Sequence record: PZ402301.1
DNA from: a phage
Length of the DNA stretch: 64,000 nucleotides
Reading direction: 5' to 3' (one strand)
Positions within the stretch are counted from its first letter, which is position 1. Every line of letters begins with the position of its first letter. The notes below the pieces were generated by a model that was not told where the DNA came from, searched no databases, and worked only from the letters and a program-made list of their open reading frames with translations. Position numbers and translations under genes: made by a program. Positions 1 to 64,000 of this stretch are shown here, piece by piece.

Positions 1-242
1 TTCAAATACGCCGCAACCATAGTCAAAGACATATTTGATTTAAAGTGTTTAGAAGGACCTGCAAAAATAGTTAAACCAGACTGCATACCACCATCAATCG
101 CGCCAGAAATAGCGATATTAAGCATTGGGATTTTTGTACGGATTACATCCTTTTCATTAAAGAATTTAGATGTAGTCAGTTCAGCAGTCATTTTAGAAGT
201 GGAAGCTTTAATCAAACGGGATTTTAAATCTGCAATAGACAT
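1..242 (-). CDS. uvsX: UvsX recombinase (RecA-like), N-terminal part; CDS continues beyond window start
   Basis: Minus-strand translation from ATG at 240-242 reads MSIADLKSRLIKASTSK..., matching T4 UvsX N-terminus; lies downstream of gene 42 and the glucosyltransferase as in T-even phages. Confidence 0.85.
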   Translation of the reverse strand, partial: MSIADLKSRLIKASTSKMTAELTTSKFFNEKDVIRTKIPMLNIAISGAIDGGMQSGLTIFAGPSKHFKSNMSLTMVAAYL

Positions 243-319
243 TCATTTTTTCCATAGGCATCATTATATTTTCCTCACTGGTTAAAGATAGGGTAATTAT
301 AACACAATAAATTTAGGCA

Positions 320-1162
320 TTAATCAACTGCTATTGGATGAATAGCATTAAACTTATGAAACGCTTCTGATTTTTCTTTGCGCGAAACACACATGCGAAG
401 AACCTTTAATGGCTCGTCTTCTTCACCTAATGATTTTCGTTTTTCAATATTAGAAGTTTTCCAACGAGCTTGCTCTGGAAACTCTTTATTGATTTGCTCA
501 AGAGCTCTATTATGTTTTGAATTACTACGAATTGAACTACATCCGCCTGGAGCTTGTGCTTTTCCAGATACAACCAGATATTTGAACAAAGCCAAATGCG
601 GATAACCTTGATTAATTAAATTGAGAAATGCATACATATCTTCGCATAAATCAATTTTTCCATACCCAATTTGTTCTGTTGTAAGTTTTCCAAGGTCATA
701 CCAGGTATTCGTGAATCCATATGAATTTTCACGATAATTACCCCAAGATGAAGTAATTTTAAAAATAGGTAGACGAGCATGACCGTGATAATACCCACAA
801 TCCATGGCATCTTCAACGTATTGAATTAATTCATAGAACTGTTCACGGGTTAATTGATTAATTTTATCTACGCAGCGACGATCATCTTTCTTTCGCATTG
901 AACTCATACGAATAGTAGTATCATCGTCAATCATCCAAATTCGTTGACCTGCATACATATCAGTAATTGCTTTACGAGTACCAGCAATTCCATTGACATC
1001 ATCAGGAATAGTTATAATTTTAGCTCTAGACCCATAAGCGTCATAATAAGCTTTTTCTTCGTGTTCACGTACTACAATATGTGGTTCATACTCAGTCGGA
1101 AACATATCAAGGGCAGAAACTGCCCCTACGCGTTGATAGCTTGGAATTACGAATTGAATCAT
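320..1162 (-). CDS. DNA glucosyltransferase-like protein (GT-A type, DXD motif IDDDTTI); unlike T4 beta-gt, possibly T2/T6-type beta-glucosyl-HMC alpha-glucosyltransferase
   Basis: ORF 320..1168 (track start is GTG; ATG at 1160-1162 overlaps gene 42 stop as ATGA); occupies the beta-gt position between gene 42 and uvsX but does not resemble T4 beta-gt as I recall it. Confidence 0.5.
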   Translation of the reverse strand: MIQFVIPSYQRVGAVSALDMFPTEYEPHIVVREHEEKAYYDAYGSRAKIITIPDDVNGIAGTRKAITDMYAGQRIWMIDDDTTIRMSSMRKKDDRRCVDKINQLTREQFYELIQYVEDAMDCGYYHGHARLPIFKITSSWGNYRENSYGFTNTWYDLGKLTTEQIGYGKIDLCEDMYAFLNLINQGYPHLALFKYLVVSGKAQAPGGCSSIRSNSKHNRALEQINKEFPEQARWKTSNIEKRKSLGEEDEPLKVLRMCVSRKEKSEAFHKFNAIHPIAVD

Positions 1163-1899
1163 TTCCACTCACCGTTATAATCTTTTTTCGCAATATGAGT
1201 TTCGCCAGTTTTCCACCAATGGTCAACCAAATAAAAATGACGGGAATACACGTGAAGGCTCCCGACGTTCCATATAATGGAACCTGCTTTATACTGACGA
1301 GTTGAATCACCTGCATTCAAATCAGATACTAATTTATCTAGTACGTATTTTTGCCATGCATAATCATTACGGAATCCGAAGACCACGTCATTTGAACGCA
1401 TGCTTACTACTGCATTGACTTTCTTATCACGAATCAGATACTGTACTGTATTCGTACACATGAAATCTGACATGCCATCTTTATTGTAGTCAAACTGCAT
1501 GGATGGACGAGTATAAATCATGATACCACGTCGAGAATCAGGATTTTGACCAAGTTCAGCTAAACACATATCATATTGGGCATAGTTATCTTCTGACCAG
1601 ATGGCCCAACCATAATTCGAGTTAATTTCGCCTTTAGAAGATGCTACCTGCTGCCAAATCTTTGGTGTTTCACCTGGAATATCTTTAACAAACAAACTTT
1701 GAGACTTATACCATTCAAGTTCACGCTGAATGTATTCATCATTAAGAGCGCCAAAAATAAAAGGTTCATCTGCTACAAATGATGCACCAATAATTTCAAT
1801 AGTTTTAACACCGGTTTTATCAATTACGAAATCTTTTTCCTTTAATGCAAGACCCAAATCAAGACGGATTTCTTCAACTGTCATATAATCGTTAATCAT
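1159..1899 (-). CDS. 42: dCMP hydroxymethylase
   Basis: 246 aa, same length as T4 gp42; MTVEEIRL...VYSRHFYLVDHWWKTGETH matches T4 gp42. Confidence 0.95.
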   Translation of the reverse strand: MINDYMTVEEIRLDLGLALKEKDFVIDKTGVKTIEIIGASFVADEPFIFGALNDEYIQRELEWYKSQSLFVKDIPGETPKIWQQVASSKGEINSNYGWAIWSEDNYAQYDMCLAELGQNPDSRRGIMIYTRPSMQFDYNKDGMSDFMCTNTVQYLIRDKKVNAVVSMRSNDVVFGFRNDYAWQKYVLDKLVSDLNAGDSTRQYKAGSIIWNVGSLHVYSRHFYLVDHWWKTGETHIAKKDYNGEWK

Positions 1900-2052
1900 T
1901 TAAACCTCAATTGATGCATTCATATTTAACTTGTAACAGTAATAAACTCCACCCTATAATAAGCGTTGGAATCATACAAGGAACTGTTACGCTATAGTAT
2001 ATACTTATTATAATCATCAAGATTAAAAGCAATACTGCTAAAATTTTGCTTT

Positions 2053-2304
2053 TCATTCCTTCTCTCTGATGATAATTACTTGATTTTGCTGTACAGATTT
2101 TTTAGTTTCACCTGCAATTGACCAAATAAAGGTAATAAACCAACCAATAATTGACCAGTTAAACAGTAAAGACGTGAAAAAGATTCCTACTGTCGATTTT
2201 GACCCACGCATCAAGGCGATGAACCACGGAAGCATGTATATAATAATAGCCAACACGCCTGAAACTAAAACCATAAAAATTGAACCTGCTACTAAAGTTT
2301 CCAT
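2053..2304 (-). CDS. imm: Immunity (superinfection exclusion) membrane protein
   Basis: 83 aa, two hydrophobic helices, located between genes 42 and 43 as T4 imm (83 aa). Confidence 0.7.
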   Translation of the reverse strand: METLVAGSIFMVLVSGVLAIIIYMLPWFIALMRGSKSTVGIFFTSLLFNWSIIGWFITFIWSIAGETKKSVQQNQVIIIREKE

Positions 2305-2311
2305 GTTTTCC

Positions 2312-2692
2312 TCACTTAGTCAAATTTTTTACACATGAATTATAAGAATTCACTACATACTCCATCGGAGCATTTTTACCAGTACGCCATTGGTAATTAT
2401 TAGCCCAATTAGCCCAAAGTTCAGCACAGTAATTTTCAATTTTTTCTTCACGCGTAATCACATCTGAATTACGATATGCTTGTGCAGATTCATCTGGACG
2501 AATAGCTTCGTCAAAATTCGCCTGCATTTGTTCTACTGTCTGTTTTGGAGCCTCTTTATAACACTTGACGTTAGGATTATAAAATTTGCTTGAACAGTTT
2601 ACAATTTTTCCTACATCAGACTGATTTACTACTGGTCCTTGAGCTACACAACCAGTAAGACCCAATGCAATAACCAAAATAGCGATTTTCAT
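2312..2692 (-). CDS. Putative lipoprotein (signal peptide MKIAILVIALGLTGC with lipobox); imm.1 position
   Basis: ATG at 2690-2692 follows an early promoter; track ORF 2312..2881 extends upstream through the promoter so the internal start is preferred. Confidence 0.5.
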   Translation of the reverse strand: MKIAILVIALGLTGCVAQGPVVNQSDVGKIVNCSSKFYNPNVKCYKEAPKQTVEQMQANFDEAIRPDESAQAYRNSDVITREEKIENYCAELWANWANNYQWRTGKNAPMEYVVNSYNSCVKNLTK

Positions 2693-2715
2693 TTCATTCT
2701 CCAAATCCGCATCAG

Positions 2716-2780
2716 TTGATAGTTGTATAGTACCACAAAGGAACCGGGATGTAAACAGTTTTGTGAAAAAATTTTTAATG
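2716..2780 (-). promoter_or_regulatory. T4-type early promoter (sigma70: -35 GTTTACA, 17-nt spacer, -10 TACTAT, A/T-rich UP element)
   Basis: Reverse complement reads aaaaattttttcacaaaactGTTTACAtcccggttcctttgtggTACTATacaact; same motif recurs through the early region. Confidence 0.6.
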
Positions 2781-2835
2781 AATTCCAGATGCCCAGAATC
2801 ATCTATTTTTCCTAAGTATAGATTTATATTACTTG

Positions 2836-2851
2836 TATGAAAAAGGGACCC
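2836..2851 (-). terminator. Intrinsic terminator-like hairpin after gene 43
   Basis: gggacc-cgga-ggtccc; on the minus transcript followed by UUUUU. Confidence 0.6.
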
Positions 2852-2873
2852 GGAGGTCCCTAGATTTATTCTA

Positions 2874-5570
2874 TCAGCCAAACAAGAAGTCTAACGAAGC
2901 TTTTTCCTCATAGTCCATACCTGCCGATTCACACATGCCCGCAAGCGGTTTAACAAACGATTTTTGGAACAAAGTTGAGTAGTCAATCCAAGACAGTACA
3001 TCAGAACGAATTTCTTTTGGAAGTTCCGTACCCGACGGCCAAGCAATGCACTTGTCACCAAATGGATTTCCCTCACGTAATGGAAGAACCATTACCTTAT
3101 TTCCATCCAAAATTGGAGCTACACCTAAACCACTAACAGCTCGACGATAAGTTAGCACCCCACGAATGTGGAACGGGCATTTAAATCCTGGCCAACCTTT
3201 ATCGTCATATTTCGCTATATCGTTCGCGGTTTTTACTTCAGCAATAACTTTATAGTCAAGTTGACGATATTCTTTCTCAAAGTTCTTGTAGTATTCTTGG
3301 ACAGACTCTTCGCCTTCCTGAAGAATACGACGAATACTTTCTTCGAGAGCTTCTTGTACTGCTTTTGGTGTTGAACTCTGCTGAGTTTCCATACCCATGA
3401 TTTTTAGATGCGGTTCAGCAAATCGTTTATCTTCCATATCATAAACGTTCAGAGCATAACGTTTTTTCGCTTTCCAAAATCCACCAACACCCTTTGAACC
3501 AAGTGGAGGGCAAGAAATAGCTTCACGGTCCATATGCATCAGATGCTCGCGGTTATTCATATAATCACATAACTCACGATATGCAACATCAATCATAGGT
3601 TCCATCTTTTTCTTACCAAACTGATTCATAAATTCAACTAAATCATTTTGTTCTTTAAAGCGGTCAAGACCTACTTTTTCAATAACTTTATCTACACAAA
3701 CATATACCGAATCAGTATCACCCGCTGCGATGAAATCTTCACCATCAGTTCCACACACTTTATTCAGATATTCATTAATTTTACGAGCAATCCACTGAAT
3801 ACCAACTTGACCAAAAATTGTGATAGCAGTAGCATTTCGCAAATCATAATAGCGGAAATGAATATTACCAAGAGCACCATAAAGACTGTTGATAAGAATT
3901 TTACGGTTCAGCTGATTTGTGTTAGCAAGTGTAGCTGCTTTTTCACATTCTTCGATCAGACTATTAAGAACAGATTCAGTGTAATTCGATAATTCGTTTA
4001 AGAAATCATCATTGAATTTAACATATCGTTCAACTTCTGGTTTAGTTGAACAAGACCCTGCACCTTTCATAATAATCTTTTTAATAGCTTCGGCATTCAT
4101 TTCTTCAGCGAACATTTTCTTTTTCCAATCTTTACGTTGGAAAAATACTTTAGCGATTTCCTTTGGAATGATACCTTCTTGATGCTTATCATACATCCAT
4201 CCATTAGGAGAACAAGAATATTCATCACTTGGCTTAGGAGCTGTTCCTGCGATATATTCATGAATTGGATGAACTTTAAACTGCCCACGAATAGTCTCAG
4301 GACTAATGTTAACCTGACGAATAATGCTAGGATACAGAGACGTCAAGTCAAAACTCATAATGTATCGACGAGCAATCGGTTTAGGTTCAAATACAAATGC
4401 ACCTGGAAAACTCTGTTTAACGTGCGAACCTTGTTGAGGAATAACCTTATGTTCGCCTTTCAGTGAGTTAAAAATAATAGCGTCCCAAGTTTTAATAGGA
4501 CTCATTACACCAGAAAAAGGCATTTTAGCGTAATAAGACATACTTAAAACTAGATCAATAAACCCACGAATTTTATCAATTGCTTGAACTGATTCTACGT
4601 CAATGATGTTATAACTAATGTATCGTTGATGATTAGTCTCACGAAGTTTATTAATAGGACCATCGTACGGCAATTTACCTTTTTTGGTTTCGTGCTGAGC
4701 AACTGATTCCAAAGAGAATGATGGCAAATTAGTAAATGCGAATTTTTTGTACAAATCTAAATAATCAAGAATAGATACGCCATCAATAGAATAAATTTCT
4801 TTGCTACCGTACATATTTTGAATTAGTTTAGATTTTACTCGACCGATTGGAGAGAAGCGTTTCATACTACGTTCACCGAGAACCATTTTAACACGATTCA
4901 TGATATACGGAACGTCAAATCCCTCAATATTCCAACCGGTAAAAATAGCAGGTCGTTTCTGTTCCCAGAGATTAATATATTCCATGAGCATATCGCGCTC
5001 ATTATCAAATGGCATATAAATTACTCGGTCAAGAATTTCTTGAGGAACTTCATCACCACCTTCACAGTCAAGCTTAGCAGCTAACTTTGCATCCCATTTT
5101 GATACTGAACCGTACATTGAATTCAACAAATCAAAGACGTAAAAACGGTCGTCAATTGAATCATAATGAGTGATAGCATCAATTTCATATTCTGCTTTCA
5201 TTGGGTCAGGAAATTTATCACCAGTAACCTCAATGTCACAGTTAGCTACACGAACAAATTTTCGGTCATAAACAATTTCTGAACCATATGTATCACTGAT
5301 ATAAGCGAGTTTAAAATCGTTCATACCAAGAGCTTCGAGACCGATGTCTTCCATTCGCTTCATCCAGTCTCGTGCATCTTTCATTGATGGAAATTTTTGA
5401 GGAGCGCAATTTTTACCGTAAATGTCTTTGTACTTTGACTCTTCCTTACAATGCCTAAACATAGTCGGAAGATATTCTACTTCACGAGTACGTTCCTTTC
5501 CGTTTTCATCAATATAACGCTCAACAATATTATTTCCGACTGTTTCGATAGAGATATAAAATTCTTTCAT
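2874..5570 (-). CDS. 43: DNA polymerase (family B) with 3'-5' exonuclease
   Basis: 898 aa, MKEFYISIETVGNNIVERYIDENGKERTREVEY... matches T4 gp43 sequence and length. Confidence 0.97.
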   Translation of the reverse strand: MKEFYISIETVGNNIVERYIDENGKERTREVEYLPTMFRHCKEESKYKDIYGKNCAPQKFPSMKDARDWMKRMEDIGLEALGMNDFKLAYISDTYGSEIVYDRKFVRVANCDIEVTGDKFPDPMKAEYEIDAITHYDSIDDRFYVFDLLNSMYGSVSKWDAKLAAKLDCEGGDEVPQEILDRVIYMPFDNERDMLMEYINLWEQKRPAIFTGWNIEGFDVPYIMNRVKMVLGERSMKRFSPIGRVKSKLIQNMYGSKEIYSIDGVSILDYLDLYKKFAFTNLPSFSLESVAQHETKKGKLPYDGPINKLRETNHQRYISYNIIDVESVQAIDKIRGFIDLVLSMSYYAKMPFSGVMSPIKTWDAIIFNSLKGEHKVIPQQGSHVKQSFPGAFVFEPKPIARRYIMSFDLTSLYPSIIRQVNISPETIRGQFKVHPIHEYIAGTAPKPSDEYSCSPNGWMYDKHQEGIIPKEIAKVFFQRKDWKKKMFAEEMNAEAIKKIIMKGAGSCSTKPEVERYVKFNDDFLNELSNYTESVLNSLIEECEKAATLANTNQLNRKILINSLYGALGNIHFRYYDLRNATAITIFGQVGIQWIARKINEYLNKVCGTDGEDFIAAGDTDSVYVCVDKVIEKVGLDRFKEQNDLVEFMNQFGKKKMEPMIDVAYRELCDYMNNREHLMHMDREAISCPPLGSKGVGGFWKAKKRYALNVYDMEDKRFAEPHLKIMGMETQQSSTPKAVQEALEESIRRILQEGEESVQEYYKNFEKEYRQLDYKVIAEVKTANDIAKYDDKGWPGFKCPFHIRGVLTYRRAVSGLGVAPILDGNKVMVLPLREGNPFGDKCIAWPSGTELPKEIRSDVLSWIDYSTLFQKSFVKPLAGMCESAGMDYEEKASLDFLFG

Positions 5571-5628
5571 AGATATTCCTTAGTTTATAGCCCGAGTTAT
5601 TAGGCTCTTGATATATTATACTCCAAAT

Positions 5629-5646
5629 AAGGGGCCGAAGCCCCTT
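5629..5646 (-). terminator. GC-rich stem-loop (UUCG-type tetraloop on the transcript)
   Basis: aaggggccgaagcccctt. Confidence 0.5.
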
Positions 5647-5648
5647 GC

Positions 5649-5870
5649 TTAAATTAATACCATTTGTCGGTGAAAAATTGTCAATCCATCTGCATTAATT
5701 GACTTAACCACTGCGGTAAAGTGTTTTTGTTCTGGGTGAACTAATTTTTGAAATTCTACCTGAAATTTTAGTTGGAGATTTTCTGGTAAATCAAAAAGTG
5801 TTTCTGTTGCAGAAAGATTATATTTTTCTTTAAGAGACGCCATGTATTCTTGTGGGGTTATAGCAGTCAT
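5649..5870 (-). CDS. Hypothetical small protein between regA and gene 43
   Basis: ORF 5649..5912; internal ATG at 5868-5870 sits 1 nt after regA stop; followed by hairpin 5629-5646; no recognised homolog. Confidence 0.3.
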   Translation of the reverse strand: MTAITPQEYMASLKEKYNLSATETLFDLPENLQLKFQVEFQKLVHPEQKHFTAVVKSINADGLTIFHRQMVLI

Positions 5871-5871
5871 A

Positions 5872-6240
5872 TTAATTACCAATCGTATATTTTGGAACGA
5901 GTTTCCATTCATGTTTTTGTTTAAAAGAAATAACTCGGAAGTTATTGGTTAAATCTTTCATAAAAGTTCTTTGACCAGGAACGATTTCAATCAGTCCCCA
6001 ATCTTCTAACAGCCATGCAATCGAATCACGACGAACTTCATCTTCTTCTGTCATTTCAACCTGGCGACCATCCATACGAAGCATTTCTTTAAAATGAACG
6101 ATATAGTATAGTCCTTTTTTCTGAAGAATATGACAGGACTGATACAGAACTTTATCTTTATTATTAGCAATTCCCATGCGAGTCAAAGTTTCTTTTACTT
6201 TCAGAAAATCTTCAGGTTTTTTAAGAGTAATTTCAATCAT
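5872..6240 (-). CDS. regA: Translational repressor RegA
   Basis: 122 aa, MIEITLKKPEDFLKVKETLTRMGIANNKDKVLYQSCHILQKKGLYYIVHFKEM... matches T4 RegA. Confidence 0.93.
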   Translation of the reverse strand: MIEITLKKPEDFLKVKETLTRMGIANNKDKVLYQSCHILQKKGLYYIVHFKEMLRMDGRQVEMTEEDEVRRDSIAWLLEDWGLIEIVPGQRTFMKDLTNNFRVISFKQKHEWKLVPKYTIGN

Positions 6241-6241
6241 T

Positions 6242-6805
6242 TTACCATTCCACTGCTAGTTTTTTGAGTTGTTTCTGTTCTTTTACGTTCTTAGTCACTT
6301 CTTTCAAAAAATCATCCGTGACTAAACCTTTTAGTTCTTTTAATACTAAAGGAAGTTTTCCATTTTTAGTAAGAATTGATTTATAGTTAATTGCATCATT
6401 TGTATTAACTTGATACCGCTTAGCAAGTAACTTAATAATCAATACTTCGGTAGAATCTTCAACCAGTTTTGCCCATTTACCGTATCTTTTACCCCGAGGA
6501 ACAGCAGCCATCAGATAATTAAAATGGGCTTCATCGCTTAAACCTGATCCAATTAAATTCATAGCATATACAGCTGGCATGCACTCAGGAAATTGTGATA
6601 ATGCATTCTCAACCATGTATTTTGAATAATCTTTTTGAGTAATAGAGCATTTAGTTTTATTATTAATAGCTCCAATTATTTCAAAAAACTCATTTTCGGC
6701 TTTTTCTTTAAAAGAATCAGCAGCAGATTGGACAGCTGTCCAATCTTTTGAATACCAAGCAACTTGATGCTCGTTTAATTGAATATCATCTTCAAATAAG
6801 CTCAT
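6242..6805 (-). CDS. 62: Clamp loader small subunit
   Basis: 187 aa as T4 gp62; immediately upstream of regA in the 45-44-62-regA operon order. Confidence 0.93.
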
Positions 6806-6806
6806 A

Positions 6807-7766
6807 TCACTTCCACTGCATTTCGCATGCCAATTGAATGAAAAGATATGCTAAATGTAATTCCGTATTAGCCGCAATTCCGTGATACTGGTTATTTTCA
6901 CCAACAATTTCATACATACGAATAATACTTTGTGGAGTTACGCGTGTATAGATTTCTTCGGCAAGTTTACCAACGAACCACGAATAATCAGCCGCATATT
7001 TTGGTGCTAAAGCTCTGAGCTGTTTAACATCTTTATTTTTGAGAGATTCAAGAACATCATCAATAGCACCACGATCGTTAGTAACCAGTGATAAAATACC
7101 AGCATCCAAAACACCTTTAGACGAATAACTATCGAGCTCACCAATAGTTTTACGAAAATCAGGAAAATTCTTTTTAACCAAAGCTGCTACAACTTTCATA
7201 TCAGCTATAGCAATTCCTTCATGCTTACAGATTTCAGTCAATCGACGAATCATCTGCTTCATCATTTCAATTTTATCTTCATCGGTCGGTTGACCGAACG
7301 TAATAACTCGGCAGCGTGACTGAAGCGGTTTAATAATACCATCAATATTGTTAGCAGTAATAATAATACTACAGTTTGAACTATAAGCTTCCATAAAGGA
7401 ACGAAGATGTCGCTGAGACTCTGCTAACCCTGAACGGTCAAATTCATCAATAACGATTACTTTTTGACGACCATCAAATGAAGCTGCACTAGCAAAATTA
7501 GTCAAAGGACCGCGAACGAAATCAATTTTACAATCTGACCCATTCACAAACATCATATCAGCATTTACATCATGACACAATGCTTTTGCTACGGTTGTTT
7601 TACCTGTTCCTGGAGAAGGAGAATGAAGAATAATATGTGGAATCTTACCTTTACTTGTAATAGATTTAAAGGTTTCTTTATCAAAGGCGGGAAGAATACA
7701 TTCATCGATAGTAGATGGACGATATTTCTGTTCAAGAATGTGTTCTTTTTCATTTACAGTAATCAT
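6807..7766 (-). CDS. 44: Clamp loader large subunit (AAA+ ATPase)
   Basis: Walker [11 protein letters not shown]; start moved to ATG 7764-7766 ([27 protein letters not shown]) giving 319 aa as T4 gp44; track start is TTG. Confidence 0.95.
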
Positions 7767-7798
7767 AATTTCCTCATTCAAGTTTTAGTGTAAATTAT

Positions 7799-7815
7799 AA
7801 AGGGCCGAAGCCCTT
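7799..7815 (-). terminator. GC-rich stem-loop downstream of gene 44
   Basis: aagggccgaagcccttt; transcript hairpin with UUCG loop followed by U/A-rich tract. Confidence 0.5.
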
Positions 7816-7817
7816 TA

Positions 7818-8504
7818 TTAAAAGTCGTGGGTAGAATCAGCTTCAAGAGCTACTACATAATTCGCGTGTTCACCTTCAAATTTAGCAGCACCTTGTTTAC
7901 CTTTTGCCCAGAGCAGAAGTTTATAATTTCCTGGTTGCATTTTCATATTTGCCATATTGATAATGAAATTAAATGTATTTTCACCATCATAATCACCAAG
8001 AGTCAAAGAATATTTAACACGGGTCAAAGCAGAATCTTCTACTTTATTAAAACCGTTAATTACGATTTTACCTTCTTTTACTGTGATAGCAATTGTATCA
8101 ATCTGCAGACCGCGAGATACACGCAACAGCTGTTGAAGGTCTTCAGCTTTAATTTCAGTAACAACAGATGCTACCGGGAATGGAATTGGTTTATTAGGAG
8201 CAACTACTGTACTCGGATCAGCTGCTGGCCAAAAAATTGTTGAACGGGCATCAGCAATTTTAATATTTCCATCTTCTGACTGGGAAATTTCTGCATCGTC
8301 ATTAACTAGAGACAGAATACCGAGAAAACCGTTCAAATCGTAAATCGCTACATCAAAATCAATAGTGTCAGAAATATTTGCTTCTGCATAAGTTGTACCA
8401 TTAACCGCGCGAGTCATAATAAATTGACCGGATTTAAGCATAATACCAGAGTTAATAGTAGCGAAATTTTTGAGCAGAGCAGTGGTATCTTTAGACAGTT
8501 TCAT
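7818..8504 (-). CDS. 45: Sliding clamp
   Basis: 228 aa, MKLSKDTTALLKNFATINSGIMLKSGQFIMTRAVNGTTYAEANISD... matches T4 gp45. Confidence 0.95.
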   Translation of the reverse strand: MKLSKDTTALLKNFATINSGIMLKSGQFIMTRAVNGTTYAEANISDTIDFDVAIYDLNGFLGILSLVNDDAEISQSEDGNIKIADARSTIFWPAADPSTVVAPNKPIPFPVASVVTEIKAEDLQQLLRVSRGLQIDTIAITVKEGKIVINGFNKVEDSALTRVKYSLTLGDYDGENTFNFIINMANMKMQPGNYKLLLWAKGKQGAAKFEGEHANYVVALEADSTHDF

Positions 8505-8559
8505 GTAATTTCCTTCAATTCAAATGAGATTTAATTTTATAACTAATTTAATAAAGCAA

Positions 8560-8949
8560 TTAACGATTAAAATCAGCAGCAATTGTTTCCGCAACAATTT
8601 GAGCAGCGACAATTAGGCGTTCATCTGCATTACCGCAATAATCATCTTCAAGGCGTTCACCGCATGAAGTCATAATAAATTTAGCACCAGCATTTAGAGA
8701 TTCTGCAGTATGTTTGCGCATTAGTTCAATCCATTTATCACTCACTTCACGATCGATAGCTTCATAATACGCATGACGAGCAGGTGCAGATTTAATTTTG
8801 TTCTGAATAACTTCCATTGCGTTATCAGAAAGAGACAAAACCCATGCTCGACGAATTTTATTTTGGTTTTGTGGATTTGATTCAGAACGCACGTGTTTTG
8901 GCTGAATATCTTTTACATCAACAGTATAATTCACAGTAATTTTAGTCAT
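8560..8949 (-). CDS. rpbA: RNA polymerase binding protein RpbA
   Basis: 129 aa ORF in the T4 rpbA position between genes 45 and 46. Confidence 0.75.
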
Positions 8950-8958
8950 AATACACCT

Positions 8959-9147
8959 TTAGTCATAATAATCAGTAACAGTCCAAGCTTCATTTCTGTT
9001 GGACATTATTTTCGTATATTCTGATTTAAATGCATTCTTAAGCATAGATTCAGTAACTATATGCTCTTCATTAGAAAAATTATTTCTCAGAATATATCGT
9101 TTTATTTCAGGAATAGTTAATAGATGCTGTCCAGTTGAATATTCCAT
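8959..9147 (-). CDS. Hypothetical protein (45.2 position)
   Basis: 62 aa ORF between rpbA and gene 46. Confidence 0.5.
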   Translation of the reverse strand: MEYSTGQHLLTIPEIKRYILRNNFSNEEHIVTESMLKNAFKSEYTKIMSNRNEAWTVTDYYD

Positions 9148-9202
9148 GTTTTTCCTCCATAGAGATTATACTCTAATAAATTAAAGCATAATCTCTTATA
9201 AA

Positions 9203-10885
9203 TTAAACCATTACAGTAAACCGACCAACTTTCTTCATTTGAAGATGCTGACCATATGCTTGTGGGTCATGGTCTCTATGCGAAATAACAAAAACGTTAG
9301 TATTTTTTAAACTATCTAAAATAGTTGAAATAGCTTTTACACCTTCAACATCAGTTGCTGAATCAAAAACTTCATCAAGAATTAGTGTGTTTATTTTAAC
9401 ACCTGAAACTTTTTCAGCAATATCACGCCAAGTAAATAAAAGAGCAATATCAATTCGTGCTTTTTCACCTTGACTAAATGAAGCATAACTAAAATCTTCA
9501 CGACCACGGGATTTAATTGTCTCATTAAATTCTTCATCTAATGTAAACACATAATCCGCTTCCATTATTTTAAGATAATGGTTAATCTGCTTATTAAATA
9601 ATGGAATGTACTTTTTAATAATAGCACCTTTAATACCAGAATCTTTGAGCATATCAGTCAAAATTCCTCTGTGGTATTTTTCCATTACTAAATTAGTTTT
9701 TGTCTTAACAATTTTATCAAGTTCTTCTTGAAGCAGTGCTATTTCATCAGCATGGTCAATAAACTCAGATGATGCTTTTTCTATAGCTGCTTTAACTTTT
9801 TTAGCTTTATCTACCGTCGTGATTAGAGATTGCTTTTTATTGCGAATATCATTTGCCAACGTCTGCTGGGTTTTAATATTATCTCGGTATTCATCAACAA
9901 GAACTTTTAAATTATCACGATGTGTTGAAAGCTGTTCAAACGAATGCGTGCATTCAGAAACTTTATCTTTAATTTTAGAAACAACTTTATCACCGGAACT
10001 TAATTGTGACAAACAGGTTGGACATAATCCACCTTCGTGATACATATTAATGACTTTATTATACGAGTCAATTTTTGATTTAATCAAAACTGCTTCTTGA
10101 CCGATTTTATTAAATGCATCAGTCGGGTCTTCATCCAAAACAATATTAACTAATCTTTCATTAGCTTCTTCTATTTCCGATTTTAACGTTCTAGCTTCTT
10201 TTGCCAAATCATCATACATATTCTGTAGACGAGTAAGGTTATCACCAGTTAATTTTTTCTGGCGTTCAACGTTATCATTATATATTTTAATTTGCTGGAT
10301 AATACTATCTTTTTTAACATCAAGCACTTGGTTTTGTGAATTTAATTCACGTATTAGTGCTTTATTAAGCTTATCCATTTCAGCTAATGTTCCTACCTCA
10401 AGCAGGTCTTCCACAAGCTTTCTTCGCGCAGGGGTCGACAAACCCATGAAAGGGGTATACCCTGCTGTACCAAGGACAACAATTTGCTTGAAACTGGCAT
10501 ATGACATTCCGATAAGCTGTTCAAATTCTGCTTGGAAATCTTTACTGCTGGCAGATTCATTAAGACGTGTACCGTTAACGGTGATTTCGAAAACGTTTGG
10601 TTTTTGTCCTCTTTTGATATAGTACTTTTTCTCATCATATTCCATCCACAGTTCAACTAAAAGTTCTTTCTTATTTGTGCTGTTTATTAATTGACCTTTC
10701 TTTACATCACGAAATGGCTTGCCAAAAAGCCCAAATGTGATGGCTTCTAACATAGTAGACTTACCACCGCCATTTCGTCCAGTAATAAGAGTTTTTTGAA
10801 CCTTATCTAATTGAATGTCAATAGGATTTCCACCTACTGACATTATATTTTGATACCTAACTCGGTTTAGTTTAAAATTCTTCAC
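9203..10885 (-). CDS. 46: Recombination endonuclease subunit (Rad50/SbcC-like ATPase)
   Basis: 560 aa as T4 gp46; Walker A GRNGGGKST, long coiled-coil, Walker B LILDEVFD. Confidence 0.93.
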   Translation of the reverse strand: MKNFKLNRVRYQNIMSVGGNPIDIQLDKVQKTLITGRNGGGKSTMLEAITFGLFGKPFRDVKKGQLINSTNKKELLVELWMEYDEKKYYIKRGQKPNVFEITVNGTRLNESASSKDFQAEFEQLIGMSYASFKQIVVLGTAGYTPFMGLSTPARRKLVEDLLEVGTLAEMDKLNKALIRELNSQNQVLDVKKDSIIQQIKIYNDNVERQKKLTGDNLTRLQNMYDDLAKEARTLKSEIEEANERLVNIVLDEDPTDAFNKIGQEAVLIKSKIDSYNKVINMYHEGGLCPTCLSQLSSGDKVVSKIKDKVSECTHSFEQLSTHRDNLKVLVDEYRDNIKTQQTLANDIRNKKQSLITTVDKAKKVKAAIEKASSEFIDHADEIALLQEELDKIVKTKTNLVMEKYHRGILTDMLKDSGIKGAIIKKYIPLFNKQINHYLKIMEADYVFTLDEEFNETIKSRGREDFSYASFSQGEKARIDIALLFTWRDIAEKVSGVKINTLILDEVFDSATDVEGVKAISTILDSLKNTNVFVISHRDHDPQAYGQHLQMKKVGRFTVMV

Positions 10886-11097
10886 AAAAGATTCCTTTTA
10901 ATGTATCTTTTAGACCATTCTATCATATCATCATAATCTAAAAAGTATTCATCAAATTCAGCCATGCAAACAACACCTTGTGCTGCTTTTGATGTGATAT
11001 AAATTATTCCAACATATCTAGAATCTTCTTCGGTGTATTCAATATTTGCTATGAATTCATCGTTAATGTCAAATGTCGAAAACTTCACAGTATGCAT
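10882..11097 (-). CDS. Hypothetical protein (46.1 position)
   Basis: Track ORF 10882..11145; internal ATG (MHTVKF...) chosen to limit overlap with upstream ORF. Confidence 0.4.
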   Translation of the reverse strand: MHTVKFSTFDINDEFIANIEYTEEDSRYVGIIYITSKAAQGVVCMAEFDEYFLDYDDMIEWSKRYIKRNLL

Positions 11098-11332
11098 CCT
11101 TAATACAAGATACAGCCATATCTTGTAATGATTTAGGTGTGTCATTATCTAAAATGTTGAAGTTAAAAGATACAGCCCAGTCAGTGCAGACCGTGACCTT
11201 TTTAATACAATTATCTTCAATCTCTAGCGGTTCAAACCAATATTCAATAATTTCTTTATGCCCAATATCATCTTTTACTTCGCATTCAAAATGCTGACTC
11301 ATCATAACATTTTTAAATTCATCAAAAGTCAT
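11069..11332 (-). CDS. Hypothetical protein (46.2 position)
   Basis: 87 aa ORF between genes 47 and 46. Confidence 0.45.
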   Translation of the reverse strand: MTFDEFKNVMMSQHFECEVKDDIGHKEIIEYWFEPLEIEDNCIKKVTVCTDWAVSFNFNILDNDTPKSLQDMAVSCIKDAYCEVFDI

Positions 11333-12348
11333 TGTGTTGCCTCTACATATAACTGATTTGCATATTGAATAAGTGCTTCGCGGTCAGAATCAGTGATGTC
11401 TGGAATTGCATTAATGTATTCTTCCATCAACGTCTGAAGAGATTGAACTTCAACTTCTTCACTATCATCTGACTCGACAGAGTTATCAATCTTTGACACA
11501 ACTCGTAATGAATGCACAACTTTTTCTAGTTCAGATTCGAACTTCGTTAGATTTTTGTCTACCTCAGTTACTATAACACGTACTGATAGATTTGTAAAAT
11601 CTTTATAGTCAATTTTTCCCTTAAATGGATATTGAATTCGACGATGCCAGGTGGTGTTGTTTGGAATAAATTCCATTCGTTCTGTTTCTGTATCAAACAT
11701 CCAGAACCCGCGAGGGTCATTCTCGTCACCTGCAGTTAGTGTCCATGGTGTCCCAATATATCTGACGTTAGCAGCCTCAGAGATAGTATGGAAGTGACCA
11801 GACCACACCTCTTTATAAGTCTTAAGGAAATCAGGTTCAAGACCGTGAGATTTCATTCCTTTATAAAAATAAAATCCATTCAGTTCCCAGTGACCAACGC
11901 AAAAAGAAGCAGATGAAGTTTTGATGTGTTCAAGAATTTCACCAGTATTTTCTTCGCACATCCAAGGAATTAAATCAATCAAACATCCGTCAAAATCTAC
12001 TGTAGTAGGCTTATCATATACTTTAACATTAGGATATTTAGCCAAAAGCTCAGTAGAAGCATTTGGAGTTAAAGTATTTTTAAAGTGCATATCATGGTTT
12101 CCTACAACAGTATGTAGGGTAATACCAGCATCATCAAGCATTTGAACTATTTCACGAGCGAACTCCATAGTTTTATGCGTGATTGCTTTTCGCACATCAA
12201 AAATATCGCCGTATTGAATCCATGTAGTAATTCCATTTTTCTTAGAATATTCTATTGCTTGTTTAATTCCATCCAACTGAATGGATTGAACCCACTCATC
12301 ATCGGCTTTAACACCTAAATGCCAATCACCTAAATTTAAAATTTTCAT
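11329..12348 (-). CDS. 47: Recombination endonuclease subunit (Mre11/SbcD-like phosphoesterase)
   Basis: 339 aa as T4 gp47; phosphoesterase motifs GDWHLG, GDIFD, GNHD. Confidence 0.93.
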   Translation of the reverse strand: MKILNLGDWHLGVKADDEWVQSIQLDGIKQAIEYSKKNGITTWIQYGDIFDVRKAITHKTMEFAREIVQMLDDAGITLHTVVGNHDMHFKNTLTPNASTELLAKYPNVKVYDKPTTVDFDGCLIDLIPWMCEENTGEILEHIKTSSASFCVGHWELNGFYFYKGMKSHGLEPDFLKTYKEVWSGHFHTISEAANVRYIGTPWTLTAGDENDPRGFWMFDTETERMEFIPNNTTWHRRIQYPFKGKIDYKDFTNLSVRVIVTEVDKNLTKFESELEKVVHSLRVVSKIDNSVESDDSEEVEVQSLQTLMEEYINAIPDITDSDREALIQYANQLYVEATQ

Positions 12349-12485
12349 ATATCAAGAACCGTCATTGAAATGCAAAATAAAATTATTGAAATAAATCCAT
12401 CTGGAGTGCTAAAGAACCCAATCCAACATGCTCTAGTGAATAGATAAAATGCGAGAAAAAGTATCACATATCCAAGAAATATCAT
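12345..12485 (-). CDS. Putative small hydrophobic protein (46 aa)
   Basis: My own translation MIFLGYVILFLAFYLFTRACWIGFFSTPDGFISIILFCISMTVLDI; stop overlaps gene 47 start; below ORF-track length cutoff. Confidence 0.3.
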   Translation of the reverse strand: MIFLGYVILFLAFYLFTRACWIGFFSTPDGFISIILFCISMTVLDI

Positions 12486-12508
12486 TATATCAAACTCCGT
12501 ATAAAGCT

Positions 12509-12526
12509 AAAGGGCCGAAGCCCTTT
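12509..12526 (-). terminator. GC-rich stem-loop downstream of alpha-gt
   Basis: aaagggccgaagcccttt. Confidence 0.5.
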
Positions 12527-13727
12527 ATTTTGTAATAATGTCAAACTGTTCTTTAAAGCAGAAGCTTGAATCTTGATGCTGATACAAAAATTCATAAGCT
12601 TTTTCGCGTTCACGGTCATAAAGAGCTCGGTCAGATGACAGTTCTTTAATACGCTCAAATGTTGATTCCATGTCATTTTCATCAAACCAAACGATACCGC
12701 TATCATGAGAAATTAACGGAGTATTATCAACACGGAATTTTAAATTTTCGCCAGTAGATTTCCAAAATACTGGAATTGTTCCACATGCACCAAGCTCGAG
12801 ATGAGTGTATTCTAAAGAACGTTGCAGATATTTTTTGTCCAACTTGCTCAGCTGATAACCAAATCCGGATTTACTCATGCGTTCAAGCATTTCGCTATTT
12901 ACATAACGGTCAAGAATTTGCGTCGGCAAATTAGGAGCAATTTTAATTTGGTCTACTTGATGAAGACGATAATACTCGTATGGAATTCCTTTTTCTTTAA
13001 TAGGAATGAACGCTGGAGAACGTTCCAGACCTTCCATAATAGTACTTAGTCCTGCAGGTTTAAGATGTTTTTCGTGAAAATCAAACATCTGATAAAAGCC
13101 TTTCCATGTAGTAGTACGACCAATCCAACGGTTGATATTCATGTTAATTTCAGAAACATCTTTCCAGTAGGTTGATCGAACTTTCGCAATATCCATAGGA
13201 GGCTGGAAGTTATATACGGTCGGTGCTTCTTCAATATCATCAAACAAAGAAACTGTTTCTGGATACCATTCTTTCATTAAAACTTTATTAAAATCACCAT
13301 TATCAGAATGGCTAAAAATAACATCAGCTCGACGAACAGTTTCTTCTAATCCCAAATTTCGGCGTAAAGAAAGAGAAGAATGGTCATGCTGATAAACTAC
13401 AACACGAACCGAAGGTTTAATGTTATCAATAATTTTTTTATAGTTATTAATCGTGTCTTCTTCGACTGAAGTAGCAGGAACTGAATTGATAATTAGAATA
13501 TCACAATCATTTACCAGCTTAAGGGTTTTATCGTATTCTTTTGCCAATAAAACCGGAATTGAAAATGACTTATAATCATGTGCGCAATTACGAGTAAAAG
13601 ATTTATCTTTAGCATAAACCAAAGTTACTTCATGACCATTTTTAATAAACCAATCACGCTGCTCAAGAGAAAATTTAGTTACACCACAACCTTCAAGACC
13701 TCGAGCCATAAAAATGCATACTTTCAT
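12525..13727 (-). CDS. a-gt: DNA alpha-glucosyltransferase
   Basis: 400 aa as T4 alpha-gt; ...CIFMARGLEGCGVTKFSLEQRDWFIKNGHEVTLVYAKDKSF... matches. Confidence 0.93.
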   Translation of the reverse strand: MKVCIFMARGLEGCGVTKFSLEQRDWFIKNGHEVTLVYAKDKSFTRNCAHDYKSFSIPVLLAKEYDKTLKLVNDCDILIINSVPATSVEEDTINNYKKIIDNIKPSVRVVVYQHDHSSLSLRRNLGLEETVRRADVIFSHSDNGDFNKVLMKEWYPETVSLFDDIEEAPTVYNFQPPMDIAKVRSTYWKDVSEINMNINRWIGRTTTWKGFYQMFDFHEKHLKPAGLSTIMEGLERSPAFIPIKEKGIPYEYYRLHQVDQIKIAPNLPTQILDRYVNSEMLERMSKSGFGYQLSKLDKKYLQRSLEYTHLELGACGTIPVFWKSTGENLKFRVDNTPLISHDSGIVWFDENDMESTFERIKELSSDRALYDREREKAYEFLYQHQDSSFCFKEQFDIITK

Positions 13728-13744
13728 TTAATATCCTCATTGTT

Positions 13745-13790
13745 TTGGTTTATTTTACCAAAAAAATTTATAAAGCAATATAGGAGCCGA
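13745..13790 (-). promoter_or_regulatory. Candidate middle promoter (MotA box plus -10) upstream of alpha-gt
   Basis: Reverse complement: atTGCTTTAtaaatttttttggTAAAATaaacc (MotA-box-like TGCTTTA about 13 nt before -10 TAAAAT). Confidence 0.3.
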
Positions 13791-13799
13791 GGCTCCTAT
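13780..13799 (-). terminator. Stem-loop upstream of alpha-gt
   Basis: ataggagccgaggctcctat. Confidence 0.4.
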
Positions 13800-13972
13800 C
13801 CACATAATACGCCATACAGAGGCTCATTAGAGCTTCTAAATTTTATACGCTTATATGTTATAGTTCCTTCTGCTTTAGCTTTATCGTGAGCCTCTTTAAA
13901 GCGTCTCATCATTTCTACTTTAGAGGAACGAATTTTATTATAATCTATTTCAGAAGTCTGGGTGTTCATCTT

Positions 13973-14179
13973 TCACAGTTGCCACCATTTTTTGACTTGA
14001 TAGGAATCAACCCACACTTTCATATTAGGGTCTGCTCTTACAATAGGAGGATTAACTTCTTTGATTGAACTATCATGGTATTCTTTTTCAGAAATTTTCA
14101 CGCAAAGATGACCATTCAAAGATTCAGTAAATCCTGCATTAATTTTAAGACGCTTGAATTTTACGTGTGTAAGCATCAA
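13973..14179 (-). CDS. Hypothetical protein
   Basis: 68 aa ORF between alpha-gt and gene 55. Confidence 0.35.
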   Translation of the reverse strand: MMLTHVKFKRLKINAGFTESLNGHLCVKISEKEYHDSSIKEVNPPIVRADPNMKVWVDSYQVKKWWQL

Positions 14180-14462
14180 TCATATCCTCAATCTGCGATC
14201 TAGTAGTCTTCCAAAGAATACTAATGAGTTCATCGTTATATGGCTGTTTTAGAATATCCCGACTTTTCTTGATAGCATATTCGTATTGAGCAAAATTATT
14301 GTTTTCAGCTGCAATCTGAGCGTGTTTATAAAGACGGTTCAGTTCGCGTTTATTTTTAGACAATAACTTATTTGCTTTTCTTTCTGCTTCAAGACGGTTC
14401 TTTTCTTCAATAGAAGAAATAAGCTTTTCCACTTCATCATTAATTTCGGGTTTATCAGTCAT
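14145..14462 (-). CDS. Hypothetical protein (coiled-coil, basic)
   Basis: 105 aa ORF between alpha-gt and gene 55. Confidence 0.5.
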   Translation of the reverse strand: MTDKPEINDEVEKLISSIEEKNRLEAERKANKLLSKNKRELNRLYKHAQIAAENNNFAQYEYAIKKSRDILKQPYNDELISILWKTTRSQIEDMIDAYTRKIQAS

Positions 14463-14463
14463 A

Positions 14464-14682
14464 TTATTTCTCTAATATAAAATAAAAATCATCATCTGTT
14501 AAATGATACCGATAGTTTAATTCTACACCATTAGATTTAAAAGCGGTATCATACGGATTTTCTGGATCAATATCAATGTCAAGAGCTAAAACTTCCCTGA
14601 GATACATTTTAAGTAAATAGGGAATAGCTTCAACTTCAGGTATTTCTTCCAAGAATCCGGAGAGGTTAATCGTTAGCCTCAT
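14464..14682 (-). CDS. Hypothetical acidic protein
   Basis: 72 aa ORF immediately downstream of gene 55. Confidence 0.45.
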
Positions 14683-15223
14683 ATAAAAAATCCAAACTAG
14701 GAGAATCGTCTACAACACTTTTCTTTTCAGCCCCTGGTGTTCTATAGGTTGATTCTTCGTAATGCGTCATTTTATCGTAGATGTCTTGAATAAAAGTTTC
14801 ATCTACTAACGCAACCATATCGTCGTCACGACTGTCATAGACATTGTGAACGAAGTAACTATATTTCTTTGCAACTTCCTTACGTTCTTTTTTAATACGT
14901 TGGACGAATGCATTAAAACAAGCTTGAGTTATATATGCATGTGGGTTTTTATATTTCGTTTCATCAAAATTATGAAGCCCCTTAATAGAAGCTTCTATGC
15001 CATCTGCAATCATTTCTTGTTTCCAAGACTGGGTATATCCTGAAAAGTTGAAACGTTTAGATAAGCCTTCTGCAATAAGCATAATGGCTAATCCGATAGT
15101 ATCATTCTGACGAACTACTTTATTTGGGTCTTTATTATTTGCTAATTCTGTTTTCCAATCAATAATAGCTTGTAAAAGCTCTTTATTGTTTACGTAATTA
15201 TATTTAGGCTTAGTTTCTGACAT
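14666..15223 (-). CDS. 55: Late-transcription sigma factor gp55
   Basis: Start moved to ATG 15221-15223 ([32 protein letters not shown]) giving 185 aa as T4 gp55; track start is GTG. Confidence 0.93.
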
Positions 15224-15301
15224 TTTCACCTCTTAGCTCAATTCATAGATCTATTATATCATAATATTTGAAGATCTATCTTAAAGCATAGAGGATATCA
15301 G

Positions 15302-15571
15302 TTATCTAAGTAAACAGTATGCTTGGAACACTTTCTCCATCATCTTTTTAAATTCATGAATATCTATGTAATGACTAGTTAAATCAGCATGATATAAAAA
15401 GTCTAAAAACTTTTCATGTGTGCTAACATATTCGCTTTCATTTAATTCAGAAACATGGCTTTCCCAATATCCAACACCAGTCTTATTTGGGAAAAATGAA
15501 ATTTTCATATATTGGTCAACATAGAAAATTCCATAATTTTCAATAGTAATAGAAATATTAATAAATTTCAT
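15302..15571 (-). CDS. Hypothetical protein (55.x region)
   Basis: 89 aa ORF. Confidence 0.45.
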   Translation of the reverse strand: MKFINISITIENYGIFYVDQYMKISFFPNKTGVGYWESHVSELNESEYVSTHEKFLDFLYHADLTSHYIDIHEFKKMMEKVFQAYCLLR

Positions 15572-15783
15572 GCATTCATCAACTTAGCCGCTTCAAGAGC
15601 TGCATCTAGTGAATCAAATTGGTCAACGTATTCAATCAATTCGCCATAATTAGCATATAACCACCATTGGCTAAATTCATACTCAAGGATGAATCCATTT
15701 CCTTCAATTTGAGTTAAACCACTGCCGTTTGTATTTACTTCATATCCGGCAAGACGCAAATCGTTAATAAGAGCTTCGTTCAT
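15568..15783 (-). CDS. Hypothetical protein (55.x region)
   Basis: 71 aa ORF, start/stop overlap with neighbours. Confidence 0.45.
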   Translation of the reverse strand: MNEALINDLRLAGYEVNTNGSGLTQIEGNGFILEYEFSQWWLYANYGELIEYVDQFDSLDAALEAAKLMNA

Positions 15784-15785
15784 AA

Positions 15786-16112
15786 TTATGCCTTAGTAAT
15801 TTTCAGGTCAGCAAATTTTTTCTTGCGTTGATTTTTCATACGACGAATAGTTTTATCAGAAATTTCATGCTTTTGATAAGCTTTAGATTCTACGCCAAAA
15901 GCTTTAACATCAAATTCAGACAAGATATATTGAACCAACAATTCGCGGATAGTATTTCGTCCAATTTTCTGATCATTCTGTTTCATCATCTGATGAAGCT
16001 CTTTTTCCCATTTATCCAAAATTTGAGGAGTTACAATATCGCCTTTTTCTAGCAAAGAAACTACTTTATCATATGCGTAAGAATTGATGGCGTTTTTAAT
16101 TTGAATAGTCAT
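15786..16112 (-). CDS. Hypothetical protein (55.x region)
   Basis: 108 aa ORF. Confidence 0.5.
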   Translation of the reverse strand: MTIQIKNAINSYAYDKVVSLLEKGDIVTPQILDKWEKELHQMMKQNDQKIGRNTIRELLVQYILSEFDVKAFGVESKAYQKHEISDKTIRRMKNQRKKKFADLKITKA

Positions 16113-16150
16113 ACATTATCCTCAATTACGTTAAAATTTTATTATCCAAA

Positions 16151-16166
16151 AAGGGCCGAAGCCCTT
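16151..16166 (-). terminator. GC-rich stem-loop
   Basis: aagggccgaagccctt. Confidence 0.5.
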
Positions 16167-16365
16167 AGCTAAACTGTTTGGCACCCTTCCAGCCTTCGTA
16201 CATCATTGCAGCTGATATTAATATTGCTCCTGCGCATTTTGAATATTTGTGATTCCAAAACCAGTTCAGAAAAACTTCGTCATCAATACCTTGGGCTATC
16301 ATATTTTCAAAGAACTGGCGACGAGCTTCAGCAATTCGTTGCGATAATTTAGATTCAGGATTCAT
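16165..16365 (-). CDS. Hypothetical protein (55.x region)
   Basis: 66 aa ORF preceded by hairpin 16151-16166. Confidence 0.4.
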   Translation of the reverse strand: MNPESKLSQRIAEARRQFFENMIAQGIDDEVFLNWFWNHKYSKCAGAILISAAMMYEGWKGAKQFS

Positions 16366-16497
16366 TTAAATTTTCCAGTTACCGTTTTCATCAATAAATT
16401 TAATCCAGTCATTTACTGACCACTTGGTCGTATCGCCTTTTGGAGCAATATTTAAAGTGTATAATCCTTGTTTAAAAAGCATGCGTTTGGTATTCAT
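16366..16497 (-). CDS. Hypothetical small protein
   Basis: Track ORF 16366..16581; internal ATG (MNTKRMLF...) chosen because it abuts the stop of the upstream ORF. Confidence 0.3.
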   Translation of the reverse strand: MNTKRMLFKQGLYTLNIAPKGDTTKWSVNDWIKFIDENGNWKI

Positions 16498-16504
16498 ATT
16501 TTCC

Positions 16505-16843
16505 TCAGCTGTAACGATAGCACTCGTTTGATTTACGTTTAGCAACTCGTTGAGAAGTATTATAATCAAAATCATCGTCAATGTAAACTGATTTTTTCAA
16601 CTTTCTTACTTCACTACGTAATTGACGATTTAGCTCATCTTTAACTTCTGAATCAATGCCTTTCATTCTACGCCATTTATCAGAGCGAAAAATGTTTTCA
16701 ACCATATCTTTATGACTTACACCATCAGGAGCTTTACGCTTTCCGAAATAGTCATAATCACGTACTTTTAAATCTTTACGACGATACGTTTTACCCATGG
16801 AGTTTAATTTCCTTAGCAACTGAACTAAATACAGCACGATCAC
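16505..16843 (-). CDS. Hypothetical basic protein
   Basis: 112 aa ORF. Confidence 0.5.
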   Translation of the reverse strand: MIVLYLVQLLRKLNSMGKTYRRKDLKVRDYDYFGKRKAPDGVSHKDMVENIFRSDKWRRMKGIDSEVKDELNRQLRSEVRKLKKSVYIDDDFDYNTSQRVAKRKSNECYRYS

Positions 16844-16973
16844 AAATCATCTGTTTATGTAACTTGAGTATAAGATAATAAACTTCAAAGCCGTTTACAT
16901 AAGTAACACGAACAACACTACCATTAATAAAATAATATTGTCCCTTTTTAATTTCTTTATCAACCACAACCAT
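16791..16973 (-). CDS. Hypothetical protein
   Basis: 60 aa ORF just downstream of early promoter 16995-17060. Confidence 0.4.
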   Translation of the reverse strand: MVVVDKEIKKGQYYFINGSVVRVTYVNGFEVYYLILKLHKQMICDRAVFSSVAKEIKLHG

Positions 16974-16994
16974 ATCAAATCCTCAAAGGCAATT

Positions 16995-17060
16995 CATGTG
17001 TTAATAATACCACAGTTTGAACTGGTTGTAAACAACTTTGTGAAAATTATTTGGAACGAT
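16995..17060 (-). promoter_or_regulatory. T4-type early promoter
   Basis: Reverse complement: ...ttttcacaaagttGTTTACaaccagttcaaactgtggTATTATtaac. Confidence 0.55.
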
Positions 17061-17110
17061 AAGAAGTGAATGATAGTTAGAATGGTAATATACAGAATGC
17101 GAGAAAGAAA

Positions 17111-17124
17111 GGCCCAGAGGGCCC
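17111..17124 (-). terminator. GC-rich stem-loop downstream of nrdH
   Basis: ggccc-agag-ggccc; transcript followed by UUCUUUCU. Confidence 0.5.
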
Positions 17125-17127
17125 GTC

Positions 17128-17433
17128 TTAGTCTTCTATGATATCTCTATCATATCCAAGTGAAATGAGAGTTTCTTTGAAGTGTTTAATGTTCTTTTGT
17201 CTAGAATCATTGATGAAAATGACTGGATAACGAATGTTAAGAGATGTGAATCCAGCGCGTTTAGCAAGAGATACAATCAGTGGACGATCATACTCAATCT
17301 TACCATTATTTGTAAGAACTTTATAGAAAGTAAAAGGAGCATTGAGCTCCTTTAGAAGTTTTGTAACTGATTGACATCCAGGACAACGACCTACTTCTTC
17401 GGGGATGCCATAGATTTCAATCTTATTCTTTAA
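17128..17433 (-). CDS. nrdH: Glutaredoxin-like protein NrdH
   Basis: CPGC redox motif (IEIYGIPEEVGRCPGCQSV); no in-frame ATG near the expected start, so the start (possibly non-canonical or coupled) is uncertain. Confidence 0.55.
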   Translation of the reverse strand, partial: LKNKIEIYGIPEEVGRCPGCQSVTKLLKELNAPFTFYKVLTNNGKIEYDRPLIVSLAKRAGFTSLNIRYPVIFINDSRQKNIKHFKETLISLGYDRDIIED

Positions 17434-17734
17434 GTTCGAGTTTTGTTCCACGAGAAATAATTCCTTGATAAGCCCAGTATGGCGGGTTAACAGAATCATC
17501 GCCAGAATTTTCTTCAGGAAAATAAACCTGGATAACAAATCCAGATGCATCAAAGGTAAAATAAACCGTAGGTAATTCACCTAACAATTCAGCACGGTTA
17601 TTAATTTCTTCGAGTTCTCGTTCTCGTCCAGCCCAAAAACTAGGATTTAGACTACATTCATAAAAATAATAGTCATTACCGAACATATCAAAACCCTTCC
17701 AACTCTCTACCACGTACCGCTCAAAACTAATCAT
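17423..17734 (-). CDS. Hypothetical protein
   Basis: 103 aa ORF. Confidence 0.45.
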   Translation of the reverse strand: MISFERYVVESWKGFDMFGNDYYFYECSLNPSFWAGRERELEEINNRAELLGELPTVYFTFDASGFVIQVYFPEENSGDDSVNPPYWAYQGIISRGTKLELKE

Positions 17735-17736
17735 AA

Positions 17737-17976
17737 TTAAGCCTTTTTATCAAGAACCGCATTCAGTTTGTTAGTAATTTTATCCAGACGCTCATTGAAT
17801 TCGCTAGAAGATAAGCCTTTTTCTGGAGAAATCAAACTAATCACGAAAAATATAGCAATAAAAGGAATAAGAAAAATAGCTCCAACTGCCATAAACAAAA
17901 AGAATGTTACAGTTGTAAGAAAATCAGCTAAACCTTTACGAAATTTATACATATTTACCCTTAATTGATTAACCAA
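17737..17976 (-). CDS. Hypothetical membrane protein
   Basis: 79 aa with one long hydrophobic segment. Confidence 0.45.
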   Translation of the reverse strand: MVNQLRVNMYKFRKGLADFLTTVTFFLFMAVGAIFLIPFIAIFFVISLISPEKGLSSSEFNERLDKITNKLNAVLDKKA

Positions 17977-18066
17977 GCATTGATAAGCACTAAACTATAT
18001 TGCGAATAAAATTCTGGACCAAAATGAAAAATCATATCATTTATAGTGTCCATAATATAATTCAAT

Positions 18067-18537
18067 TTAATCATGTTTCCACACCCCATCGGTATTTGAC
18101 CAAAGTCGCTGATTATCTGATCCTCGCCACAGCTTTTTGGTCGGAAGATTTTTCTCATACTTCCCATCAATAATAACATCAACATATTTAAGCATTTCTA
18201 GTTGTTTAATATCTTCAAACTTATATCCTGTCCACAACCAAATGCTTTTATTGGGATAAAGATTTTTTACTGTTTGAACAATGCAATGAACAACATCTCG
18301 GTTATCAGGATAGAGAGGGTCTCCTCCAGTTATAGTTAATCCTTCTATATAATCATTATTCAAACATTCAATTAATTGTTCTAGTGTTTCACCAGTGAAT
18401 GGAACACCATTTCTAGCATTCCATGTTGATTTATTATAACACCCTTCGCATTTATGCAAACAACCTGTAACGAAAAGAACGACCCTGCATCCAGGGCCAT
18501 TCACAAAATCGCAGGGATAAAATCTATCGTAATTCAT
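18067..18537 (-). CDS. nrdG: Anaerobic ribonucleotide reductase activating protein (radical SAM)
   Basis: 156 aa; CxxxCxxC cluster motif GCLHKCEGC; downstream of nrdD as in T4. Confidence 0.9.
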   Translation of the reverse strand: MNYDRFYPCDFVNGPGCRVVLFVTGCLHKCEGCYNKSTWNARNGVPFTGETLEQLIECLNNDYIEGLTITGGDPLYPDNRDVVHCIVQTVKNLYPNKSIWLWTGYKFEDIKQLEMLKYVDVIIDGKYEKNLPTKKLWRGSDNQRLWSNTDGVWKHD

Positions 18538-20428
18538 TGGTGTTTAACCCTATGCATGATTTCTTTATTTTTGCCAAGATTAAATCCGCGCTCGTTCGGA
18601 TTTCCCAAATAACCGCAAGTTCTTCTTATGGTGTTCATCTTTTTAGGATCAGTTTCTCCACAAATAGAACAAACAAATCCGTTTTCAGTAGGAGTCATTT
18701 CATGGGTACTTCCGCATGTAAAACATTTATCTACTGGCATATTAACACCAAAATAATCTAAATGTTGTGCAGCATAATCCCATACAGCCTCAAGACCTTT
18801 TAGGTTATTTTTCATATCAGGAAGTTCAACATAAGAAATGTGACCACCTGTCGCAATGAAATGATACGGAGCTTCGCGAGAAATCTTTTCAAACGGAGTA
18901 ATATTTTCTTCTACTGAAACGTGGAAACTGTTAGTATACCAGCCTTTATCGGTAACATCTTTTACACTTCCATATTTTTCGGTATCAAGTTTACAGAAGC
19001 GATAGCACAGGTTTTCAGCAGGAGTAGAATATAAGCTAAAAGCAAAACCAGTTCTTTCAGTCCATTGTTTAAGATGAATATTCATTTTAGTTAAAATTTC
19101 TTGTCCAATATCACGACCGACAAGAATATTCAATTCGTGAATACCAATGTATCCTAGGGACACTGAACTTCTACCGTTTTTAAATAACTCAATTATATCG
19201 TCATCAGGTTTAAGACGAACCCCGAATGCACCTTCTTGATAAAGAATAGGAGCAACAGTAGCTTTAACCCCTTTTAAGGAACTAATTCTACACATCAAAG
19301 CTTCAAAACATAAATCCATTCGCTCATTGAACAATTCAGTAAATTTCTGTTCATTGAACTGTGTTCCAATATAAGAATCTAACGCAATACGAGGAAGATT
19401 CAGTGTTACAACACCAAGATTATTACGTCCATCAAGAATTTCATTACCAGTCGAATCTTTCCATACGCCCAAGAAACTACGACAACCCATTGGAGAAACA
19501 GGAATAGATGAACCGGTGATAGCTTTATTGTTCTTAGCCGAAATGATGTCAGGATACATTCTTTTACTTGCACACTCTAGAGCAAGCTGCTTAATATCAT
19601 AGTTCGGATCGTCTTTATAAAGATTAACACCTTCTTCAACGAACATAACAAGTTTAGGGAAAATAGGAGTTATCCCGTCACGACCAAGGCCTTTAATACG
19701 ATTTTTCAGAATTGCTTTCTGAATCATTCGTTCAGTCCAGTCAGTTCCCATGCCAAATGTAATTGTTACAAAAGGCGTTTGTCCGTTTGAACTAAAGAGA
19801 GTATTTATTCAGTCCAGTCAGTTCCCATGCCAAATGTAATTGTTACAAAAGGCGTTTGTCCGTTTGAACTAAAGAGAGTATTTAGTTCATATTCATAAGC
19901 TTGGAATGCATCGTATACGTCTTTTTCTGTTTTAGATTGGGCATAATTCAACGCATCAGCGATTTGCCATTTTTCTGCATCCTCAATATGTTTTGCATAG
20001 GTGCGTTTAACATAAGGAGAAAGGACTTTATCTACATTCGCAAAAGTCGTTCCACCATATTGATGGGAAGCAACCTGTGCAGTAATTTGTGCCATAATTG
20101 CAGTAGCAACACCGATTGATTTAGGAGTTTCAATCTGTGCATTACCGAGCTTAAATCCGTTCTCAAGCATTCCTTTTAAATCTACTAAACAGCAATTAGT
20201 AAATGGAAGAGCAGGGGAATAATCAATATCATGGAAATGAATAATTCCGCTTTCATGCGCTTTCATAATAAAAGACGGGACCATATTTTTGGCAATGTGT
20301 TTAGACACAATACCAGCCATAAGGTCCCGTTGAGTTGGAAAAACACGAGAATCTTTATTAGCATTCTCGTTTAAAAGGTCTTTATTAGTTTTATGAATCA
20401 ATCCTTCAATTTCTTTTTCAATTGTCAT
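18534..20428 (-). pseudogene. nrdD: Anaerobic ribonucleotide reductase NrdD, frameshifted by a 77-bp tandem duplication; intronless
   Basis: Two ORFs (19805..20428, 207 aa; 18534..19751, 405 aa) both carry GMGTDWTE at the break; together about 605 aa as T4 NrdD; C-terminal fragment has the Zn-ribbon motifs CFTCGSTHEMTPTENGFVCSICG and glycyl-radical region RRTCGYLG. Confidence 0.85.
19731..19884. repeat. Perfect tandem direct duplication, 2 x 77 bp (19731-19807 and 19808-19884)
   Basis: Unit ttcagtccagtcagttcccatgccaaatgtaattgttacaaaaggcgtttgtccgtttgaactaaagagagtattta occurs twice head-to-tail. Confidence 0.95.
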
Positions 20429-20898
20429 TTTAAACTCTTTCTAAGCTGCTTCTTAAATGAAGCTATTAATTGTGTTTTAGTGTCAGATTCATTATATTCA
20501 AATCCTCTTTGAAGCATCTCAGCCATCATTTCCTCTTTTCCTAAACGAGAAAATTCCTTTGATTTATCTCCAACGAAGTTAGGGTGAATATTATTTTGGG
20601 TGTAATCGGATTTTAAATAAGTAAGTAAATTTTCTAGCCATTCAAGATAATCAACACCTTGTCCCTTTAAGCCAGAACGATTGAATTTATGCTTCATTTG
20701 ACCTTCTGCAGCATTACAGAGATTACATAGCAACCCACGTACCTTTCCTGCTTTTGGTCCATTTAATTCATGGTCATGGTCAAGGTGATTAGCTTGAACA
20801 TCAGGATTTAGTTCTCGTTGGCAAATTAAGCATTTACCGTTTTGTGCATCATAAAATTTCTGTTTTTCTTCTTTGTATAATTTGCCAGTCAATAACAT
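20425..20898 (-). CDS. 49: Endonuclease VII (Holliday junction resolvase)
   Basis: 157 aa; MLLTGKLYKEEKQKFYDAQNGKCLICQRELNPDVQANHLDHDHELNG... matches T4 gp49. Confidence 0.95.
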   Translation of the reverse strand: MLLTGKLYKEEKQKFYDAQNGKCLICQRELNPDVQANHLDHDHELNGPKAGKVRGLLCNLCNAAEGQMKHKFNRSGLKGQGVDYLEWLENLLTYLKSDYTQNNIHPNFVGDKSKEFSRLGKEEMMAEMLQRGFEYNESDTKTQLIASFKKQLRKSLK

Positions 20899-20947
20899 AA
20901 TAAAACCCTTACCTTGAATAGATAAGGGTATTTATTATTTTCAAGTA

Positions 20948-21394
20948 TTAAAATGCTCGGTCAGAAAAAGAAATTTGAGTTTCAAGCCATTCAATATATT
21001 CTGCCGCAGCTTGCATCAAATTTCCTTCATAACCATCGTTATTTTCTTGTGCAGCTAATTTAGCTAATGCATATGAAATGCGTTCACCTTGAAAAGCGGC
21101 TTTAGGTTTATGAATAACTTGATCAACTCGTTCTACGACCTCTTCAATTTCGCCATTTTCTACTGATTCAGTATTCCACAAGCACCAATACGTAATTGGC
21201 TTATCGTAGATGTTAATAATCTTTCCATCAGAAAGTTCAATTTCAATAATTCCAGTATCAGGTTCTATATCATCTTCGCATTCTTTTGCAAGTTCACGAA
21301 CTTTAAAGACAGCACCTGCACTAAGTTCCGGCCAGTAATTACACAGCCCTGTATCAGCACGATTAATTCTAAACCACTTATCTACTGTAATCAT
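20948..21394 (-). CDS. pin: Protease inhibitor Pin-like protein (assigned by position)
   Basis: Track ORF 20948..21412 starts at TTG; first ATG at 21392-21394; position after gene 49 matches T4 pin but the sequence is not recognised from memory. Confidence 0.45.
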   Translation of the reverse strand: MITVDKWFRINRADTGLCNYWPELSAGAVFKVRELAKECEDDIEPDTGIIEIELSDGKIINIYDKPITYWCLWNTESVENGEIEEVVERVDQVIHKPKAAFQGERISYALAKLAAQENNDGYEGNLMQAAAEYIEWLETQISFSDRAF

Positions 21395-21517
21395 GTCCCA
21401 TCTCCATATCAATTAAGTCATTTATCGTTGGTTCATTATATACTGTTTCTTCATCAGTGTAAACCGGTTCTTCCGGCTCTGGCTCTACTGTTTTCCATCT
21501 AGCCGCCCACCAAGGTT

Positions 21518-21838
21518 TTATAGCGTAATCCATTCTCGTATTGTCTGAGTTACTACACGTTCACGGGGCTCGACTAGTTCAACAGTCGGAACTGCATAAT
21601 ACCAGTCAGAATGGTAAGAACCTGAGCGAGATTCATTTACGGAAACATGTACATTATGTTTCGGACTAAAATAAACGCACTGCCGATATTGGCATTTGCC
21701 ATCTTGTACCCAATCTTCTATTTCGACAGGTTTAAGATAATCCGAAAAATCGAAATCATAATTTTCTGAAAATGCATCATGGTCTTCGATGATTTCACTC
21801 AGAACTGCATCAACATCTAATTTATTTTCAATAGTCAT
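21518..21838 (-). CDS. Hypothetical acidic protein (49.x region)
   Basis: 106 aa ORF. Confidence 0.45.
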   Translation of the reverse strand: MTIENKLDVDAVLSEIIEDHDAFSENYDFDFSDYLKPVEIEDWVQDGKCQYRQCVYFSPKHNVHVSVNESRSGSYHSDWYYAVPTVELVEPRERVVTQTIREWITL

Positions 21839-21849
21839 TTGTCACCACT

Positions 21850-22059
21850 TTAATTTCGCAATTTATTAAGTTCTTCATAATCAATCCAGGATTCTAATCC
21901 TGATGGCAAATCAGATTCAATTTCCCAAAGAAGCTCTTCAATTTTCTGAAGACGATCTAATTCTTCGGCTGGAATAGTAACCATTGACGGAGTTCTTGAT
22001 ACACTAATATCGTAAATCATATTTACCCCAGTTTGACCATGCAATCGCCGTATTTCCAT
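21850..22059 (-). CDS. Hypothetical protein (49.x region)
   Basis: 69 aa ORF. Confidence 0.4.
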   Translation of the reverse strand: MEIRRLHGQTGVNMIYDISVSRTPSMVTIPAEELDRLQKIEELLWEIESDLPSGLESWIDYEELNKLRN

Positions 22060-22238
22060 TTAGAAATAGACTTTTCACCGTTAGAATAATAAACTTCGAG
22101 TTTAGCACGATTATTTTTAATTTGAATAACCTTTGCTGTCATCAAAGTTCCATATCCATAATAAACTGCAACCTCATCGCCTACATATACCGCGCTTCCG
22201 CGGTAGTCATGGATATAATCAGTTCCTTCGAGCATCAT
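22023..22238 (-). CDS. Hypothetical protein (49.x region)
   Basis: 71 aa ORF, stop overlaps nrdC start. Confidence 0.4.
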   Translation of the reverse strand: MMLEGTDYIHDYRGSAVYVGDEVAVYYGYGTLMTAKVIQIKNNRAKLEVYYSNGEKSISKWKYGDCMVKLG

Positions 22239-22498
22239 TTAAAGTATTCCCGCAATTGGTCAAATCCACCAATATGACTTCCATCAGGAGCAAATACTTG
22301 TGGCATTGTCAGCCCAATTTGAGTATCACGACCCAGTTTAGTTAGAAGCTCAGCGATTTTCTCATCATCAAAAACACCTTTTTCCGGCATAATGTTGATA
22401 AATTCAAACGGCTGTTTCTTCACAGTCAAGAGACGTTTTGCATTATCGCAATACACACATTTATGGATGTTGCTATCATAACCATATACTTTAAACAT
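22235..22498 (-). CDS. nrdC: Phage thioredoxin/glutaredoxin NrdC
   Basis: 87 aa as T4 NrdC; active site CVYC. Confidence 0.9.
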   Translation of the reverse strand: MFKVYGYDSNIHKCVYCDNAKRLLTVKKQPFEFINIMPEKGVFDDEKIAELLTKLGRDTQIGLTMPQVFAPDGSHIGGFDQLREYFK

Positions 22499-22499
22499 A

Positions 22500-22742
22500 T
22501 TATTCCTTAATTCCTAGTACTTGTTTAAAAGCCTCGTCGTAATCAAGACTTTGACCCGTTTGTTCTTTATGTTTGTATATAATATCACTTACTTCTGATA
22601 GCATATTTTTATATGAACGAGTTAAAGCAGATTTAAGCACGCTGTATCTATCAGGAAATTTACCGTGTTCATTATAATACGCTATTGCTAATTCACGGAC
22701 TGCCTTTTCAGCAATCTCCATATATTCTTTACGCTTTGTCAT
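22500..22742 (-). CDS. Hypothetical protein
   Basis: Track ORF 22500..22877; internal ATG (MTKRKEY...) abuts the stop of the upstream ORF. Confidence 0.4.
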
Positions 22743-22743
22743 T

Positions 22744-23133
22744 TTAATCCAAAATATTATTAGGCATTGGTTGAACACTCGCAAGTTCTTTAAAGAACTC
22801 AGTAGAGTCAGGTAATTTAACCATTTCCGGAGCATGCTTACTAAATTTATGTTTGCAATGACGGCATTTATATTCAAGTTCCGGTTTACGCCAGTTAATC
22901 AATTGAACCTGTTCAGTACCGCATTCAGGACAATTAGGAACGTTTTTAGAAGCCCTTTCGCGACGTTCAACCATAGCCATAATAGCATCCCAGGCTGGAG
23001 GTTTAAAATCTAAATCGTCACAACCATGAATCTTTCCACGCATTTCTAAATCGTCTTCTTCACCAGCCATAATAATTTTAATTAGACTGGAATTACTTGA
23101 AGCTGCAATATCTTCTAATAGACGCTTTTTCAT
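22744..23133 (-). CDS. Hypothetical Zn-ribbon protein
   Basis: 129 aa; CPECG...CRHCKH four-Cys motif. Confidence 0.45.
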
Positions 23134-24059
23134 TTCAGTACCTCAATAGCATTACGTAAACCATTTGCTTTTGCATTAAGAGCTTTTAACAATTTAGTGT
23201 GTTCGGCAATTTGGGCTTCAACTTCAATCAAACGAGCATTGAGATATTCGCGTTCTTCGCTCAAGCTATCAACCTTTTCTACTTTAGGTTCTTTTACAAC
23301 TGGCTTATATGTATTAGGGTTCTTCAGTTTAATTAGAATACGTGAACTGTATAACATTGAACCATTATTTTCGATTTCGTCATACATTTCTACTACGTCC
23401 ATGATTTTTAACATCATGCGGAGTTTATAAGATAACGAACGAATAGTTTTGTTGTGCTTATTAATTTCTCTAGCTGTCATGGTGCCGAGATTACGTGAGT
23501 AATAATAAGGAACCTGGATATTAATTAATACTGATGAACCACCTGGCTTGTGTGTTACTTCATCAGCAATAACCCAGTCCTTAACATGAACTGTATTTGT
23601 ACGGTCATCGCCCGCGGTAAATAGTTTACGAGCATGCTTAAAAAGCATATTCACTTGGTCATTGAATTGACAAGCAAATTTATCAGCAAATTTAGTTTCA
23701 GGAATGGTAGATAACCAATCAGCCAAATGGGTCTTTTTAACATCGTTAACAATAGTAAATTCAACTAAATCGGTTATAGATGTCGTAGATTTAATGAAGC
23801 TCGGCTTCATAAAGTTTTCAATGTTATCACGAGCTACAGTAGAAGATAACATACGAGAACGTTTAAACCATTCAAGCAAATTGCCTAACGAATAAGAATA
23901 AGCGTTTTGAGTATCTTTACAGATATGATTTTCCTGGCCAACATATTGAAGGAAATCACGAAGAATATTATTGATTACTGCTCTGTGTCCGATCTGATAA
24001 TTACGGTGTTTAGTAATAAGACTGTCAAAATAATCAATATAATGTTTACGAGTTTTCAT
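23130..24059 (-). CDS. Paralog family member 1 (N-terminal globular domain plus C-terminal coiled-coil)
   Basis: 309 aa; C-terminus ...[39 protein letters not shown]; N-terminus MKTRKHY similar to member 3. Confidence 0.55.
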   Translation of the reverse strand: MKTRKHYIDYFDSLITKHRNYQIGHRAVINNILRDFLQYVGQENHICKDTQNAYSYSLGNLLEWFKRSRMLSSTVARDNIENFMKPSFIKSTTSITDLVEFTIVNDVKKTHLADWLSTIPETKFADKFACQFNDQVNMLFKHARKLFTAGDDRTNTVHVKDWVIADEVTHKPGGSSVLINIQVPYYYSRNLGTMTAREINKHNKTIRSLSYKLRMMLKIMDVVEMYDEIENNGSMLYSSRILIKLKNPNTYKPVVKEPKVEKVDSLSEEREYLNARLIEVEAQIAEHTKLLKALNAKANGLRNAIEVLK

Positions 24060-24111
24060 GTTCTTCTCACTTGGTTAATGATTTATACTCCGAGCCATCC
24101 TTGGCTTTAAA

Positions 24112-25113
24112 TTACTTAATTAACTGTAAAGCTTGTTCAAGACGATCCAGGCGATTAACAGATTCTTCCCAAATCCTTTTAGCCTGCTCATATTCTTTCT
24201 GCGCTTTATTAGAAATTTCTAGAACTTCTTTATAAGTCTTTTCTAGTGCAATAACTTCTGGACGAATTTCTACAGGTTCAGGCGAATCATCAAGATTATC
24301 CATTAGTTCCTCAAGTGTAATTTCTTCTTTAGGAGTATTCACAATTTCATCACATTTTTGTTGGTAAATTTCTTTATCAGTCGGTGAGTATGCACATTTC
24401 ACTTCACGAAGACTAACTACAATTTTATATCCTTCCCAACCGCATATATTCTTAAAAGGATACGTATGAATATTTTCTACTGTTTCCATACAAAGTAATG
24501 CGGTTTCTAATTGACGAGTTATAGTGCTAGCAATTGAGAAAAATTTATTAATGTTCTTTTGGTTAGTTTCTGGTGTAAAAAATCCATAATTCACAAAAAT
24601 AGATACTTTATTTTTATCAAGTTCATATTCTTTTATGATAATCATATCAGAAGCCAAAGGATGAATTTGACGATAATTGCCATAACATAATTTAGAAGCT
24701 GATTTTAGAATTTGCTTTTTGAAAAGTCTGAAATTACTAATCCAACGACGAGTAAAAATATTCTCAGGGTCTTCTTTATTATTAAGATGATAAGAATTAA
24801 CATCACCGAACCAATTATATCCTACTACATCTTTGGTTCGTTTAATTTCTTTCCCAAAATTACCAAGAATATCCCGATTAACCAAATATGAAAGAAGACG
24901 AGAACCTTTAAAGGTTTTCTTAATGTCATCTTTATCCGTACGACTAGAAATTTCACGAACTTCGTGAATAAATTTGCTGGAAGAAACAATGCTTACATCA
25001 ATATTATTGAGCCATCGATTGATAATGGAAATAACGATATTCTGACTAGTCATAGGTTTAACTTTATCATCAATAACGCTATTGAATGATTTGATATATT
25101 CGTTACGAGTCAT
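24112..25113 (-). CDS. Paralog family member 2
   Basis: Start taken at MTRNEYIKSF; shares RWISNFRLFKKQILKSASKL with member 3; C-terminal coiled-coil. Confidence 0.55.
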   Translation of the reverse strand: MTRNEYIKSFNSVIDDKVKPMTSQNIVISIINRWLNNIDVSIVSSSKFIHEVREISSRTDKDDIKKTFKGSRLLSYLVNRDILGNFGKEIKRTKDVVGYNWFGDVNSYHLNNKEDPENIFTRRWISNFRLFKKQILKSASKLCYGNYRQIHPLASDMIIIKEYELDKNKVSIFVNYGFFTPETNQKNINKFFSIASTITRQLETALLCMETVENIHTYPFKNICGWEGYKIVVSLREVKCAYSPTDKEIYQQKCDEIVNTPKEEITLEELMDNLDDSPEPVEIRPEVIALEKTYKEVLEISNKAQKEYEQAKRIWEESVNRLDRLEQALQLIK

Positions 25114-25139
25114 ATTAATCTCCTCAGTAGAAAGTAAGA

Positions 25140-25175
25140 ACATTATACCACATCCTTGTGGCAAAGTAAACTAGT
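25140..25175 (-). promoter_or_regulatory. T4-type early promoter between paralog genes 2 and 3
   Basis: Reverse complement: tagtTTACtttgccacaaggatgtggTATAATgttc. Confidence 0.55.
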
Positions 25176-26199
25176 TTAGTGCATTTAGTGCATTGTTCAG
25201 TTTAGAACGTTGCTTCGTGAGATTTTTGACTTTTTCTTGAGCTTTTTCTAGCATCTTTTCAGCTTCTAACACTTCATTAGTTGCTTTAACGAGTTCATCA
25301 TCTACTGCCTTGATAGACTTCTCAATCGCATCGGCATGCCATTTTTCAACAGGTTTAAGACTCGGATTTTCAACAGGAAGAAAATTCACTTTATTGAATT
25401 TCCATGCATCCTTATTACCTGAACTATACATCCAAAATTTAGGATCGTTTGATGAGTAATTGGATAAATTTAAATTTAAGTTATCTTGCACTTCCTGCTT
25501 TTTCTCTTGCGGGACTTCGTCCTTTCTCAAAAATTCATATTTAAATGAAACGATCATATCAAGTTCATATGTTGTTGTGTCTAATTTAAATCGTTCGAAA
25601 TGTTGTGAAATCTTAGACTGAACAGCAGCAACAACATCCATATACTTAAATGCTTCTGTCAACTGCGATTTAAGGCATTCGCAAATTGAAAGAGAATTTT
25701 TTGTATTAGGTTTAAAGCTAATTCGTGCAGTTCTGTTATTTTCTTTTAATGGTCTTACTTCCATCTGAAGAGTATAACCATCAAATTTCAGGTTCTTTAA
25801 GTTAATGTCAGAACCTTTTAATCGACTAGCCGTCGACAAAATTTGCTTTAATTGTCTACGGAACAGAGCAATAAATCTCCATTCAATACGATAATGATTT
25901 GGATTGAAAAATCCAGATGATAAATCGACCTTACTTTGACCAACGCCTTGAACAAATAGAGGATTTTTATAATCAATGGTTTTACAGAAATCGGTGAGTT
26001 GCTCACGAGCAGTCATTTGTGTAATATACCCCGCTTTACTAAAATGACGTAACCATTCACTGCTATTCGTATACTTAAAGTGATGAATAACACGATTAAC
26101 TTTATCAGGGTCTAAATTATTTTCACACAAAAATGTCATAACATCACGAGTATAGCTGGCGTTACGAACCATATCTTCAATTTGAGAACGAGTTTTCAT
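25171..26199 (-). CDS. Paralog family member 3
   Basis: 342 aa; RIEWRFIALFRRQLKQILSTASRL; C-terminal coiled-coil ...LEKAQEKVKNLTKQRSKLNNALNALN. Confidence 0.55.
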   Translation of the reverse strand: MKTRSQIEDMVRNASYTRDVMTFLCENNLDPDKVNRVIHHFKYTNSSEWLRHFSKAGYITQMTAREQLTDFCKTIDYKNPLFVQGVGQSKVDLSSGFFNPNHYRIEWRFIALFRRQLKQILSTASRLKGSDINLKNLKFDGYTLQMEVRPLKENNRTARISFKPNTKNSLSICECLKSQLTEAFKYMDVVAAVQSKISQHFERFKLDTTTYELDMIVSFKYEFLRKDEVPQEKKQEVQDNLNLNLSNYSSNDPKFWMYSSGNKDAWKFNKVNFLPVENPSLKPVEKWHADAIEKSIKAVDDELVKATNEVLEAEKMLEKAQEKVKNLTKQRSKLNNALNALN

Positions 26200-26207
26200 G
26201 GTGTTCC

Positions 26208-27098
26208 TTAAGATTTAAGTAAATCAACAATTTTAATTAACTTTTCACGCTCAGATTTAGCTTTACTACTCAATCCAGATAGTCTGAAAATTTCATCGTC
26301 ATATTGTTGAATAGAAATATTCAGCTCTTCAATCTGTTTATTAAAATAATCAATTTGTTCAGAATGTTTTTCGTTACTACGAACTGGTACAGGTTTTGTA
26401 GGCAATGTAGTTGAACTGGATTCATCCGGGCGATAAATTAAAATACAACTTGAACCAATAGGGCATTTTGCACCAGATGAATATTCTAATGTTCCAGCTT
26501 CTTTTAAAACTTCAAAAGCTAAACAGAGATGATGCCCCATATTAACATAATCTGTAGAGTGAGCTCTGATGTAATAATCATCGCCACGAATACTAAATTT
26601 AAAGCATTTAAGGTCTTCTGTATTATTGGTCTTAAAAATCATCTGTTTATCTAGACCTTTAGCTAATCGAGCGCCCAATGCTAATAATCGTCGCTGATTT
26701 TCCCACAAATCCGCAATCATTTGGTCGAATGATAATTTTGGCATTAGTCGACCATAAAGGTCATATCCTTTATTGTAATTACGAAGGATTTCACTCGCGT
26801 TAATACGAGACAATGCTCCAATTTTATTAAGGGCTTTCATAATGCGATTAGATAAACTCATTCCAGATCCATTTGTTCGCTGTAAATGTTTTTCTAATCC
26901 AAATCCAATATCAACTTTAAACTTATCTAAAATTTCTGCATGAACATCTCTGTCAATAACATTCAAATCCAAAGTTGGGTTAAATCTATGAAAAAACTTA
27001 TCTGGCTCTCCACGGCGAAATACAGTCCATTCATTCATCATTTTTTTATTAGCTAAAGATTTAATTACTGCATTGACATTATTAATTACTACTGACAT
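26208..27098 (-). CDS. Paralog family member 4 (more divergent)
   Basis: Start taken at MSVVINNVNAV; DLWENQRRLLALGARLAKG; C-terminal coiled-coil. Confidence 0.5.
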   Translation of the reverse strand: MSVVINNVNAVIKSLANKKMMNEWTVFRRGEPDKFFHRFNPTLDLNVIDRDVHAEILDKFKVDIGFGLEKHLQRTNGSGMSLSNRIMKALNKIGALSRINASEILRNYNKGYDLYGRLMPKLSFDQMIADLWENQRRLLALGARLAKGLDKQMIFKTNNTEDLKCFKFSIRGDDYYIRAHSTDYVNMGHHLCLAFEVLKEAGTLEYSSGAKCPIGSSCILIYRPDESSSTTLPTKPVPVRSNEKHSEQIDYFNKQIEELNISIQQYDDEIFRLSGLSSKAKSEREKLIKIVDLLKS

Positions 27099-27105
27099 AT
27101 TTTCC

Positions 27106-27513
27106 TCACTCAATTTCAATTTTACTAAATACACAGAATATGATTGAACAGACTACATAAGCACCACACACAGATTGAACTAATACCATCCCAAAGAACC
27201 AAACAATATTATCAAACAGTGTCTGTTTTACGTCGAAAGGACGTAAACTTACAGTAATATTATCACCTTTTTCTATTGAAGAATACATCTCTGGGGAAAT
27301 ATATTCACTAAATCTATAACCGTCTTTGAGTTCATATACGGCAATAAACGATAAACTAGACCCTTTTCCTTGTGTTCCTGTAATGGTATTAACTACAGTA
27401 ACATCATAATCTTTATAATGCATATAATCATTAATTGCGTAATAACCGTATGCAACTACTACACATAAACAACATATCAATAAATTCAATCTTTTAATTA
27501 TCAACTGTTTCAT
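27106..27513 (-). CDS. Hypothetical membrane protein
   Basis: 135 aa with N- and C-terminal hydrophobic helices. Confidence 0.45.
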   Translation of the reverse strand: MKQLIIKRLNLLICCLCVVVAYGYYAINDYMHYKDYDVTVVNTITGTQGKGSSLSFIAVYELKDGYRFSEYISPEMYSSIEKGDNITVSLRPFDVKQTLFDNIVWFFGMVLVQSVCGAYVVCSIIFCVFSKIEIE

Positions 27514-27529
27514 AATAATCTCAATTAAA

Positions 27530-27570
27530 AGGGCTTAGAACCATTATACCATCCTTGGTATAAAGCGGTT
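27530..27570 (-). promoter_or_regulatory. sigma70-type promoter (-10 TATAAT), possibly a middle promoter (MotA-box-like GCTTTA near -30)
   Basis: Reverse complement: ccGCTTTAtaccaaggatggTATAATgg. Confidence 0.4.
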
Positions 27571-28096
27571 ATGCGAGTACCGTCTTTAACCGTTCTTCAA
27601 ACTTCCGAAGAGTATTTTGGCGTTCAGCTCTTTGCTTTTTGTAAGTTTCAATACGCTCTGAAATGAGAGTGTATCGTTCATTTACTGATTCTTTCATAAA
27701 ATCAGGAATTTCACGAGAAGCTTTAATCTCGTCAAATTTATCAATAACAGCTTGCTCTTCAGCAATTAAGTTATCATACATTAAAATATCTTTCTTGATG
27801 AACTCAATATCTTCTTGAGTTACACGAGATAATTTAGATGCTTTATCCTTTTTGTACTGTTCGTTAGTATCACGAGACCAGTGTAATGTACGATTTTTAT
27901 TCGTATTTTTGTAAATTTCTACAATACCAATCTCATCAATAATAACGATCCAATTCCAACGGGATTTGTAAATTTGTCCTCCATCAACTGTGATTTCACC
28001 TCCGATTGAGATGTCGTTAAAGAACTTGCTTTGTGCTTCAGATTTAAATTTACCATCGTTGTAATTTACCAAGTTGAAAATATCTTTAGCGTTCAT
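27569..28096 (-). CDS. Hypothetical protein
   Basis: 175 aa ORF. Confidence 0.45.
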   Translation of the reverse strand: MNAKDIFNLVNYNDGKFKSEAQSKFFNDISIGGEITVDGGQIYKSRWNWIVIIDEIGIVEIYKNTNKNRTLHWSRDTNEQYKKDKASKLSRVTQEDIEFIKKDILMYDNLIAEEQAVIDKFDEIKASREIPDFMKESVNERYTLISERIETYKKQRAERQNTLRKFEERLKTVLA

Positions 28097-28109
28097 TTTC
28101 TGTTCCTCC

Positions 28110-28165
28110 GTAGTTGATAGTTGTATAGTACCACAGAGGAACAGTCTTGTAAACCACTAAAAGAA
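28110..28165 (-). promoter_or_regulatory. T4-type early promoter
   Basis: Shared tagttgatagttgtatagtaccaca...gtaaac block. Confidence 0.5.
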
Positions 28166-28471
28166 ACTTCTTTCACAATTTTTTCCACTGAACCATGCAC
28201 TTACCGCTTTCTTAGTCTCGGGAGCAGTGTTATCCATAAACCATTCAAAGGCAGCCTTTTTATGATTCTGGAGGGCTTCTCGGGCTTTAATCTGCTCACG
28301 GTCTATTAACACTAACATATGAGCCTTTCTTGTCACCATGGGCTTCTTATGATTTTTTGAATATTCCCAGTCATTTGTCCATCGCATTGTCGTTGCGAAC
28401 TGAAATACTGCTTCTTTAATTTTAGTTTCGTAAATTTCACGAGCCTTTGAGTATAACATCACTACCTCCAT
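28157..28471 (-). CDS. Hypothetical protein
   Basis: 104 aa ORF downstream of promoter-like element. Confidence 0.4.
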   Translation of the reverse strand: MEVVMLYSKAREIYETKIKEAVFQFATTMRWTNDWEYSKNHKKPMVTRKAHMLVLIDREQIKAREALQNHKKAAFEWFMDNTAPETKKAVSAWFSGKNCERSFF

Positions 28472-28560
28472 TCACCAGTTTAATTCTAGTCATCTTTTTG
28501 ATGGCAGTCCATATAATCTATTTCTGAACTGCCTTTTTGTCATAGAAGTCCTCTTATGAA

Positions 28561-29529
28561 TTATTTCAGAAGAGTAACCTCAGCAATTTCTTCCCAACCG
28601 TTTTTGTCGGTCATAATAAAGTCAGCAAGATAAAGAGCAGTACGCAGTGAAACATTGCGTAAACGGTTAACATTAACTTTCATCCATGATAATGCTTTAT
28701 AAGTTTCTTCATCAGAAAGACCACGCTTTTGCATCATGTCAGTTGAAAGAATAACATCTTCAACCCTGACCATAATTTCTTCATTAGTGTGAACACCCAA
28801 ATCCAAATAAACCGAGCGGGACACTAATGCTTGTAAATGTGGAGCAAGTTTAGTACCACGGTCTAATTCGCGGTCAATGTCAACGTTTGTGATAAAAACA
28901 ATCGTTCCTTTAAATTCAAACTCACGGTCAATGCCTTTTTCTTCTAAGTAAGAAGATGCAGTGCTCCAGCAGACTTTACGGGTCTCTCCGGTGTCCAGAG
29001 CGGCTTTTAGAAGATTAAGAATGTCCATATCAGAGAAAACATCCACATCATCAATCAAAAGGACAGAATTCTCTTCACGATTATTCCAAAGCTGTTCATA
29101 AAGACCAATACCAGAGATTTTACCATTAATGCTTTTATATTCAATGTATCCAATATCATTTGCTTTATTTAAAGCTTTATCTAAAGAATACGTTTTACCA
29201 ATACCTGCTGCGCCAGAGATAATCAATGAACGAATATTTCCGTTAATAATACCATTCGTCATCATTCCCATAACATTAAATCTTTTATTAATGCGGGTTT
29301 TCATATCTTCATACGATTCTTTAACTTCTTCAACTTTTACACCATCATATGAAATATCTGATTTGTAAACCCAAACACCGCGACGTTTACCGTCAATTTC
29401 AACAAAAACTTTACCATCTCCTTGTGCATCTACCGGAGCATTATCTGGGAACCATTCGCCTAAGAGCTCAAAAGTTCCAGAGATTTCTTTACCGAAGTAG
29501 ATACCCTTATTGATAGTTACAGTTTTCAT
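28561..29529 (-). CDS. Predicted P-loop NTPase (AAA-like)
   Basis: Walker A GAAGIGKT, Walker B LLIDDVD; ATG at 29527-29529 with SD GGAG; track start is TTG. Confidence 0.6.
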   Translation of the reverse strand: MKTVTINKGIYFGKEISGTFELLGEWFPDNAPVDAQGDGKVFVEIDGKRRGVWVYKSDISYDGVKVEEVKESYEDMKTRINKRFNVMGMMTNGIINGNIRSLIISGAAGIGKTYSLDKALNKANDIGYIEYKSINGKISGIGLYEQLWNNREENSVLLIDDVDVFSDMDILNLLKAALDTGETRKVCWSTASSYLEEKGIDREFEFKGTIVFITNVDIDRELDRGTKLAPHLQALVSRSVYLDLGVHTNEEIMVRVEDVILSTDMMQKRGLSDEETYKALSWMKVNVNRLRNVSLRTALYLADFIMTDKNGWEEIAEVTLLK

Positions 29530-29549
29530 TTTATTCTCCAAATCCGTAT

Positions 29550-29615
29550 CAGTTGATAGTTGTATAGTACCATAAAGCTTTATGCCTGTAAACCGTTTTG
29601 TGAAAAAATTTTAAA
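29550..29615 (-). promoter_or_regulatory. T4-type early promoter upstream of ATPase gene
   Basis: cagttgatagttgtatagtaccataaagctttatgcctgtaaaccgttttgtgaaaaaatttt. Confidence 0.55.
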
Positions 29616-29623
29616 ATAAAAAA

Positions 29624-29641
29624 GGGAGCCCGAAGGCTCCC
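29624..29641 (-). terminator. GC-rich stem-loop downstream of nucleotidyltransferase gene
   Basis: gggagcc-cgaa-ggctccc. Confidence 0.5.
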
Positions 29642-29643
29642 TA

Positions 29644-30657
29644 TCATTTATAATAACTTCGATGGTTTTCAAGATAAACCCTCTCAAGGAAGTCATCCCA
29701 GAAACCCATGTCTACTTTTTGCTGCATACCGTTCTTAGAAGCTTCAATAGATGCTGCTTCTACTTGATCGACCACATCTTCCAAAAACTCTTGAACAGTT
29801 TTAAATGGATGCTTACCCAGCTTCACGTCGAGAATAAATGGAGCGTCTTGAAGTGGATAAACTAAGTCACCGGTTTTGTAAATTTCCAATAGTTGGAGTC
29901 CACCACGACAAGCATGACTCAGAGCTTTCCAGTCAATACCCTCATTCGCTTCAGCTTTACGAGCACGTTCACCATATTCAGCATCAAGTTTATTCAAAGA
30001 CTGCTTAAGCTCAATAAGAGAAAGTGTAGTCTGATATTTACGACCCAACACAGTGTAAAACGTTTGTGGGCCTGTTTTCTCATGATTATGGAATACCCAT
30101 TCGCAGAACTCGTTTTCTGGAAGACGATGCTTAATATCTTCAACTTTAGTGCGACGAAGTCTATCAGGGATTCCTTCTTGATAGTCGACCCACTGGTCAG
30201 GGATTTGATTAACTACTTTCAATACATCACGCAATGCGGCCAAACGAGAACCCTTGACACCATATTTAGAAGCTTGCTTGCGGACATATCCTAAATAAGA
30301 TTTCATGTTAGTTGTATAAAAACGAGAACGATTGTCTTGAATAAACTTCCATACATCAGGCAAATCAGATTTAACTACCAGTTCAGGTGGAGTGTGAAGC
30401 ATATCCAATGCTACAGTTTCACCATCTGCTGCTAATTTAAAGAAATACTTAAGACTGTATAGTTCATGGTCAATATCATCTTTAGTGTTTTTAGATGATG
30501 TGTTGTTAGTGTTTTTGCTCATATGCTCTTTAACATTTCCAATAAGAATATCACGAGCAGGAGGAACAAAGATTTCTTTAAAATCTACATCAGATTCTGG
30601 AGTAGAAGTTCCATAAAGATGACTACCAAAATAGCTTTTCATTACTGTTTTCATCAT
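29644..30657 (-). CDS. Predicted nucleotidyltransferase (Pol-beta superfamily)
   Basis: 337 aa; N-terminal motif GSHLYGTSTPESDVDF; start overlaps upstream stop (ATGA). Confidence 0.6.
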   Translation of the reverse strand: MMKTVMKSYFGSHLYGTSTPESDVDFKEIFVPPARDILIGNVKEHMSKNTNNTSSKNTKDDIDHELYSLKYFFKLAADGETVALDMLHTPPELVVKSDLPDVWKFIQDNRSRFYTTNMKSYLGYVRKQASKYGVKGSRLAALRDVLKVVNQIPDQWVDYQEGIPDRLRRTKVEDIKHRLPENEFCEWVFHNHEKTGPQTFYTVLGRKYQTTLSLIELKQSLNKLDAEYGERARKAEANEGIDWKALSHACRGGLQLLEIYKTGDLVYPLQDAPFILDVKLGKHPFKTVQEFLEDVVDQVEAASIEASKNGMQQKVDMGFWDDFLERVYLENHRSYYK

Positions 30658-31115
30658 TCAGCCTTATATTCAATAACAGGACATACTTTAGCTTTACGCG
30701 TTTTTAAAAATTCGACGATAATAGATTTCTTTGGTTGAATAGGAGGTAAACCTTTATACGCCCTATCAATATTTTCTACATGTAAAGAGTAATCCTTTTT
30801 CCATTTATAATCTTTATATTTTTCATGCAGTTGTGCGGGAATAACAAATGAACCGATAATAAGTAAAACAAGCAAAATAGCAAGTATAAATGCTGATGGA
30901 ATAAGAGTCCATAAACTACCAAAAATAAGCCATTTCTGTATGATTTCTGCACAGATGATAGTTAGACCTGCGAGTATAGTACATCCGAAAAAAGAAACGA
31001 AAAATGTAGGAATAACAATAGACCAAAAATACGCGCATAGTGTCTTAGGTCGTTTCCATTCATCATTAAACATTTTGAATAATTTATAGTGCCAAGAGCT
31101 TTCATTAATAATCAT
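30654..31115 (-). CDS. Hypothetical multi-pass membrane protein
   Basis: 153 aa, three to four hydrophobic helices. Confidence 0.5.
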   Translation of the reverse strand: MIINESSWHYKLFKMFNDEWKRPKTLCAYFWSIVIPTFFVSFFGCTILAGLTIICAEIIQKWLIFGSLWTLIPSAFILAILLVLLIIGSFVIPAQLHEKYKDYKWKKDYSLHVENIDRAYKGLPPIQPKKSIIVEFLKTRKAKVCPVIEYKAE

Positions 31116-31117
31116 AA

Positions 31118-31639
31118 TTATCCTTTCATTGAAGGTGTAACAGTTGTTAAATACTTAATCATAGCTTCAGCTTCTGATTTTGATAATGAAATTTCTCCAT
31201 TGTTTTGACGAATAGAAATAAAATCCGGATGACGGTCACCACCAGCTTTCAAAACACACATATAAGTATCAGTTTCATCTTCAATATTTGAAATGATTGA
31301 AGCAGTTCCACATGAATGTGGTTTTTGATAAATCAATGCAGCTTTTCTTCCACCGTTTGACTGTTCATAAACTTTTAATACATCAAACAAATCACTTCTT
31401 TTATCAATAGCTAAGATGTTGTTTTCATCTTCAATGTTAAATCCTTCGGATACTTCATAAAGTGTCACCCATAAATCACCTATATCGATAGTAGCATTTT
31501 CCTTTCCATGACTTTCAAGAGCATGACAAATTTTCTTGATTTCATCATAACTCATTTTAATAATATCATCTCCTTGAATAAGAAAGATGTCATTTTTAAA
31601 TTCAACACGAATTAAACCACTTTCACTTGAAATAAACAT
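31118..31639 (-). CDS. Hypothetical protein (paralog pair with next ORF)
   Basis: 173 aa; SD GTGAGGAAAT; C-terminus SKSEAEAMIKYLTTVTPSMKG. Confidence 0.5.
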   Translation of the reverse strand: MFISSESGLIRVEFKNDIFLIQGDDIIKMSYDEIKKICHALESHGKENATIDIGDLWVTLYEVSEGFNIEDENNILAIDKRSDLFDVLKVYEQSNGGRKAALIYQKPHSCGTASIISNIEDETDTYMCVLKAGGDRHPDFISIRQNNGEISLSKSEAEAMIKYLTTVTPSMKG

Positions 31640-31645
31640 ATTTCC

Positions 31646-32203
31646 TCACTTTGAAATCATAGTTGGAATGACAGAATCAAGATAAGTCTTTAGCGCAATA
31701 GCTTCGTCTTTGGTAAATGTGACAATATGTGATCGAAAATCATCAATTTGACGAATAGTTAAGACATCTCCCTCTTCATAACATTTTGATACATTTAAAA
31801 GAGTTTCATCATTCTGATTGCAATCGTTAGTAATAATAGCATTGCAATTTTTGAGCCATTTTAAACTATGTTTTCTTTCATTAGAATAATAAAAATATTT
31901 AATCTTAGCTATAAAACTATCCCAATGAATAACTGATAAACACATTGACTCACTTTTAATATTAAATCCTGGACATGAAGAATAAAAATGAATTTTGTGC
32001 TCATCATTGATGCTTACTATTTTATCAGTATAAGGATATTCAATTTGGGTTAAATGAATGATTTCACTAGGCGTAAAATACAGCATATCGTCTTCTTGCG
32101 TCAAACGATACATGCTATTTACTTTTTCTATAGCCAATTCACCAAAAAGCGGACTAACTTCTAATACTAATCGTTTCATATTGATTCTCTTCGACTCACT
32201 CAC
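31646..32203 (-). CDS. Hypothetical protein (paralog pair with previous ORF)
   Basis: C-terminus TKDEAIALKTYLDSVIPTMISK; start uncertain (GTG at 32203 or ATG at 32179). Confidence 0.45.
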   Translation of the reverse strand: MSESKRINMKRLVLEVSPLFGELAIEKVNSMYRLTQEDDMLYFTPSEIIHLTQIEYPYTDKIVSINDEHKIHFYSSCPGFNIKSESMCLSVIHWDSFIAKIKYFYYSNERKHSLKWLKNCNAIITNDCNQNDETLLNVSKCYEEGDVLTIRQIDDFRSHIVTFTKDEAIALKTYLDSVIPTMISK

Positions 32204-32329
32204 AATTACATACTCCTTTGAATAATATCAATAATGTTGTTCACCAGATTATAAGTAAACATCGGGTAATTATATTGAATCATCACATACACAACAAACA
32301 AAACTTTCATTCTCTTCTCCTTGGCAGTT

Positions 32330-32375
32330 GACAAGATTACTATACCATAACCTTGCCAACTTGTAAACCATTAAA
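32330..32375 (-). promoter_or_regulatory. T4-type early promoter
   Basis: Reverse complement: tgGTTTACAagttggcaaggttatggTATAGTaat. Confidence 0.55.
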
Positions 32376-32534
32376 TGACGTTTTCAATAAAATTCTGAAG
32401 CTTTGTGTGAGCATCAACCATGATTTTCATTTCTTCCTTTGCGAAAGCTGTACCTCTTTCACGAGAAGAATACTCATAGTCAGAAACTGCATTAGCGTAT
32501 TCTTCAATTAGCTTCATTAAAAACATCTGCTTTT
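32365..32534 (-). CDS. Hypothetical small protein (56 aa)
   Basis: My own translation MKTEKQMFLMKLIEEYANAVSDYEYSSRERGTAFAKEEMKIMVDAHTKLQNFIENVI; start overlaps upstream stop. Confidence 0.3.
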
Positions 32535-32728
32535 CAGTTTTCATTATTCCACCTAATCATTTCAAGATATTGAACTAACTTAGCTTTGGATTTATCCAAA
32601 TCCTTTTTAGCTGCTTCTATACCATCGTATGAATATCCTTCACAATGCTCAACTGCCAATTGGTATGAATCTATTTCAATATCACGTGCTAATTTAATGA
32701 TTTTTTCAAACTGTTCACGTGTTAGCAT
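32534..32728 (-). CDS. Hypothetical protein
   Basis: 64 aa ORF. Confidence 0.4.
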   Translation of the reverse strand: MLTREQFEKIIKLARDIEIDSYQLAVEHCEGYSYDGIEAAKKDLDKSKAKLVQYLEMIRWNNEN

Positions 32729-32730
32729 AC

Positions 32731-32934
32731 TTAAACTCTCGTATTATGATCGATAATTTCATCAAGAAACATATCTAAAGCTTCTACAGCATTATCAACT
32801 TTAGCTTCAAGTTCTTCAGCGCCTTTATTTGCAATGCCTGCCGAAAACCAAGCAAAGTCACTAAGTTCCTCATCTGCTTTGCGAATTAAAGCTACCAATT
32901 CTTTAATTTTATCTGCTTGTTCGATACTAATCAT
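32731..32934 (-). CDS. Hypothetical acidic protein
   Basis: Track ORF 32731..32970; start taken at [13 protein letters not shown]. Confidence 0.4.
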   Translation of the reverse strand: MISIEQADKIKELVALIRKADEELSDFAWFSAGIANKGAEELEAKVDNAVEALDMFLDEIIDHNTRV

Positions 32935-33122
32935 TATTCCACCACATATGAAAGAGAGAATATTGCACACGCCATATGAGTTGCAGCTTCATCACACATA
33001 TCATAACGTTTCTTAAGAAGTTTTTCAAGTTCTTCACTGGTAACTTCATCCATGTTGACGAAAAAATCACCATTAATGATGACGTAGATATTTCCTTCTT
33101 GATTAAGTGCTTCAATTTTCAT
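32934..33122 (-). CDS. Hypothetical protein
   Basis: Track ORF 32934..33167; start taken at [10 protein letters not shown] just downstream of early promoter. Confidence 0.35.
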
Positions 33123-33144
33123 GATGTTCTCCTCTTTATCTGAT

Positions 33145-33195
33145 GGTTGTATAGTATCACAACTCAAATGGAAAGTAAACCGGTAAAATGAAAAA
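33145..33195 (-). promoter_or_regulatory. T4-type early promoter
   Basis: ggttgtatagtatcacaactcaaatggaaagtaaaccgg block upstream of ORF 32934..33122. Confidence 0.5.
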
Positions 33196-33213
33196 AGTCT
33201 CCCGAAGGAGACT
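33196..33213 (-). terminator. Stem-loop
   Basis: agtctcc-cgaa-ggagact. Confidence 0.45.
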
Positions 33214-33217
33214 AATG

Positions 33218-33604
33218 TTATTCGAGGGAAAGAAGATATTTACTTTGATAAAACATTCCAGTAATATCATCTATCGTACTTTGAATGGCTGGAGGCATTT
33301 CTTTGTAAATGCTGTTAGATTGGTCTAGTATGCGATCAATCATTTTAATTGTGTCGGTAGGAAGTTTACTGGCATCCGGAATTGACGGCGTGTATTTTCT
33401 ACCAGAATACCCCAAATATTGCTCACCAAATTTATCAATCAAATCTGGTAACTCAGAGAAAATAAAATCGTATGCTTTGTGTCTAGCATAACTTTTAGTT
33501 TCAAAATGTGCAGAATGAAAATAAGCTTGTGCAGCCATTAATAAACCTAAGTATTCATCTGCCTTTGAAGGTTTTCCACTTTGTGAAAAGTCGCTGAATT
33601 TCAT
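33218..33604 (-). CDS. Hypothetical protein (rI.-1 position)
   Basis: 128 aa ORF immediately before rI. Confidence 0.5.
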
Positions 33605-33894
33605 TCAGTCTCCAATTTAATGTTCATAATTCTAGCGTATGATTGTGCCATCTCCGCGCCTCGTTCTATACATTCAAAATCGGAAGAGCACGGGTCATTT
33701 TTATAGGTCGTTCGCATAAAACTATAGAACTGTTCAGATGATTCTACGCTTTTATTTTCAAAAAGCATATAAACGTGTCTAATGCCAGATTCCATAAATT
33801 TATCAAAATGAGGATCGACATTCGCTTCAATCGGTGGAGATAAAGCAAACGCTAATCCTAGCATGGCAAATAGTGCCGTTGCTTTTAAGGCCAT
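33601..33894 (-). CDS. rI: Lysis inhibition regulator rI (secreted antiholin)
   Basis: 97 aa; MALKATALFAMLGLAFALSPPIEANVDPHFDKFMESGIRHVYMLFENK... matches T4 RI. Confidence 0.9.
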   Translation of the reverse strand: MALKATALFAMLGLAFALSPPIEANVDPHFDKFMESGIRHVYMLFENKSVESSEQFYSFMRTTYKNDPCSSDFECIERGAEMAQSYARIMNIKLETE

Positions 33895-33906
33895 AAAGGC
33901 CTCCTA

Positions 33907-34119
33907 TCATTTTTGTCCTGTATTTACTTTATGCCGATGCACGGCCTTAACTTTATCAAGGTATTTTTCAAAATTTCGCAATCTAGTATAGTCTGCCGGA
34001 GATTGGTTGAGTGATACTTCTCGACGCAAAGCTGAAATGATATTTCCAACTTCCCTACGAATTTCATCTAATTGAAGAACAGTAAGATTGCGAAGTTGCT
34101 TTTCAGTTAATTGTAGCAT
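33907..34119 (-). CDS. Hypothetical protein (rI.1 position)
   Basis: 70 aa ORF between rI and tk. Confidence 0.45.
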
Positions 34120-34161
34120 ATATACCCCTTTAGTTAGATAAACCTATTTATAACTTTTGCA

Positions 34162-34743
34162 CTAACCGAGCTTTTTAGTTAATTCATTCCAATGTTTTCT
34201 GCACAAAGAAACATAAATTTCATCACCAATACAGATTTGATTACCTTCTTTAACTGGTGTTCCATCTTCCATTAATCGAGCCGTCATAATCGCTTTTTTA
34301 CCGCAATGACAAACTGCCTTTAGTTCAATAAGTTTATCTGCAATCGCCAAAAGTTCTTTAGAACCTTCAAATAATTTTCCGGCGAAATCAGTCCTTAGAC
34401 CATAAGCCATAACAGGAACATTATATGTATCAACAATTCGACTTAATTGATGCACCTGTTCAGTTTTTAAAAACTGAGCTTCATCTACAAATACACAATG
34501 AATATCTTTTTGTGCTTCAGCCCATTTATAGAACTCAAAAATATCCATATCATCCGTAATAATATTCGCTTCCTGCTTAATTCCAATGCGAGAAACGACT
34601 TCACAAACAGAATCGCGAGTATCAATAGCAGGCTTAAGAACTAATACACCCATTCCGCGTTCTTTATAATTATGCGCAGCAGTCAAAAGAGAAGCAGATT
34701 TTCCAGCATTCATTGCTGCATAAGTAAAAATTAAACTCGCCAT
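34162..34743 (-). CDS. tk: Thymidine kinase
   Basis: 193 aa; P-loop AAMNAGKSASLL, C-terminal Zn motif CHCG...C. Confidence 0.95.
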   Translation of the reverse strand: MASLIFTYAAMNAGKSASLLTAAHNYKERGMGVLVLKPAIDTRDSVCEVVSRIGIKQEANIITDDMDIFEFYKWAEAQKDIHCVFVDEAQFLKTEQVHQLSRIVDTYNVPVMAYGLRTDFAGKLFEGSKELLAIADKLIELKAVCHCGKKAIMTARLMEDGTPVKEGNQICIGDEIYVSLCRKHWNELTKKLG

Positions 34744-34752
34744 ATCACCTTC

Positions 34753-34938
34753 TTAAAGCGTATTCACATAAGCTATTAATTCATTTTCTTTCTTATCGAA
34801 CCGATCAGCAAATTCTTCTTGCTGATCGGGAGATAGCGGGCCGTATTCATCATAAAAGGTGTTTGCTTCTACATGCTCATCTAGAAGTTCATGGATAAGC
34901 TCAAACAATTTATCTTTTTGTTCTTTACTCAGACTCAT
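34753..34938 (-). CDS. Hypothetical acidic protein (tk.1 position)
   Basis: 61 aa ORF. Confidence 0.4.
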   Translation of the reverse strand: MSLSKEQKDKLFELIHELLDEHVEANTFYDEYGPLSPDQQEEFADRFDKKENELIAYVNTL

Positions 34939-35108
34939 ATATTAATTTCCAGGAGTTTTAAAATAATTCGCTTTTGCTTAAATATTTCCGTAGTTAAATG
35001 GTCAGTATCTTTTTGACCGATTCCAATGGCAAAACCTTTATTAACAGCGAGTTCAATTAAATTATCAAGCTCACGTAACACTTCATATTGTAACTCAAAA
35101 TTATTCAT
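34935..35108 (-). CDS. Hypothetical small protein (57 aa)
   Basis: My own translation MNNFELQYEVLRELDNLIELAVNKGFAIGIGQKDTDHLTTEIFKQKRIILKLLEINI; stop overlaps next start. Confidence 0.3.
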   Translation of the reverse strand: MNNFELQYEVLRELDNLIELAVNKGFAIGIGQKDTDHLTTEIFKQKRIILKLLEINI

Positions 35109-35317
35109 TTTGGTTTACCTTCTTTAACGAAATCGGGATAAGGATAAAATCCTGAATAAAATCCTTCACCTTTATGATTGATGCATCCTTTATTAGAACA
35201 ATAGCACCAATAATCGAAATCACAAGCCATTTCATCATTACATAAAGCAAAAACAACCGGCCATTTACACTTTTCACAATGGGCATTTTTAAGAATACTA
35301 GTTTGGCTCATAACCAT
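35105..35317 (-). CDS. Hypothetical Cys-rich protein
   Basis: Track ORF 35105..35332; multiple Cys/His (CEKCKW...CNDEMACDFDYWCYCSNKGCINH). Confidence 0.4.
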   Translation of the reverse strand: MVMSQTSILKNAHCEKCKWPVVFALCNDEMACDFDYWCYCSNKGCINHKGEGFYSGFYPYPDFVKEGKPK

Positions 35318-35520
35318 GTAACCTTTAAGCAATATTCTTCTACGTGCTGTTTACGACCTTTCTTATCAATAAAGGTATATTCAACGAATGTTCCAATATA
35401 ATCTTTATCTACATCATGAGAACTATTAATTGGGCATTTAGTACGGCAAATGCGTTCCCATTGACGAATAATTTCTGCTTTGTTTTTAGGATCAAACGGA
35501 TGCGGGTAATGTACTTTCAT
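35308..35520 (-). CDS. Hypothetical protein
   Basis: 70 aa ORF. Confidence 0.4.
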   Translation of the reverse strand: MKVHYPHPFDPKNKAEIIRQWERICRTKCPINSSHDVDKDYIGTFVEYTFIDKKGRKQHVEEYCLKVTWL

Positions 35521-35971
35521 AATCCACCACTATTAAATCAATATCAGGAGTAAACATGTCGATTAATTTAGAAACCTTATCCCAATCACCGCCAGCAATA
35601 CCACAACCTATGCGTGGAATGTAAATTACTGGTTTAAACAAAAGGGTCTCTGCCTGTAGATTTAATTCTATCATGCAGTTTACTAAAGCACCATAATCAA
35701 GATTAGGACCCGGTTCGTATTGCGTATACAGGTTATAGCATATACCAAATCCCGTAGGACTATGTTTAAAAACAATAGACATATCGCCTAATTTATCGCG
35801 AGAACCGTACTCGGTAGTAGTTTTATCTATTTCTAAAATTTTAGGATAGGCCCTCGCTAATTGACCCGCTACACCTGAACCCATAGTATGAAAGCAGTTG
35901 CACCCGTGCGCAATAATATTACCTTGAAGAAATAGGGCGACAATATCGCCCTTGATATATTTTACAATCAT
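35492..35971 (-). CDS. Macro-domain protein (ADP-ribose binding/processing fold)
   Basis: 159 aa; GDIVALF...NIIAHGCNC...GSGVAG...GCGIAGG pattern typical of macro domains. Confidence 0.55.
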   Translation of the reverse strand: MIVKYIKGDIVALFLQGNIIAHGCNCFHTMGSGVAGQLARAYPKILEIDKTTTEYGSRDKLGDMSIVFKHSPTGFGICYNLYTQYEPGPNLDYGALVNCMIELNLQAETLLFKPVIYIPRIGCGIAGGDWDKVSKLIDMFTPDIDLIVVDYESTLPASV

Positions 35972-36309
35972 CTAGTACTCAATCCTCGATTATAAGAATC
36001 TACCAAACGGTCAACCATTGAATGACAAGCGGCTTTATCTTTCTCCTCCGCAACTGAACATTCTAAGGTATTCCACTTTTTAGCATATCGTTTTAACAAT
36101 GTATCATTTTTATATCTACTTGATTTATCTCTTTCTCCGTCTTTATATGCATATATTAATTTCTGCGCAAATTCAGCTTGGCATGCTTTATTTTTCCCGC
36201 AATAATCCGCGGCAGTACGGTTTACATACTCTCTAATTTCAGTGTATGATGTATTTGCTAACGCAGAAAATGAAATTAATCCTACACATAAAACCAAAAT
36301 TTTAGTCAT
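35968..36309 (-). CDS. Hypothetical secreted protein
   Basis: 113 aa; N-terminal signal peptide MTKILVLCVGLISFSALA. Confidence 0.45.
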   Translation of the reverse strand: MTKILVLCVGLISFSALANTSYTEIREYVNRTAADYCGKNKACQAEFAQKLIYAYKDGERDKSSRYKNDTLLKRYAKKWNTLECSVAEEKDKAACHSMVDRLVDSYNRGLSTR

Positions 36310-36847
36310 TTACTATTTCCAACAGTTTATTATTTTTAAGGTAGTTAGCCTTTTCTAGGACTTCAGAAGCATATTTAGAACCTGCTTTAACATTCCATCC
36401 CGAATTATAAGAGGATATTGCCTTTCTTATATCGCCCTTATGTATATTTAACCAATAAGAAAGTTCAATGTACGCCCAGGAAGCTGAATTGGACCGTTTA
36501 TTCAACATTCTTTTTATTTCAGCATCGGTCATATTATAACCAAGTTCCTTAACTCTTGCTCGCATGGTCGGCAAATAATTTTGGAACATTCCATAGGCAT
36601 GATGCTTTGGTTTAGATTTTAAATTAACTCCGGCAGAGCTTTCTTGCCATAAAATAGCAGCCATTATATGACCTAATCCACTCTTGTGGATATTTTTGTG
36701 TGTTTTATATTTTCCATCCTTAGAAAATTGTTCCCCGAATTGATATGCGTAACGCATGTTATCGAGTTGGACATTACTGAAAGTATGCTCGGAGCTATGT
36801 GCCATCATTGAAATGGCCAATAGACCAGCGAGTAGTGCTTTTCTCAT
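36302..36847 (-). CDS. Secreted lytic-transglycosylase-like (SLT-like) protein
   Basis: 181 aa; signal peptide MRKALLAGLLAISMMAHS; ILWQESSAG and AYGMFQ resemble SLT catalytic motifs. Confidence 0.5.
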   Translation of the reverse strand: MRKALLAGLLAISMMAHSSEHTFSNVQLDNMRYAYQFGEQFSKDGKYKTHKNIHKSGLGHIMAAILWQESSAGVNLKSKPKHHAYGMFQNYLPTMRARVKELGYNMTDAEIKRMLNKRSNSASWAYIELSYWLNIHKGDIRKAISSYNSGWNVKAGSKYASEVLEKANYLKNNKLLEIVND

Positions 36848-36854
36848 GCTTACC

Positions 36855-37316
36855 TCATTGAGTTTTAATTACTGCTTTAGAAGCCTTTCCTGGTAAACGA
36901 CGACTGTTAATAATTGCCATCCTGCACTGAAGCGACGGGTCTTTGAACTTCGCATTAGGTTTACAAACTGTAAATCCAAGCCAAAGATTTCCATCTGTGA
37001 TTTCTAAACGCCCAGGACGATATTCAACCCCATCAATAAAATCCTCGTCAATGTCAGGACGCGGAGGCATACTCAGGAATTCATTAACTTCTAAAACATG
37101 GTCTTTTATCTTGTGGAATAATTCAAAAACATATGTCTCATCAATCTCCCGTTGAATTGCACGATCAAGAAGATGTTGAGAATATTTTAGATGAAACGAT
37201 GAGACCCCTGCTGCTTTTGATGCCTCACGAATCTCATTGTTAATTTGACGAAACTCCGACTCAAAGTGACGACGGAGCTTATTTCGACGGATAAAAACTT
37301 CTGTGTTGATAGTCAT
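36855..37316 (-). CDS. regB: Endoribonuclease RegB
   Basis: 153 aa; MTINTEVFIRRNKLRRHFESEFRQINNEIREASKAAGVSSFHLKYSQHLL... matches T4 RegB. Confidence 0.9.
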   Translation of the reverse strand: MTINTEVFIRRNKLRRHFESEFRQINNEIREASKAAGVSSFHLKYSQHLLDRAIQREIDETYVFELFHKIKDHVLEVNEFLSMPPRPDIDEDFIDGVEYRPGRLEITDGNLWLGFTVCKPNAKFKDPSLQCRMAIINSRRLPGKASKAVIKTQ

Positions 37317-37339
37317 GTTATTCTCCTCTTAACTGATAG

Positions 37340-37385
37340 AAAAATTATACCACAGTCAAGAGGAAAAGTAAACAATTATTCTTTA
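37340..37385 (-). promoter_or_regulatory. T4-type early promoter upstream of regB
   Basis: aaaaattataccacagtcaagaggaaaagtaaacaatt (reverse complement gives -35 GTTTAC and -10 TATAAT). Confidence 0.5.
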
Positions 37386-37696
37386 AATCTAATCAATTTA
37401 TTCATAGACTTTGTAACTTCTGCACGAACCTCATGTAGGTTTTTAAGCTGTTCAAGACGCTGCTCATAGTAAGCAATTTCATCTTCTTCGAGACAGTCCT
37501 GTGAATCTTCTTTAAGATAACGTGCATAGTCCTGGAAAGCTTTGCGGACTACTTCCTGGAAGTCATCAAGACTTTGAATTTTCTTAGGAGCAACAGATAC
37601 ACGACGAGGGGCAGTATAATACTCATAACCAAACCCTGCGCTTAATTGAGCCATTAATATTTTTCCTCTGGTTGGAACACAGCACGACAAGCCCAC
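37376..37696 (-). CDS. Hypothetical protein (vs.3 position)
   Basis: 106 aa ORF. Confidence 0.4.
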
Positions 37697-37920
37697 ATAC
37701 TGGCTTCTTTGAGTTTCGTTTTAGCAATAGTTAACTGATCAAGACTTTCAGCATAATTCTTCGCGAATTCACAGTCTTCACAATTATCTAGTGCTTCCCA
37801 GAATTCATCATATAAAGCATCAAAGATAAGTCCTAAACGAACTTCAGCATCTTTAATAGCATTCACTTTACTGATTTTATCGTCAGTATGTGGCTTATAA
37901 CCTTTAATGTCTTCAATCAT
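37654..37920 (-). CDS. Hypothetical helical protein; positional candidate for T4 Vs.4/Acb2 (cyclic-oligonucleotide sponge)
   Basis: 88 aa ORF; assignment is by gene order only, sequence not verified. Confidence 0.35.
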
Positions 37921-38134
37921 ATTTTACTTCCTCACCTGTTCCCAAATCATATTCAACTAAACGAATAGGCTCATGAATGCCATATCCCTGAACAGAAATT
38001 TCTGTCGTAGGATAAATTCCACTAATATCACCCATGTTCCATGCTTCATTAAATTGCTGTTCGCCTGAATTACTAAACCACTCGGCGAAAGCATTTAGCA
38101 CATCTTTAGAACCTTCAATAATTATCTTTGCCAT
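37913..38134 (-). CDS. Hypothetical protein
   Basis: 73 aa ORF; start overlaps GrcA-like stop. Confidence 0.4.
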   Translation of the reverse strand: MAKIIIEGSKDVLNAFAEWFSNSGEQQFNEAWNMGDISGIYPTTEISVQGYGIHEPIRLVEYDLGTGEEVKYD

Positions 38135-38496
38135 TACAGACTCTCAGTAAAGGTACGAGCGATAACGTCGCGCTGCTGTTCCGGAGTCAGAGAGTTAAAG
38201 CGAACTGCATAACCGGATACACGGATGGTCAGCTGCGGATATTTTTCCGGATGCTTAACTGCATCTTCCAGAGTTTCACGACGCAGAACGTTTACGTTCA
38301 GGTGTTGACCACCCTCAATTTTAACTGTAGGATGTGTTTCAATTTCAATTTCACGGGCATGCAAACCATAGAAAATTTCTGGGTCTACAAAAGAGTCCTC
38401 TTTAAAAGTTTTAGAGACAATAATTCGTGCTTGAATACCGTCTTCAAAATAAATAGTACCTTTATGCGTGCCTTCAAGAATTTGATATGCTTTCAT
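38134..38496 (-). CDS. Autonomous glycyl radical cofactor (GrcA/YfiD-like; T4 Y06I-type)
   Basis: ATG at 38494-38496 with SD GAGAGG; C-terminus ...[60 protein letters not shown] carries the RVSGY glycyl-radical motif. Confidence 0.85.
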
Positions 38497-38504
38497 ATAA
38501 CCTC

Positions 38505-38885
38505 TCAATTAGAAAATAAATTTATCCAAGATTGCTCTTTAATTAAAAATGGCTCAGAATCATATGCCATTAAACTTTGGGTGATTAGTCCTTTAAAAGG
38601 TCCATCAATAAATTCCATGGTAAAATATGGAATTTTATTCATTAATCTTGCATTAGGAGCAGTGCACAAAACTCTGCATCCTTTGAATACGCCTTTTTGT
38701 AATTTGTATTGCTTAGGATAAAATTCGCTCAAGACGTTGTTATTTGCCAAAATTTCAAAATGATTCACCAATTTATTTTTAATAGTTTTTGGCGAAAAAT
38801 AAAGATATTCGAAAAGTTGCGTGTCTGTCATCATTGCATTCCGATTATGAAAAACTGTGGACGAGTAATACCACCAATGCAGCAT
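38505..38885 (-). CDS. Hypothetical protein
   Basis: 126 aa ORF. Confidence 0.4.
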
Positions 38886-39421
38886 TTACTATTGCAACAG
38901 TGGTGCACAGTTTCAATATGAATATCGTAAATTTTATCCATATCAGGAGATTTAACAGGCTCATCAATTATATACAAAATCCGCGAAAGCGATAAACCTC
39001 TGAACTTGCTACCTCTATTACCAACAAAACTACGGACAGAATCAGTAAATAAACGGAATCGAATATCATCATTAGAATAGCGTGAAAATTCTTTTTTAAT
39101 GTGGCCCGCAGAAATTTTAGCGTAAGCTGAAGTATTAGAAAGAACAATAACTGTTCCACCGTCATACAACCAATTAGCGGCAAAATTAGTTACTGCAGTT
39201 GATTTACCGGATTGACGTCCACCATCTAGTCGAAGTGTGCAGTATTCTTTAAATAAATGTGGCGAATCAGGTACATAAAATCCACTATTACAAATTTCTT
39301 CTACTCTAGCATCAGAATGGTGTGTAAAAGCATTCATCAGGGATAGATAAGGACCAGTTAAAAATGTTCTCATTTTATTCTCTCTAAATTTGGGCCATTC
39401 CATGGCGCGTGAATTGTCCAT
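38831..39421 (-). CDS. Predicted small P-loop NTPase
   Basis: 196 aa; Walker A GGRQSGKST, Walker B ILYIIDEP. Confidence 0.5.
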   Translation of the reverse strand: MDNSRAMEWPKFRENKMRTFLTGPYLSLMNAFTHHSDARVEEICNSGFYVPDSPHLFKEYCTLRLDGGRQSGKSTAVTNFAANWLYDGGTVIVLSNTSAYAKISAGHIKKEFSRYSNDDIRFRLFTDSVRSFVGNRGSKFRGLSLSRILYIIDEPVKSPDMDKIYDIHIETVHHCCNSKCCIGGITRPQFFIIGMQ

Positions 39422-39526
39422 TTCTGTATTTACCCATTACCGCACTTGGGCTCGACCTTATTACAGGTTGGCGGGAATCCCTCATAGAATCATGAGGTCC
39501 AGTTTGTTCCCATATTTCTTATTTGC

Positions 39527-40000
39527 TTATTTGAATGATTTGACGTACTGAATAGAACCTTTACTATTCACGAAAGCGATTTTACCATTTTTATTATACA
39601 TGGTAGCAGTACGCTGATAGCCATAAGTTTGTTTACCAGATTGATAACCAACTAATGCGAAATTATCTTCACCCATTTTATTCTGTTTAGCGCGAATACG
39701 TTCATGACCGTGTGCCATAAGAACCTTAGCATCACCAGTTGAAATTGATCTACGAGTTTTTTCATCTTCAACTGTATTAACAAAGTCGTCAAATGAATCA
39801 AATTTAGCATGGGATTTATTATACAGTTTTCCATCTACTGCATAATTATATCCCTGTACATCCATCTCAACTTCTGTACCATCATCCAATACAGCAGTGA
39901 TTTTTTGACCTTTTTTAAATTTCAAAAGATCAGTAAAAGATTCAGCAATAATTTGAGAATTAATAGCTGCTTCAGTGATAAATTCTTGATATGTTTTCAT
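39527..40000 (-). CDS. Internal (capsid-packaged) protein, IPII/IPIII family
   Basis: 157 aa; N-terminus MKTYQEFITEA matches the T4 IP capsid-targeting sequence (MKTYQEFIAEA). Confidence 0.65.
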   Translation of the reverse strand: MKTYQEFITEAAINSQIIAESFTDLLKFKKGQKITAVLDDGTEVEMDVQGYNYAVDGKLYNKSHAKFDSFDDFVNTVEDEKTRRSISTGDAKVLMAHGHERIRAKQNKMGEDNFALVGYQSGKQTYGYQRTATMYNKNGKIAFVNSKGSIQYVKSFK

Positions 40001-40009
40001 ATGTTTCCT

Positions 40010-40426
40010 TTAAATGTAAATATTTTTGCCGTAATACTTGTACCAGTGTGGCTTCATTAAAATTTTTTCATCGAGTCGTTGTTGACTCAATTTAATAGCT
40101 GATTTGCATGGATTATAATCATTTTTCCATTCTGCTGGAATATCGCTGATGTCAGGAACTTCAGTATCTTTTATACTAAACCCACGTTTTAAGCATTCCA
40201 TTATAATGTCTGATTGACGCTTTCGCAAAAATTCTAATTTGTCGTAAAAGAACGTAACATGACCAGAACCTAAAATAAACTCGGAAGATATTTTAAAATC
40301 TTTAACCCGCTTACCATTTGCCACGTGTTTACGAACTATACCAAAAACGCGTGGCAATTCACGGTATTCTGCGATTAAATGTTGATCAGCAAGTTCAGAT
40401 ACTAAAGTCAAATTAATACGAGTCAT
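40010..40426 (-). CDS. denV: Endonuclease V (pyrimidine-dimer DNA glycosylase)
   Basis: 138 aa; [29 protein letters not shown]... matches T4 DenV. Confidence 0.93.
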
Positions 40427-40444
40427 TTTATCCCTCCAAGTAAC

Positions 40445-41016
<572 letters not shown>

Positions 41017-41472
41017 TTAAAAGAGACTGTTCATTATTCGGTAAAGTGAAGGACCCATCACATATTGCCACTGAGTACGAGGAATAAGAGCAAAAGCATC
41101 CATCTCTGGAATCATAACACCATCTTTATTTTCAAAATAAGACTCGCAATGGCAATTTCTAAACATCTCATGCTCTACTGGAATCGTATAATAAAATAAC
41201 TGTAAGTCTTTATTACTAGAATATTTAAATACGCCTAGGTCTTCTAGAAGGTCTGGATTATAATTGCTAAAACCAGTCTCTTCTAAACATTCTCTTCGTG
41301 CTGCATCTAGTGCGCTTAAATCAGAACTTTCTACACGACCCTTTGGAATATCCCAGCGATGGGCCATCATTCCAGGCTTACGAGAACCAGTAACCCGTCC
41401 CATGAATAAATCTTTATCTTCTGTCATAAAGATAATACCAGCTGATAATGTTTTCATTTTAATTTCCTGCAT
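41017..41472 (-). CDS. nudE: Nudix hydrolase
   Basis: 151 aa; Nudix box GRVESSDLSALDAARRECLEETGF. Confidence 0.85.
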   Translation of the reverse strand: MQEIKMKTLSAGIIFMTEDKDLFMGRVTGSRKPGMMAHRWDIPKGRVESSDLSALDAARRECLEETGFSNYNPDLLEDLGVFKYSSNKDLQLFYYTIPVEHEMFRNCHCESYFENKDGVMIPEMDAFALIPRTQWQYVMGPSLYRIMNSLF

Positions 41473-41942
41473 TCAGTGATAAAGTTATTTAAATTTTGAG
41501 TATATTTCTTTTCATCAAAAATCTTTTGTTGTCTGCGTAGCCGCCATGGCATTTCAATGAACGTGTACCATATCCCAGATAATATTGCTGCTGTAAAAAT
41601 ATTAACAAGTATGGTTAAAAGAATCCAATCTCCTATTCTGTCCATTGGATTTTTTATAAAAAAGTAAAATACGAATGATGTCACAGGAAGACTAATAATA
41701 TACCACAGAATCATAATTTTATCTGTGAACCAATCAGCGCTCGTTAACTTAGCGCGACCATTATGAATACACACGAATTTATCGTCTGTTATAGTAGATG
41801 GCTTAACTGGTTGATATCCCATTCTAAACTCCCTAATCAACAAATTTTTCATATCTTCGGAACAGCCATTCCAATCAACTCTATCAACTGGAATGCCATC
41901 ATCCCCATCATCTAAATCATACCAGCGAGTTTTTAAAATCAT
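41454..41942 (-). CDS. Small membrane protein, e.x paralog family (C-terminus ...FITECRKLK)
   Basis: 162 aa; two TM helices then basic tail; stop overlaps nudE start. Confidence 0.5.
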   Translation of the reverse strand: MILKTRWYDLDDGDDGIPVDRVDWNGCSEDMKNLLIREFRMGYQPVKPSTITDDKFVCIHNGRAKLTSADWFTDKIMILWYIISLPVTSFVFYFFIKNPMDRIGDWILLTILVNIFTAAILSGIWYTFIEMPWRLRRQQKIFDEKKYTQNLNNFITECRKLK

Positions 41943-42301
41943 TTAATTTTCCTACAATCACTCACAAACTCTTTCATTGATTCATTTTCAATATAAGACA
42001 TGTAGTTATTATATTCTTTTAATTGTATTTTGTAATCCTTTTTTCTTTGCCAATTTATTTTAAAATTATCATAATGAAAATATAGCATGGTGCCAAAGAA
42101 TGAAAATAATGAAATCGCTATAGTAAAACGAAGTTCACTCCAAACCTCTGTTATAATTACTGTGCCGTCGATGTTTAAAATAAAACAGTCAATTAGCAAT
42201 CCAATAAGACTACCCGCAAGAGCTGCAAATACTGACACAGCAAGAATTAATAGTGCCTCGGGAAACGAATATTTGACTTTATTTAGTTTTGGCTTTTGCA
42301 T
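41939..42301 (-). CDS. Small 2-TM membrane protein, e.x paralog family (C-terminus ...FVSDCRKIK)
   Basis: 120 aa; overlaps neighbours at both ends. Confidence 0.5.
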   Translation of the reverse strand: MQKPKLNKVKYSFPEALLILAVSVFAALAGSLIGLLIDCFILNIDGTVIITEVWSELRFTIAISLFSFFGTMLYFHYDNFKINWQRKKDYKIQLKEYNNYMSYIENESMKEFVSDCRKIK

Positions 42302-42675
42302 CGTGATTCCTTAACAAATTTCATAATTTCGTTAAATTCATACGCAGCAAGTTTAAGCTGGTGTTCCTTTTTAATCTTTTTACACTGAGCTTTCCATTCG
42401 CGTACACGTTTACGATAATGTCTTCCTTGATACCAGTATCCTACCCAATTTACAGGTACTAATAAAAGCGGAATTATTAATGGAAGAATTAGTGTTGCTC
42501 CAAATATTACACCGGATTCAATATCAGTCATAACGTCTATAACCATTCCAGCAATTAGCAGAATCACAAATGATACAGCTACCACAGGACCCATTAATAC
42601 ATCGGTAGAAATTATCTGGCGCTTTAGTTCATACTTCACAGGTTTACTTGGAAGGTATAGTGATGGCTTTGACAT
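42283..42675 (-). CDS. Small 2-TM membrane protein, e.x paralog family (C-terminus ...FVKESRCKSQN)
   Basis: Track ORF 42283..42696; start taken at MSKPSLY. Confidence 0.5.
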   Translation of the reverse strand: MSKPSLYLPSKPVKYELKRQIISTDVLMGPVVAVSFVILLIAGMVIDVMTDIESGVIFGATLILPLIIPLLLVPVNWVGYWYQGRHYRKRVREWKAQCKKIKKEHQLKLAAYEFNEIMKFVKESRCKSQN

Positions 42676-43258
42676 ATTCTCTACATTCCTTAACAAATTT
42701 TTCTAATAATAAATCGCTTTCAAAACTAGGATTTTCCACGAATTTATCAAAAAGATCATCAACAATATTCAAGATATTCCTTTTACTAAGAATACGTTTA
42801 TTTTCATGTTTCGTTTCAGAATCAACTATAAGAGTAAAGAAATATTTCTTTCCCTGAAATTTTACTGTAGTATCAATATAGAATAAATTTGACTTTTGTA
42901 AGTTACGTTTAAACCATGCGTCACTTAAACTATAAACACCGAGATAATCAAAATCGTCGTTTAAATAACAAACTGTCCATTCAGGAGAAATGAAATCAGT
43001 AAATTCAACATCAAAATCACACGTCAATGAATGAATTGATTCAATACTGTTAATAAGTATTCCAGGGCGTATTAAAGACTTTTTACCTCTAGAAAATCTT
43101 CCAGAAAGACTTTCATCAGTTTCATATGAAGACCCCCAATAGTAATTACGTCCTTCTGCCATACGTTTAAGAGCATTTAGTAATTGGTCTGGAACATCAA
43201 CATGTCTTTGGAACTCTTCAAACATTGAATTGAAATCATTTTGCATTTTCATTTTCAT
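42644..43258 (-). CDS. Hypothetical protein (C-terminus ...KFVKECREYVKAITIPSK)
   Basis: 204 aa; three in-frame ATGs at start (MKMKM). Confidence 0.5.
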   Translation of the reverse strand: MKMKMQNDFNSMFEEFQRHVDVPDQLLNALKRMAEGRNYYWGSSYETDESLSGRFSRGKKSLIRPGILINSIESIHSLTCDFDVEFTDFISPEWTVCYLNDDFDYLGVYSLSDAWFKRNLQKSNLFYIDTTVKFQGKKYFFTLIVDSETKHENKRILSKRNILNIVDDLFDKFVENPSFESDLLLEKFVKECREYVKAITIPSK

Positions 43259-43277
43259 TCCTATTTACTCCAAGTAT

Positions 43278-43295
43278 AAGGGGCCGAAGCCCCTT
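43278..43295 (-). terminator. GC-rich stem-loop
   Basis: aaggggccgaagcccctt. Confidence 0.5.
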
Positions 43296-43299
43296 ATCA

Positions 43300-43893
43300 T
43301 TATTTCAGAGAATTAATGTATTCCTGAACATCGGCAGAGGTAGTTTCAACCCCGGAAATATTACCGTTAAAGGTTTCAACTCGAGCAAGAGTATCTTCAA
43401 TATCAACCTTAGTTAGCGCTGCGATTTCAACTACATCATCAGCAGTACTAATTCCAAGGGCATTTGCCGCACGAGTTTCACGGATATATTCCAATTTAAC
43501 TGCAAGTTCTTGACGAGCATCATCTAACTCAACTACTTTCTTGGCGATTTCAATTCGCATTTCAGCATAACCATCAGCTTTAGTAGTCAACTGCTCAGCT
43601 GTTCGACGATATAGTAAACCGAGCTTAGCATGCATTGTTACATCTTGACCTTCGGAAAGAAGTTTGCGAATTTCACGCTCTTTTGATTCGGCTTGTCGAT
43701 TCTTTTCGATAACAAGTTCACGAATACGTTTTTCTTCATTAATAGATTTAACAGAAGCAGTTTTTAGGTCTTTAATCTTATCAAGTAATTTTGCTGCTGC
43801 AGCAGTATACTGTTCTTCAACAGATAGATTTTTAGCCATAGCAGAACCAAGTTTAGTGCGAATAAACTCAACAATTTTCTTCAGTGTGTTCAT
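43300..43893 (-). CDS. Hypothetical coiled-coil protein (PspA/IM30-like composition)
   Basis: 197 aa, predicted largely alpha-helical; SD AAGGAA. Confidence 0.5.
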
Positions 43894-43935
43894 AGTATTT
43901 CCTTAGGTTAATTAAAAATTTAAATCTGTGGAAGA

Positions 43936-44115
43936 ATATTATATTTCAAAGAGTTTATAAACTATTTCAACATCTCCTTTTGCCGCTTTATAACCTTCGG
44001 CCCAAGATACAACAGAGTTTTTATCTGAGGATTCAAATTCAGGCATTGGACTTTCACCAATATTCACACAATATGTTTCTTCATTTTCATCGAACCAAAT
44101 AATTAAAGTAGTCAT
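43936..44115 (-). CDS. Hypothetical small acidic protein (59 aa)
   Basis: My own translation MTTLIIWFDENEETYCVNIGESPMPEFESSDKNSVVSWAEGYKAAKGDVEIVYKLFEI; SD GGAG; just downstream of early promoter. Confidence 0.35.
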
Positions 44116-44129
44116 TTTGTTTACTCCTC

Positions 44130-44180
44130 TGTAGTTGATAAGTCTATAGTATCACCATCCTTGGTGCTTGTACATCATTA
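44130..44180 (-). promoter_or_regulatory. T4-type early promoter (weaker -35)
   Basis: gtagttgataagtctatagtatcaccatccttggtgcttgtacatc. Confidence 0.4.
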
Positions 44181-44182
44181 TT

Positions 44183-44515
44183 TTAATTTTTCCAACTTAA
44201 CAACTTGTAGTGTCCTTCATTAATACGTGGTTTATCCCAAGAAATACTAATATATGATTCACTGTCAATAGAAGTCGCCGGGTTTTTCTCTACCGTAAGA
44301 CCTTCACTTTCCAGCCATTCAATAGTATTTGCGCATAAATCGGAAGAACACCTCATCGGAAACCGGCAAGATTTTTCACCTTTAGCTGCAGTGTTATACA
44401 TCTTTTCCAAAATACGCTTTTGCACGTTTTTAAAAATAGTTTCAGCAGATTCTTCAGATTTTTTATTCAGTTCAGTATAAAGACTCATAACATTCTTCTC
44501 ATTAATAGGGCTCAT
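44183..44515 (-). CDS. Hypothetical protein
   Basis: 110 aa ORF; alternative start at MSLYTEL. Confidence 0.4.
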   Translation of the reverse strand: MSPINEKNVMSLYTELNKKSEESAETIFKNVQKRILEKMYNTAAKGEKSCRFPMRCSSDLCANTIEWLESEGLTVEKNPATSIDSESYISISWDKPRINEGHYKLLSWKN

Positions 44516-44545
44516 AATATCTTAATCATGAGCCCATGTAAACAA

Positions 44546-44809
44546 TTATTTCATATTATTGAAATATTCTTCTGCAATTTCATCATTATCATGGTAAACT
44601 TTAGAAGACAGTTTAACATAACCTTCTGCTGTGAACATGTTAATCACAACTTTTACAGTATACCACTGACCGTCTTCATTACCCATTACTGCGTAAGTTT
44701 CAAACATCGGATGATCAGGACCGATAACTTTAATATCATTCACTGTACGACCGAAATCTTCTGAAACGCATTTCATAAAGAAGTTGAACAGTTCGCCGTA
44801 ATTATCCAT
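44546..44809 (-). CDS. Hypothetical protein
   Basis: Track ORF 44546..44863; start taken at MDNYGELF. Confidence 0.4.
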   Translation of the reverse strand: MDNYGELFNFFMKCVSEDFGRTVNDIKVIGPDHPMFETYAVMGNEDGQWYTVKVVINMFTAEGYVKLSSKVYHDNDEIAEEYFNNMK

Positions 44810-44837
44810 TTCATTCTCCAAGTTGTTTTTCTGTATC

Positions 44838-44910
44838 AGTAGTTGATAGTTGTATAGTACCACAGTCCTTGTGGTATGTAAACTGTTTTGTGAAAAAATT
44901 TTTAAAAAGT
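44838..44910 (-). promoter_or_regulatory. T4-type early promoter
   Basis: cagtagttgatagttgtatagtaccacagtccttgtggtatgtaaactgttttgtgaaaaaattttt. Confidence 0.55.
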
Positions 44911-45016
44911 TTTAGGGAATTCTAGGGCAGGGATGGGCAATTAAAGGATAGGATAATATATTATAAAGGGTATAAACTAAATGATGCCTAGAGAGGTCCA
45001 GAAAGGCCTAGATATC

Positions 45017-45046
45017 AAAAAGCCCCAACCTTTCGGTCGGGGCTAA
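45017..45046. repeat. 30-bp direct repeat copy A (hairpin-forming) downstream of the IP-like gene
   Basis: aaaaagccccaacctttcggtcggggctaa, identical to 45571-45600. Confidence 0.9.
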
Positions 45047-45050
45047 AATG

Positions 45051-45524
45051 TTATTTGATTTGTTTAGCAGACCAAATGCGGTCTTTAATAATTTTTTGGA
45101 TGTCTTCAACATACTCAAGAGAGTGAGCATGTGGATTATCTTTGAAACTATAAGCACGAGCTAGTTTTTGGCCTTCAGTTTTGATTACTAAAAGCTCTTT
45201 AAGGATAGCTTCATATTTAGCGATAATTCCTTTAACAATATTTTTTTCTTGTGCAGCTTTAGGATCTGCTTTAGGAGCAGGTTTACCCGAAGCCTTTGCA
45301 AAAGCAGCACCAGTAGCAACTAAACTTTTCCAGGCCATACTAACCGCATTTCCTGTAAATCCTTCTGCTTTCATGTCGCGAGCAAACTGGAATCGTGATT
45401 CGTCAGAAGCATCTTTATAGGAATATTTACCCGCTGCAATGGCTGCTTTTGCGACAGCTTGAATTTCGGTGCTAGATGCTTCATTTAACACCGCTTCATT
45501 TAAAAATTGAGCATATGATTTCAT
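45051..45524 (-). CDS. Internal-protein-like protein (N-terminal capsid-targeting-like sequence MKSYAQFLNEA)
   Basis: 157 aa, Ala/Lys-rich; late promoter TATAAATA 37 nt upstream; flanked by 30-bp direct repeats. Confidence 0.55.
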   Translation of the reverse strand: MKSYAQFLNEAVLNEASSTEIQAVAKAAIAAGKYSYKDASDESRFQFARDMKAEGFTGNAVSMAWKSLVATGAAFAKASGKPAPKADPKAAQEKNIVKGIIAKYEAILKELLVIKTEGQKLARAYSFKDNPHAHSLEYVEDIQKIIKDRIWSAKQIK

Positions 45525-45560
45525 CTTATTTCCTGTTTTAATTCGTGATTTATACTACTA

Positions 45561-45568
45561 TATTTATA
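45561..45568 (-). promoter_or_regulatory. Late promoter core TATAAATA for the IP-like gene 45051..45524
   Basis: tatttata on plus strand, about 37 nt upstream of the ATG. Confidence 0.55.
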
Positions 45569-45570
45569 CT

Positions 45571-45600
45571 AAAAAGCCCCAACCTTTCGGTCGGGGCTAA
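45571..45600. repeat. 30-bp direct repeat copy B (hairpin-forming) upstream of the IP-like gene
   Basis: aaaaagccccaacctttcggtcggggctaa, identical to 45017-45046. Confidence 0.9.
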
Positions 45601-45604
45601 GCCT

Positions 45605-45905
45605 TGCGGCAACCTTGTCGGGGTTCCACCTGCTAAGGCAAGTGTTTGTACGAAACGCCGGGATTCGAACCCGGTTATTAAGCAGTTGACGCTACTCAAT
45701 ATTTTTTAAAAGGCCATATCTCGACCATATCCGAACGTTCCGTCAAAAACGCTACTCGGCTTACGGCAAAGATATTTCCTCGAATCGATAATTCTGTGCG
45801 CCGTTTCTGCTGTGATGTAAGGGGATATTAACAAATCGTAAAGATTTATTAAGACCAGTCCTTACGCAGGGAACATCAGTCCGACGACTTACCGGTAGCG
45901 ACCCG
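45605..45905 (-). ncRNA. Structured non-coding region, possibly small stable RNAs (T4 rnaC/rnaD equivalents)
   Basis: No convincing ORF; contains a tRNA-like T-arm (ccgggattcgaacccgg at 45658-45674) and several hairpins; position matches T4 species 1/2 RNA genes near tRNA-Arg. Confidence 0.3.
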
Positions 45906-45910
45906 GTTTC

Positions 45911-46261
45911 TTAGTATTCTTTTAAAGCATCAACCTGTTCACGACGTTTACGCCATAAATCAATTACTTCATGCACAGATTCAGCATTTCGAATTGGACG
46001 GCATTTATATAAAGACTTATGATTTTGATATTGTGTAGATAACGGAATTTTATCTAAAAGGTCTTTACGTTCAAAATATTCGTAACCATCTAAACCAAAT
46101 GAACGATTTTTGAGAAATTGCCAATGACCATATTCGTTTTCGACATAAACATAATCTGCATGCTGATAAAGTAAATTAATTACACGTTCAGAAATAACAG
46201 TGTCATTATGATTAAAATAGAATGTTAAATCATGAACTACTAAATAAACATTACCTTTCAT
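45911..46261 (-). CDS. Hypothetical protein
   Basis: 116 aa; ATG with strong SD GTGAGGAAAAT. Confidence 0.45.
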   Translation of the reverse strand: MKGNVYLVVHDLTFYFNHNDTVISERVINLLYQHADYVYVENEYGHWQFLKNRSFGLDGYEYFERKDLLDKIPLSTQYQNHKSLYKCRPIRNAESVHEVIDLWRKRREQVDALKEY

Positions 46262-46279
46262 ATTTTCCTCACTTATAAT

Positions 46280-46355
46280 TGGTCGAGGCAGTAGGGATCG
46301 AACCTACGACCTAGGACTTAGAAGGTCCTTGCTCTTCCTTCTGAGCTATGCCTCG
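46280..46355 (-). tRNA. tRNA-Arg (anticodon UCU)
   Basis: Manual fold of reverse complement: acceptor CGAGGCA/TGCCTCG, anticodon loop CUUCUAA, T-loop TTCGATC, encoded CCA. Confidence 0.8.
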
Positions 46356-46359
46356 GATT

Positions 46360-46434
46360 TGGCGGACATGCATGGATTCGAACCATGGACCAATTGATTA
46401 ACAGTCAACTGCTCTACCACTGAGCTACACATCC
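46360..46434 (-). tRNA. tRNA-Asn (anticodon GUU)
   Basis: Manual fold: acceptor GGATGTG/CATGTCC, D-arm GCTCAGTGGTAGAGC, anticodon loop CUGUUAA, T-loop TTCGAAT, CCA. Confidence 0.75.
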
Positions 46435-46438
46435 AAAT

Positions 46439-46525
46439 TGGTGGGGAGTGATGGAGTCGAACCACCCGAGTCGCAATGACAATGGATTTACAGTCCACAC
46501 CGCTACCTCTACGGGATAACTCCCC
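46439..46525 (-). tRNA. tRNA-Tyr (anticodon GUA), long variable arm
   Basis: Manual fold: acceptor GGGGAGT/ACTCCCC, anticodon loop CUGUAAA, 87 nt with extra arm, CCA. Confidence 0.75.
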
Positions 46526-46538
46526 TTAATTCTTAATT

Positions 46539-46613
46539 TGGTGGCCCTGGGTGGAATTGAACCACCATCTGGCGATTATGAGTCGCTTGCTTGAACCTTC
46601 CAGCTACAGGGCC
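46539..46613 (-). tRNA. tRNA with anticodon CAU (Met, or Ile if lysidine-modified as in T4)
   Basis: Manual fold: acceptor GGCCCTG/CAGGGCC, anticodon loop CUCAUAA, T-loop TTCAATT, CCA. Confidence 0.7.
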
Positions 46614-46621
46614 AAATTTTC

Positions 46622-47104
46622 TTATTTTATGTAATATTTATTTAAAAACTTTCTAGCTTGAGTATGGCTAACATTTATAGCGTTTGCATAATTTTTAATA
46701 AAACCTCGTTCATCCATATTAAAATTTTCTAATATTTTTAATCGTCTAGTTATCTCATCTTGACTTAAGGTACTTGCATTATTTTTAGAAATTTTTTCTA
46801 AGGACTGCGCCGAGTGTTTTCGACCATTAAAATTAAAATTTTTAGATTTTGGAGGAAATCTAGCATTTAGTCTCGCATCTTTTGTATTTTGATTATTAGT
46901 TGCGCAATATATGTTATTTAATGAATATGGTCCTTTATCGCCGAAACGGCACATGCAATATTCATGACCCTTTCTTCCACGCTTATCATAATTTCCCGTT
47001 GATTTCCACCAATGCAGCCATTCATCAAAAGTTAAATTCCATTCAATGTTTCTACGTATAGCAGAATTCCGCTGAGAAATATATTTTGCATAATCTTCTT
47101 TCAT
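46622..47104 (-). CDS. Homing-endonuclease-like protein (NUMOD3-type motif, C-terminal HTH-like tail)
   Basis: About 160 aa; NGRKHSAQSLEKISK resembles NUMOD3; C-terminus NVSHTQARKFLNKY parallels the segB-like ORF; catalytic domain type unclear. Confidence 0.5.
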   Translation of the reverse strand: MKEDYAKYISQRNSAIRRNIEWNLTFDEWLHWWKSTGNYDKRGRKGHEYCMCRFGDKGPYSLNNIYCATNNQNTKDARLNARFPPKSKNFNFNGRKHSAQSLEKISKNNASTLSQDEITRRLKILENFNMDERGFIKNYANAINVSHTQARKFLNKYYIK

Positions 47105-47151
47105 CACAAATTTCTCTACTTATTCAATACACTGAGCTAAATCAGCAAAAC

Positions 47152-47241
47152 TGGCGGAGGCGATAGGATTTGAACCTATGAGTCGCCGGAGCGACTGCCG
47201 GTTTTCAAGACCGGTGCATTAAACCACTCTGCCACGCCTCC
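47152..47241 (-). tRNA. tRNA-Ser (anticodon UGA), long variable arm
   Basis: Manual fold: acceptor GGAGGCG/CGCCTCC, anticodon loop CUUGAAA, T-loop TTCAAAT, CCA. Confidence 0.8.
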
Positions 47242-47247
47242 AAATAT

Positions 47248-47856
47248 TTATATACTGTTAATTTGATTTAGAATTCTTTTTGCTTGAGTATGACTTACTC
47301 CAATATGCTTAGCATATTTATATAATTCACCACGCTTAGAAAAATCATATAATTTAGAAATTTCTATTCTTCTTTTTCTTTCATCCGCAGAAACTTTTGC
47401 TTCGTTTGCTTTTGCTATTTTACGTTTAGCTTCTTGAGAATGAGTTTTACCAGCAAAGCCATTCTTCATTAATCCATTTGAAGACCATCCTTTTAATTTT
47501 CCATTAGAATGAGCCTTTTTAACACCCAATGAAATTAATTCGCGTTGCTGATCTGTCATAGGATAATTATTTATATGGTCCCATCCACCTTCACCGCCAA
47601 GTTTTAAATTATACACATCTGGTCTATTTAAAAACTCTTCTGTGACAATATTTTTCTCGGCTTCAAGCATAGATTCTTTATCATCAAAATACTCTAATAT
47701 TTCTTTAGAGAAATTTTCTATACCATACTTGTCTTGGGCTCTTTTTAATAATTTACCAGAACCCATATATCCATCATCTAAATTTTCGGTAGAATGCACA
47801 CCAATATAAATTTTATTATTAATTTTATTTGTTATTTTATAAAGATAAAAATGCAT
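47248..47856 (-). mobile_element. segB: GIY-YIG homing endonuclease gene (SegB-like) inside the tRNA cluster
   Basis: Start taken at MHFYLYKITNKINNKIYIGVHST (GIY-YIG core); NUMOD3-like GKTHSQEAKRKIAKA; C-terminal HTH-like tail; T4 segB also sits in the tRNA cluster. Confidence 0.7.
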
Positions 47857-47902
47857 ATCAGTCCCTAATAAAGAACTGAGCGTCTCACGACGAGTCATAA
47901 AT

Positions 47903-47976
<74 letters not shown>

Positions 47977-47981
47977 AAATT

Positions 47982-48068
47982 TGGTGCGAGAAGTGGGACT
48001 CGAACCCACAAGGAAATCATTCCGCAGCATTTTAAGTGCTGTGCCTTTACCAATTTGACCATTCTCGC
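47982..48068 (-). tRNA. tRNA-Leu (anticodon UAA), long variable arm
   Basis: Manual fold: acceptor GCGAGAA/TTCTCGC, anticodon loop CUUAAAA, T-loop TTCGAGT, CCA. Confidence 0.8.
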
Positions 48069-48069
48069 G

Positions 48070-48142
48070 CTGGGAATAAAGGACTTGAACCTTTGCATCT
48101 AGCAGTCAAAGTGCTATGCCTTACCAACTTGGCTAATTCCCA
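48070..48142 (-). tRNA. tRNA-Gln (anticodon UUG), CCA not encoded
   Basis: Manual fold: acceptor TGGGAAT/ATTCCCA, anticodon loop CUUUGAC; 3' end abuts tRNA-Leu 5' end as in the T4 Gln-Leu dimeric precursor. Confidence 0.8.
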
Positions 48143-48228
48143 ATTATTAACAAAGGCTCTCAGGAAAGAACCCTTGATGATAGAGGGTATTAATCAATGC
48201 GATATGAGTTAATAATAACAAATAATTC

Positions 48229-48753
48229 TTAAAGCAAATTAAACATTTTAACGGTCGGCAAAACAATTTCTTCTTCTATATAAGAGTATTTAACACTCTC
48301 AACTACACGCAAAAAATCATAATCATAATACTCAGAAGCATTACCTAAAATATTAATAAGTCCTTCAAGCACTTTATTACCATTCACAAAGAATAAGTCA
48401 AATACACGTTCTTCATCTTCTTCAGATTTATTACCAAGGTCAACTTCTATATCAAAGACCTTTTTAATGAATTCTGGATAAAGTTGGTCTGAGAACAGTC
48501 CTTCAACCAAGTATTCATAGATAAAAAGCGATTGCTCACTGAACGAAGCATTACCACAATAGTGCTCAATTTTAGTACTAGAATGTCGGCTTTTAAACTT
48601 CTTTAAAAGATATTGGAATTGTAAGATTTCATGCTCTTCTACGCCAAACAGTGTTTTGGTTTTATAGTTGTCACCATCATTTTCCCAGGTAGTGACATCA
48701 ATTACGTAACCCTGCGGAATTGTAGTACCCAAACAAATATTCATTTTCACCAC
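48229..48753 (-). CDS. Hypothetical protein
   Basis: 174 aa ORF upstream of the tRNA cluster. Confidence 0.45.
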   Translation of the reverse strand: MVKMNICLGTTIPQGYVIDVTTWENDGDNYKTKTLFGVEEHEILQFQYLLKKFKSRHSSTKIEHYCGNASFSEQSLFIYEYLVEGLFSDQLYPEFIKKVFDIEVDLGNKSEEDEERVFDLFFVNGNKVLEGLINILGNASEYYDYDFLRVVESVKYSYIEEEIVLPTVKMFNLL

Positions 48754-49037
48754 GCTGCATTAATGTAAGTATATTTAATACATTCAAGACCCAAAGGATT
48801 CTTGAAAATATCATATTCAAGAGGACCTTTTTCTGTTTCAATAAAGAAATCAAAATTTACTGTATTAAATTTACGGTCTTCCTTCACTAATTTAACTTGA
48901 GAAGATGAACGGTCAATGTAAACCTTTTCAACTTCAAAACATGTTAAAATACCATAATCATCAATCAAAGCTTTAGCCGCGTCTTGATCGTATTTATATC
49001 CATTTTCAATGGATGATACTTTAGCATAAAGAATCAT
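48747..49037 (-). CDS. Hypothetical protein
   Basis: 96 aa ORF. Confidence 0.4.
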   Translation of the reverse strand: MILYAKVSSIENGYKYDQDAAKALIDDYGILTCFEVEKVYIDRSSSQVKLVKEDRKFNTVNFDFFIETEKGPLEYDIFKNPLGLECIKYTYINAAW

Positions 49038-49039
49038 TA

Positions 49040-49420
49040 TCAGCCTTCATCAACAATAGTGTGAGTATTGGCATTTACGATTTGCCACCAGTCAAAACGA
49101 TTAGAACCATACATCGGTTTATTTTCATTTTCTTTAATAATATCACGAAGTTCATCTTCGGTAGCGGCTTTCGCGATTAAATCAGCATATCCACCACGAG
49201 GATAATAATTATCACCTGCAAAAAGTAAAAAGTTTGGTTTAATATTATTGAACTCTTCAAGAGTAATAACTTTTCCTGACGGTTGAACAATCTCTACATA
49301 TTTATATCCCAATTTTTGGGCAGCATCTACTGCTTCAAGCAAAGTATCATGAGCCCATCCAATTTGACAACCTGGCTTTTCAGATGGATTAGCCTGATAA
49401 TCCGCGTAAACTTTATACAT
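49040..49420 (-). CDS. Hypothetical protein
   Basis: Track ORF 49040..49453; start taken at MYKVYADYQ, abutting the upstream ORF stop. Confidence 0.45.
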   Translation of the reverse strand: MYKVYADYQANPSEKPGCQIGWAHDTLLEAVDAAQKLGYKYVEIVQPSGKVITLEEFNNIKPNFLLFAGDNYYPRGGYADLIAKAATEDELRDIIKENENKPMYGSNRFDWWQIVNANTHTIVDEG

Positions 49421-49421
49421 T

Positions 49422-49607
49422 CTATTCACCTTTAGAAATTTTATCCATAACAATAGCGATTAAACCAATTAAAAATGCTACTACAAGTGAAAACACATTT
49501 TCTGCTGTAGTTAATAATCCACATATAAATCCAACAAACATTGAAAAACTAAAAGCAGAAGCAGAAATTGCAATAGCAACATTTCGAATTAATTCACAAC
49601 GTTTCAT
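49422..49607 (-). CDS. Hypothetical small membrane protein
   Basis: 61 aa, two hydrophobic helices; follows early promoter 49620-49682. Confidence 0.35.
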   Translation of the reverse strand: MKRCELIRNVAIAISASAFSFSMFVGFICGLLTTAENVFSLVVAFLIGLIAIVMDKISKGE

Positions 49608-49619
49608 TTTATTCTCCTC

Positions 49620-49682
49620 AGTAGTTGATAGGGTAATAGTATCACAACTAAAACCCTATGTAAACAACTTTGTGAAATATTT
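49620..49682 (-). promoter_or_regulatory. T4-type early promoter downstream of ipI
   Basis: agtagttgatagggtaatagtatcacaactaaaaccctatgtaaacaactttgtgaaatattt. Confidence 0.5.
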
Positions 49683-49683
49683 A

Positions 49684-49971
49684 TTACAAAAGATTTTTAG
49701 CAATAATCTTGAGATGTGCCGCAGAAATGTGTTTAGCTTTAAACAACGCAGTTTCTTCAGCAGGAGAGATAACGATTGTAGCACCATCCTTTTTAGCAGA
49801 CCACCCATCACCTAGGTAAACAGTACCTTTGATTTCTTCGCCATCAACCAAACTAATCATTGGTTTACCTTCTCGTCCTTTATTTGCTTTAATAACTTCA
49901 GAAGTAAGAGTAGCTTCAGTAATAGTAGAAACCGGGGTAGTTTTTGTAGTAAACTCTTTGAAAGTTTTCAT
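49684..49971 (-). CDS. ipI: Internal protein I (capsid-packaged anti-restriction protein)
   Basis: 95 aa; MKTFKEFTTKTTPVSTITEATLTSEVIKANKGREGKPMISLVDGEEIKG... matches T4 IPI. Confidence 0.9.
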   Translation of the reverse strand: MKTFKEFTTKTTPVSTITEATLTSEVIKANKGREGKPMISLVDGEEIKGTVYLGDGWSAKKDGATIVISPAEETALFKAKHISAAHLKIIAKNLL

Positions 49972-49984
49972 TTTATTTTCCTAA

Positions 49985-50043
49985 TTAATTTTGATGAGGT
50001 AATAGTATCACTACCTCATCAGCGTGTAAACAACTTTGTGAAA
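49985..50043 (-). promoter_or_regulatory. T4-type early promoter upstream of ipI
   Basis: ttgatgaggtaatagtatcactacctcatcagcgtgtaaacaactttgtgaaattatttt. Confidence 0.5.
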
Positions 50044-50740
<697 letters not shown>

Positions 50741-50741
<1 letters not shown>

Positions 50742-51454
50742 TATAGTACCTTTAGTGTATTTTTAATTTTAGAAAAAAGTTCTTCAAGAGAACCATCGTT
50801 TGTAATTACTAAATCACCATCACGAATTGGCAATCCAGCTTCTGTAATATGTGTATCATTGGATTTTTGACCAGGACGAACTACATGAATTACTGTAGCA
50901 CCCATCGCCCTAGCCGCATCCATTTCATGATCTTGACGAGTATCAGGAACGATATAATAATCATAACCTGAGTTAAATTTATCAAGATAATCTAAAGCAA
51001 ATAATTTTACCCAATACATGCGGTCGAAGTTATTAACAATCAAATCCGTACCTAGGGCTTGCATCAGACGACGGACTGACCATTGATCTTCAATATTATT
51101 TATAACGTCAGCAATCTTGTTAAATGCTACGAAATTAACTGCGTCATCAAAAACAAACACACCTTTAATTGGGCTTTTACTATTAAGATAGCAAAATGCT
51201 TGTTCCATAATCGTAATTACTTCTAATTTAGTCAGATTTAAATTAGTTTCACGATCATAGTCAATTCCTTCAAACTCTTTACGAGTTAAACAAGGATAGC
51301 CAGTGTTTGCTGCAAATACACCCCATGCATAAGCCAATGCATCCTTAATAGGACCAGCAAGTTGATATTTAACTGCAGAATAATTATTCATAATAAAATC
51401 TGCAGTAGTATCTTTTCCACTACGCTTTACACCACTTAAAAAGATTAGTTTCAT
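50741..51454 (-). CDS. 1: dNMP kinase
   Basis: 237 aa; P-loop LSGVKRSGKDT; position between 57A and gene 3. Confidence 0.9.
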
Positions 51455-51503
51455 ATGTTTCTCCTCAAATTTAGTTAAGATTATAACACATGAAACTGAA
51501 GCA

Positions 51504-52034
51504 TTAAACTTCTGCTATAATTTTTCCATCTTTTTCTACTTGAAAATACGTATAAGGAATCGTTGCTGTGCATACTAAGGCTGGGTCTGAATCTTCTGTG
51601 TAGCTAAATTCTACTTCAGACAGGTCAGAAACCCAGGGCTTATAAAAATTTATTGACATCACGATTTCAGTTTTACTATTATCTAAAATGTAAAGCGTAA
51701 TGTATTCAGGACCTGTTTTTTGGGCAGTATTTTCGCCTGTAAGATAGTTACTAGTTCCTAGCATCCATTCATACATTCCTATCCATGACTTAAGCTCTTC
51801 ATCAACTATAAATCTCACGATGAGTGGATCGTACTCAAATGTAACTCCTGGACGCTGTGCTCGGCCTAGTCCAAACGGCCCAGTCACGGTATCAGTAACA
51901 GGTATCCTAATTCCCGGAATAGGAACTGACTGAGCATTTAAAGTAAAAGCAGATGTAGTATTACTATGCGGTATTGATACTACAAAGTTAGTTGTATTTG
52001 CTTGGTTAAAAATTTGTTGTAGTGCTTGCGACAT
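51504..52034 (-). CDS. 3: Tail completion / sheath stabiliser gp3
   Basis: Start taken at MSQALQQIFNQANTTNFVVSIPHSN giving 176 aa as T4 gp3; track ORF extends upstream. Confidence 0.85.
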   Translation of the reverse strand: MSQALQQIFNQANTTNFVVSIPHSNTTSAFTLNAQSVPIPGIRIPVTDTVTGPFGLGRAQRPGVTFEYDPLIVRFIVDEELKSWIGMYEWMLGTSNYLTGENTAQKTGPEYITLYILDNSKTEIVMSINFYKPWVSDLSEVEFSYTEDSDPALVCTATIPYTYFQVEKDGKIIAEV

Positions 52035-52140
52035 ATATTCCTCATAATGCTTCATAAATGTTGGTGGTATAATGGGTCTAAGTCCCTTCCATTCAATTCC
52101 AATTAGAACAAACAATAGAAAAGAATGGAAGATAATAGAA

Positions 52141-52965
52141 TTAGATATTTGACCAGACTTTGTTTGCAGAGAAACGTTTTCCTTTTGAAATGAACTGCTG
52201 AAGTGGCATTAATACAACGTTCGCCCAGTCTTTCGGGGCGATTTCAACAAGGCTACCCATGATATTACCAGGTATATATGCCTTAATCATTTGGTCTGCA
52301 CCCCTAAATCCTTTCACTTGACTCCAATCAATTTTTAATTTCGTTTTATTAGTAATAGTAGGTGTATTTGAATATTGCTTTAAAAGCTCTTCTAGAAATT
52401 GCTGACGAGCTTTAGGTGGAATATAGTGCAAGTTCAATCCGTACATTAAATTATGTTTACCTAAACCGAGGTAAATTATCAAAGGAAATTTATCCCAGTA
52501 AGGAAGAGTTTCTTTGTGTTTAGCATCGTAAGCAAAAGCATATATTCGTCCCGGCTGCGGGCGAACAACTTTATGTCCTTTTACCTGCTTAATAGTTTCA
52601 GCAAACCACTTTCTGGTTTTATTATTAATTGCTGCACCTTCATTACGAATTTTATCACGCAATGTTTGCCTGAATGAATTTATCATAAGCAGTTGTCTTT
52701 CTTGCTTATTGAGTTTATTCATTGGTTTTGATTCAAGCTTTTGAATCTTTTCAGCCGTTTTAATTCCTGAAGCATATTTTGACATTGCCGAAGTAAACGT
52801 AGAGTATTTGATTCCTCTTTCTTCGGCAAATTGCTTTCCTGTCATTCCTTTTGCTTTGGCCTTTTTGTATTCAAGACCTATCTGAATCCATTTCTTTTCG
52901 TTTAATGATTGCTTAACCTTTGGAACTTGGGGAGTGCTTTCATTAATTATTTGAAAAATAGCCAT
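52141..52965 (-). CDS. 2: DNA end-protector protein gp2
   Basis: 274 aa as T4 gp2; between genes 4 and 3. Confidence 0.9.
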
Positions 52966-53417
52966 TATGCCCCCTTAAAGCCAAGAGCTCGTAATCCATC
53001 TTCTGTTAGAATTCTAAATTTTATTCCACGCTTTTCAGCTAAAGCTTGCGCTGCTTTCCATTTGTCAGTATTAACGGAATATGTATAAATTTCATTCATA
53101 AATCTTTTCTTCGCTGCAGTTGTTAGATGTGCTGGTTTAACTGGTGGTTGTGTTTCTTTTTTAGGTTTTATTTCAATAAAAAATTCTTGCCCAGAAGAAT
53201 CTTTCATCCAAATATCCATGAAGTATCTACGTTTTTTCCCTTCTGCATTACAAAAATAAGGAATTACTGCTGTTTCACTACCCCATGCAATAATTTCTGG
53301 ATTTTTATCTAACCATTCAAAAAAGAATTTTTCCCAATTTGATCTATACGTAATTTTTTTAGGGTCACCTCTATATTTTGATATATTTTTAGGAACCCAT
53401 TTTCCAGAATATGCCAT
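52965..53417 (-). CDS. 4: Head completion protein gp4
   Basis: 150 aa as T4 gp4; late promoter TATAAATA 27 nt upstream. Confidence 0.9.
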
Positions 53418-53428
53418 TGGATTCTCCT

Positions 53429-53436
53429 TATAAATA
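53429..53436 (+). promoter_or_regulatory. Late promoter core TATAAATA for gene 53
   Basis: TATAAATA on plus strand 29 nt upstream of gene 53 ATG. Confidence 0.7.
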
Positions 53437-53443
53437 GATAATA

Positions 53444-53451
53444 TATTTATA
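53444..53451 (-). promoter_or_regulatory. Late promoter core TATAAATA for gene 4 (divergent from gene 53 promoter)
   Basis: tatttata on plus strand = TATAAATA on minus, 27 nt upstream of gene 4 ATG. Confidence 0.7.
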
Positions 53452-53464
53452 AACAGGAGGGCCC

Positions 53465-54055
53465 ATGCTCTTTACATTTTTTGATCCGATTGAATATGCG
53501 GCCAAAACGGTGAATAAAAACGCGCCGACTATTCCTATGACAGATATTTTTAGAAACTATAAAGACTATTTCAAACGTGCTCTTGCGGGATACCGTTTAC
53601 GTACTTATTATATTAAAGGTTCACCACGCCCGGAAGAATTAGCAAACGCTATATATGGAAATCCACAGTTGTATTGGGTTTTATTGATGTGTAATGATAA
53701 TTATGATCCGTATTATGGATGGATTACTTCGCAAGAAGCTGCTTATCAAGCATCTATCCAAAAATACAAAAATGTAGGTGGAGACCAAATAGTATATCAT
53801 GTGAATGAGAATGGTGAAAAATTTTATAATTTAATATCATATGATGATAACCCATATGTTTGGTATGACAAAGGCGATAAAGCTAGAAAATATCCTCAAT
53901 ATGAAGGAGCACTTGCTGCGGTCGATACGTATGAAGCTGCTGTTCTTGAAAATGAAAAACTTCGTCAAATAAAAATAATAGCAAAATCAGACATCAATTC
54001 ATTTATGAACGACCTTATACGTATAATGGAGAAATCTTATGGAAATGATAAGTAA
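53465..54055 (+). CDS. 53: Baseplate wedge protein gp53
   Basis: 196 aa as T4 gp53; SD GGAGG; late promoter upstream. Confidence 0.93.
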   Translation: MLFTFFDPIEYAAKTVNKNAPTIPMTDIFRNYKDYFKRALAGYRLRTYYIKGSPRPEELANAIYGNPQLYWVLLMCNDNYDPYYGWITSQEAAYQASIQKYKNVGGDQIVYHVNENGEKFYNLISYDDNPYVWYDKGDKARKYPQYEGALAAVDTYEAAVLENEKLRQIKIIAKSDINSFMNDLIRIMEKSYGNDK

Positions 54056-55766
54056 TAACCTTAATTGGTTTGTTGGTGTTGTTGAAGATAGAATGGACCC
54101 ATTAAAATTAGGTCGTGTTCGTGTTCGTGTAGTTGGTCTGCATCCACCTCAAAGAGCACAAGGCGACGTAATGGGTATTCCAACTGATAAATTACCATGG
54201 ATGTCAGTTATTCAACCTATAACTTCTGCAGCAATGTCTGGAATTGGAGGCTCCGTTACTGGTCCAGTAGAAGGAACTAGAGTTTATGGTCATTTTTTAG
54301 ACAAATGGAAAACTAACGGAATTGTCCTTGGCACATATGGCGGAATAGTTCGCGAAAAACCTAATAGACTTGAAGGATTTTCTGACCCAACTGGACAGTA
54401 TCCTAGACGTCTAGGAAATGATACTAACGTATTAAACCAAGGCGGAGAAGTAGGATATGATTCGTCTTCTAATATTATCCAAGATAGCAATCTAGACACT
54501 GCGATAAATCCCGATGATAGACCACTATCAGAAATTCCAACTGATGATAATCCAAATATGTCAATGGCTGAAATGCTTCGCCGTGATGAAGGATTAAGAC
54601 TAAAAGTTTATTGGGATACTGAAGGATATCCGACAATTGGTATTGGTCATCTTATCATGAAGCAGCCAGTTCGTGATATGACTCAAATTAATAAAGTTTT
54701 ATCAAAACAAGTTGGTCGTGAAATTACCGGAAATCCAGGTTCTATTACAATGGAAGAAGCGGTAGCTTTATTTGAACGTGATTTGGCTGATATGCAACGT
54801 GACATTAAATCACATTCTAAAGTTGGCCCAGTTTGGAAAGCAGTTAATCGTTCTCGTCAAATGGCATTAGAAAATATGGCATTTCAGATGGGCGTTGGCG
54901 GTGTAGCTAAATTTAACACAATGTTAACAGCTATGTTAGCCGGAGATTGGGAAAAAGCATATAAAGCTGGTCGTGATTCATTGTGGTATCAACAAACAAA
55001 AGGCCGTGCATCTCGTGTTACCATGATTATTCTTACAGGTAATTTGGAATCATACGGTATTGAAGTGAAAACACCAGCTAGGTCTTTGTCAGCAATGGCT
55101 GCTACTGCAGCAAAGTCTTCTGATCCAGCTGACCCTCCTATTCCGAATGATTCGAGAATTTTATTTAAAGAACCTGTTTCTTCATATAAAGGTGAATATC
55201 CATATGTTCACACAATGGAAACTGAAAGCGGTCATATTCAGGAATTTGATGATACCCCTGGGCAAGAGCGATACAGATTAGTTCATCCGACTGGAACGTA
55301 TGAGGAAGTATCACCGTCAGGAAGAAGAACAAGAAAAACTGTTGATAATTTGTATGATATAACAAATGCTGATGGTAATTTTTTGGTAGCTGGCGATAAA
55401 AAGACTAACGTCGGTGGATCAGAAATTTATTACAACATGGATAATCGTCTTCACCAAATAGATGGAAGCAACACAATATTTGTCCGTGGCGATGAAACTA
55501 AGACAGTTGAAGGTAATGGAACTATCCTAGTTAAAGGTAATGTTACTATTGTAGTCGAAGGTAATGCTGACATTACAGTTAAAGGAGATGCTACCACTTT
55601 AGTTGAAGGAAATCAGACTAATACAGTAAATGGAAATCTTTCTTGGAAAGTTGCTGGAACAGTTGATTGGGACGTTGGTGGTGATTGGACAGAAAAAATG
55701 GCATCTATGAGTTCTATTTCATCTGGTCAATACACAATTGATGGATCGAGGATTGACATTGGCTAA
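54039..55766 (+). CDS. 5: Baseplate hub plus tail lysozyme gp5
   Basis: 575 aa as T4 gp5; internal lysozyme domain (MAEMLRRDEGLRLKVYWDTEGYPTIGIGHL) and C-terminal beta-helix VxGxxxxxV repeats. Confidence 0.95.
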   Translation: MEMISNNLNWFVGVVEDRMDPLKLGRVRVRVVGLHPPQRAQGDVMGIPTDKLPWMSVIQPITSAAMSGIGGSVTGPVEGTRVYGHFLDKWKTNGIVLGTYGGIVREKPNRLEGFSDPTGQYPRRLGNDTNVLNQGGEVGYDSSSNIIQDSNLDTAINPDDRPLSEIPTDDNPNMSMAEMLRRDEGLRLKVYWDTEGYPTIGIGHLIMKQPVRDMTQINKVLSKQVGREITGNPGSITMEEAVALFERDLADMQRDIKSHSKVGPVWKAVNRSRQMALENMAFQMGVGGVAKFNTMLTAMLAGDWEKAYKAGRDSLWYQQTKGRASRVTMIILTGNLESYGIEVKTPARSLSAMAATAAKSSDPADPPIPNDSRILFKEPVSSYKGEYPYVHTMETESGHIQEFDDTPGQERYRLVHPTGTYEEVSPSGRRTRKTVDNLYDITNADGNFLVAGDKKTNVGGSEIYYNMDNRLHQIDGSNTIFVRGDETKTVEGNGTILVKGNVTIVVEGNADITVKGDATTLVEGNQTNTVNGNLSWKVAGTVDWDVGGDWTEKMASMSSISSGQYTIDGSRIDIG

Positions 55767-55776
55767 TATACTTCCA

Positions 55777-56295
55777 ATGAGCGCTGATTTAGGAGAATCC
55801 ATGGAAGGTTCTTCTATCGACGTCACCTTTACCGCTCAATTAGAAACAGGTGAAACGTTAGTATCTATAAATATAACTAGTTACGAAGAAACTCCTGGGG
55901 TTTTAGTAGAAGAAAATCGTTTATATGGAACGTATGAATCTGTATTTGGATTTGGAAATGATGCGTTGAAATATCGTTTAGATAATGAATTTAAAACCGC
56001 TGCTTCATGGGAAGACCTTCCAACTGATTCTAATACTCAGTTATATTTATGGAAAGCTCCTCAAAACCTCCAGAAGACATTCACTTACGAAGTAACATTA
56101 ATATATGACTACCAAGAACAAAGTGAATCTGGAGGTTCTGGCAGTAATTCTAGGTCATCTTCTGATACTACTGAACCAACGAATCCTCCAGCTCCAATAA
56201 GAAAAACTCTTGTTAAAAATTATACAAAAACTATAGTTGGAAATTGGAGTCGTTGGGCTAATAAATTGAGAAGCTACGTGTATGAGAGGCCATAA
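55777..56295 (+). CDS. 5.1: gp5.1-position protein
   Basis: Track ORF 55738..56295 overlaps gene 5 end; first ATG after it at 55777. Confidence 0.6.
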
Positions 56296-56589
56296 ATGTC
56301 AGGATTAAGTTATGATAAGTGTGTTACTGCCGGCCATGAAGCATGGCCTCCAACAGTTGTGAATGCTACACAAAGTAAAGTATTCACTGGAGGAATTGCT
56401 GTTCTCGTAGCAGGTGATCCAATTACAGAACATACAGAAATTAAAAAGCCATATGAAACACATGGCGGAGTGACACAACCTAGAACTTCTAAGGTATATG
56501 TCACTGGAAAGAAAGCTGTTCAAATGGCTGATCCAATATCATGCGGTGATACTGTGGCTCAGGCATCATCTAAAGTATTCATTAAATAG
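56296..56589 (+). CDS. 5.4: Baseplate spike tip protein gp5.4 (PAAR-repeat)
   Basis: 97 aa as T4 gp5.4. Confidence 0.8.
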
Positions 56590-56597
56590 GATTTAAA

Positions 56598-58580
56598 ATG
56601 GCAAATACCCCTGTAAATTATCAATTAACAAGAACAGCAAATGCTATTCCCGAGATATTCGTCGGGGGTACATTTGCTGAAATAAAACAAAACCTCATTG
56701 AATGGCTTAATGGTCAAAATGAATTTTTGGATTATGATTTTGAAGGCTCAAGATTAAACGTTCTGTGCGACCTTTTGGCTTATAATACATTATACATTCA
56801 GCAGTTTGGTAATGCTGCCGTATATGAAAGCTTTATGCGTACTGCTAACTTACGTAGTTCAGTAGTTCAAGCGGCGCAAGATAATGGATATTTACCTACT
56901 TCAAAATCAGCTGCTCAAACTGAAATTATGCTAACTTGTACAGACGCACTGAATAGAAATTACATTACTATTCCTCGTGGTACTCGCTTTTTAGCATATG
57001 CAAAAGATACTTCAGTTAATCCTTATAACTTTGTATCTACCGAAGATGTTATTGCTATTCGTGATAAAAATAACCAGTATTTTCCACGTTTAAAATTAGC
57101 CCAAGGGCGTATAGTAAGAACTGAAATCATTTATGATAAATTAACACCTATTATCATTTATGACAAAAATATAGATAGAAACCAAGTTAAGCTGTATGTT
57201 GATGGAGCAGAATGGATTAACTGGACAAGAAAGTCAATGGTTCATGCTGGTTCTACATCAACAATTTACTACATGCGTGAAACTATTGATGGAAATACTG
57301 AATTTTATTTTGGTGAAGGTGAGATTTCTGTTAACGCGGCAGAAGGAGCATTGACTGCTAATTATATTGGGGGTCTTAAACCTACCCAGAACTCTACGAT
57401 TGTTATTGAGTACATCAGTACTAACGGCGCAGATGCGAATGGCGCAGTCGGATTTTCATATGCAGATACATTAACAAATATAACTGTCATCAATATTAAC
57501 GAAAATCCAAATGATGACCCAGATTTTGTTGGGGCAGATGGCGGCGGCGATCCAGAAGATATTGAGCGTATTCGCGAATTGGGTACTATTAAACGCGAAA
57601 CCCAGCAACGCTGCGTAACTGCAACCGACTATGATACATTCGTCTCAGAAAGATTCGGTTCTATTATTCAAGCAGTTCAGACTTTCACTGATTCTACTAA
57701 ACCTGGTTATGCATTTATTGCTGCTAAACCTAAATCAGGATTGTATTTAACTACTGTACAACGCGAAGATATTAAAAATTATCTCAAAGATTATAATTTA
57801 GCTCCTATTACGCCATCAATTATTTCTCCTAATTATCTTTTTATTAAGACTAATTTAAAAGTCACATATGCTTTAAATAAGCTGCAAGAATCCGAACAGT
57901 GGCTTGAAGGTCAAATAATTGATAAAATTGATCGTTATTATACCGAAGATGTAGAAATTTTTAATTCATCTTTCGCTAAATCTAAGATGTTGACATATGT
58001 AGATGATGCAGATCATTCTATTATTGGCTCATCGGCGACAATTCAGATGGTACGTGAAGTACAAAACTTCTATAAAACGCCTGAAGCGGGTATTAAATAC
58101 AATAATCAAATAAAAGATCGTTCTATGGAATCTAATACGTTTTCATTTAATTCCGGACGAAAGGTTGTAAATCCTGATACTGGCTTAGAAGAAGATGTAT
58201 TATATGACGTTCGTATAGTATCAACAGACCGAGATTCTAAAGGAATTGGTAAAGTTATTATTGGTCCATTTGCTTCTGGCGATGTTACAGAAAATGAAAA
58301 CATTCAGCCATATACAGGCAATGATTTTAATAAATTAGCAAGTTCCGATGGACGCGACAAATACTACGTTATCGGTGAAATAAATTATCCAGCTGACATG
58401 ATTTATTGGAATATCGCTAAAATTAATTTAACATCCGATAAATTTGAGGTTCAGACTATTGAGCTATATTCTGATCCAATAGACGATGTTATTTTCACAC
58501 GCGATGGTTCACTGATTGTATTTGAAAATGATTTACGTCCACAATACTTAACTATCGATTTGGAGCCTATATCACAATGA
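56598..58580 (+). CDS. 6: Baseplate wedge protein gp6
   Basis: 660 aa as T4 gp6. Confidence 0.93.
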   Translation: MANTPVNYQLTRTANAIPEIFVGGTFAEIKQNLIEWLNGQNEFLDYDFEGSRLNVLCDLLAYNTLYIQQFGNAAVYESFMRTANLRSSVVQAAQDNGYLPTSKSAAQTEIMLTCTDALNRNYITIPRGTRFLAYAKDTSVNPYNFVSTEDVIAIRDKNNQYFPRLKLAQGRIVRTEIIYDKLTPIIIYDKNIDRNQVKLYVDGAEWINWTRKSMVHAGSTSTIYYMRETIDGNTEFYFGEGEISVNAAEGALTANYIGGLKPTQNSTIVIEYISTNGADANGAVGFSYADTLTNITVININENPNDDPDFVGADGGGDPEDIERIRELGTIKRETQQRCVTATDYDTFVSERFGSIIQAVQTFTDSTKPGYAFIAAKPKSGLYLTTVQREDIKNYLKDYNLAPITPSIISPNYLFIKTNLKVTYALNKLQESEQWLEGQIIDKIDRYYTEDVEIFNSSFAKSKMLTYVDDADHSIIGSSATIQMVREVQNFYKTPEAGIKYNNQIKDRSMESNTFSFNSGRKVVNPDTGLEEDVLYDVRIVSTDRDSKGIGKVIIGPFASGDVTENENIQPYTGNDFNKLASSDGRDKYYVIGEINYPADMIYWNIAKINLTSDKFEVQTIELYSDPIDDVIFTRDGSLIVFENDLRPQYLTIDLEPISQ

Positions 58581-61500
58581 CAGTAAAAGCACCTTCAGTC
58601 ACTAGTCTCAGAATTTCCAAGTTATCCGCAAATCAGGTGCAAGTACGCTGGGATGACGTTGGTGCTAATTTCTACTATTTTGTAGAAATCGCTGAGACAA
58701 AAACAAACTCGGGGGAAAATCTCCCGAGTAATCAATACAGATGGATTAACTTAGGATATACTGCAAATAACAGCTTCTTTTTTGATAACGCTAATCCATT
58801 GACATCGTACATTATTAGAGTAGCTACAGCTGCGCAGGATTTTGAGCAGTCTGATTGGATTTATACTGAAGAGTTTGAAACTTTTGCTACAAACGCTTAT
58901 ACATTTCAAAACATGATTGAAATGCAATTAGCTAATAAATTCATTCAGGAAAAATTTACTCTTAATAATTCTGACTATGTCAATTTTAACAATGATACTA
59001 TAATGGCTGCATTGATGAACGAATCGTTTCAATTCAGCCCATCATATGTTGATGTTTCATCAATAAGTAATTTTATTATTGGTGAAAATGAGTATCATGA
59101 AATACAAGGTTCTATTCAGCAAGTATGTAAGGATATTAACCGAGTTTATTTGATGGAATCAGAAGGGATTCTATATCTTTTTGAGCGTTATCAACCTGTA
59201 GTTAAAGTATCTAATGATAAAGGACAAACTTGGAAAGCTGTAAAACTCTTCAATGACCGCGTAGGATATCCTTTATCTAAGACAGTATATTACCAATCTG
59301 CAAACACAACATACGTTCTAGGATACGACAAGATTTTCTATGGCCGCAAATCTACTGATGTTAGATGGTCAGCTGATGATGTCAGATTTAGTTCGCAGGA
59401 TATAACATTTGCTAAACTTGGCGACCAATTACATCTAGGATTTGATGTAGAAATTTTTGCCACTTACGCGACTTTGCCAGCTAATGTATACCGCATTGCA
59501 GAAGCTATTACTTGCACCGATGATTACATTTACGTTGTCGCCAGAGACAAAGTTAGATACATAAAAACGAGTAATGCACCTATAGATTCTGACCCATTAT
59601 CTCCAACATATTCGGAAAGGCTATTTGAACCTGATACGATGACTATAACTGGAAATCCTAAAGCAGTATGTTATAAAATGGATTCTATTGGTGATAAAGT
59701 TTTTGCTCTTATTGTTGGAGAAGTTGAAACATTAAATGCTAATCCTAGAACATCAAAAATAATTGATTCTGCCGATAAAGGAATATATGTTTTAAATCAT
59801 GCCACGAAAACATGGAAAAGAGTTTTTGGCAACACTGAAGAAGAAAGAAGACGTATTCAACCTGGATATGCGAATATGTCAACTGATGGTAAATTAGTTT
59901 CTCTGTCTTCGAGTAATTTTAAATTTTTAAGTGATAACATTGTTAATGACCCTGAAACTGCAGCGAAATATCAGTTAATCGGTGCTGTTAAATATGAATT
60001 TCCTCGTGAATGGCTAGCTGATAAGCATTATCATATGATGGCATTTATAGCAGATGAAAAATCTGATTGGGAAACTTTTACACCTCAGCCGATGAAATAC
60101 TATGCAGAACCATTCTTTAACTGGTCTAAAAAATCTAACACACGCTGTTGGATAAACAACTCTGATAGAGCTGTAGTAGTTTATGCTGATTTAAAATACA
60201 CCAAAGTTATAGAAAATATTCCGGAAACATCACCAGATAGATTAGTTCATGAATACTGGGATGATGGTGATTGTACGATAGTAATGCCAAATGTTAAATT
60301 CACGGGATTTAAAAAATACGCGTCTGGGATGCTTTTTTATAAGTCTTCTGGTGAAATAATTTCTTACTATGATTTTAACTATCGAGTGAGAGACACGGTT
60401 GAAATAATTTGGAAGCCAACTGGAATATTTTTAAAAGCATTTTTACAAAACCAAGAGCGCGAAACTCCTTGGTCCCCGGAAGAAGAGCATGGATTAACTG
60501 ATCCTGATTTAAGACCATTGATTGGCACAATGATGCCTGATTCTTATTTGCTACAGGATTCTAATTTTGAGGCATTCTGCGAAGCATATATTCAGTATCT
60601 TTCTGATGGATATGGAACTCAGTATAATAATTTACGAAATTTAATTCGTAACCAATATCCGCGAGAAGAGCACGCGTGGGAATATTTGTGGTCAGAGATA
60701 TATAAAAGAAACATTTATTTAAATGCTGATAAACGTGATGCTGTTGCAAGATTTTTTGAATCACGTAGCTATGATTTTTATTCTACTAAAGGAATTGAAG
60801 CATCATACAAATTTCTTTTTAAAGTTCTTTATAATGAAGAAGTTGAAATTGAAATTGAATCTGGGGCTGGTACTGAATATGATATAATCGTTCAATCTGA
60901 TTCTTTGACTGAAGATTTAGTAGGACAAACGATTTATACAGCTACAGGAAGATGTAATGTTACTTATATAGAAAGAAGCTATTCTAATGGTAAATTGCAA
61001 TGGACCGTAACTATTCATAATCTTTTGGGAAGATTAATTGCCGGTCAAGAAGTTAAAGCAGAAAGACTCCCTAGTTTCGAAGGCGAAATTATTCGCGGGG
61101 TTAAAGGAAAGGATTTGCTTCAAAATAATATAGACTATATTAATAGAAGTAGATCATATTATGTAATGAAAATTAAATCCAATTTACCTTCTTCCCGCTG
61201 GAAATCTGACGTTATTCGTTTTGTTCATCCAGTAGGATTTGGATTTATAGCAATTACTCTTTTAACAATGTTTATTAATGTTGGTTTAACCCTTAAACAC
61301 ACAGAGACTATAATTAATAAATACAAAAACTATAAATGGGATTCTGGATTGCCTACTGAATATGCTGATAGAGTAGCTAAATTGACTCCAACCGGTGAAA
61401 TTGAGCATGATTCGGTAACAGGCGAAGCAATTTATGAACCTGGCCCAATGGCTGGTGTAGAATATCCTCTTCCTGATGACTATAATGCTGAAAATAATAA

Positions 61501-61675
61501 TTCAATATTTCAAGGTCAATTGCCATCTGAACGACGTAAATTAATGAGTCCTCTATTTGATGCATCTGGAACAACATTTGCGCAATTTAGGGATTTAGTT
61601 AATAAACGTCTAAAAGATAATATAGGAAATCCAAGAGACCCTGAAAATCCAACACAGGTTAAAATAGATGAATGA
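58577..61675 (+). CDS. 7: Baseplate wedge protein gp7
   Basis: 1032 aa as T4 gp7; start overlaps gene 6 stop. Confidence 0.93.
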   Translation: MTVKAPSVTSLRISKLSANQVQVRWDDVGANFYYFVEIAETKTNSGENLPSNQYRWINLGYTANNSFFFDNANPLTSYIIRVATAAQDFEQSDWIYTEEFETFATNAYTFQNMIEMQLANKFIQEKFTLNNSDYVNFNNDTIMAALMNESFQFSPSYVDVSSISNFIIGENEYHEIQGSIQQVCKDINRVYLMESEGILYLFERYQPVVKVSNDKGQTWKAVKLFNDRVGYPLSKTVYYQSANTTYVLGYDKIFYGRKSTDVRWSADDVRFSSQDITFAKLGDQLHLGFDVEIFATYATLPANVYRIAEAITCTDDYIYVVARDKVRYIKTSNAPIDSDPLSPTYSERLFEPDTMTITGNPKAVCYKMDSIGDKVFALIVGEVETLNANPRTSKIIDSADKGIYVLNHATKTWKRVFGNTEEERRRIQPGYANMSTDGKLVSLSSSNFKFLSDNIVNDPETAAKYQLIGAVKYEFPREWLADKHYHMMAFIADEKSDWETFTPQPMKYYAEPFFNWSKKSNTRCWINNSDRAVVVYADLKYTKVIENIPETSPDRLVHEYWDDGDCTIVMPNVKFTGFKKYASGMLFYKSSGEIISYYDFNYRVRDTVEIIWKPTGIFLKAFLQNQERETPWSPEEEHGLTDPDLRPLIGTMMPDSYLLQDSNFEAFCEAYIQYLSDGYGTQYNNLRNLIRNQYPREEHAWEYLWSEIYKRNIYLNADKRDAVARFFESRSYDFYSTKGIEASYKFLFKVLYNEEVEIEIESGAGTEYDIIVQSDSLTEDLVGQTIYTATGRCNVTYIERSYSNGKLQWTVTIHNLLGRLIAGQEVKAERLPSFEGEIIRGVKGKDLLQNNIDYINRSRSYYVMKIKSNLPSSRWKSDVIRFVHPVGFGFIAITLLTMFINVGLTLKHTETIINKYKNYKWDSGLPTEYADRVAKLTPTGEIEHDSVTGEAIYEPGPMAGVEYPLPDDYNAENNNSIFQGQLPSERRKLMSPLFDASGTTFAQFRDLVNKRLKDNIGNPRDPENPTQVKIDE

Positions 61676-62672
61676 TTCAAGTGTTATCTATCGTGCGATA
61701 GTTACTTCAAAATTTAGAACAGAAAAAATGTTGAATTTTTATAATTCAATTGGAAGTGGTCCGGATAAAAACACTATCTTTATTACATTTGGAAGATCAG
61801 AACCGTGGTCATCAAACGAAAATGAGGTGGGATTTGCCCCACCTTATCCCACCGATTCTGTGTTAGGTGTAACTGACATGTGGACTCATATGATGGGAAC
61901 CGTGAAGGTTCTTCCATCTATGCTTGATGCAGTTATTCCTCGTCGAGATTGGGGAGATACTAGATATCCGGATCCATACACATTTAGAATTAACGATATT
62001 GTAGTGTGTAACTCAGCTCCTTACAACGCTACCGAATCAGGCGCAGGCTGGTTAGTATATCGTTGTTTAGATGTTCCTGATACTGGAATGTGCTCAATTG
62101 AGTCTTTAACTAATAAGGATGAATGCCTTAAGCTAGGTGGAAAATGGACTCCTTCTGTTAGGTCAATGACTCCTCCTGAAGGTCGAGGAGACGCGGAAGG
62201 AACAATCGAACCTGGAGACGGGTATGTATGGGAATATCTTTTTGAGATTCCGCCTGATGTATCTATAAACAGATGCACGAATGAATATATCGTGGTTCCT
62301 TGGCCTGAGGAATTAAAAGAAGATCCGACTAGATGGGGGTATGAAGATAACCTCACTTGGCAGCAAGATGATTTTGGATTAATTTACCGGGTTAAGGCAA
62401 ATACTATTCGTTTTAAAGCATACTTAGATTCAGTTTATTTTCCTGAAGCTGCATTGCCAGGAAATAAAGGATTTAGACAAATATCGATAATCACGAATCC
62501 TCTTGAAGCTAAAGTTCATCCAAATGACCCAAACGTTAAAGCTGAAAAGGATTACTATGATCCGGAAGATTTAATGAGGCATTCGGGCGAAATGATTTAT
62601 ATGGAAAATAGGCCACCTATTATTATGGCAATGGATCAAACGGAAGAAATCAATATTCTGTTTACATTTTAA
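61668..62672 (+). CDS. 8: Baseplate wedge protein gp8
   Basis: 334 aa as T4 gp8; followed by intrinsic terminator. Confidence 0.93.
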   Translation: MNDSSVIYRAIVTSKFRTEKMLNFYNSIGSGPDKNTIFITFGRSEPWSSNENEVGFAPPYPTDSVLGVTDMWTHMMGTVKVLPSMLDAVIPRRDWGDTRYPDPYTFRINDIVVCNSAPYNATESGAGWLVYRCLDVPDTGMCSIESLTNKDECLKLGGKWTPSVRSMTPPEGRGDAEGTIEPGDGYVWEYLFEIPPDVSINRCTNEYIVVPWPEELKEDPTRWGYEDNLTWQQDDFGLIYRVKANTIRFKAYLDSVYFPEAALPGNKGFRQISIITNPLEAKVHPNDPNVKAEKDYYDPEDLMRHSGEMIYMENRPPIIMAMDQTEEINILFTF

Positions 62673-62677
62673 ATTAA

Positions 62678-62700
62678 GGGAGCCCATGGGCTCCCTTTTT
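62678..62700 (+). terminator. Rho-independent terminator after gene 8
   Basis: gggagccc-atg-ggctccc followed by TTTTT. Confidence 0.7.
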
Positions 62701-62703
62701 CTT

Positions 62704-62711
62704 TATAAATA
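62704..62711 (+). promoter_or_regulatory. Late promoter core TATAAATA for gene 9
   Basis: TATAAATA 25 nt upstream of gene 9 ATG, right after the gene 8 terminator. Confidence 0.7.
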
Positions 62712-62735
62712 CTATAAACTCATAAGGAAACCGCT

Positions 62736-63602
62736 ATGTTCATTCAAGAACCAAAGAAATTGATTGATACCGGCGAAATTGGTAACGCTTCTACTGGTGA
62801 TATCTTATTCGACGGTGGTAATAAAATTAACAGTGATTTTAATGCAATTTATAACGCGTTTGGCGATCAGCGTAAAATGGCAGTAGCAAATGGTACTGGT
62901 GCTGACGGCCAAATTATCCATGCTACTGGATATTATCAAAAGCATTCTATCACAGAGTATGCAACTCCGGTGAAAGTTGGTACTAGACATGATATTGATA
63001 CCTCTGCTGTAGGTGTTAAAGTTATCATTGAAAGAGGCGAACTTGGTGATTGCGTTGAATTTATTAACTCAAATGGATCTATATCAGTTACCAATCCTTT
63101 AACGATTCAAGCGATTGATTCAATTAAAGGTGTTTCAGGTAATTTGGTAGTAACTAGCCCATATAGTAAAGTTACTTTACGTTGTATTTCATCTGATAAT
63201 TCTACGTCAGTTTGGAATTATTCTATTGAAAGTATGTTTGGCCAAAAGGAATCACCGGCTGAAGGTACATGGAATATTTCTACATCCGGATCAGTTGACA
63301 TTCCATTATTTCATCGTACTGAATACAATATGGCTAAATTGCTAGTTACGTGTCAATCGGTAGATGGAAGAAAAATTAAAACGGCAGAAATAAATATTCT
63401 TGTAGATGCTGTTAATTCAACGGTCATTTCTTCTGAATATGCTGTCATGCGGGTTGGGAATGAAACCGAAGAAGACGAAATCGCTAATATTGCATTTAGT
63501 ATTAAAGAAAATTATGTAACGGCGACTATAAGTTCTTCAACTGTCGGTATGAGAGCAGCAGTTAAAGTTATCGCTACGCAGAAAATCGGGGTGGCTCAAT
63601 AA
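62736..63602 (+). CDS. 9: Baseplate wedge protein gp9 (long tail fiber socket)
   Basis: 288 aa as T4 gp9; late promoter TATAAATA at 62704-62711. Confidence 0.93.
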   Translation: MFIQEPKKLIDTGEIGNASTGDILFDGGNKINSDFNAIYNAFGDQRKMAVANGTGADGQIIHATGYYQKHSITEYATPVKVGTRHDIDTSAVGVKVIIERGELGDCVEFINSNGSISVTNPLTIQAIDSIKGVSGNLVVTSPYSKVTLRCISSDNSTSVWNYSIESMFGQKESPAEGTWNISTSGSVDIPLFHRTEYNMAKLLVTCQSVDGRKIKTAEINILVDAVNSTVISSEYAVMRVGNETEEDEIANIAFSIKENYVTATISSSTVGMRAAVKVIATQKIGVAQ

Positions 63603-64000
63603 TGAAACAAAATATTAATATCGGTAATGTTGTTGATGATGGTACCGGTGACTACCTGCGTAAAGGTGGTATAAAAATAAATGAAAACTTTGATGAACTT
63701 TATTATGAACTTGGTGATGGAGATGTTCCATATTCAGCCGGTGCCTGGAAAACTTATGATGCTTCATCTGGACAAACACTAACGGCAGAATGGGGAAAAT
63801 CATACGCTATTAATACCTCTTCTGGAAGAGTAACTCTACAACTTCCTAAAGGAACTGTTAATGATTACAACAAGGTAATTAGAGCTAGAGACGTATTCGC
63901 TACATGGAACATCAATCCAGTTACTTTAGTAGCTGCTTCCGGAGATACAATTAAAGGATCGTCATCGTCAGTTGAAATTAATATTCAATTTAGTGATTTA
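63603..64000 (+). CDS. 10: Baseplate wedge protein gp10, N-terminal part; continues beyond window end
   Basis: MKQNINIGNVVDDGTGDYLRKGGIKINENFDELYYELGDGDVPYSAGAWKT matches T4 gp10 N-terminus; ATG directly follows gene 9 stop. Confidence 0.85.

What the first reader, a model, noticed from the sequence alone, without database searches (positions are those of the whole stretch)
46622..47856. Two homing-endonuclease-like genes intercalated among the tRNA genes
ORF 47248..47856 has a GIY-YIG N-terminus (FYLYKITNKINNKIYIGVHST), a NUMOD3-like motif and an HTH-like tail, like SegB. ORF 46622..47104 is shorter with a NUMOD3-like motif (NGRKHSAQSLEKISK) and a closely parallel tail (NVSHTQARKFLNKY vs GVSHTQAKRILNQI), but an unclear catalytic domain. 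One lies between tRNA-Gly and tRNA-Ser, the other between tRNA-Ser and the CAU tRNA. The second ORF may be a degenerate or novel endonuclease. This may explain why the tRNA set differs from T4.
Basis: partly seen in the sequence, partly recalled or inferred. Interest (0 to 1): 0.5.

Follow-up and report, generated by a model that had tools for sequence, protein, structure and literature searches.

The report
Two homing-endonuclease genes replacing phage tRNAs
In this T4-like phage, two small selfish DNA-cutting-enzyme genes sit exactly where related phages carry the proline and threonine tRNA genes; one is a known SegB-type enzyme with a swapped DNA-binding half, and the other has a widespread, uncatalogued domain that is probably a nuclease.

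Summary
Both ORFs lie on the minus strand at the stated coordinates, between tRNA-Gly and tRNA-Ser and between tRNA-Ser and tRNA(CAU).

ORF2 (47248-47856) is the RB51/HY01-type "SegB-like" GIY-YIG gene.
- Its catalytic half is essentially identical to T4 SegB, which is an experimentally active enzyme.
- Its C-terminal DNA-binding half is unrelated to T4 SegB.
- It occupies the tRNA-Pro slot.

ORF1 (46622-47104) is an intact copy of T2L "trna.1", an ORF of unknown function since 2008.
- It replaces all but the first 16 nt of tRNA-Thr.
- Its C-terminal NUMOD3-like/HTH half is homologous to ORF2's (E 2e-15).
- Its N-terminal domain has no Pfam or NCBIfam model but matches over 7,000 protein-cluster representatives.
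- That domain is predicted to fold as a beta-beta-alpha-metal domain closest to the His-less HNH enzyme PacI. It has invariant R, D, Y, N, N and no conserved His.

Both genes are under purifying selection. In nine T4-like lineages, trna.1 relatives always sit between two tRNA genes. In Aeromonas phage 31 the gene is a clean insertion.

Most likely these are two free-standing homing endonuclease genes. ORF2 is ordinary. ORF1 is a probable new variant of a known kind.

The parts
47248..47856 (-). ORF2: a 202-aa SegB-like GIY-YIG free-standing homing endonuclease gene of the RB51/HY01 type. The ORF is open upstream to an ATG at 47898, but that start is unlikely.
   Evidence: (phrog_314 homing endonuclease, E 1.6e-55). 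dN/dS is 0.05 against RB51.
47566..47843 (-). Catalytic-domain segment of ORF2 that is nearly identical in DNA to T4 segB (about 5 mismatches in about 280 nt). The similarity ends abruptly on both sides.
   Evidence: DNA alignment of the window, T4 segB and Klebsiella RCIP0032; protein.
47248..47559 (-). C-terminal DNA-binding half of ORF2. It holds a NUMOD3-like motif at about 47413-47457, followed by helices. It is unrelated to the T4 SegB C-terminus and homologous to the ORF1 C-terminus.
47858..47879 (-). Predicted 9-bp RNA hairpin in the ORF2 leader that sequesters the Shine-Dalgarno AGGGA just upstream of the ATG.
   Evidence: MFE -14.1 kcal/mol, z -2.0. The same hairpin occurs in the Klebsiella phage homologue, with pair-preserving changes. 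T4 segB is reported to be regulated this way (PMC2988022).
46622..47104 (-). ORF1: an intact 160-aa homologue of T2L trna.1 (phrog_16521). It is a putative free-standing homing endonuclease.
   Evidence: dN/dS is 0.08-0.10.
46862..47104 (-). N-terminal domain of ORF1, with a predicted PacI-like beta-beta-alpha-metal fold. Invariant residues are W30, W34, M52, R54, D57, G59, Y61, N65 and N74 (numbering from the GTG at 47107). No His is conserved.
46784..46828 (-). NUMOD3-like motif of ORF1 (NGRKHSAQSLEKISK).
   Evidence: It aligns with the NUMOD3 motif of ORF2. The relative P0005 carries PF07460.
46634..46762 (-). C-terminal helical (HTH-like) DNA-binding tail of ORF1.
47131..47146 (-). Remnant of the first 16 nt of tRNA-Thr (GCTGATTTAGCTCAGT), left upstream of ORF1.
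   Evidence: alignment with RB51 and T4 tRNA-Thr.
47152..47241 (-). tRNA-Ser(UGA), lying between the two ORFs.
47903..47976 (-). tRNA-Gly(UCC), the upstream boundary of the ORF2 cassette.
46539..46613 (-). tRNA(CAU), the homologue of T4 tRNA-Ile. It is the downstream boundary of the ORF1 cassette.

Best explanation
The window comes from a Tequatrovirus (T4-like phage) whose tRNA cluster carries two free-standing homing-endonuclease genes, each in a slot where related phages have a tRNA gene.

ORF2
- It is a two-domain GIY-YIG enzyme.
- Its catalytic domain is the same as that of the experimentally active T4 SegB.
- This domain is joined to a different NUMOD3-like/HTH DNA-binding domain, so it should cut DNA by the same chemistry at a different recognition sequence.
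- It fills the tRNA-Gly to tRNA-Ser interval in place of tRNA-Pro.
- Inferred: it cuts phage genomes that still have the Gly-Pro-Ser arrangement. Repair from the ORF2-bearing genome then copies the gene in and removes tRNA-Pro.

ORF1 (T2L trna.1, intact here)
- It has a related NUMOD3-like/HTH DNA-binding domain.
- This is joined to an uncatalogued N-terminal domain predicted to be a His-less beta-beta-alpha-metal nuclease like PacI.
- Inferred: Y61 in the loop between the two strands acts as base or nucleophile, and D57 with N74 (or N65) holds the metal.
- It replaced tRNA-Thr, leaving a 16-nt stub.
- Inferred: it targets the Ser-Thr-Ile region of phages that lack it.

What is shown and what is inferred
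- Shown: gene structures, homologies, exact replacement boundaries, purifying selection, presence/absence polymorphism, and residence in tRNA clusters across genera.
- Inferred: nuclease activity of ORF1, the target sites of both enzymes, and homing itself.
For: ORF2
- Pfam GIY-YIG is above its cut-off, and phrog_314 'homing endonuclease' scores E 1.6e-55.
- Residues 6-96 are identical to T4 SegB, and the rest is unrelated.
- The DNA similarity to T4 segB stops abruptly on both sides.
- T4 SegB is a proven site-specific homing endonuclease that acts in this tRNA region (PMC2330249).
- The cassette boundaries are the same in RB51, and tRNA-Pro is absent.
- A full-length homologue, including the leader, lies between tRNA-Gly and tRNA-Pro in Klebsiella phage RCIP0032.
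- dN/dS is 0.05.

ORF1
- The C-terminal half is homologous to the ORF2 DNA-binding half.
- R54, D57, Y61, N65 and N74 are invariant across 173 domains.
- PacI uses a loop Tyr in place of His, and Asp plus Asn for the metal (PMC5714182, PMC4081073).
- 10 of 39 diverse N-domains also match phrog_3118 'HNH endonuclease'.
- Partner domains in relatives are NUMOD3, sigma-70 region 4 HTH and Endonuclease VII.
- dN/dS is 0.08-0.10, and the ORF is intact in 7 of 8 phages.

Mobility
- A tRNA-Thr stub remains upstream of ORF1.
- Phage 31 has a clean insertion of about 495 nt in the Asn|Tyr spacer relative to 44RR2.8t and L9-6.
- Relatives in nine Straboviridae lineages each sit between a different pair of tRNA genes.
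- Non-T4 relatives lie on the opposite strand between capsid, portal and terminase genes.
Against: - No experiment has shown nuclease activity for any member of the ORF1 family.
- The N-domain lacks the catalytic His of HNH enzymes and the Cys4 zinc sites of PacI.
- Sequence searches do not link the N-domain to any solved nuclease: HMM against PDB, Pfam, Foldseek against PDB at E >= 0.55.
- I could not inspect the superposition, so the equivalence of Y61 to the PacI tyrosine is not shown.
- Some relatives carry the domain twice, or together with an Endonuclease VII domain. That would also fit a non-catalytic DNA-binding role.
- In T4 x T2L crosses, trna.1 was lost, not spread (PMC2330249). The T2L copy is frameshifted, however.
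- The target sites of both enzymes are unknown.
Confidence: 0.62

Rival explanations
1. ORF1 is a DNA-binding protein without nuclease activity. Its N-domain would be an inactivated His-Me finger, as in Smad MH1. The protein might act as a regulator, or as a protective factor that occupies tRNA-gene sites recognised by Seg-type enzymes through its related DNA-binding domain.
For: - No His is conserved.
- There is no sequence-level link to any nuclease in PDB or Pfam.
- The domain occurs in tandem and alongside a bona fide Endonuclease VII domain.
- Inactive His-Me fingers are known (PMC5714182).
- The ORF1 DNA-binding domain is homologous to that of the neighbouring GIY-YIG enzyme.
Against: - Five polar residues are invariant (R54, D57, Y61, N65, N74). 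They lie in and around the loop, second strand and helix, where His-Me active sites lie.
- The closest fold is PacI, which is active without His.
- The presence/absence and insertion behaviour is typical of homing endonuclease genes.
- There is a match to phrog_3118 'HNH endonuclease'.
Confidence: 0.2
2. ORF1-family proteins of T4-like phages act on tRNA or its precursors (processing, repair or cleavage) and not on DNA. That would be why they are always encoded inside tRNA clusters.
For: In nine lineages the gene lies between two tRNA genes and is co-oriented with them. Its 3' end often overlaps the next tRNA.
Against: - Relatives that share the N-domain in other phages are nowhere near tRNA genes.
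- The C-terminal domain is homologous to the DNA-binding domain of a GIY-YIG homing endonuclease.
- SegB shows that tRNA genes are used as DNA targets by homing enzymes (PMC2330249).
- The gene is dispensable and sporadically distributed: 26 of about 1,040 records that match this region.
Confidence: 0.07
3. One or both ORFs are decaying relics with no present function. For ORF2 this is the 'truncated SegB-like protein' reading of the RB51 record.
For: - RB51 annotates ORF2 as truncated.
- The T2/T2L copy of ORF1 carries two 2-nt deletions.
Against: - Both window copies are intact, with dN/dS of 0.05-0.10.
- ORF2 is not truncated. It has a complete alternative C-terminal domain that is conserved in Klebsiella and Raoultella phages.
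- ORF1 is intact in 7 of 8 phages compared.
Confidence: 0.05

Closest known systems
T4 SegB (GIY-YIG free-standing homing endonuclease of the T4 tRNA region; PMC2330249)
   Same: - The ORF2 catalytic domain is identical in amino acid sequence over residues 6-96, and about 98% identical in DNA.
- ORF2 also lies in the tRNA cluster on the same strand.
- It also has a leader hairpin over the ribosome-binding site.
   Different: - The C-terminal DNA-binding half is unrelated.
- ORF2 sits in the Gly|Ser slot in place of tRNA-Pro. T4 segB sits between tRNA-Ile and tRNA-Arg.
- The recognition sequence is therefore probably different, and it has not been tested.
RB51/RB18/HY01/AR1 'SegB-like' genes, variously annotated as truncated SegB-like, segD or homing endonuclease
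   Same: This is the same gene at 98-99% DNA identity, with the same boundaries and the same slot.
   Different: In those phages the next slot holds tRNA-Thr. Here it holds ORF1.
T2L trna.1 (AJ880101; an 'ORF of unknown function' in PMC2330249)
   Same: This is the same gene in the same slot, between tRNA-Ser and tRNA(CAU), at 97.8% DNA identity.
   Different: The T2/T2L copy has two 2-nt deletions that remove the first ~28 residues of the reading frame. The window copy is intact.
PacI restriction endonuclease (His-less HNH / beta-beta-alpha-metal enzyme; PDB 3m7k, 3ldy)
   Same: - Both lack the catalytic His.
- ORF1 has an invariant Tyr between the two strands, plus invariant Asp and Asn. PacI uses Tyr, Asp and Asn.
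   Different: - Sequence identity is 16%, and no sequence-profile link was found.
- ORF1 has no Cys4 zinc sites.
- PacI is a homodimeric restriction enzyme without NUMOD3/HTH modules.
I-TevI and other modular phage homing endonucleases (catalytic domain + NUMOD/zinc-finger linker + HTH)
   Same: Both have a two-part design: an N-terminal nuclease module is tethered by a flexible linker to a NUMOD3-like motif and a helix-turn-helix module. Modules are exchanged between enzymes.
   Different: I-TevI is intron-encoded and targets the td gene. ORF1's nuclease module is not GIY-YIG or canonical HNH.

Membership tests
GIY-YIG nuclease superfamily (ORF2) | GIY-YIG catalytic domain profile match above the curated threshold | tested here: met
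   PF01541 scores 26.8 bits against a 22.6 cut-off. PF19835 SegE_GIY-YIG scores 25.9 against 25.
GIY-YIG nuclease superfamily (ORF2) | Catalytic residues as in an experimentally active member | tested here: met
   Residues 6-96 are identical to T4 SegB. SegB activity is shown in PMC2330249.
T4 SegB orthologue (ORF2) | Same DNA-binding domain, and hence the same recognition site | tested here: not met
   There is no similarity beyond residue ~97.
T4 SegB orthologue (ORF2) | Same genomic slot (between tRNA-Ile and tRNA-Arg) | tested here: not met
   ORF2 lies between tRNA-Gly and tRNA-Ser.
Free-standing homing endonuclease gene (both ORFs) | Presence/absence polymorphism with sharp boundaries between closely related genomes | tested here: met
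   Searches show this for the window. Searches show it for the ORF1 family in phage 31 against 44RR2.8t and L9-6.
Free-standing homing endonuclease gene (both ORFs) | The enzyme cleaves the cognate allele that lacks the gene, and is over-inherited in mixed infection | not testable with these tools
   This needs cleavage assays and phage crosses. The only published cross used the frameshifted T2L copy of trna.1.
Free-standing homing endonuclease gene (ORF1) | Co-conversion of flanking markers with the gene | tested here: inconclusive
   The window tRNA-Ser matches ORF1-bearing phages (0 differences), against 1 difference for HY01 and 5 for RB51. The whole region is a patchwork of alleles.
HNH / His-Me finger (ORF1 N-domain) | Beta-beta-alpha fold | tested here: met
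   [not shown]
HNH / His-Me finger (ORF1 N-domain) | Conserved catalytic histidine at the end of strand 1 | tested here: not met
   No His is conserved. The equivalent position is the invariant R54.
HNH / His-Me finger (ORF1 N-domain) | Match to a curated HNH profile | tested here: not met
   No member matches a Pfam HNH family. The only link is a PHROG family annotated 'HNH endonuclease' (phrog_3118), matched by 10 of 39 members.
PacI-like His-less group (ORF1 N-domain) | Tyrosine in the loop between the strands substituting for His; Asp and Asn as metal ligands | tested here: inconclusive
   Y61, D57, N65 and N74 are invariant, and Y61 and D57 lie in that loop. The residue-by-residue superposition on PacI could not be inspected.
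PacI-like His-less group (ORF1 N-domain) | Two Cys4 zinc sites flanking the active site | tested here: not met
   Only three Cys are present (C51, C53, C68), each conserved in about half of the family.
NUMOD3 motif | Pfam PF07460 match | tested here: inconclusive
   ORF2 scores 20.1 bits against a 20.4 cut-off. ORF1 has no direct hit, but its motif aligns with ORF2's, and the relatives P0005 and P0026 carry PF07460.

The most novel reading that the evidence does not exclude
The ORF1 N-terminal domain defines a very large nuclease family with no Pfam or NCBIfam model and only an unknown-function PHROG (over 7,000 cluster representatives at 50% identity). The family would be His-less, tyrosine-dependent beta-beta-alpha-metal nucleases related to PacI. 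It would serve as the catalytic module of a new class of phage homing endonucleases. Its T4-like branch, by sharing a DNA-binding module with Seg-type GIY-YIG enzymes, would have specialised on junctions between tRNA genes. That branch would drive the gain and loss of individual tRNA genes in phage tRNA clusters.
Probability: 0.45. Interest if true: 0.6.

Novelty: new variant of a known kind. Interest (0 to 1): 0.45.

Why it matters
Homing endonucleases in the T-even tRNA region are already a textbook case (SegB). The general picture is therefore not new, and ORF2 is already annotated in dozens of genomes. Three points go beyond the existing annotation.

1. The differences in tRNA content among T4, T2, RB51 and this phage reduce to three slots. 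In each slot a selfish endonuclease gene and one or more tRNA genes are mutually exclusive.
   - tRNA-Pro or ORF2
   - tRNA-Thr or ORF1
   - tRNA-Tyr and tRNA-Asn, or segB

   This gives a concrete mechanism for tRNA gene turnover in phages.

2. ORF2 shows domain-level recombination. A SegB catalytic module has recently been joined to a different DNA-binding module. That is how new specificities may arise.

3. trna.1 has been an 'ORF of unknown function' since 2008. It now has a testable prediction: a PacI-like nuclease that uses Tyr instead of His. It belongs to a family of thousands of phage proteins for which neither Pfam nor NCBIfam has a model.

If ORF1 is active, it would add a new catalytic type to the phage homing endonucleases. 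It could also be a source of new sequence-specific nucleases.

Tried and rejected
1. I tested whether the conserved ORF2 leader is a remnant of the 5' part of tRNA-Pro, by analogy with the tRNA-Thr stub. The local alignment score was 25, against a shuffle mean of 18.1, sd 3.6 and maximum 32. This is not significant, so I dropped it.
2. I looked for the T4 late-promoter motif TATAAATA near the ORFs. There are 14 matches in the window against 10.4 expected, with 18 of 100 shuffles as high. There is no enrichment.
3. I searched for a sequence-level link between the ORF1 N-domain and solved structures or Pfam.
   - phmmer and an HMM of 39 diverse domains against PDB gave only noise.
   - Pfam scans of ORF1, 10 relatives and all 39 domains gave nothing for the domain.
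   - NCBIfam gave nothing.
4. Foldseek of the full-length model against PDB gave no hit below E 0.55. PacI appeared only at E 1.2 and probability 0.75. The AlphaFold-database library was unavailable.
5. A multi-genome MAFFT alignment used to count SNPs per feature mis-aligned paralogous tRNAs. I replaced it with per-feature BLAST.
6. I first thought the ORF2+ORF1 combination was unique, because no record among 50,697 phage genomes has it. It is present on two metagenome contigs, so it is rare but not unique.
7. The 44RR2.8t ORF at the neighbouring tRNA junction is not a member of the ORF1 family. It is a T5orf172/MUG113 protein.
8. The neighbouring ORFs at 45911-46261 (T2L trna.2 type), 48229-48753 and 45051-45524 have no nuclease signature.
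Full report
**Observation**

The region lies on the minus strand of a T4-like phage genome.
- Megablast of 45500-48800 finds 1,044 phage records, almost all Tequatrovirus.
- The 24-kb surroundings are closest to Escherichia phage HY01: 97.1% identity over 94%.

ARAGORN and Rfam agree on the tRNA genes. In the direction of transcription they are:
- Gln 48069-48142
- Leu 47982-48068
- Gly 47903-47976
- Ser 47152-47241
- CAU tRNA 46539-46613
- then Tyr, Asn and Arg

The two ORFs fill the Gly|Ser and Ser|CAU gaps.

**Comparison with reference phages**

The gene orders are:
- T4: Gln Leu Gly Pro Ser Thr Ile segB Arg
- T2L: Gln Leu Gly Pro Ser trna.1 Met(CAU) Tyr Asn Arg trna.2
- RB51: Gln Leu Gly [SegB-like] Ser Thr Ile Tyr Asn Arg
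- This window: Gln Leu Gly [ORF2] Ser [ORF1] CAU Tyr Asn Arg

An alignment of the four shows two exact replacements.
- The ORF2 cassette replaces the spacer and the whole of tRNA-Pro. It runs from just after the 3' end of tRNA-Gly to just before the 5' end of tRNA-Ser. The boundaries are the same as in RB51.
- The ORF1 cassette replaces tRNA-Thr except for its first 16 nt (GCTGATTTAGCTCAGT, 47131-47146). It ends 8 nt before the CAU tRNA.

Every difference from T4's tRNA set therefore maps onto an endonuclease-like gene.

**ORF2**

Profile matches:
- Pfam GIY-YIG and SegE_GIY-YIG are above their cut-offs. NUMOD3 is 0.3 bit below its cut-off.
- PHROG phrog_314 'homing endonuclease' scores E 1.6e-55.
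- NCBIfam 'group I intron endonuclease' is below its cut-off.

Relation to T4 SegB:
- The protein is identical to T4 SegB over residues 6-96 and unrelated afterwards.
- At DNA level, about 280 nt (47566-47843) differ from T4 segB at about five positions. The similarity stops abruptly at both ends.

Distribution:
- The full-length gene, including its leader, has a homologue at lower identity in Klebsiella phage RCIP0032. There it is an unannotated 220-aa ORF between tRNA-Gly and tRNA-Pro.
- The C-terminal half occurs at 95% identity or more in 56 phage records, and at about 67% in Klebsiella and Raoultella phages.

ORF2 is therefore not a 'truncated SegB', as RB51 annotates it, and it is not segD, as AR1 and HY01 annotate it. 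It is a complete two-domain enzyme. Its catalytic module has recently been exchanged with that of T4 segB, or the reverse.

Two further points:
- dN/dS against RB51 is 0.05.
- The leader folds into a 9-bp hairpin that buries the Shine-Dalgarno sequence (47858-47879). The hairpin is kept in the Klebsiella homologue. This is the mode of control described for T4 segB (PMC2988022).

**ORF1: identity and integrity**

ORF1 is the T2L gene trna.1. It is 97.8% identical in DNA and lies in the same slot. The SegB paper calls it an ORF of unknown function (PMC2330249).

- In T2 and T2L the gene carries two 2-nt deletions near the 5' end. Only a 133-aa N-terminally shortened product is annotated there.
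- In the window and in 7 of 8 phages compared, it is intact.
- dN/dS is 0.08-0.10 against the more distant copies.
- It is present in 26 of the 50,697 phage records and is nearly always annotated 'hypothetical protein'.

**ORF1: domains**

The C-terminal half holds the NUMOD3-like motif and a helical tail. It is homologous to the C-terminal half of ORF2 (E 2e-15).

The N-terminal ~80 residues match nothing in Pfam, NCBIfam or PDB sequences. The only PHROG is phrog_16521, of unknown function.

A profile search of 1.84 billion representatives finds 7,263 proteins at E <= 1e-3 and 5,257 at E <= 1e-10. Among them:
- Some carry the domain twice.
- Partner domains include NUMOD3, a sigma-70 region 4 type HTH and, in one case, Endonuclease VII.

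Across 173 domains, the invariant or nearly invariant positions are W30, W34, M52, R54, D57, G59, Y61, N65 and N74. No His is conserved.

**ORF1: predicted fold**

AlphaFold models give two helices, then strand 50-54, a loop, strand 66-70 and helix 71-80. The full-length model has pLDDT 86, and the domain-only model has pLDDT 95.5.

PacI is the known case in which the catalytic His is absent. A Tyr in the loop between the strands takes its role, and the metal is held by Asp and Asn (PMC5714182; PMC4081073). The invariant Y61, D57 and N74/N65 of ORF1 fit that pattern.

Ten of 39 diverse N-domains also match phrog_3118 'HNH endonuclease'.

Evidence that weakens this assignment:
- Foldseek finds nothing significant.
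- The zinc sites of PacI are missing.
- I could not inspect the superposition.

I therefore rate a beta-beta-alpha-metal fold as likely and catalytic activity as probable but unproven.

**Behaviour of the ORF1 family**

In every T4-like lineage examined, the homologue lies between two tRNA genes and is co-oriented with them. Its 3' end abuts or overlaps the next tRNA gene. The tRNA pair differs from lineage to lineage:

| Lineage (phage) | Flanking tRNA pair |
|---|---|
| Tequatrovirus (this window, T2) | Ser / CAU |
| Gelderlandvirus (S16) | Gln / Arg |
| Jiaodavirus (KP185) | Tyr / Lys |
| Kagamiyamavirus (EcS1) | Asp / Lys |
| Karamvirus (CkP1) | Leu / Thr (ARAGORN calls it Tyr) |
| Klebsiella phage CP-p-KP-21072 | Leu / Thr |
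| Biquartavirus (phage 31) | Asn / Tyr |
| Chrysonvirus (phiAS5) | Asn / Ile |
| Tulanevirus (60AhydR15PP) | Tyr / Lys |

In Biquartavirus the gene is a clean insertion of about 495 nt in the 13-nt Asn|Tyr spacer of phage 31. It is absent from 44RR2.8t and L9-6, whose flanks are 98-99% identical.

More distant relatives share only the N-domain. They are not near tRNA genes. They sit on the opposite strand between capsid, portal and terminase genes of small phages, next to an HNH_3 gene in one case. All of this is the behaviour of free-standing homing endonuclease genes.

**Combination and mosaicism**

- No record among the 50,697 phage genomes has ORF2 and ORF1 together. All ORF1-bearing phages I fetched keep tRNA-Pro.
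- Two metagenome contigs do have the same arrangement, at 97.2% and 94.9% identity. The combination is therefore rare but not unique.
- Salmonella phage pSe_SNUABM_01 combines trna.1 with a T4-type segB. The slots assort independently.
- The tRNA genes themselves are a patchwork:
  - tRNA-Asn is of the RB51 type, with 16 differences from T2L and HY01.
  - tRNA-Arg is of the HY01 type, with 18 differences from RB51.
  - tRNA-Gln is of the T4/T2 type.

  This fits frequent break-induced recombination in this region.

**Verdict**

- ORF2 is an ordinary, already annotated gene. The useful correction is that it is a domain-swapped enzyme, not a truncated one.
- ORF1 is the more interesting part. 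It is a conserved, selected, mobile gene whose N-terminal domain belongs to a very large uncatalogued family. That domain is most likely a PacI-like nuclease that works without histidine.
- Enzymatic activity, target sites and homing remain to be shown.

Noticed in passing
L001 (T2L AJ880101) 1387-1868; all T2 records: The T2/T2L copy of trna.1 has two 2-nt deletions near its 5' end relative to the window and seven other phages. The full-length frame is therefore broken, and only a 133-aa N-terminally shortened product is annotated. The published T4 x T2L cross thus tested a probably defective copy.
   Followed up: yes
window 46360-46434 (tRNA-Asn), 46280-46355 (tRNA-Arg), 48069-48142 (tRNA-Gln): Individual tRNA genes exist as sharply different alleles, shuffled gene by gene among close relatives. 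The window's Asn matches the RB51 type (16 differences from T2L and HY01). Its Arg matches the HY01 type (18 differences from RB51). Its Gln matches the T4/T2 type (8-9 differences from HY01 and RB51). The Asn differences include compensatory changes in the T-stem, next to the SegB core motif.
   Followed up: partly
window 47858-47879 (minus strand); L005 1066-1088: The ORF2 leader forms a 9-bp hairpin that buries the Shine-Dalgarno sequence one nucleotide before the ATG. The Klebsiella phage homologue keeps it, with pair-preserving changes (A-U to G-U, U-G to U-A).
   Followed up: partly
L005 (Klebsiella phage RCIP0032) 1090-1752; L008 (phage F26) 1509-1994; L009 (WL-3) 1509-1994: Several records have annotation gaps or errors. 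The 220-aa SegB-like ORF of RCIP0032 is unannotated. The intact trna.1 of F26 is unannotated. WL-3 annotates only the last 333 nt of it. AR1 and HY01 call ORF2 'segD', and RB51 calls it 'truncated'.
   Followed up: partly
L039 (Aeromonas phage 44RR2.8t) 829-1383; L040 (L9-6): At the Tyr|Lys junction of 44RR2.8t sits a different inserted ORF of 184 aa, with T5orf172/MUG113 domains. It is absent from L9-6. tRNA clusters of T4-like phages thus collect several unrelated endonuclease-like gene families.
   Followed up: partly
window 45648-45743 (minus strand): ARAGORN reports a 'tRNA-???' here that Rfam does not call at gathering threshold. The stretch corresponds to the rnaC/rnaD (species I/II stable RNA) region of T4 and T2L.
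   Followed up: partly
window 48229-48753 (minus strand): The 174-aa ORF just upstream of tRNA-Gln (phrog_2290, unknown function) is another variable cassette. Among the phages compared it is present only in ECO78 and VIPECOOM01. It is absent from HY01, RB51 and T4.
   Followed up: no
P0016 (455 aa, metagenome), P0017-P0028: Some relatives carry two tandem copies of the ORF1-type N-domain. P0016 follows them with four repeats of a short 'VITPxGxFxS...GWRY' module. One relative (P0062) joins the domain to an Endonuclease VII domain.
   Followed up: no
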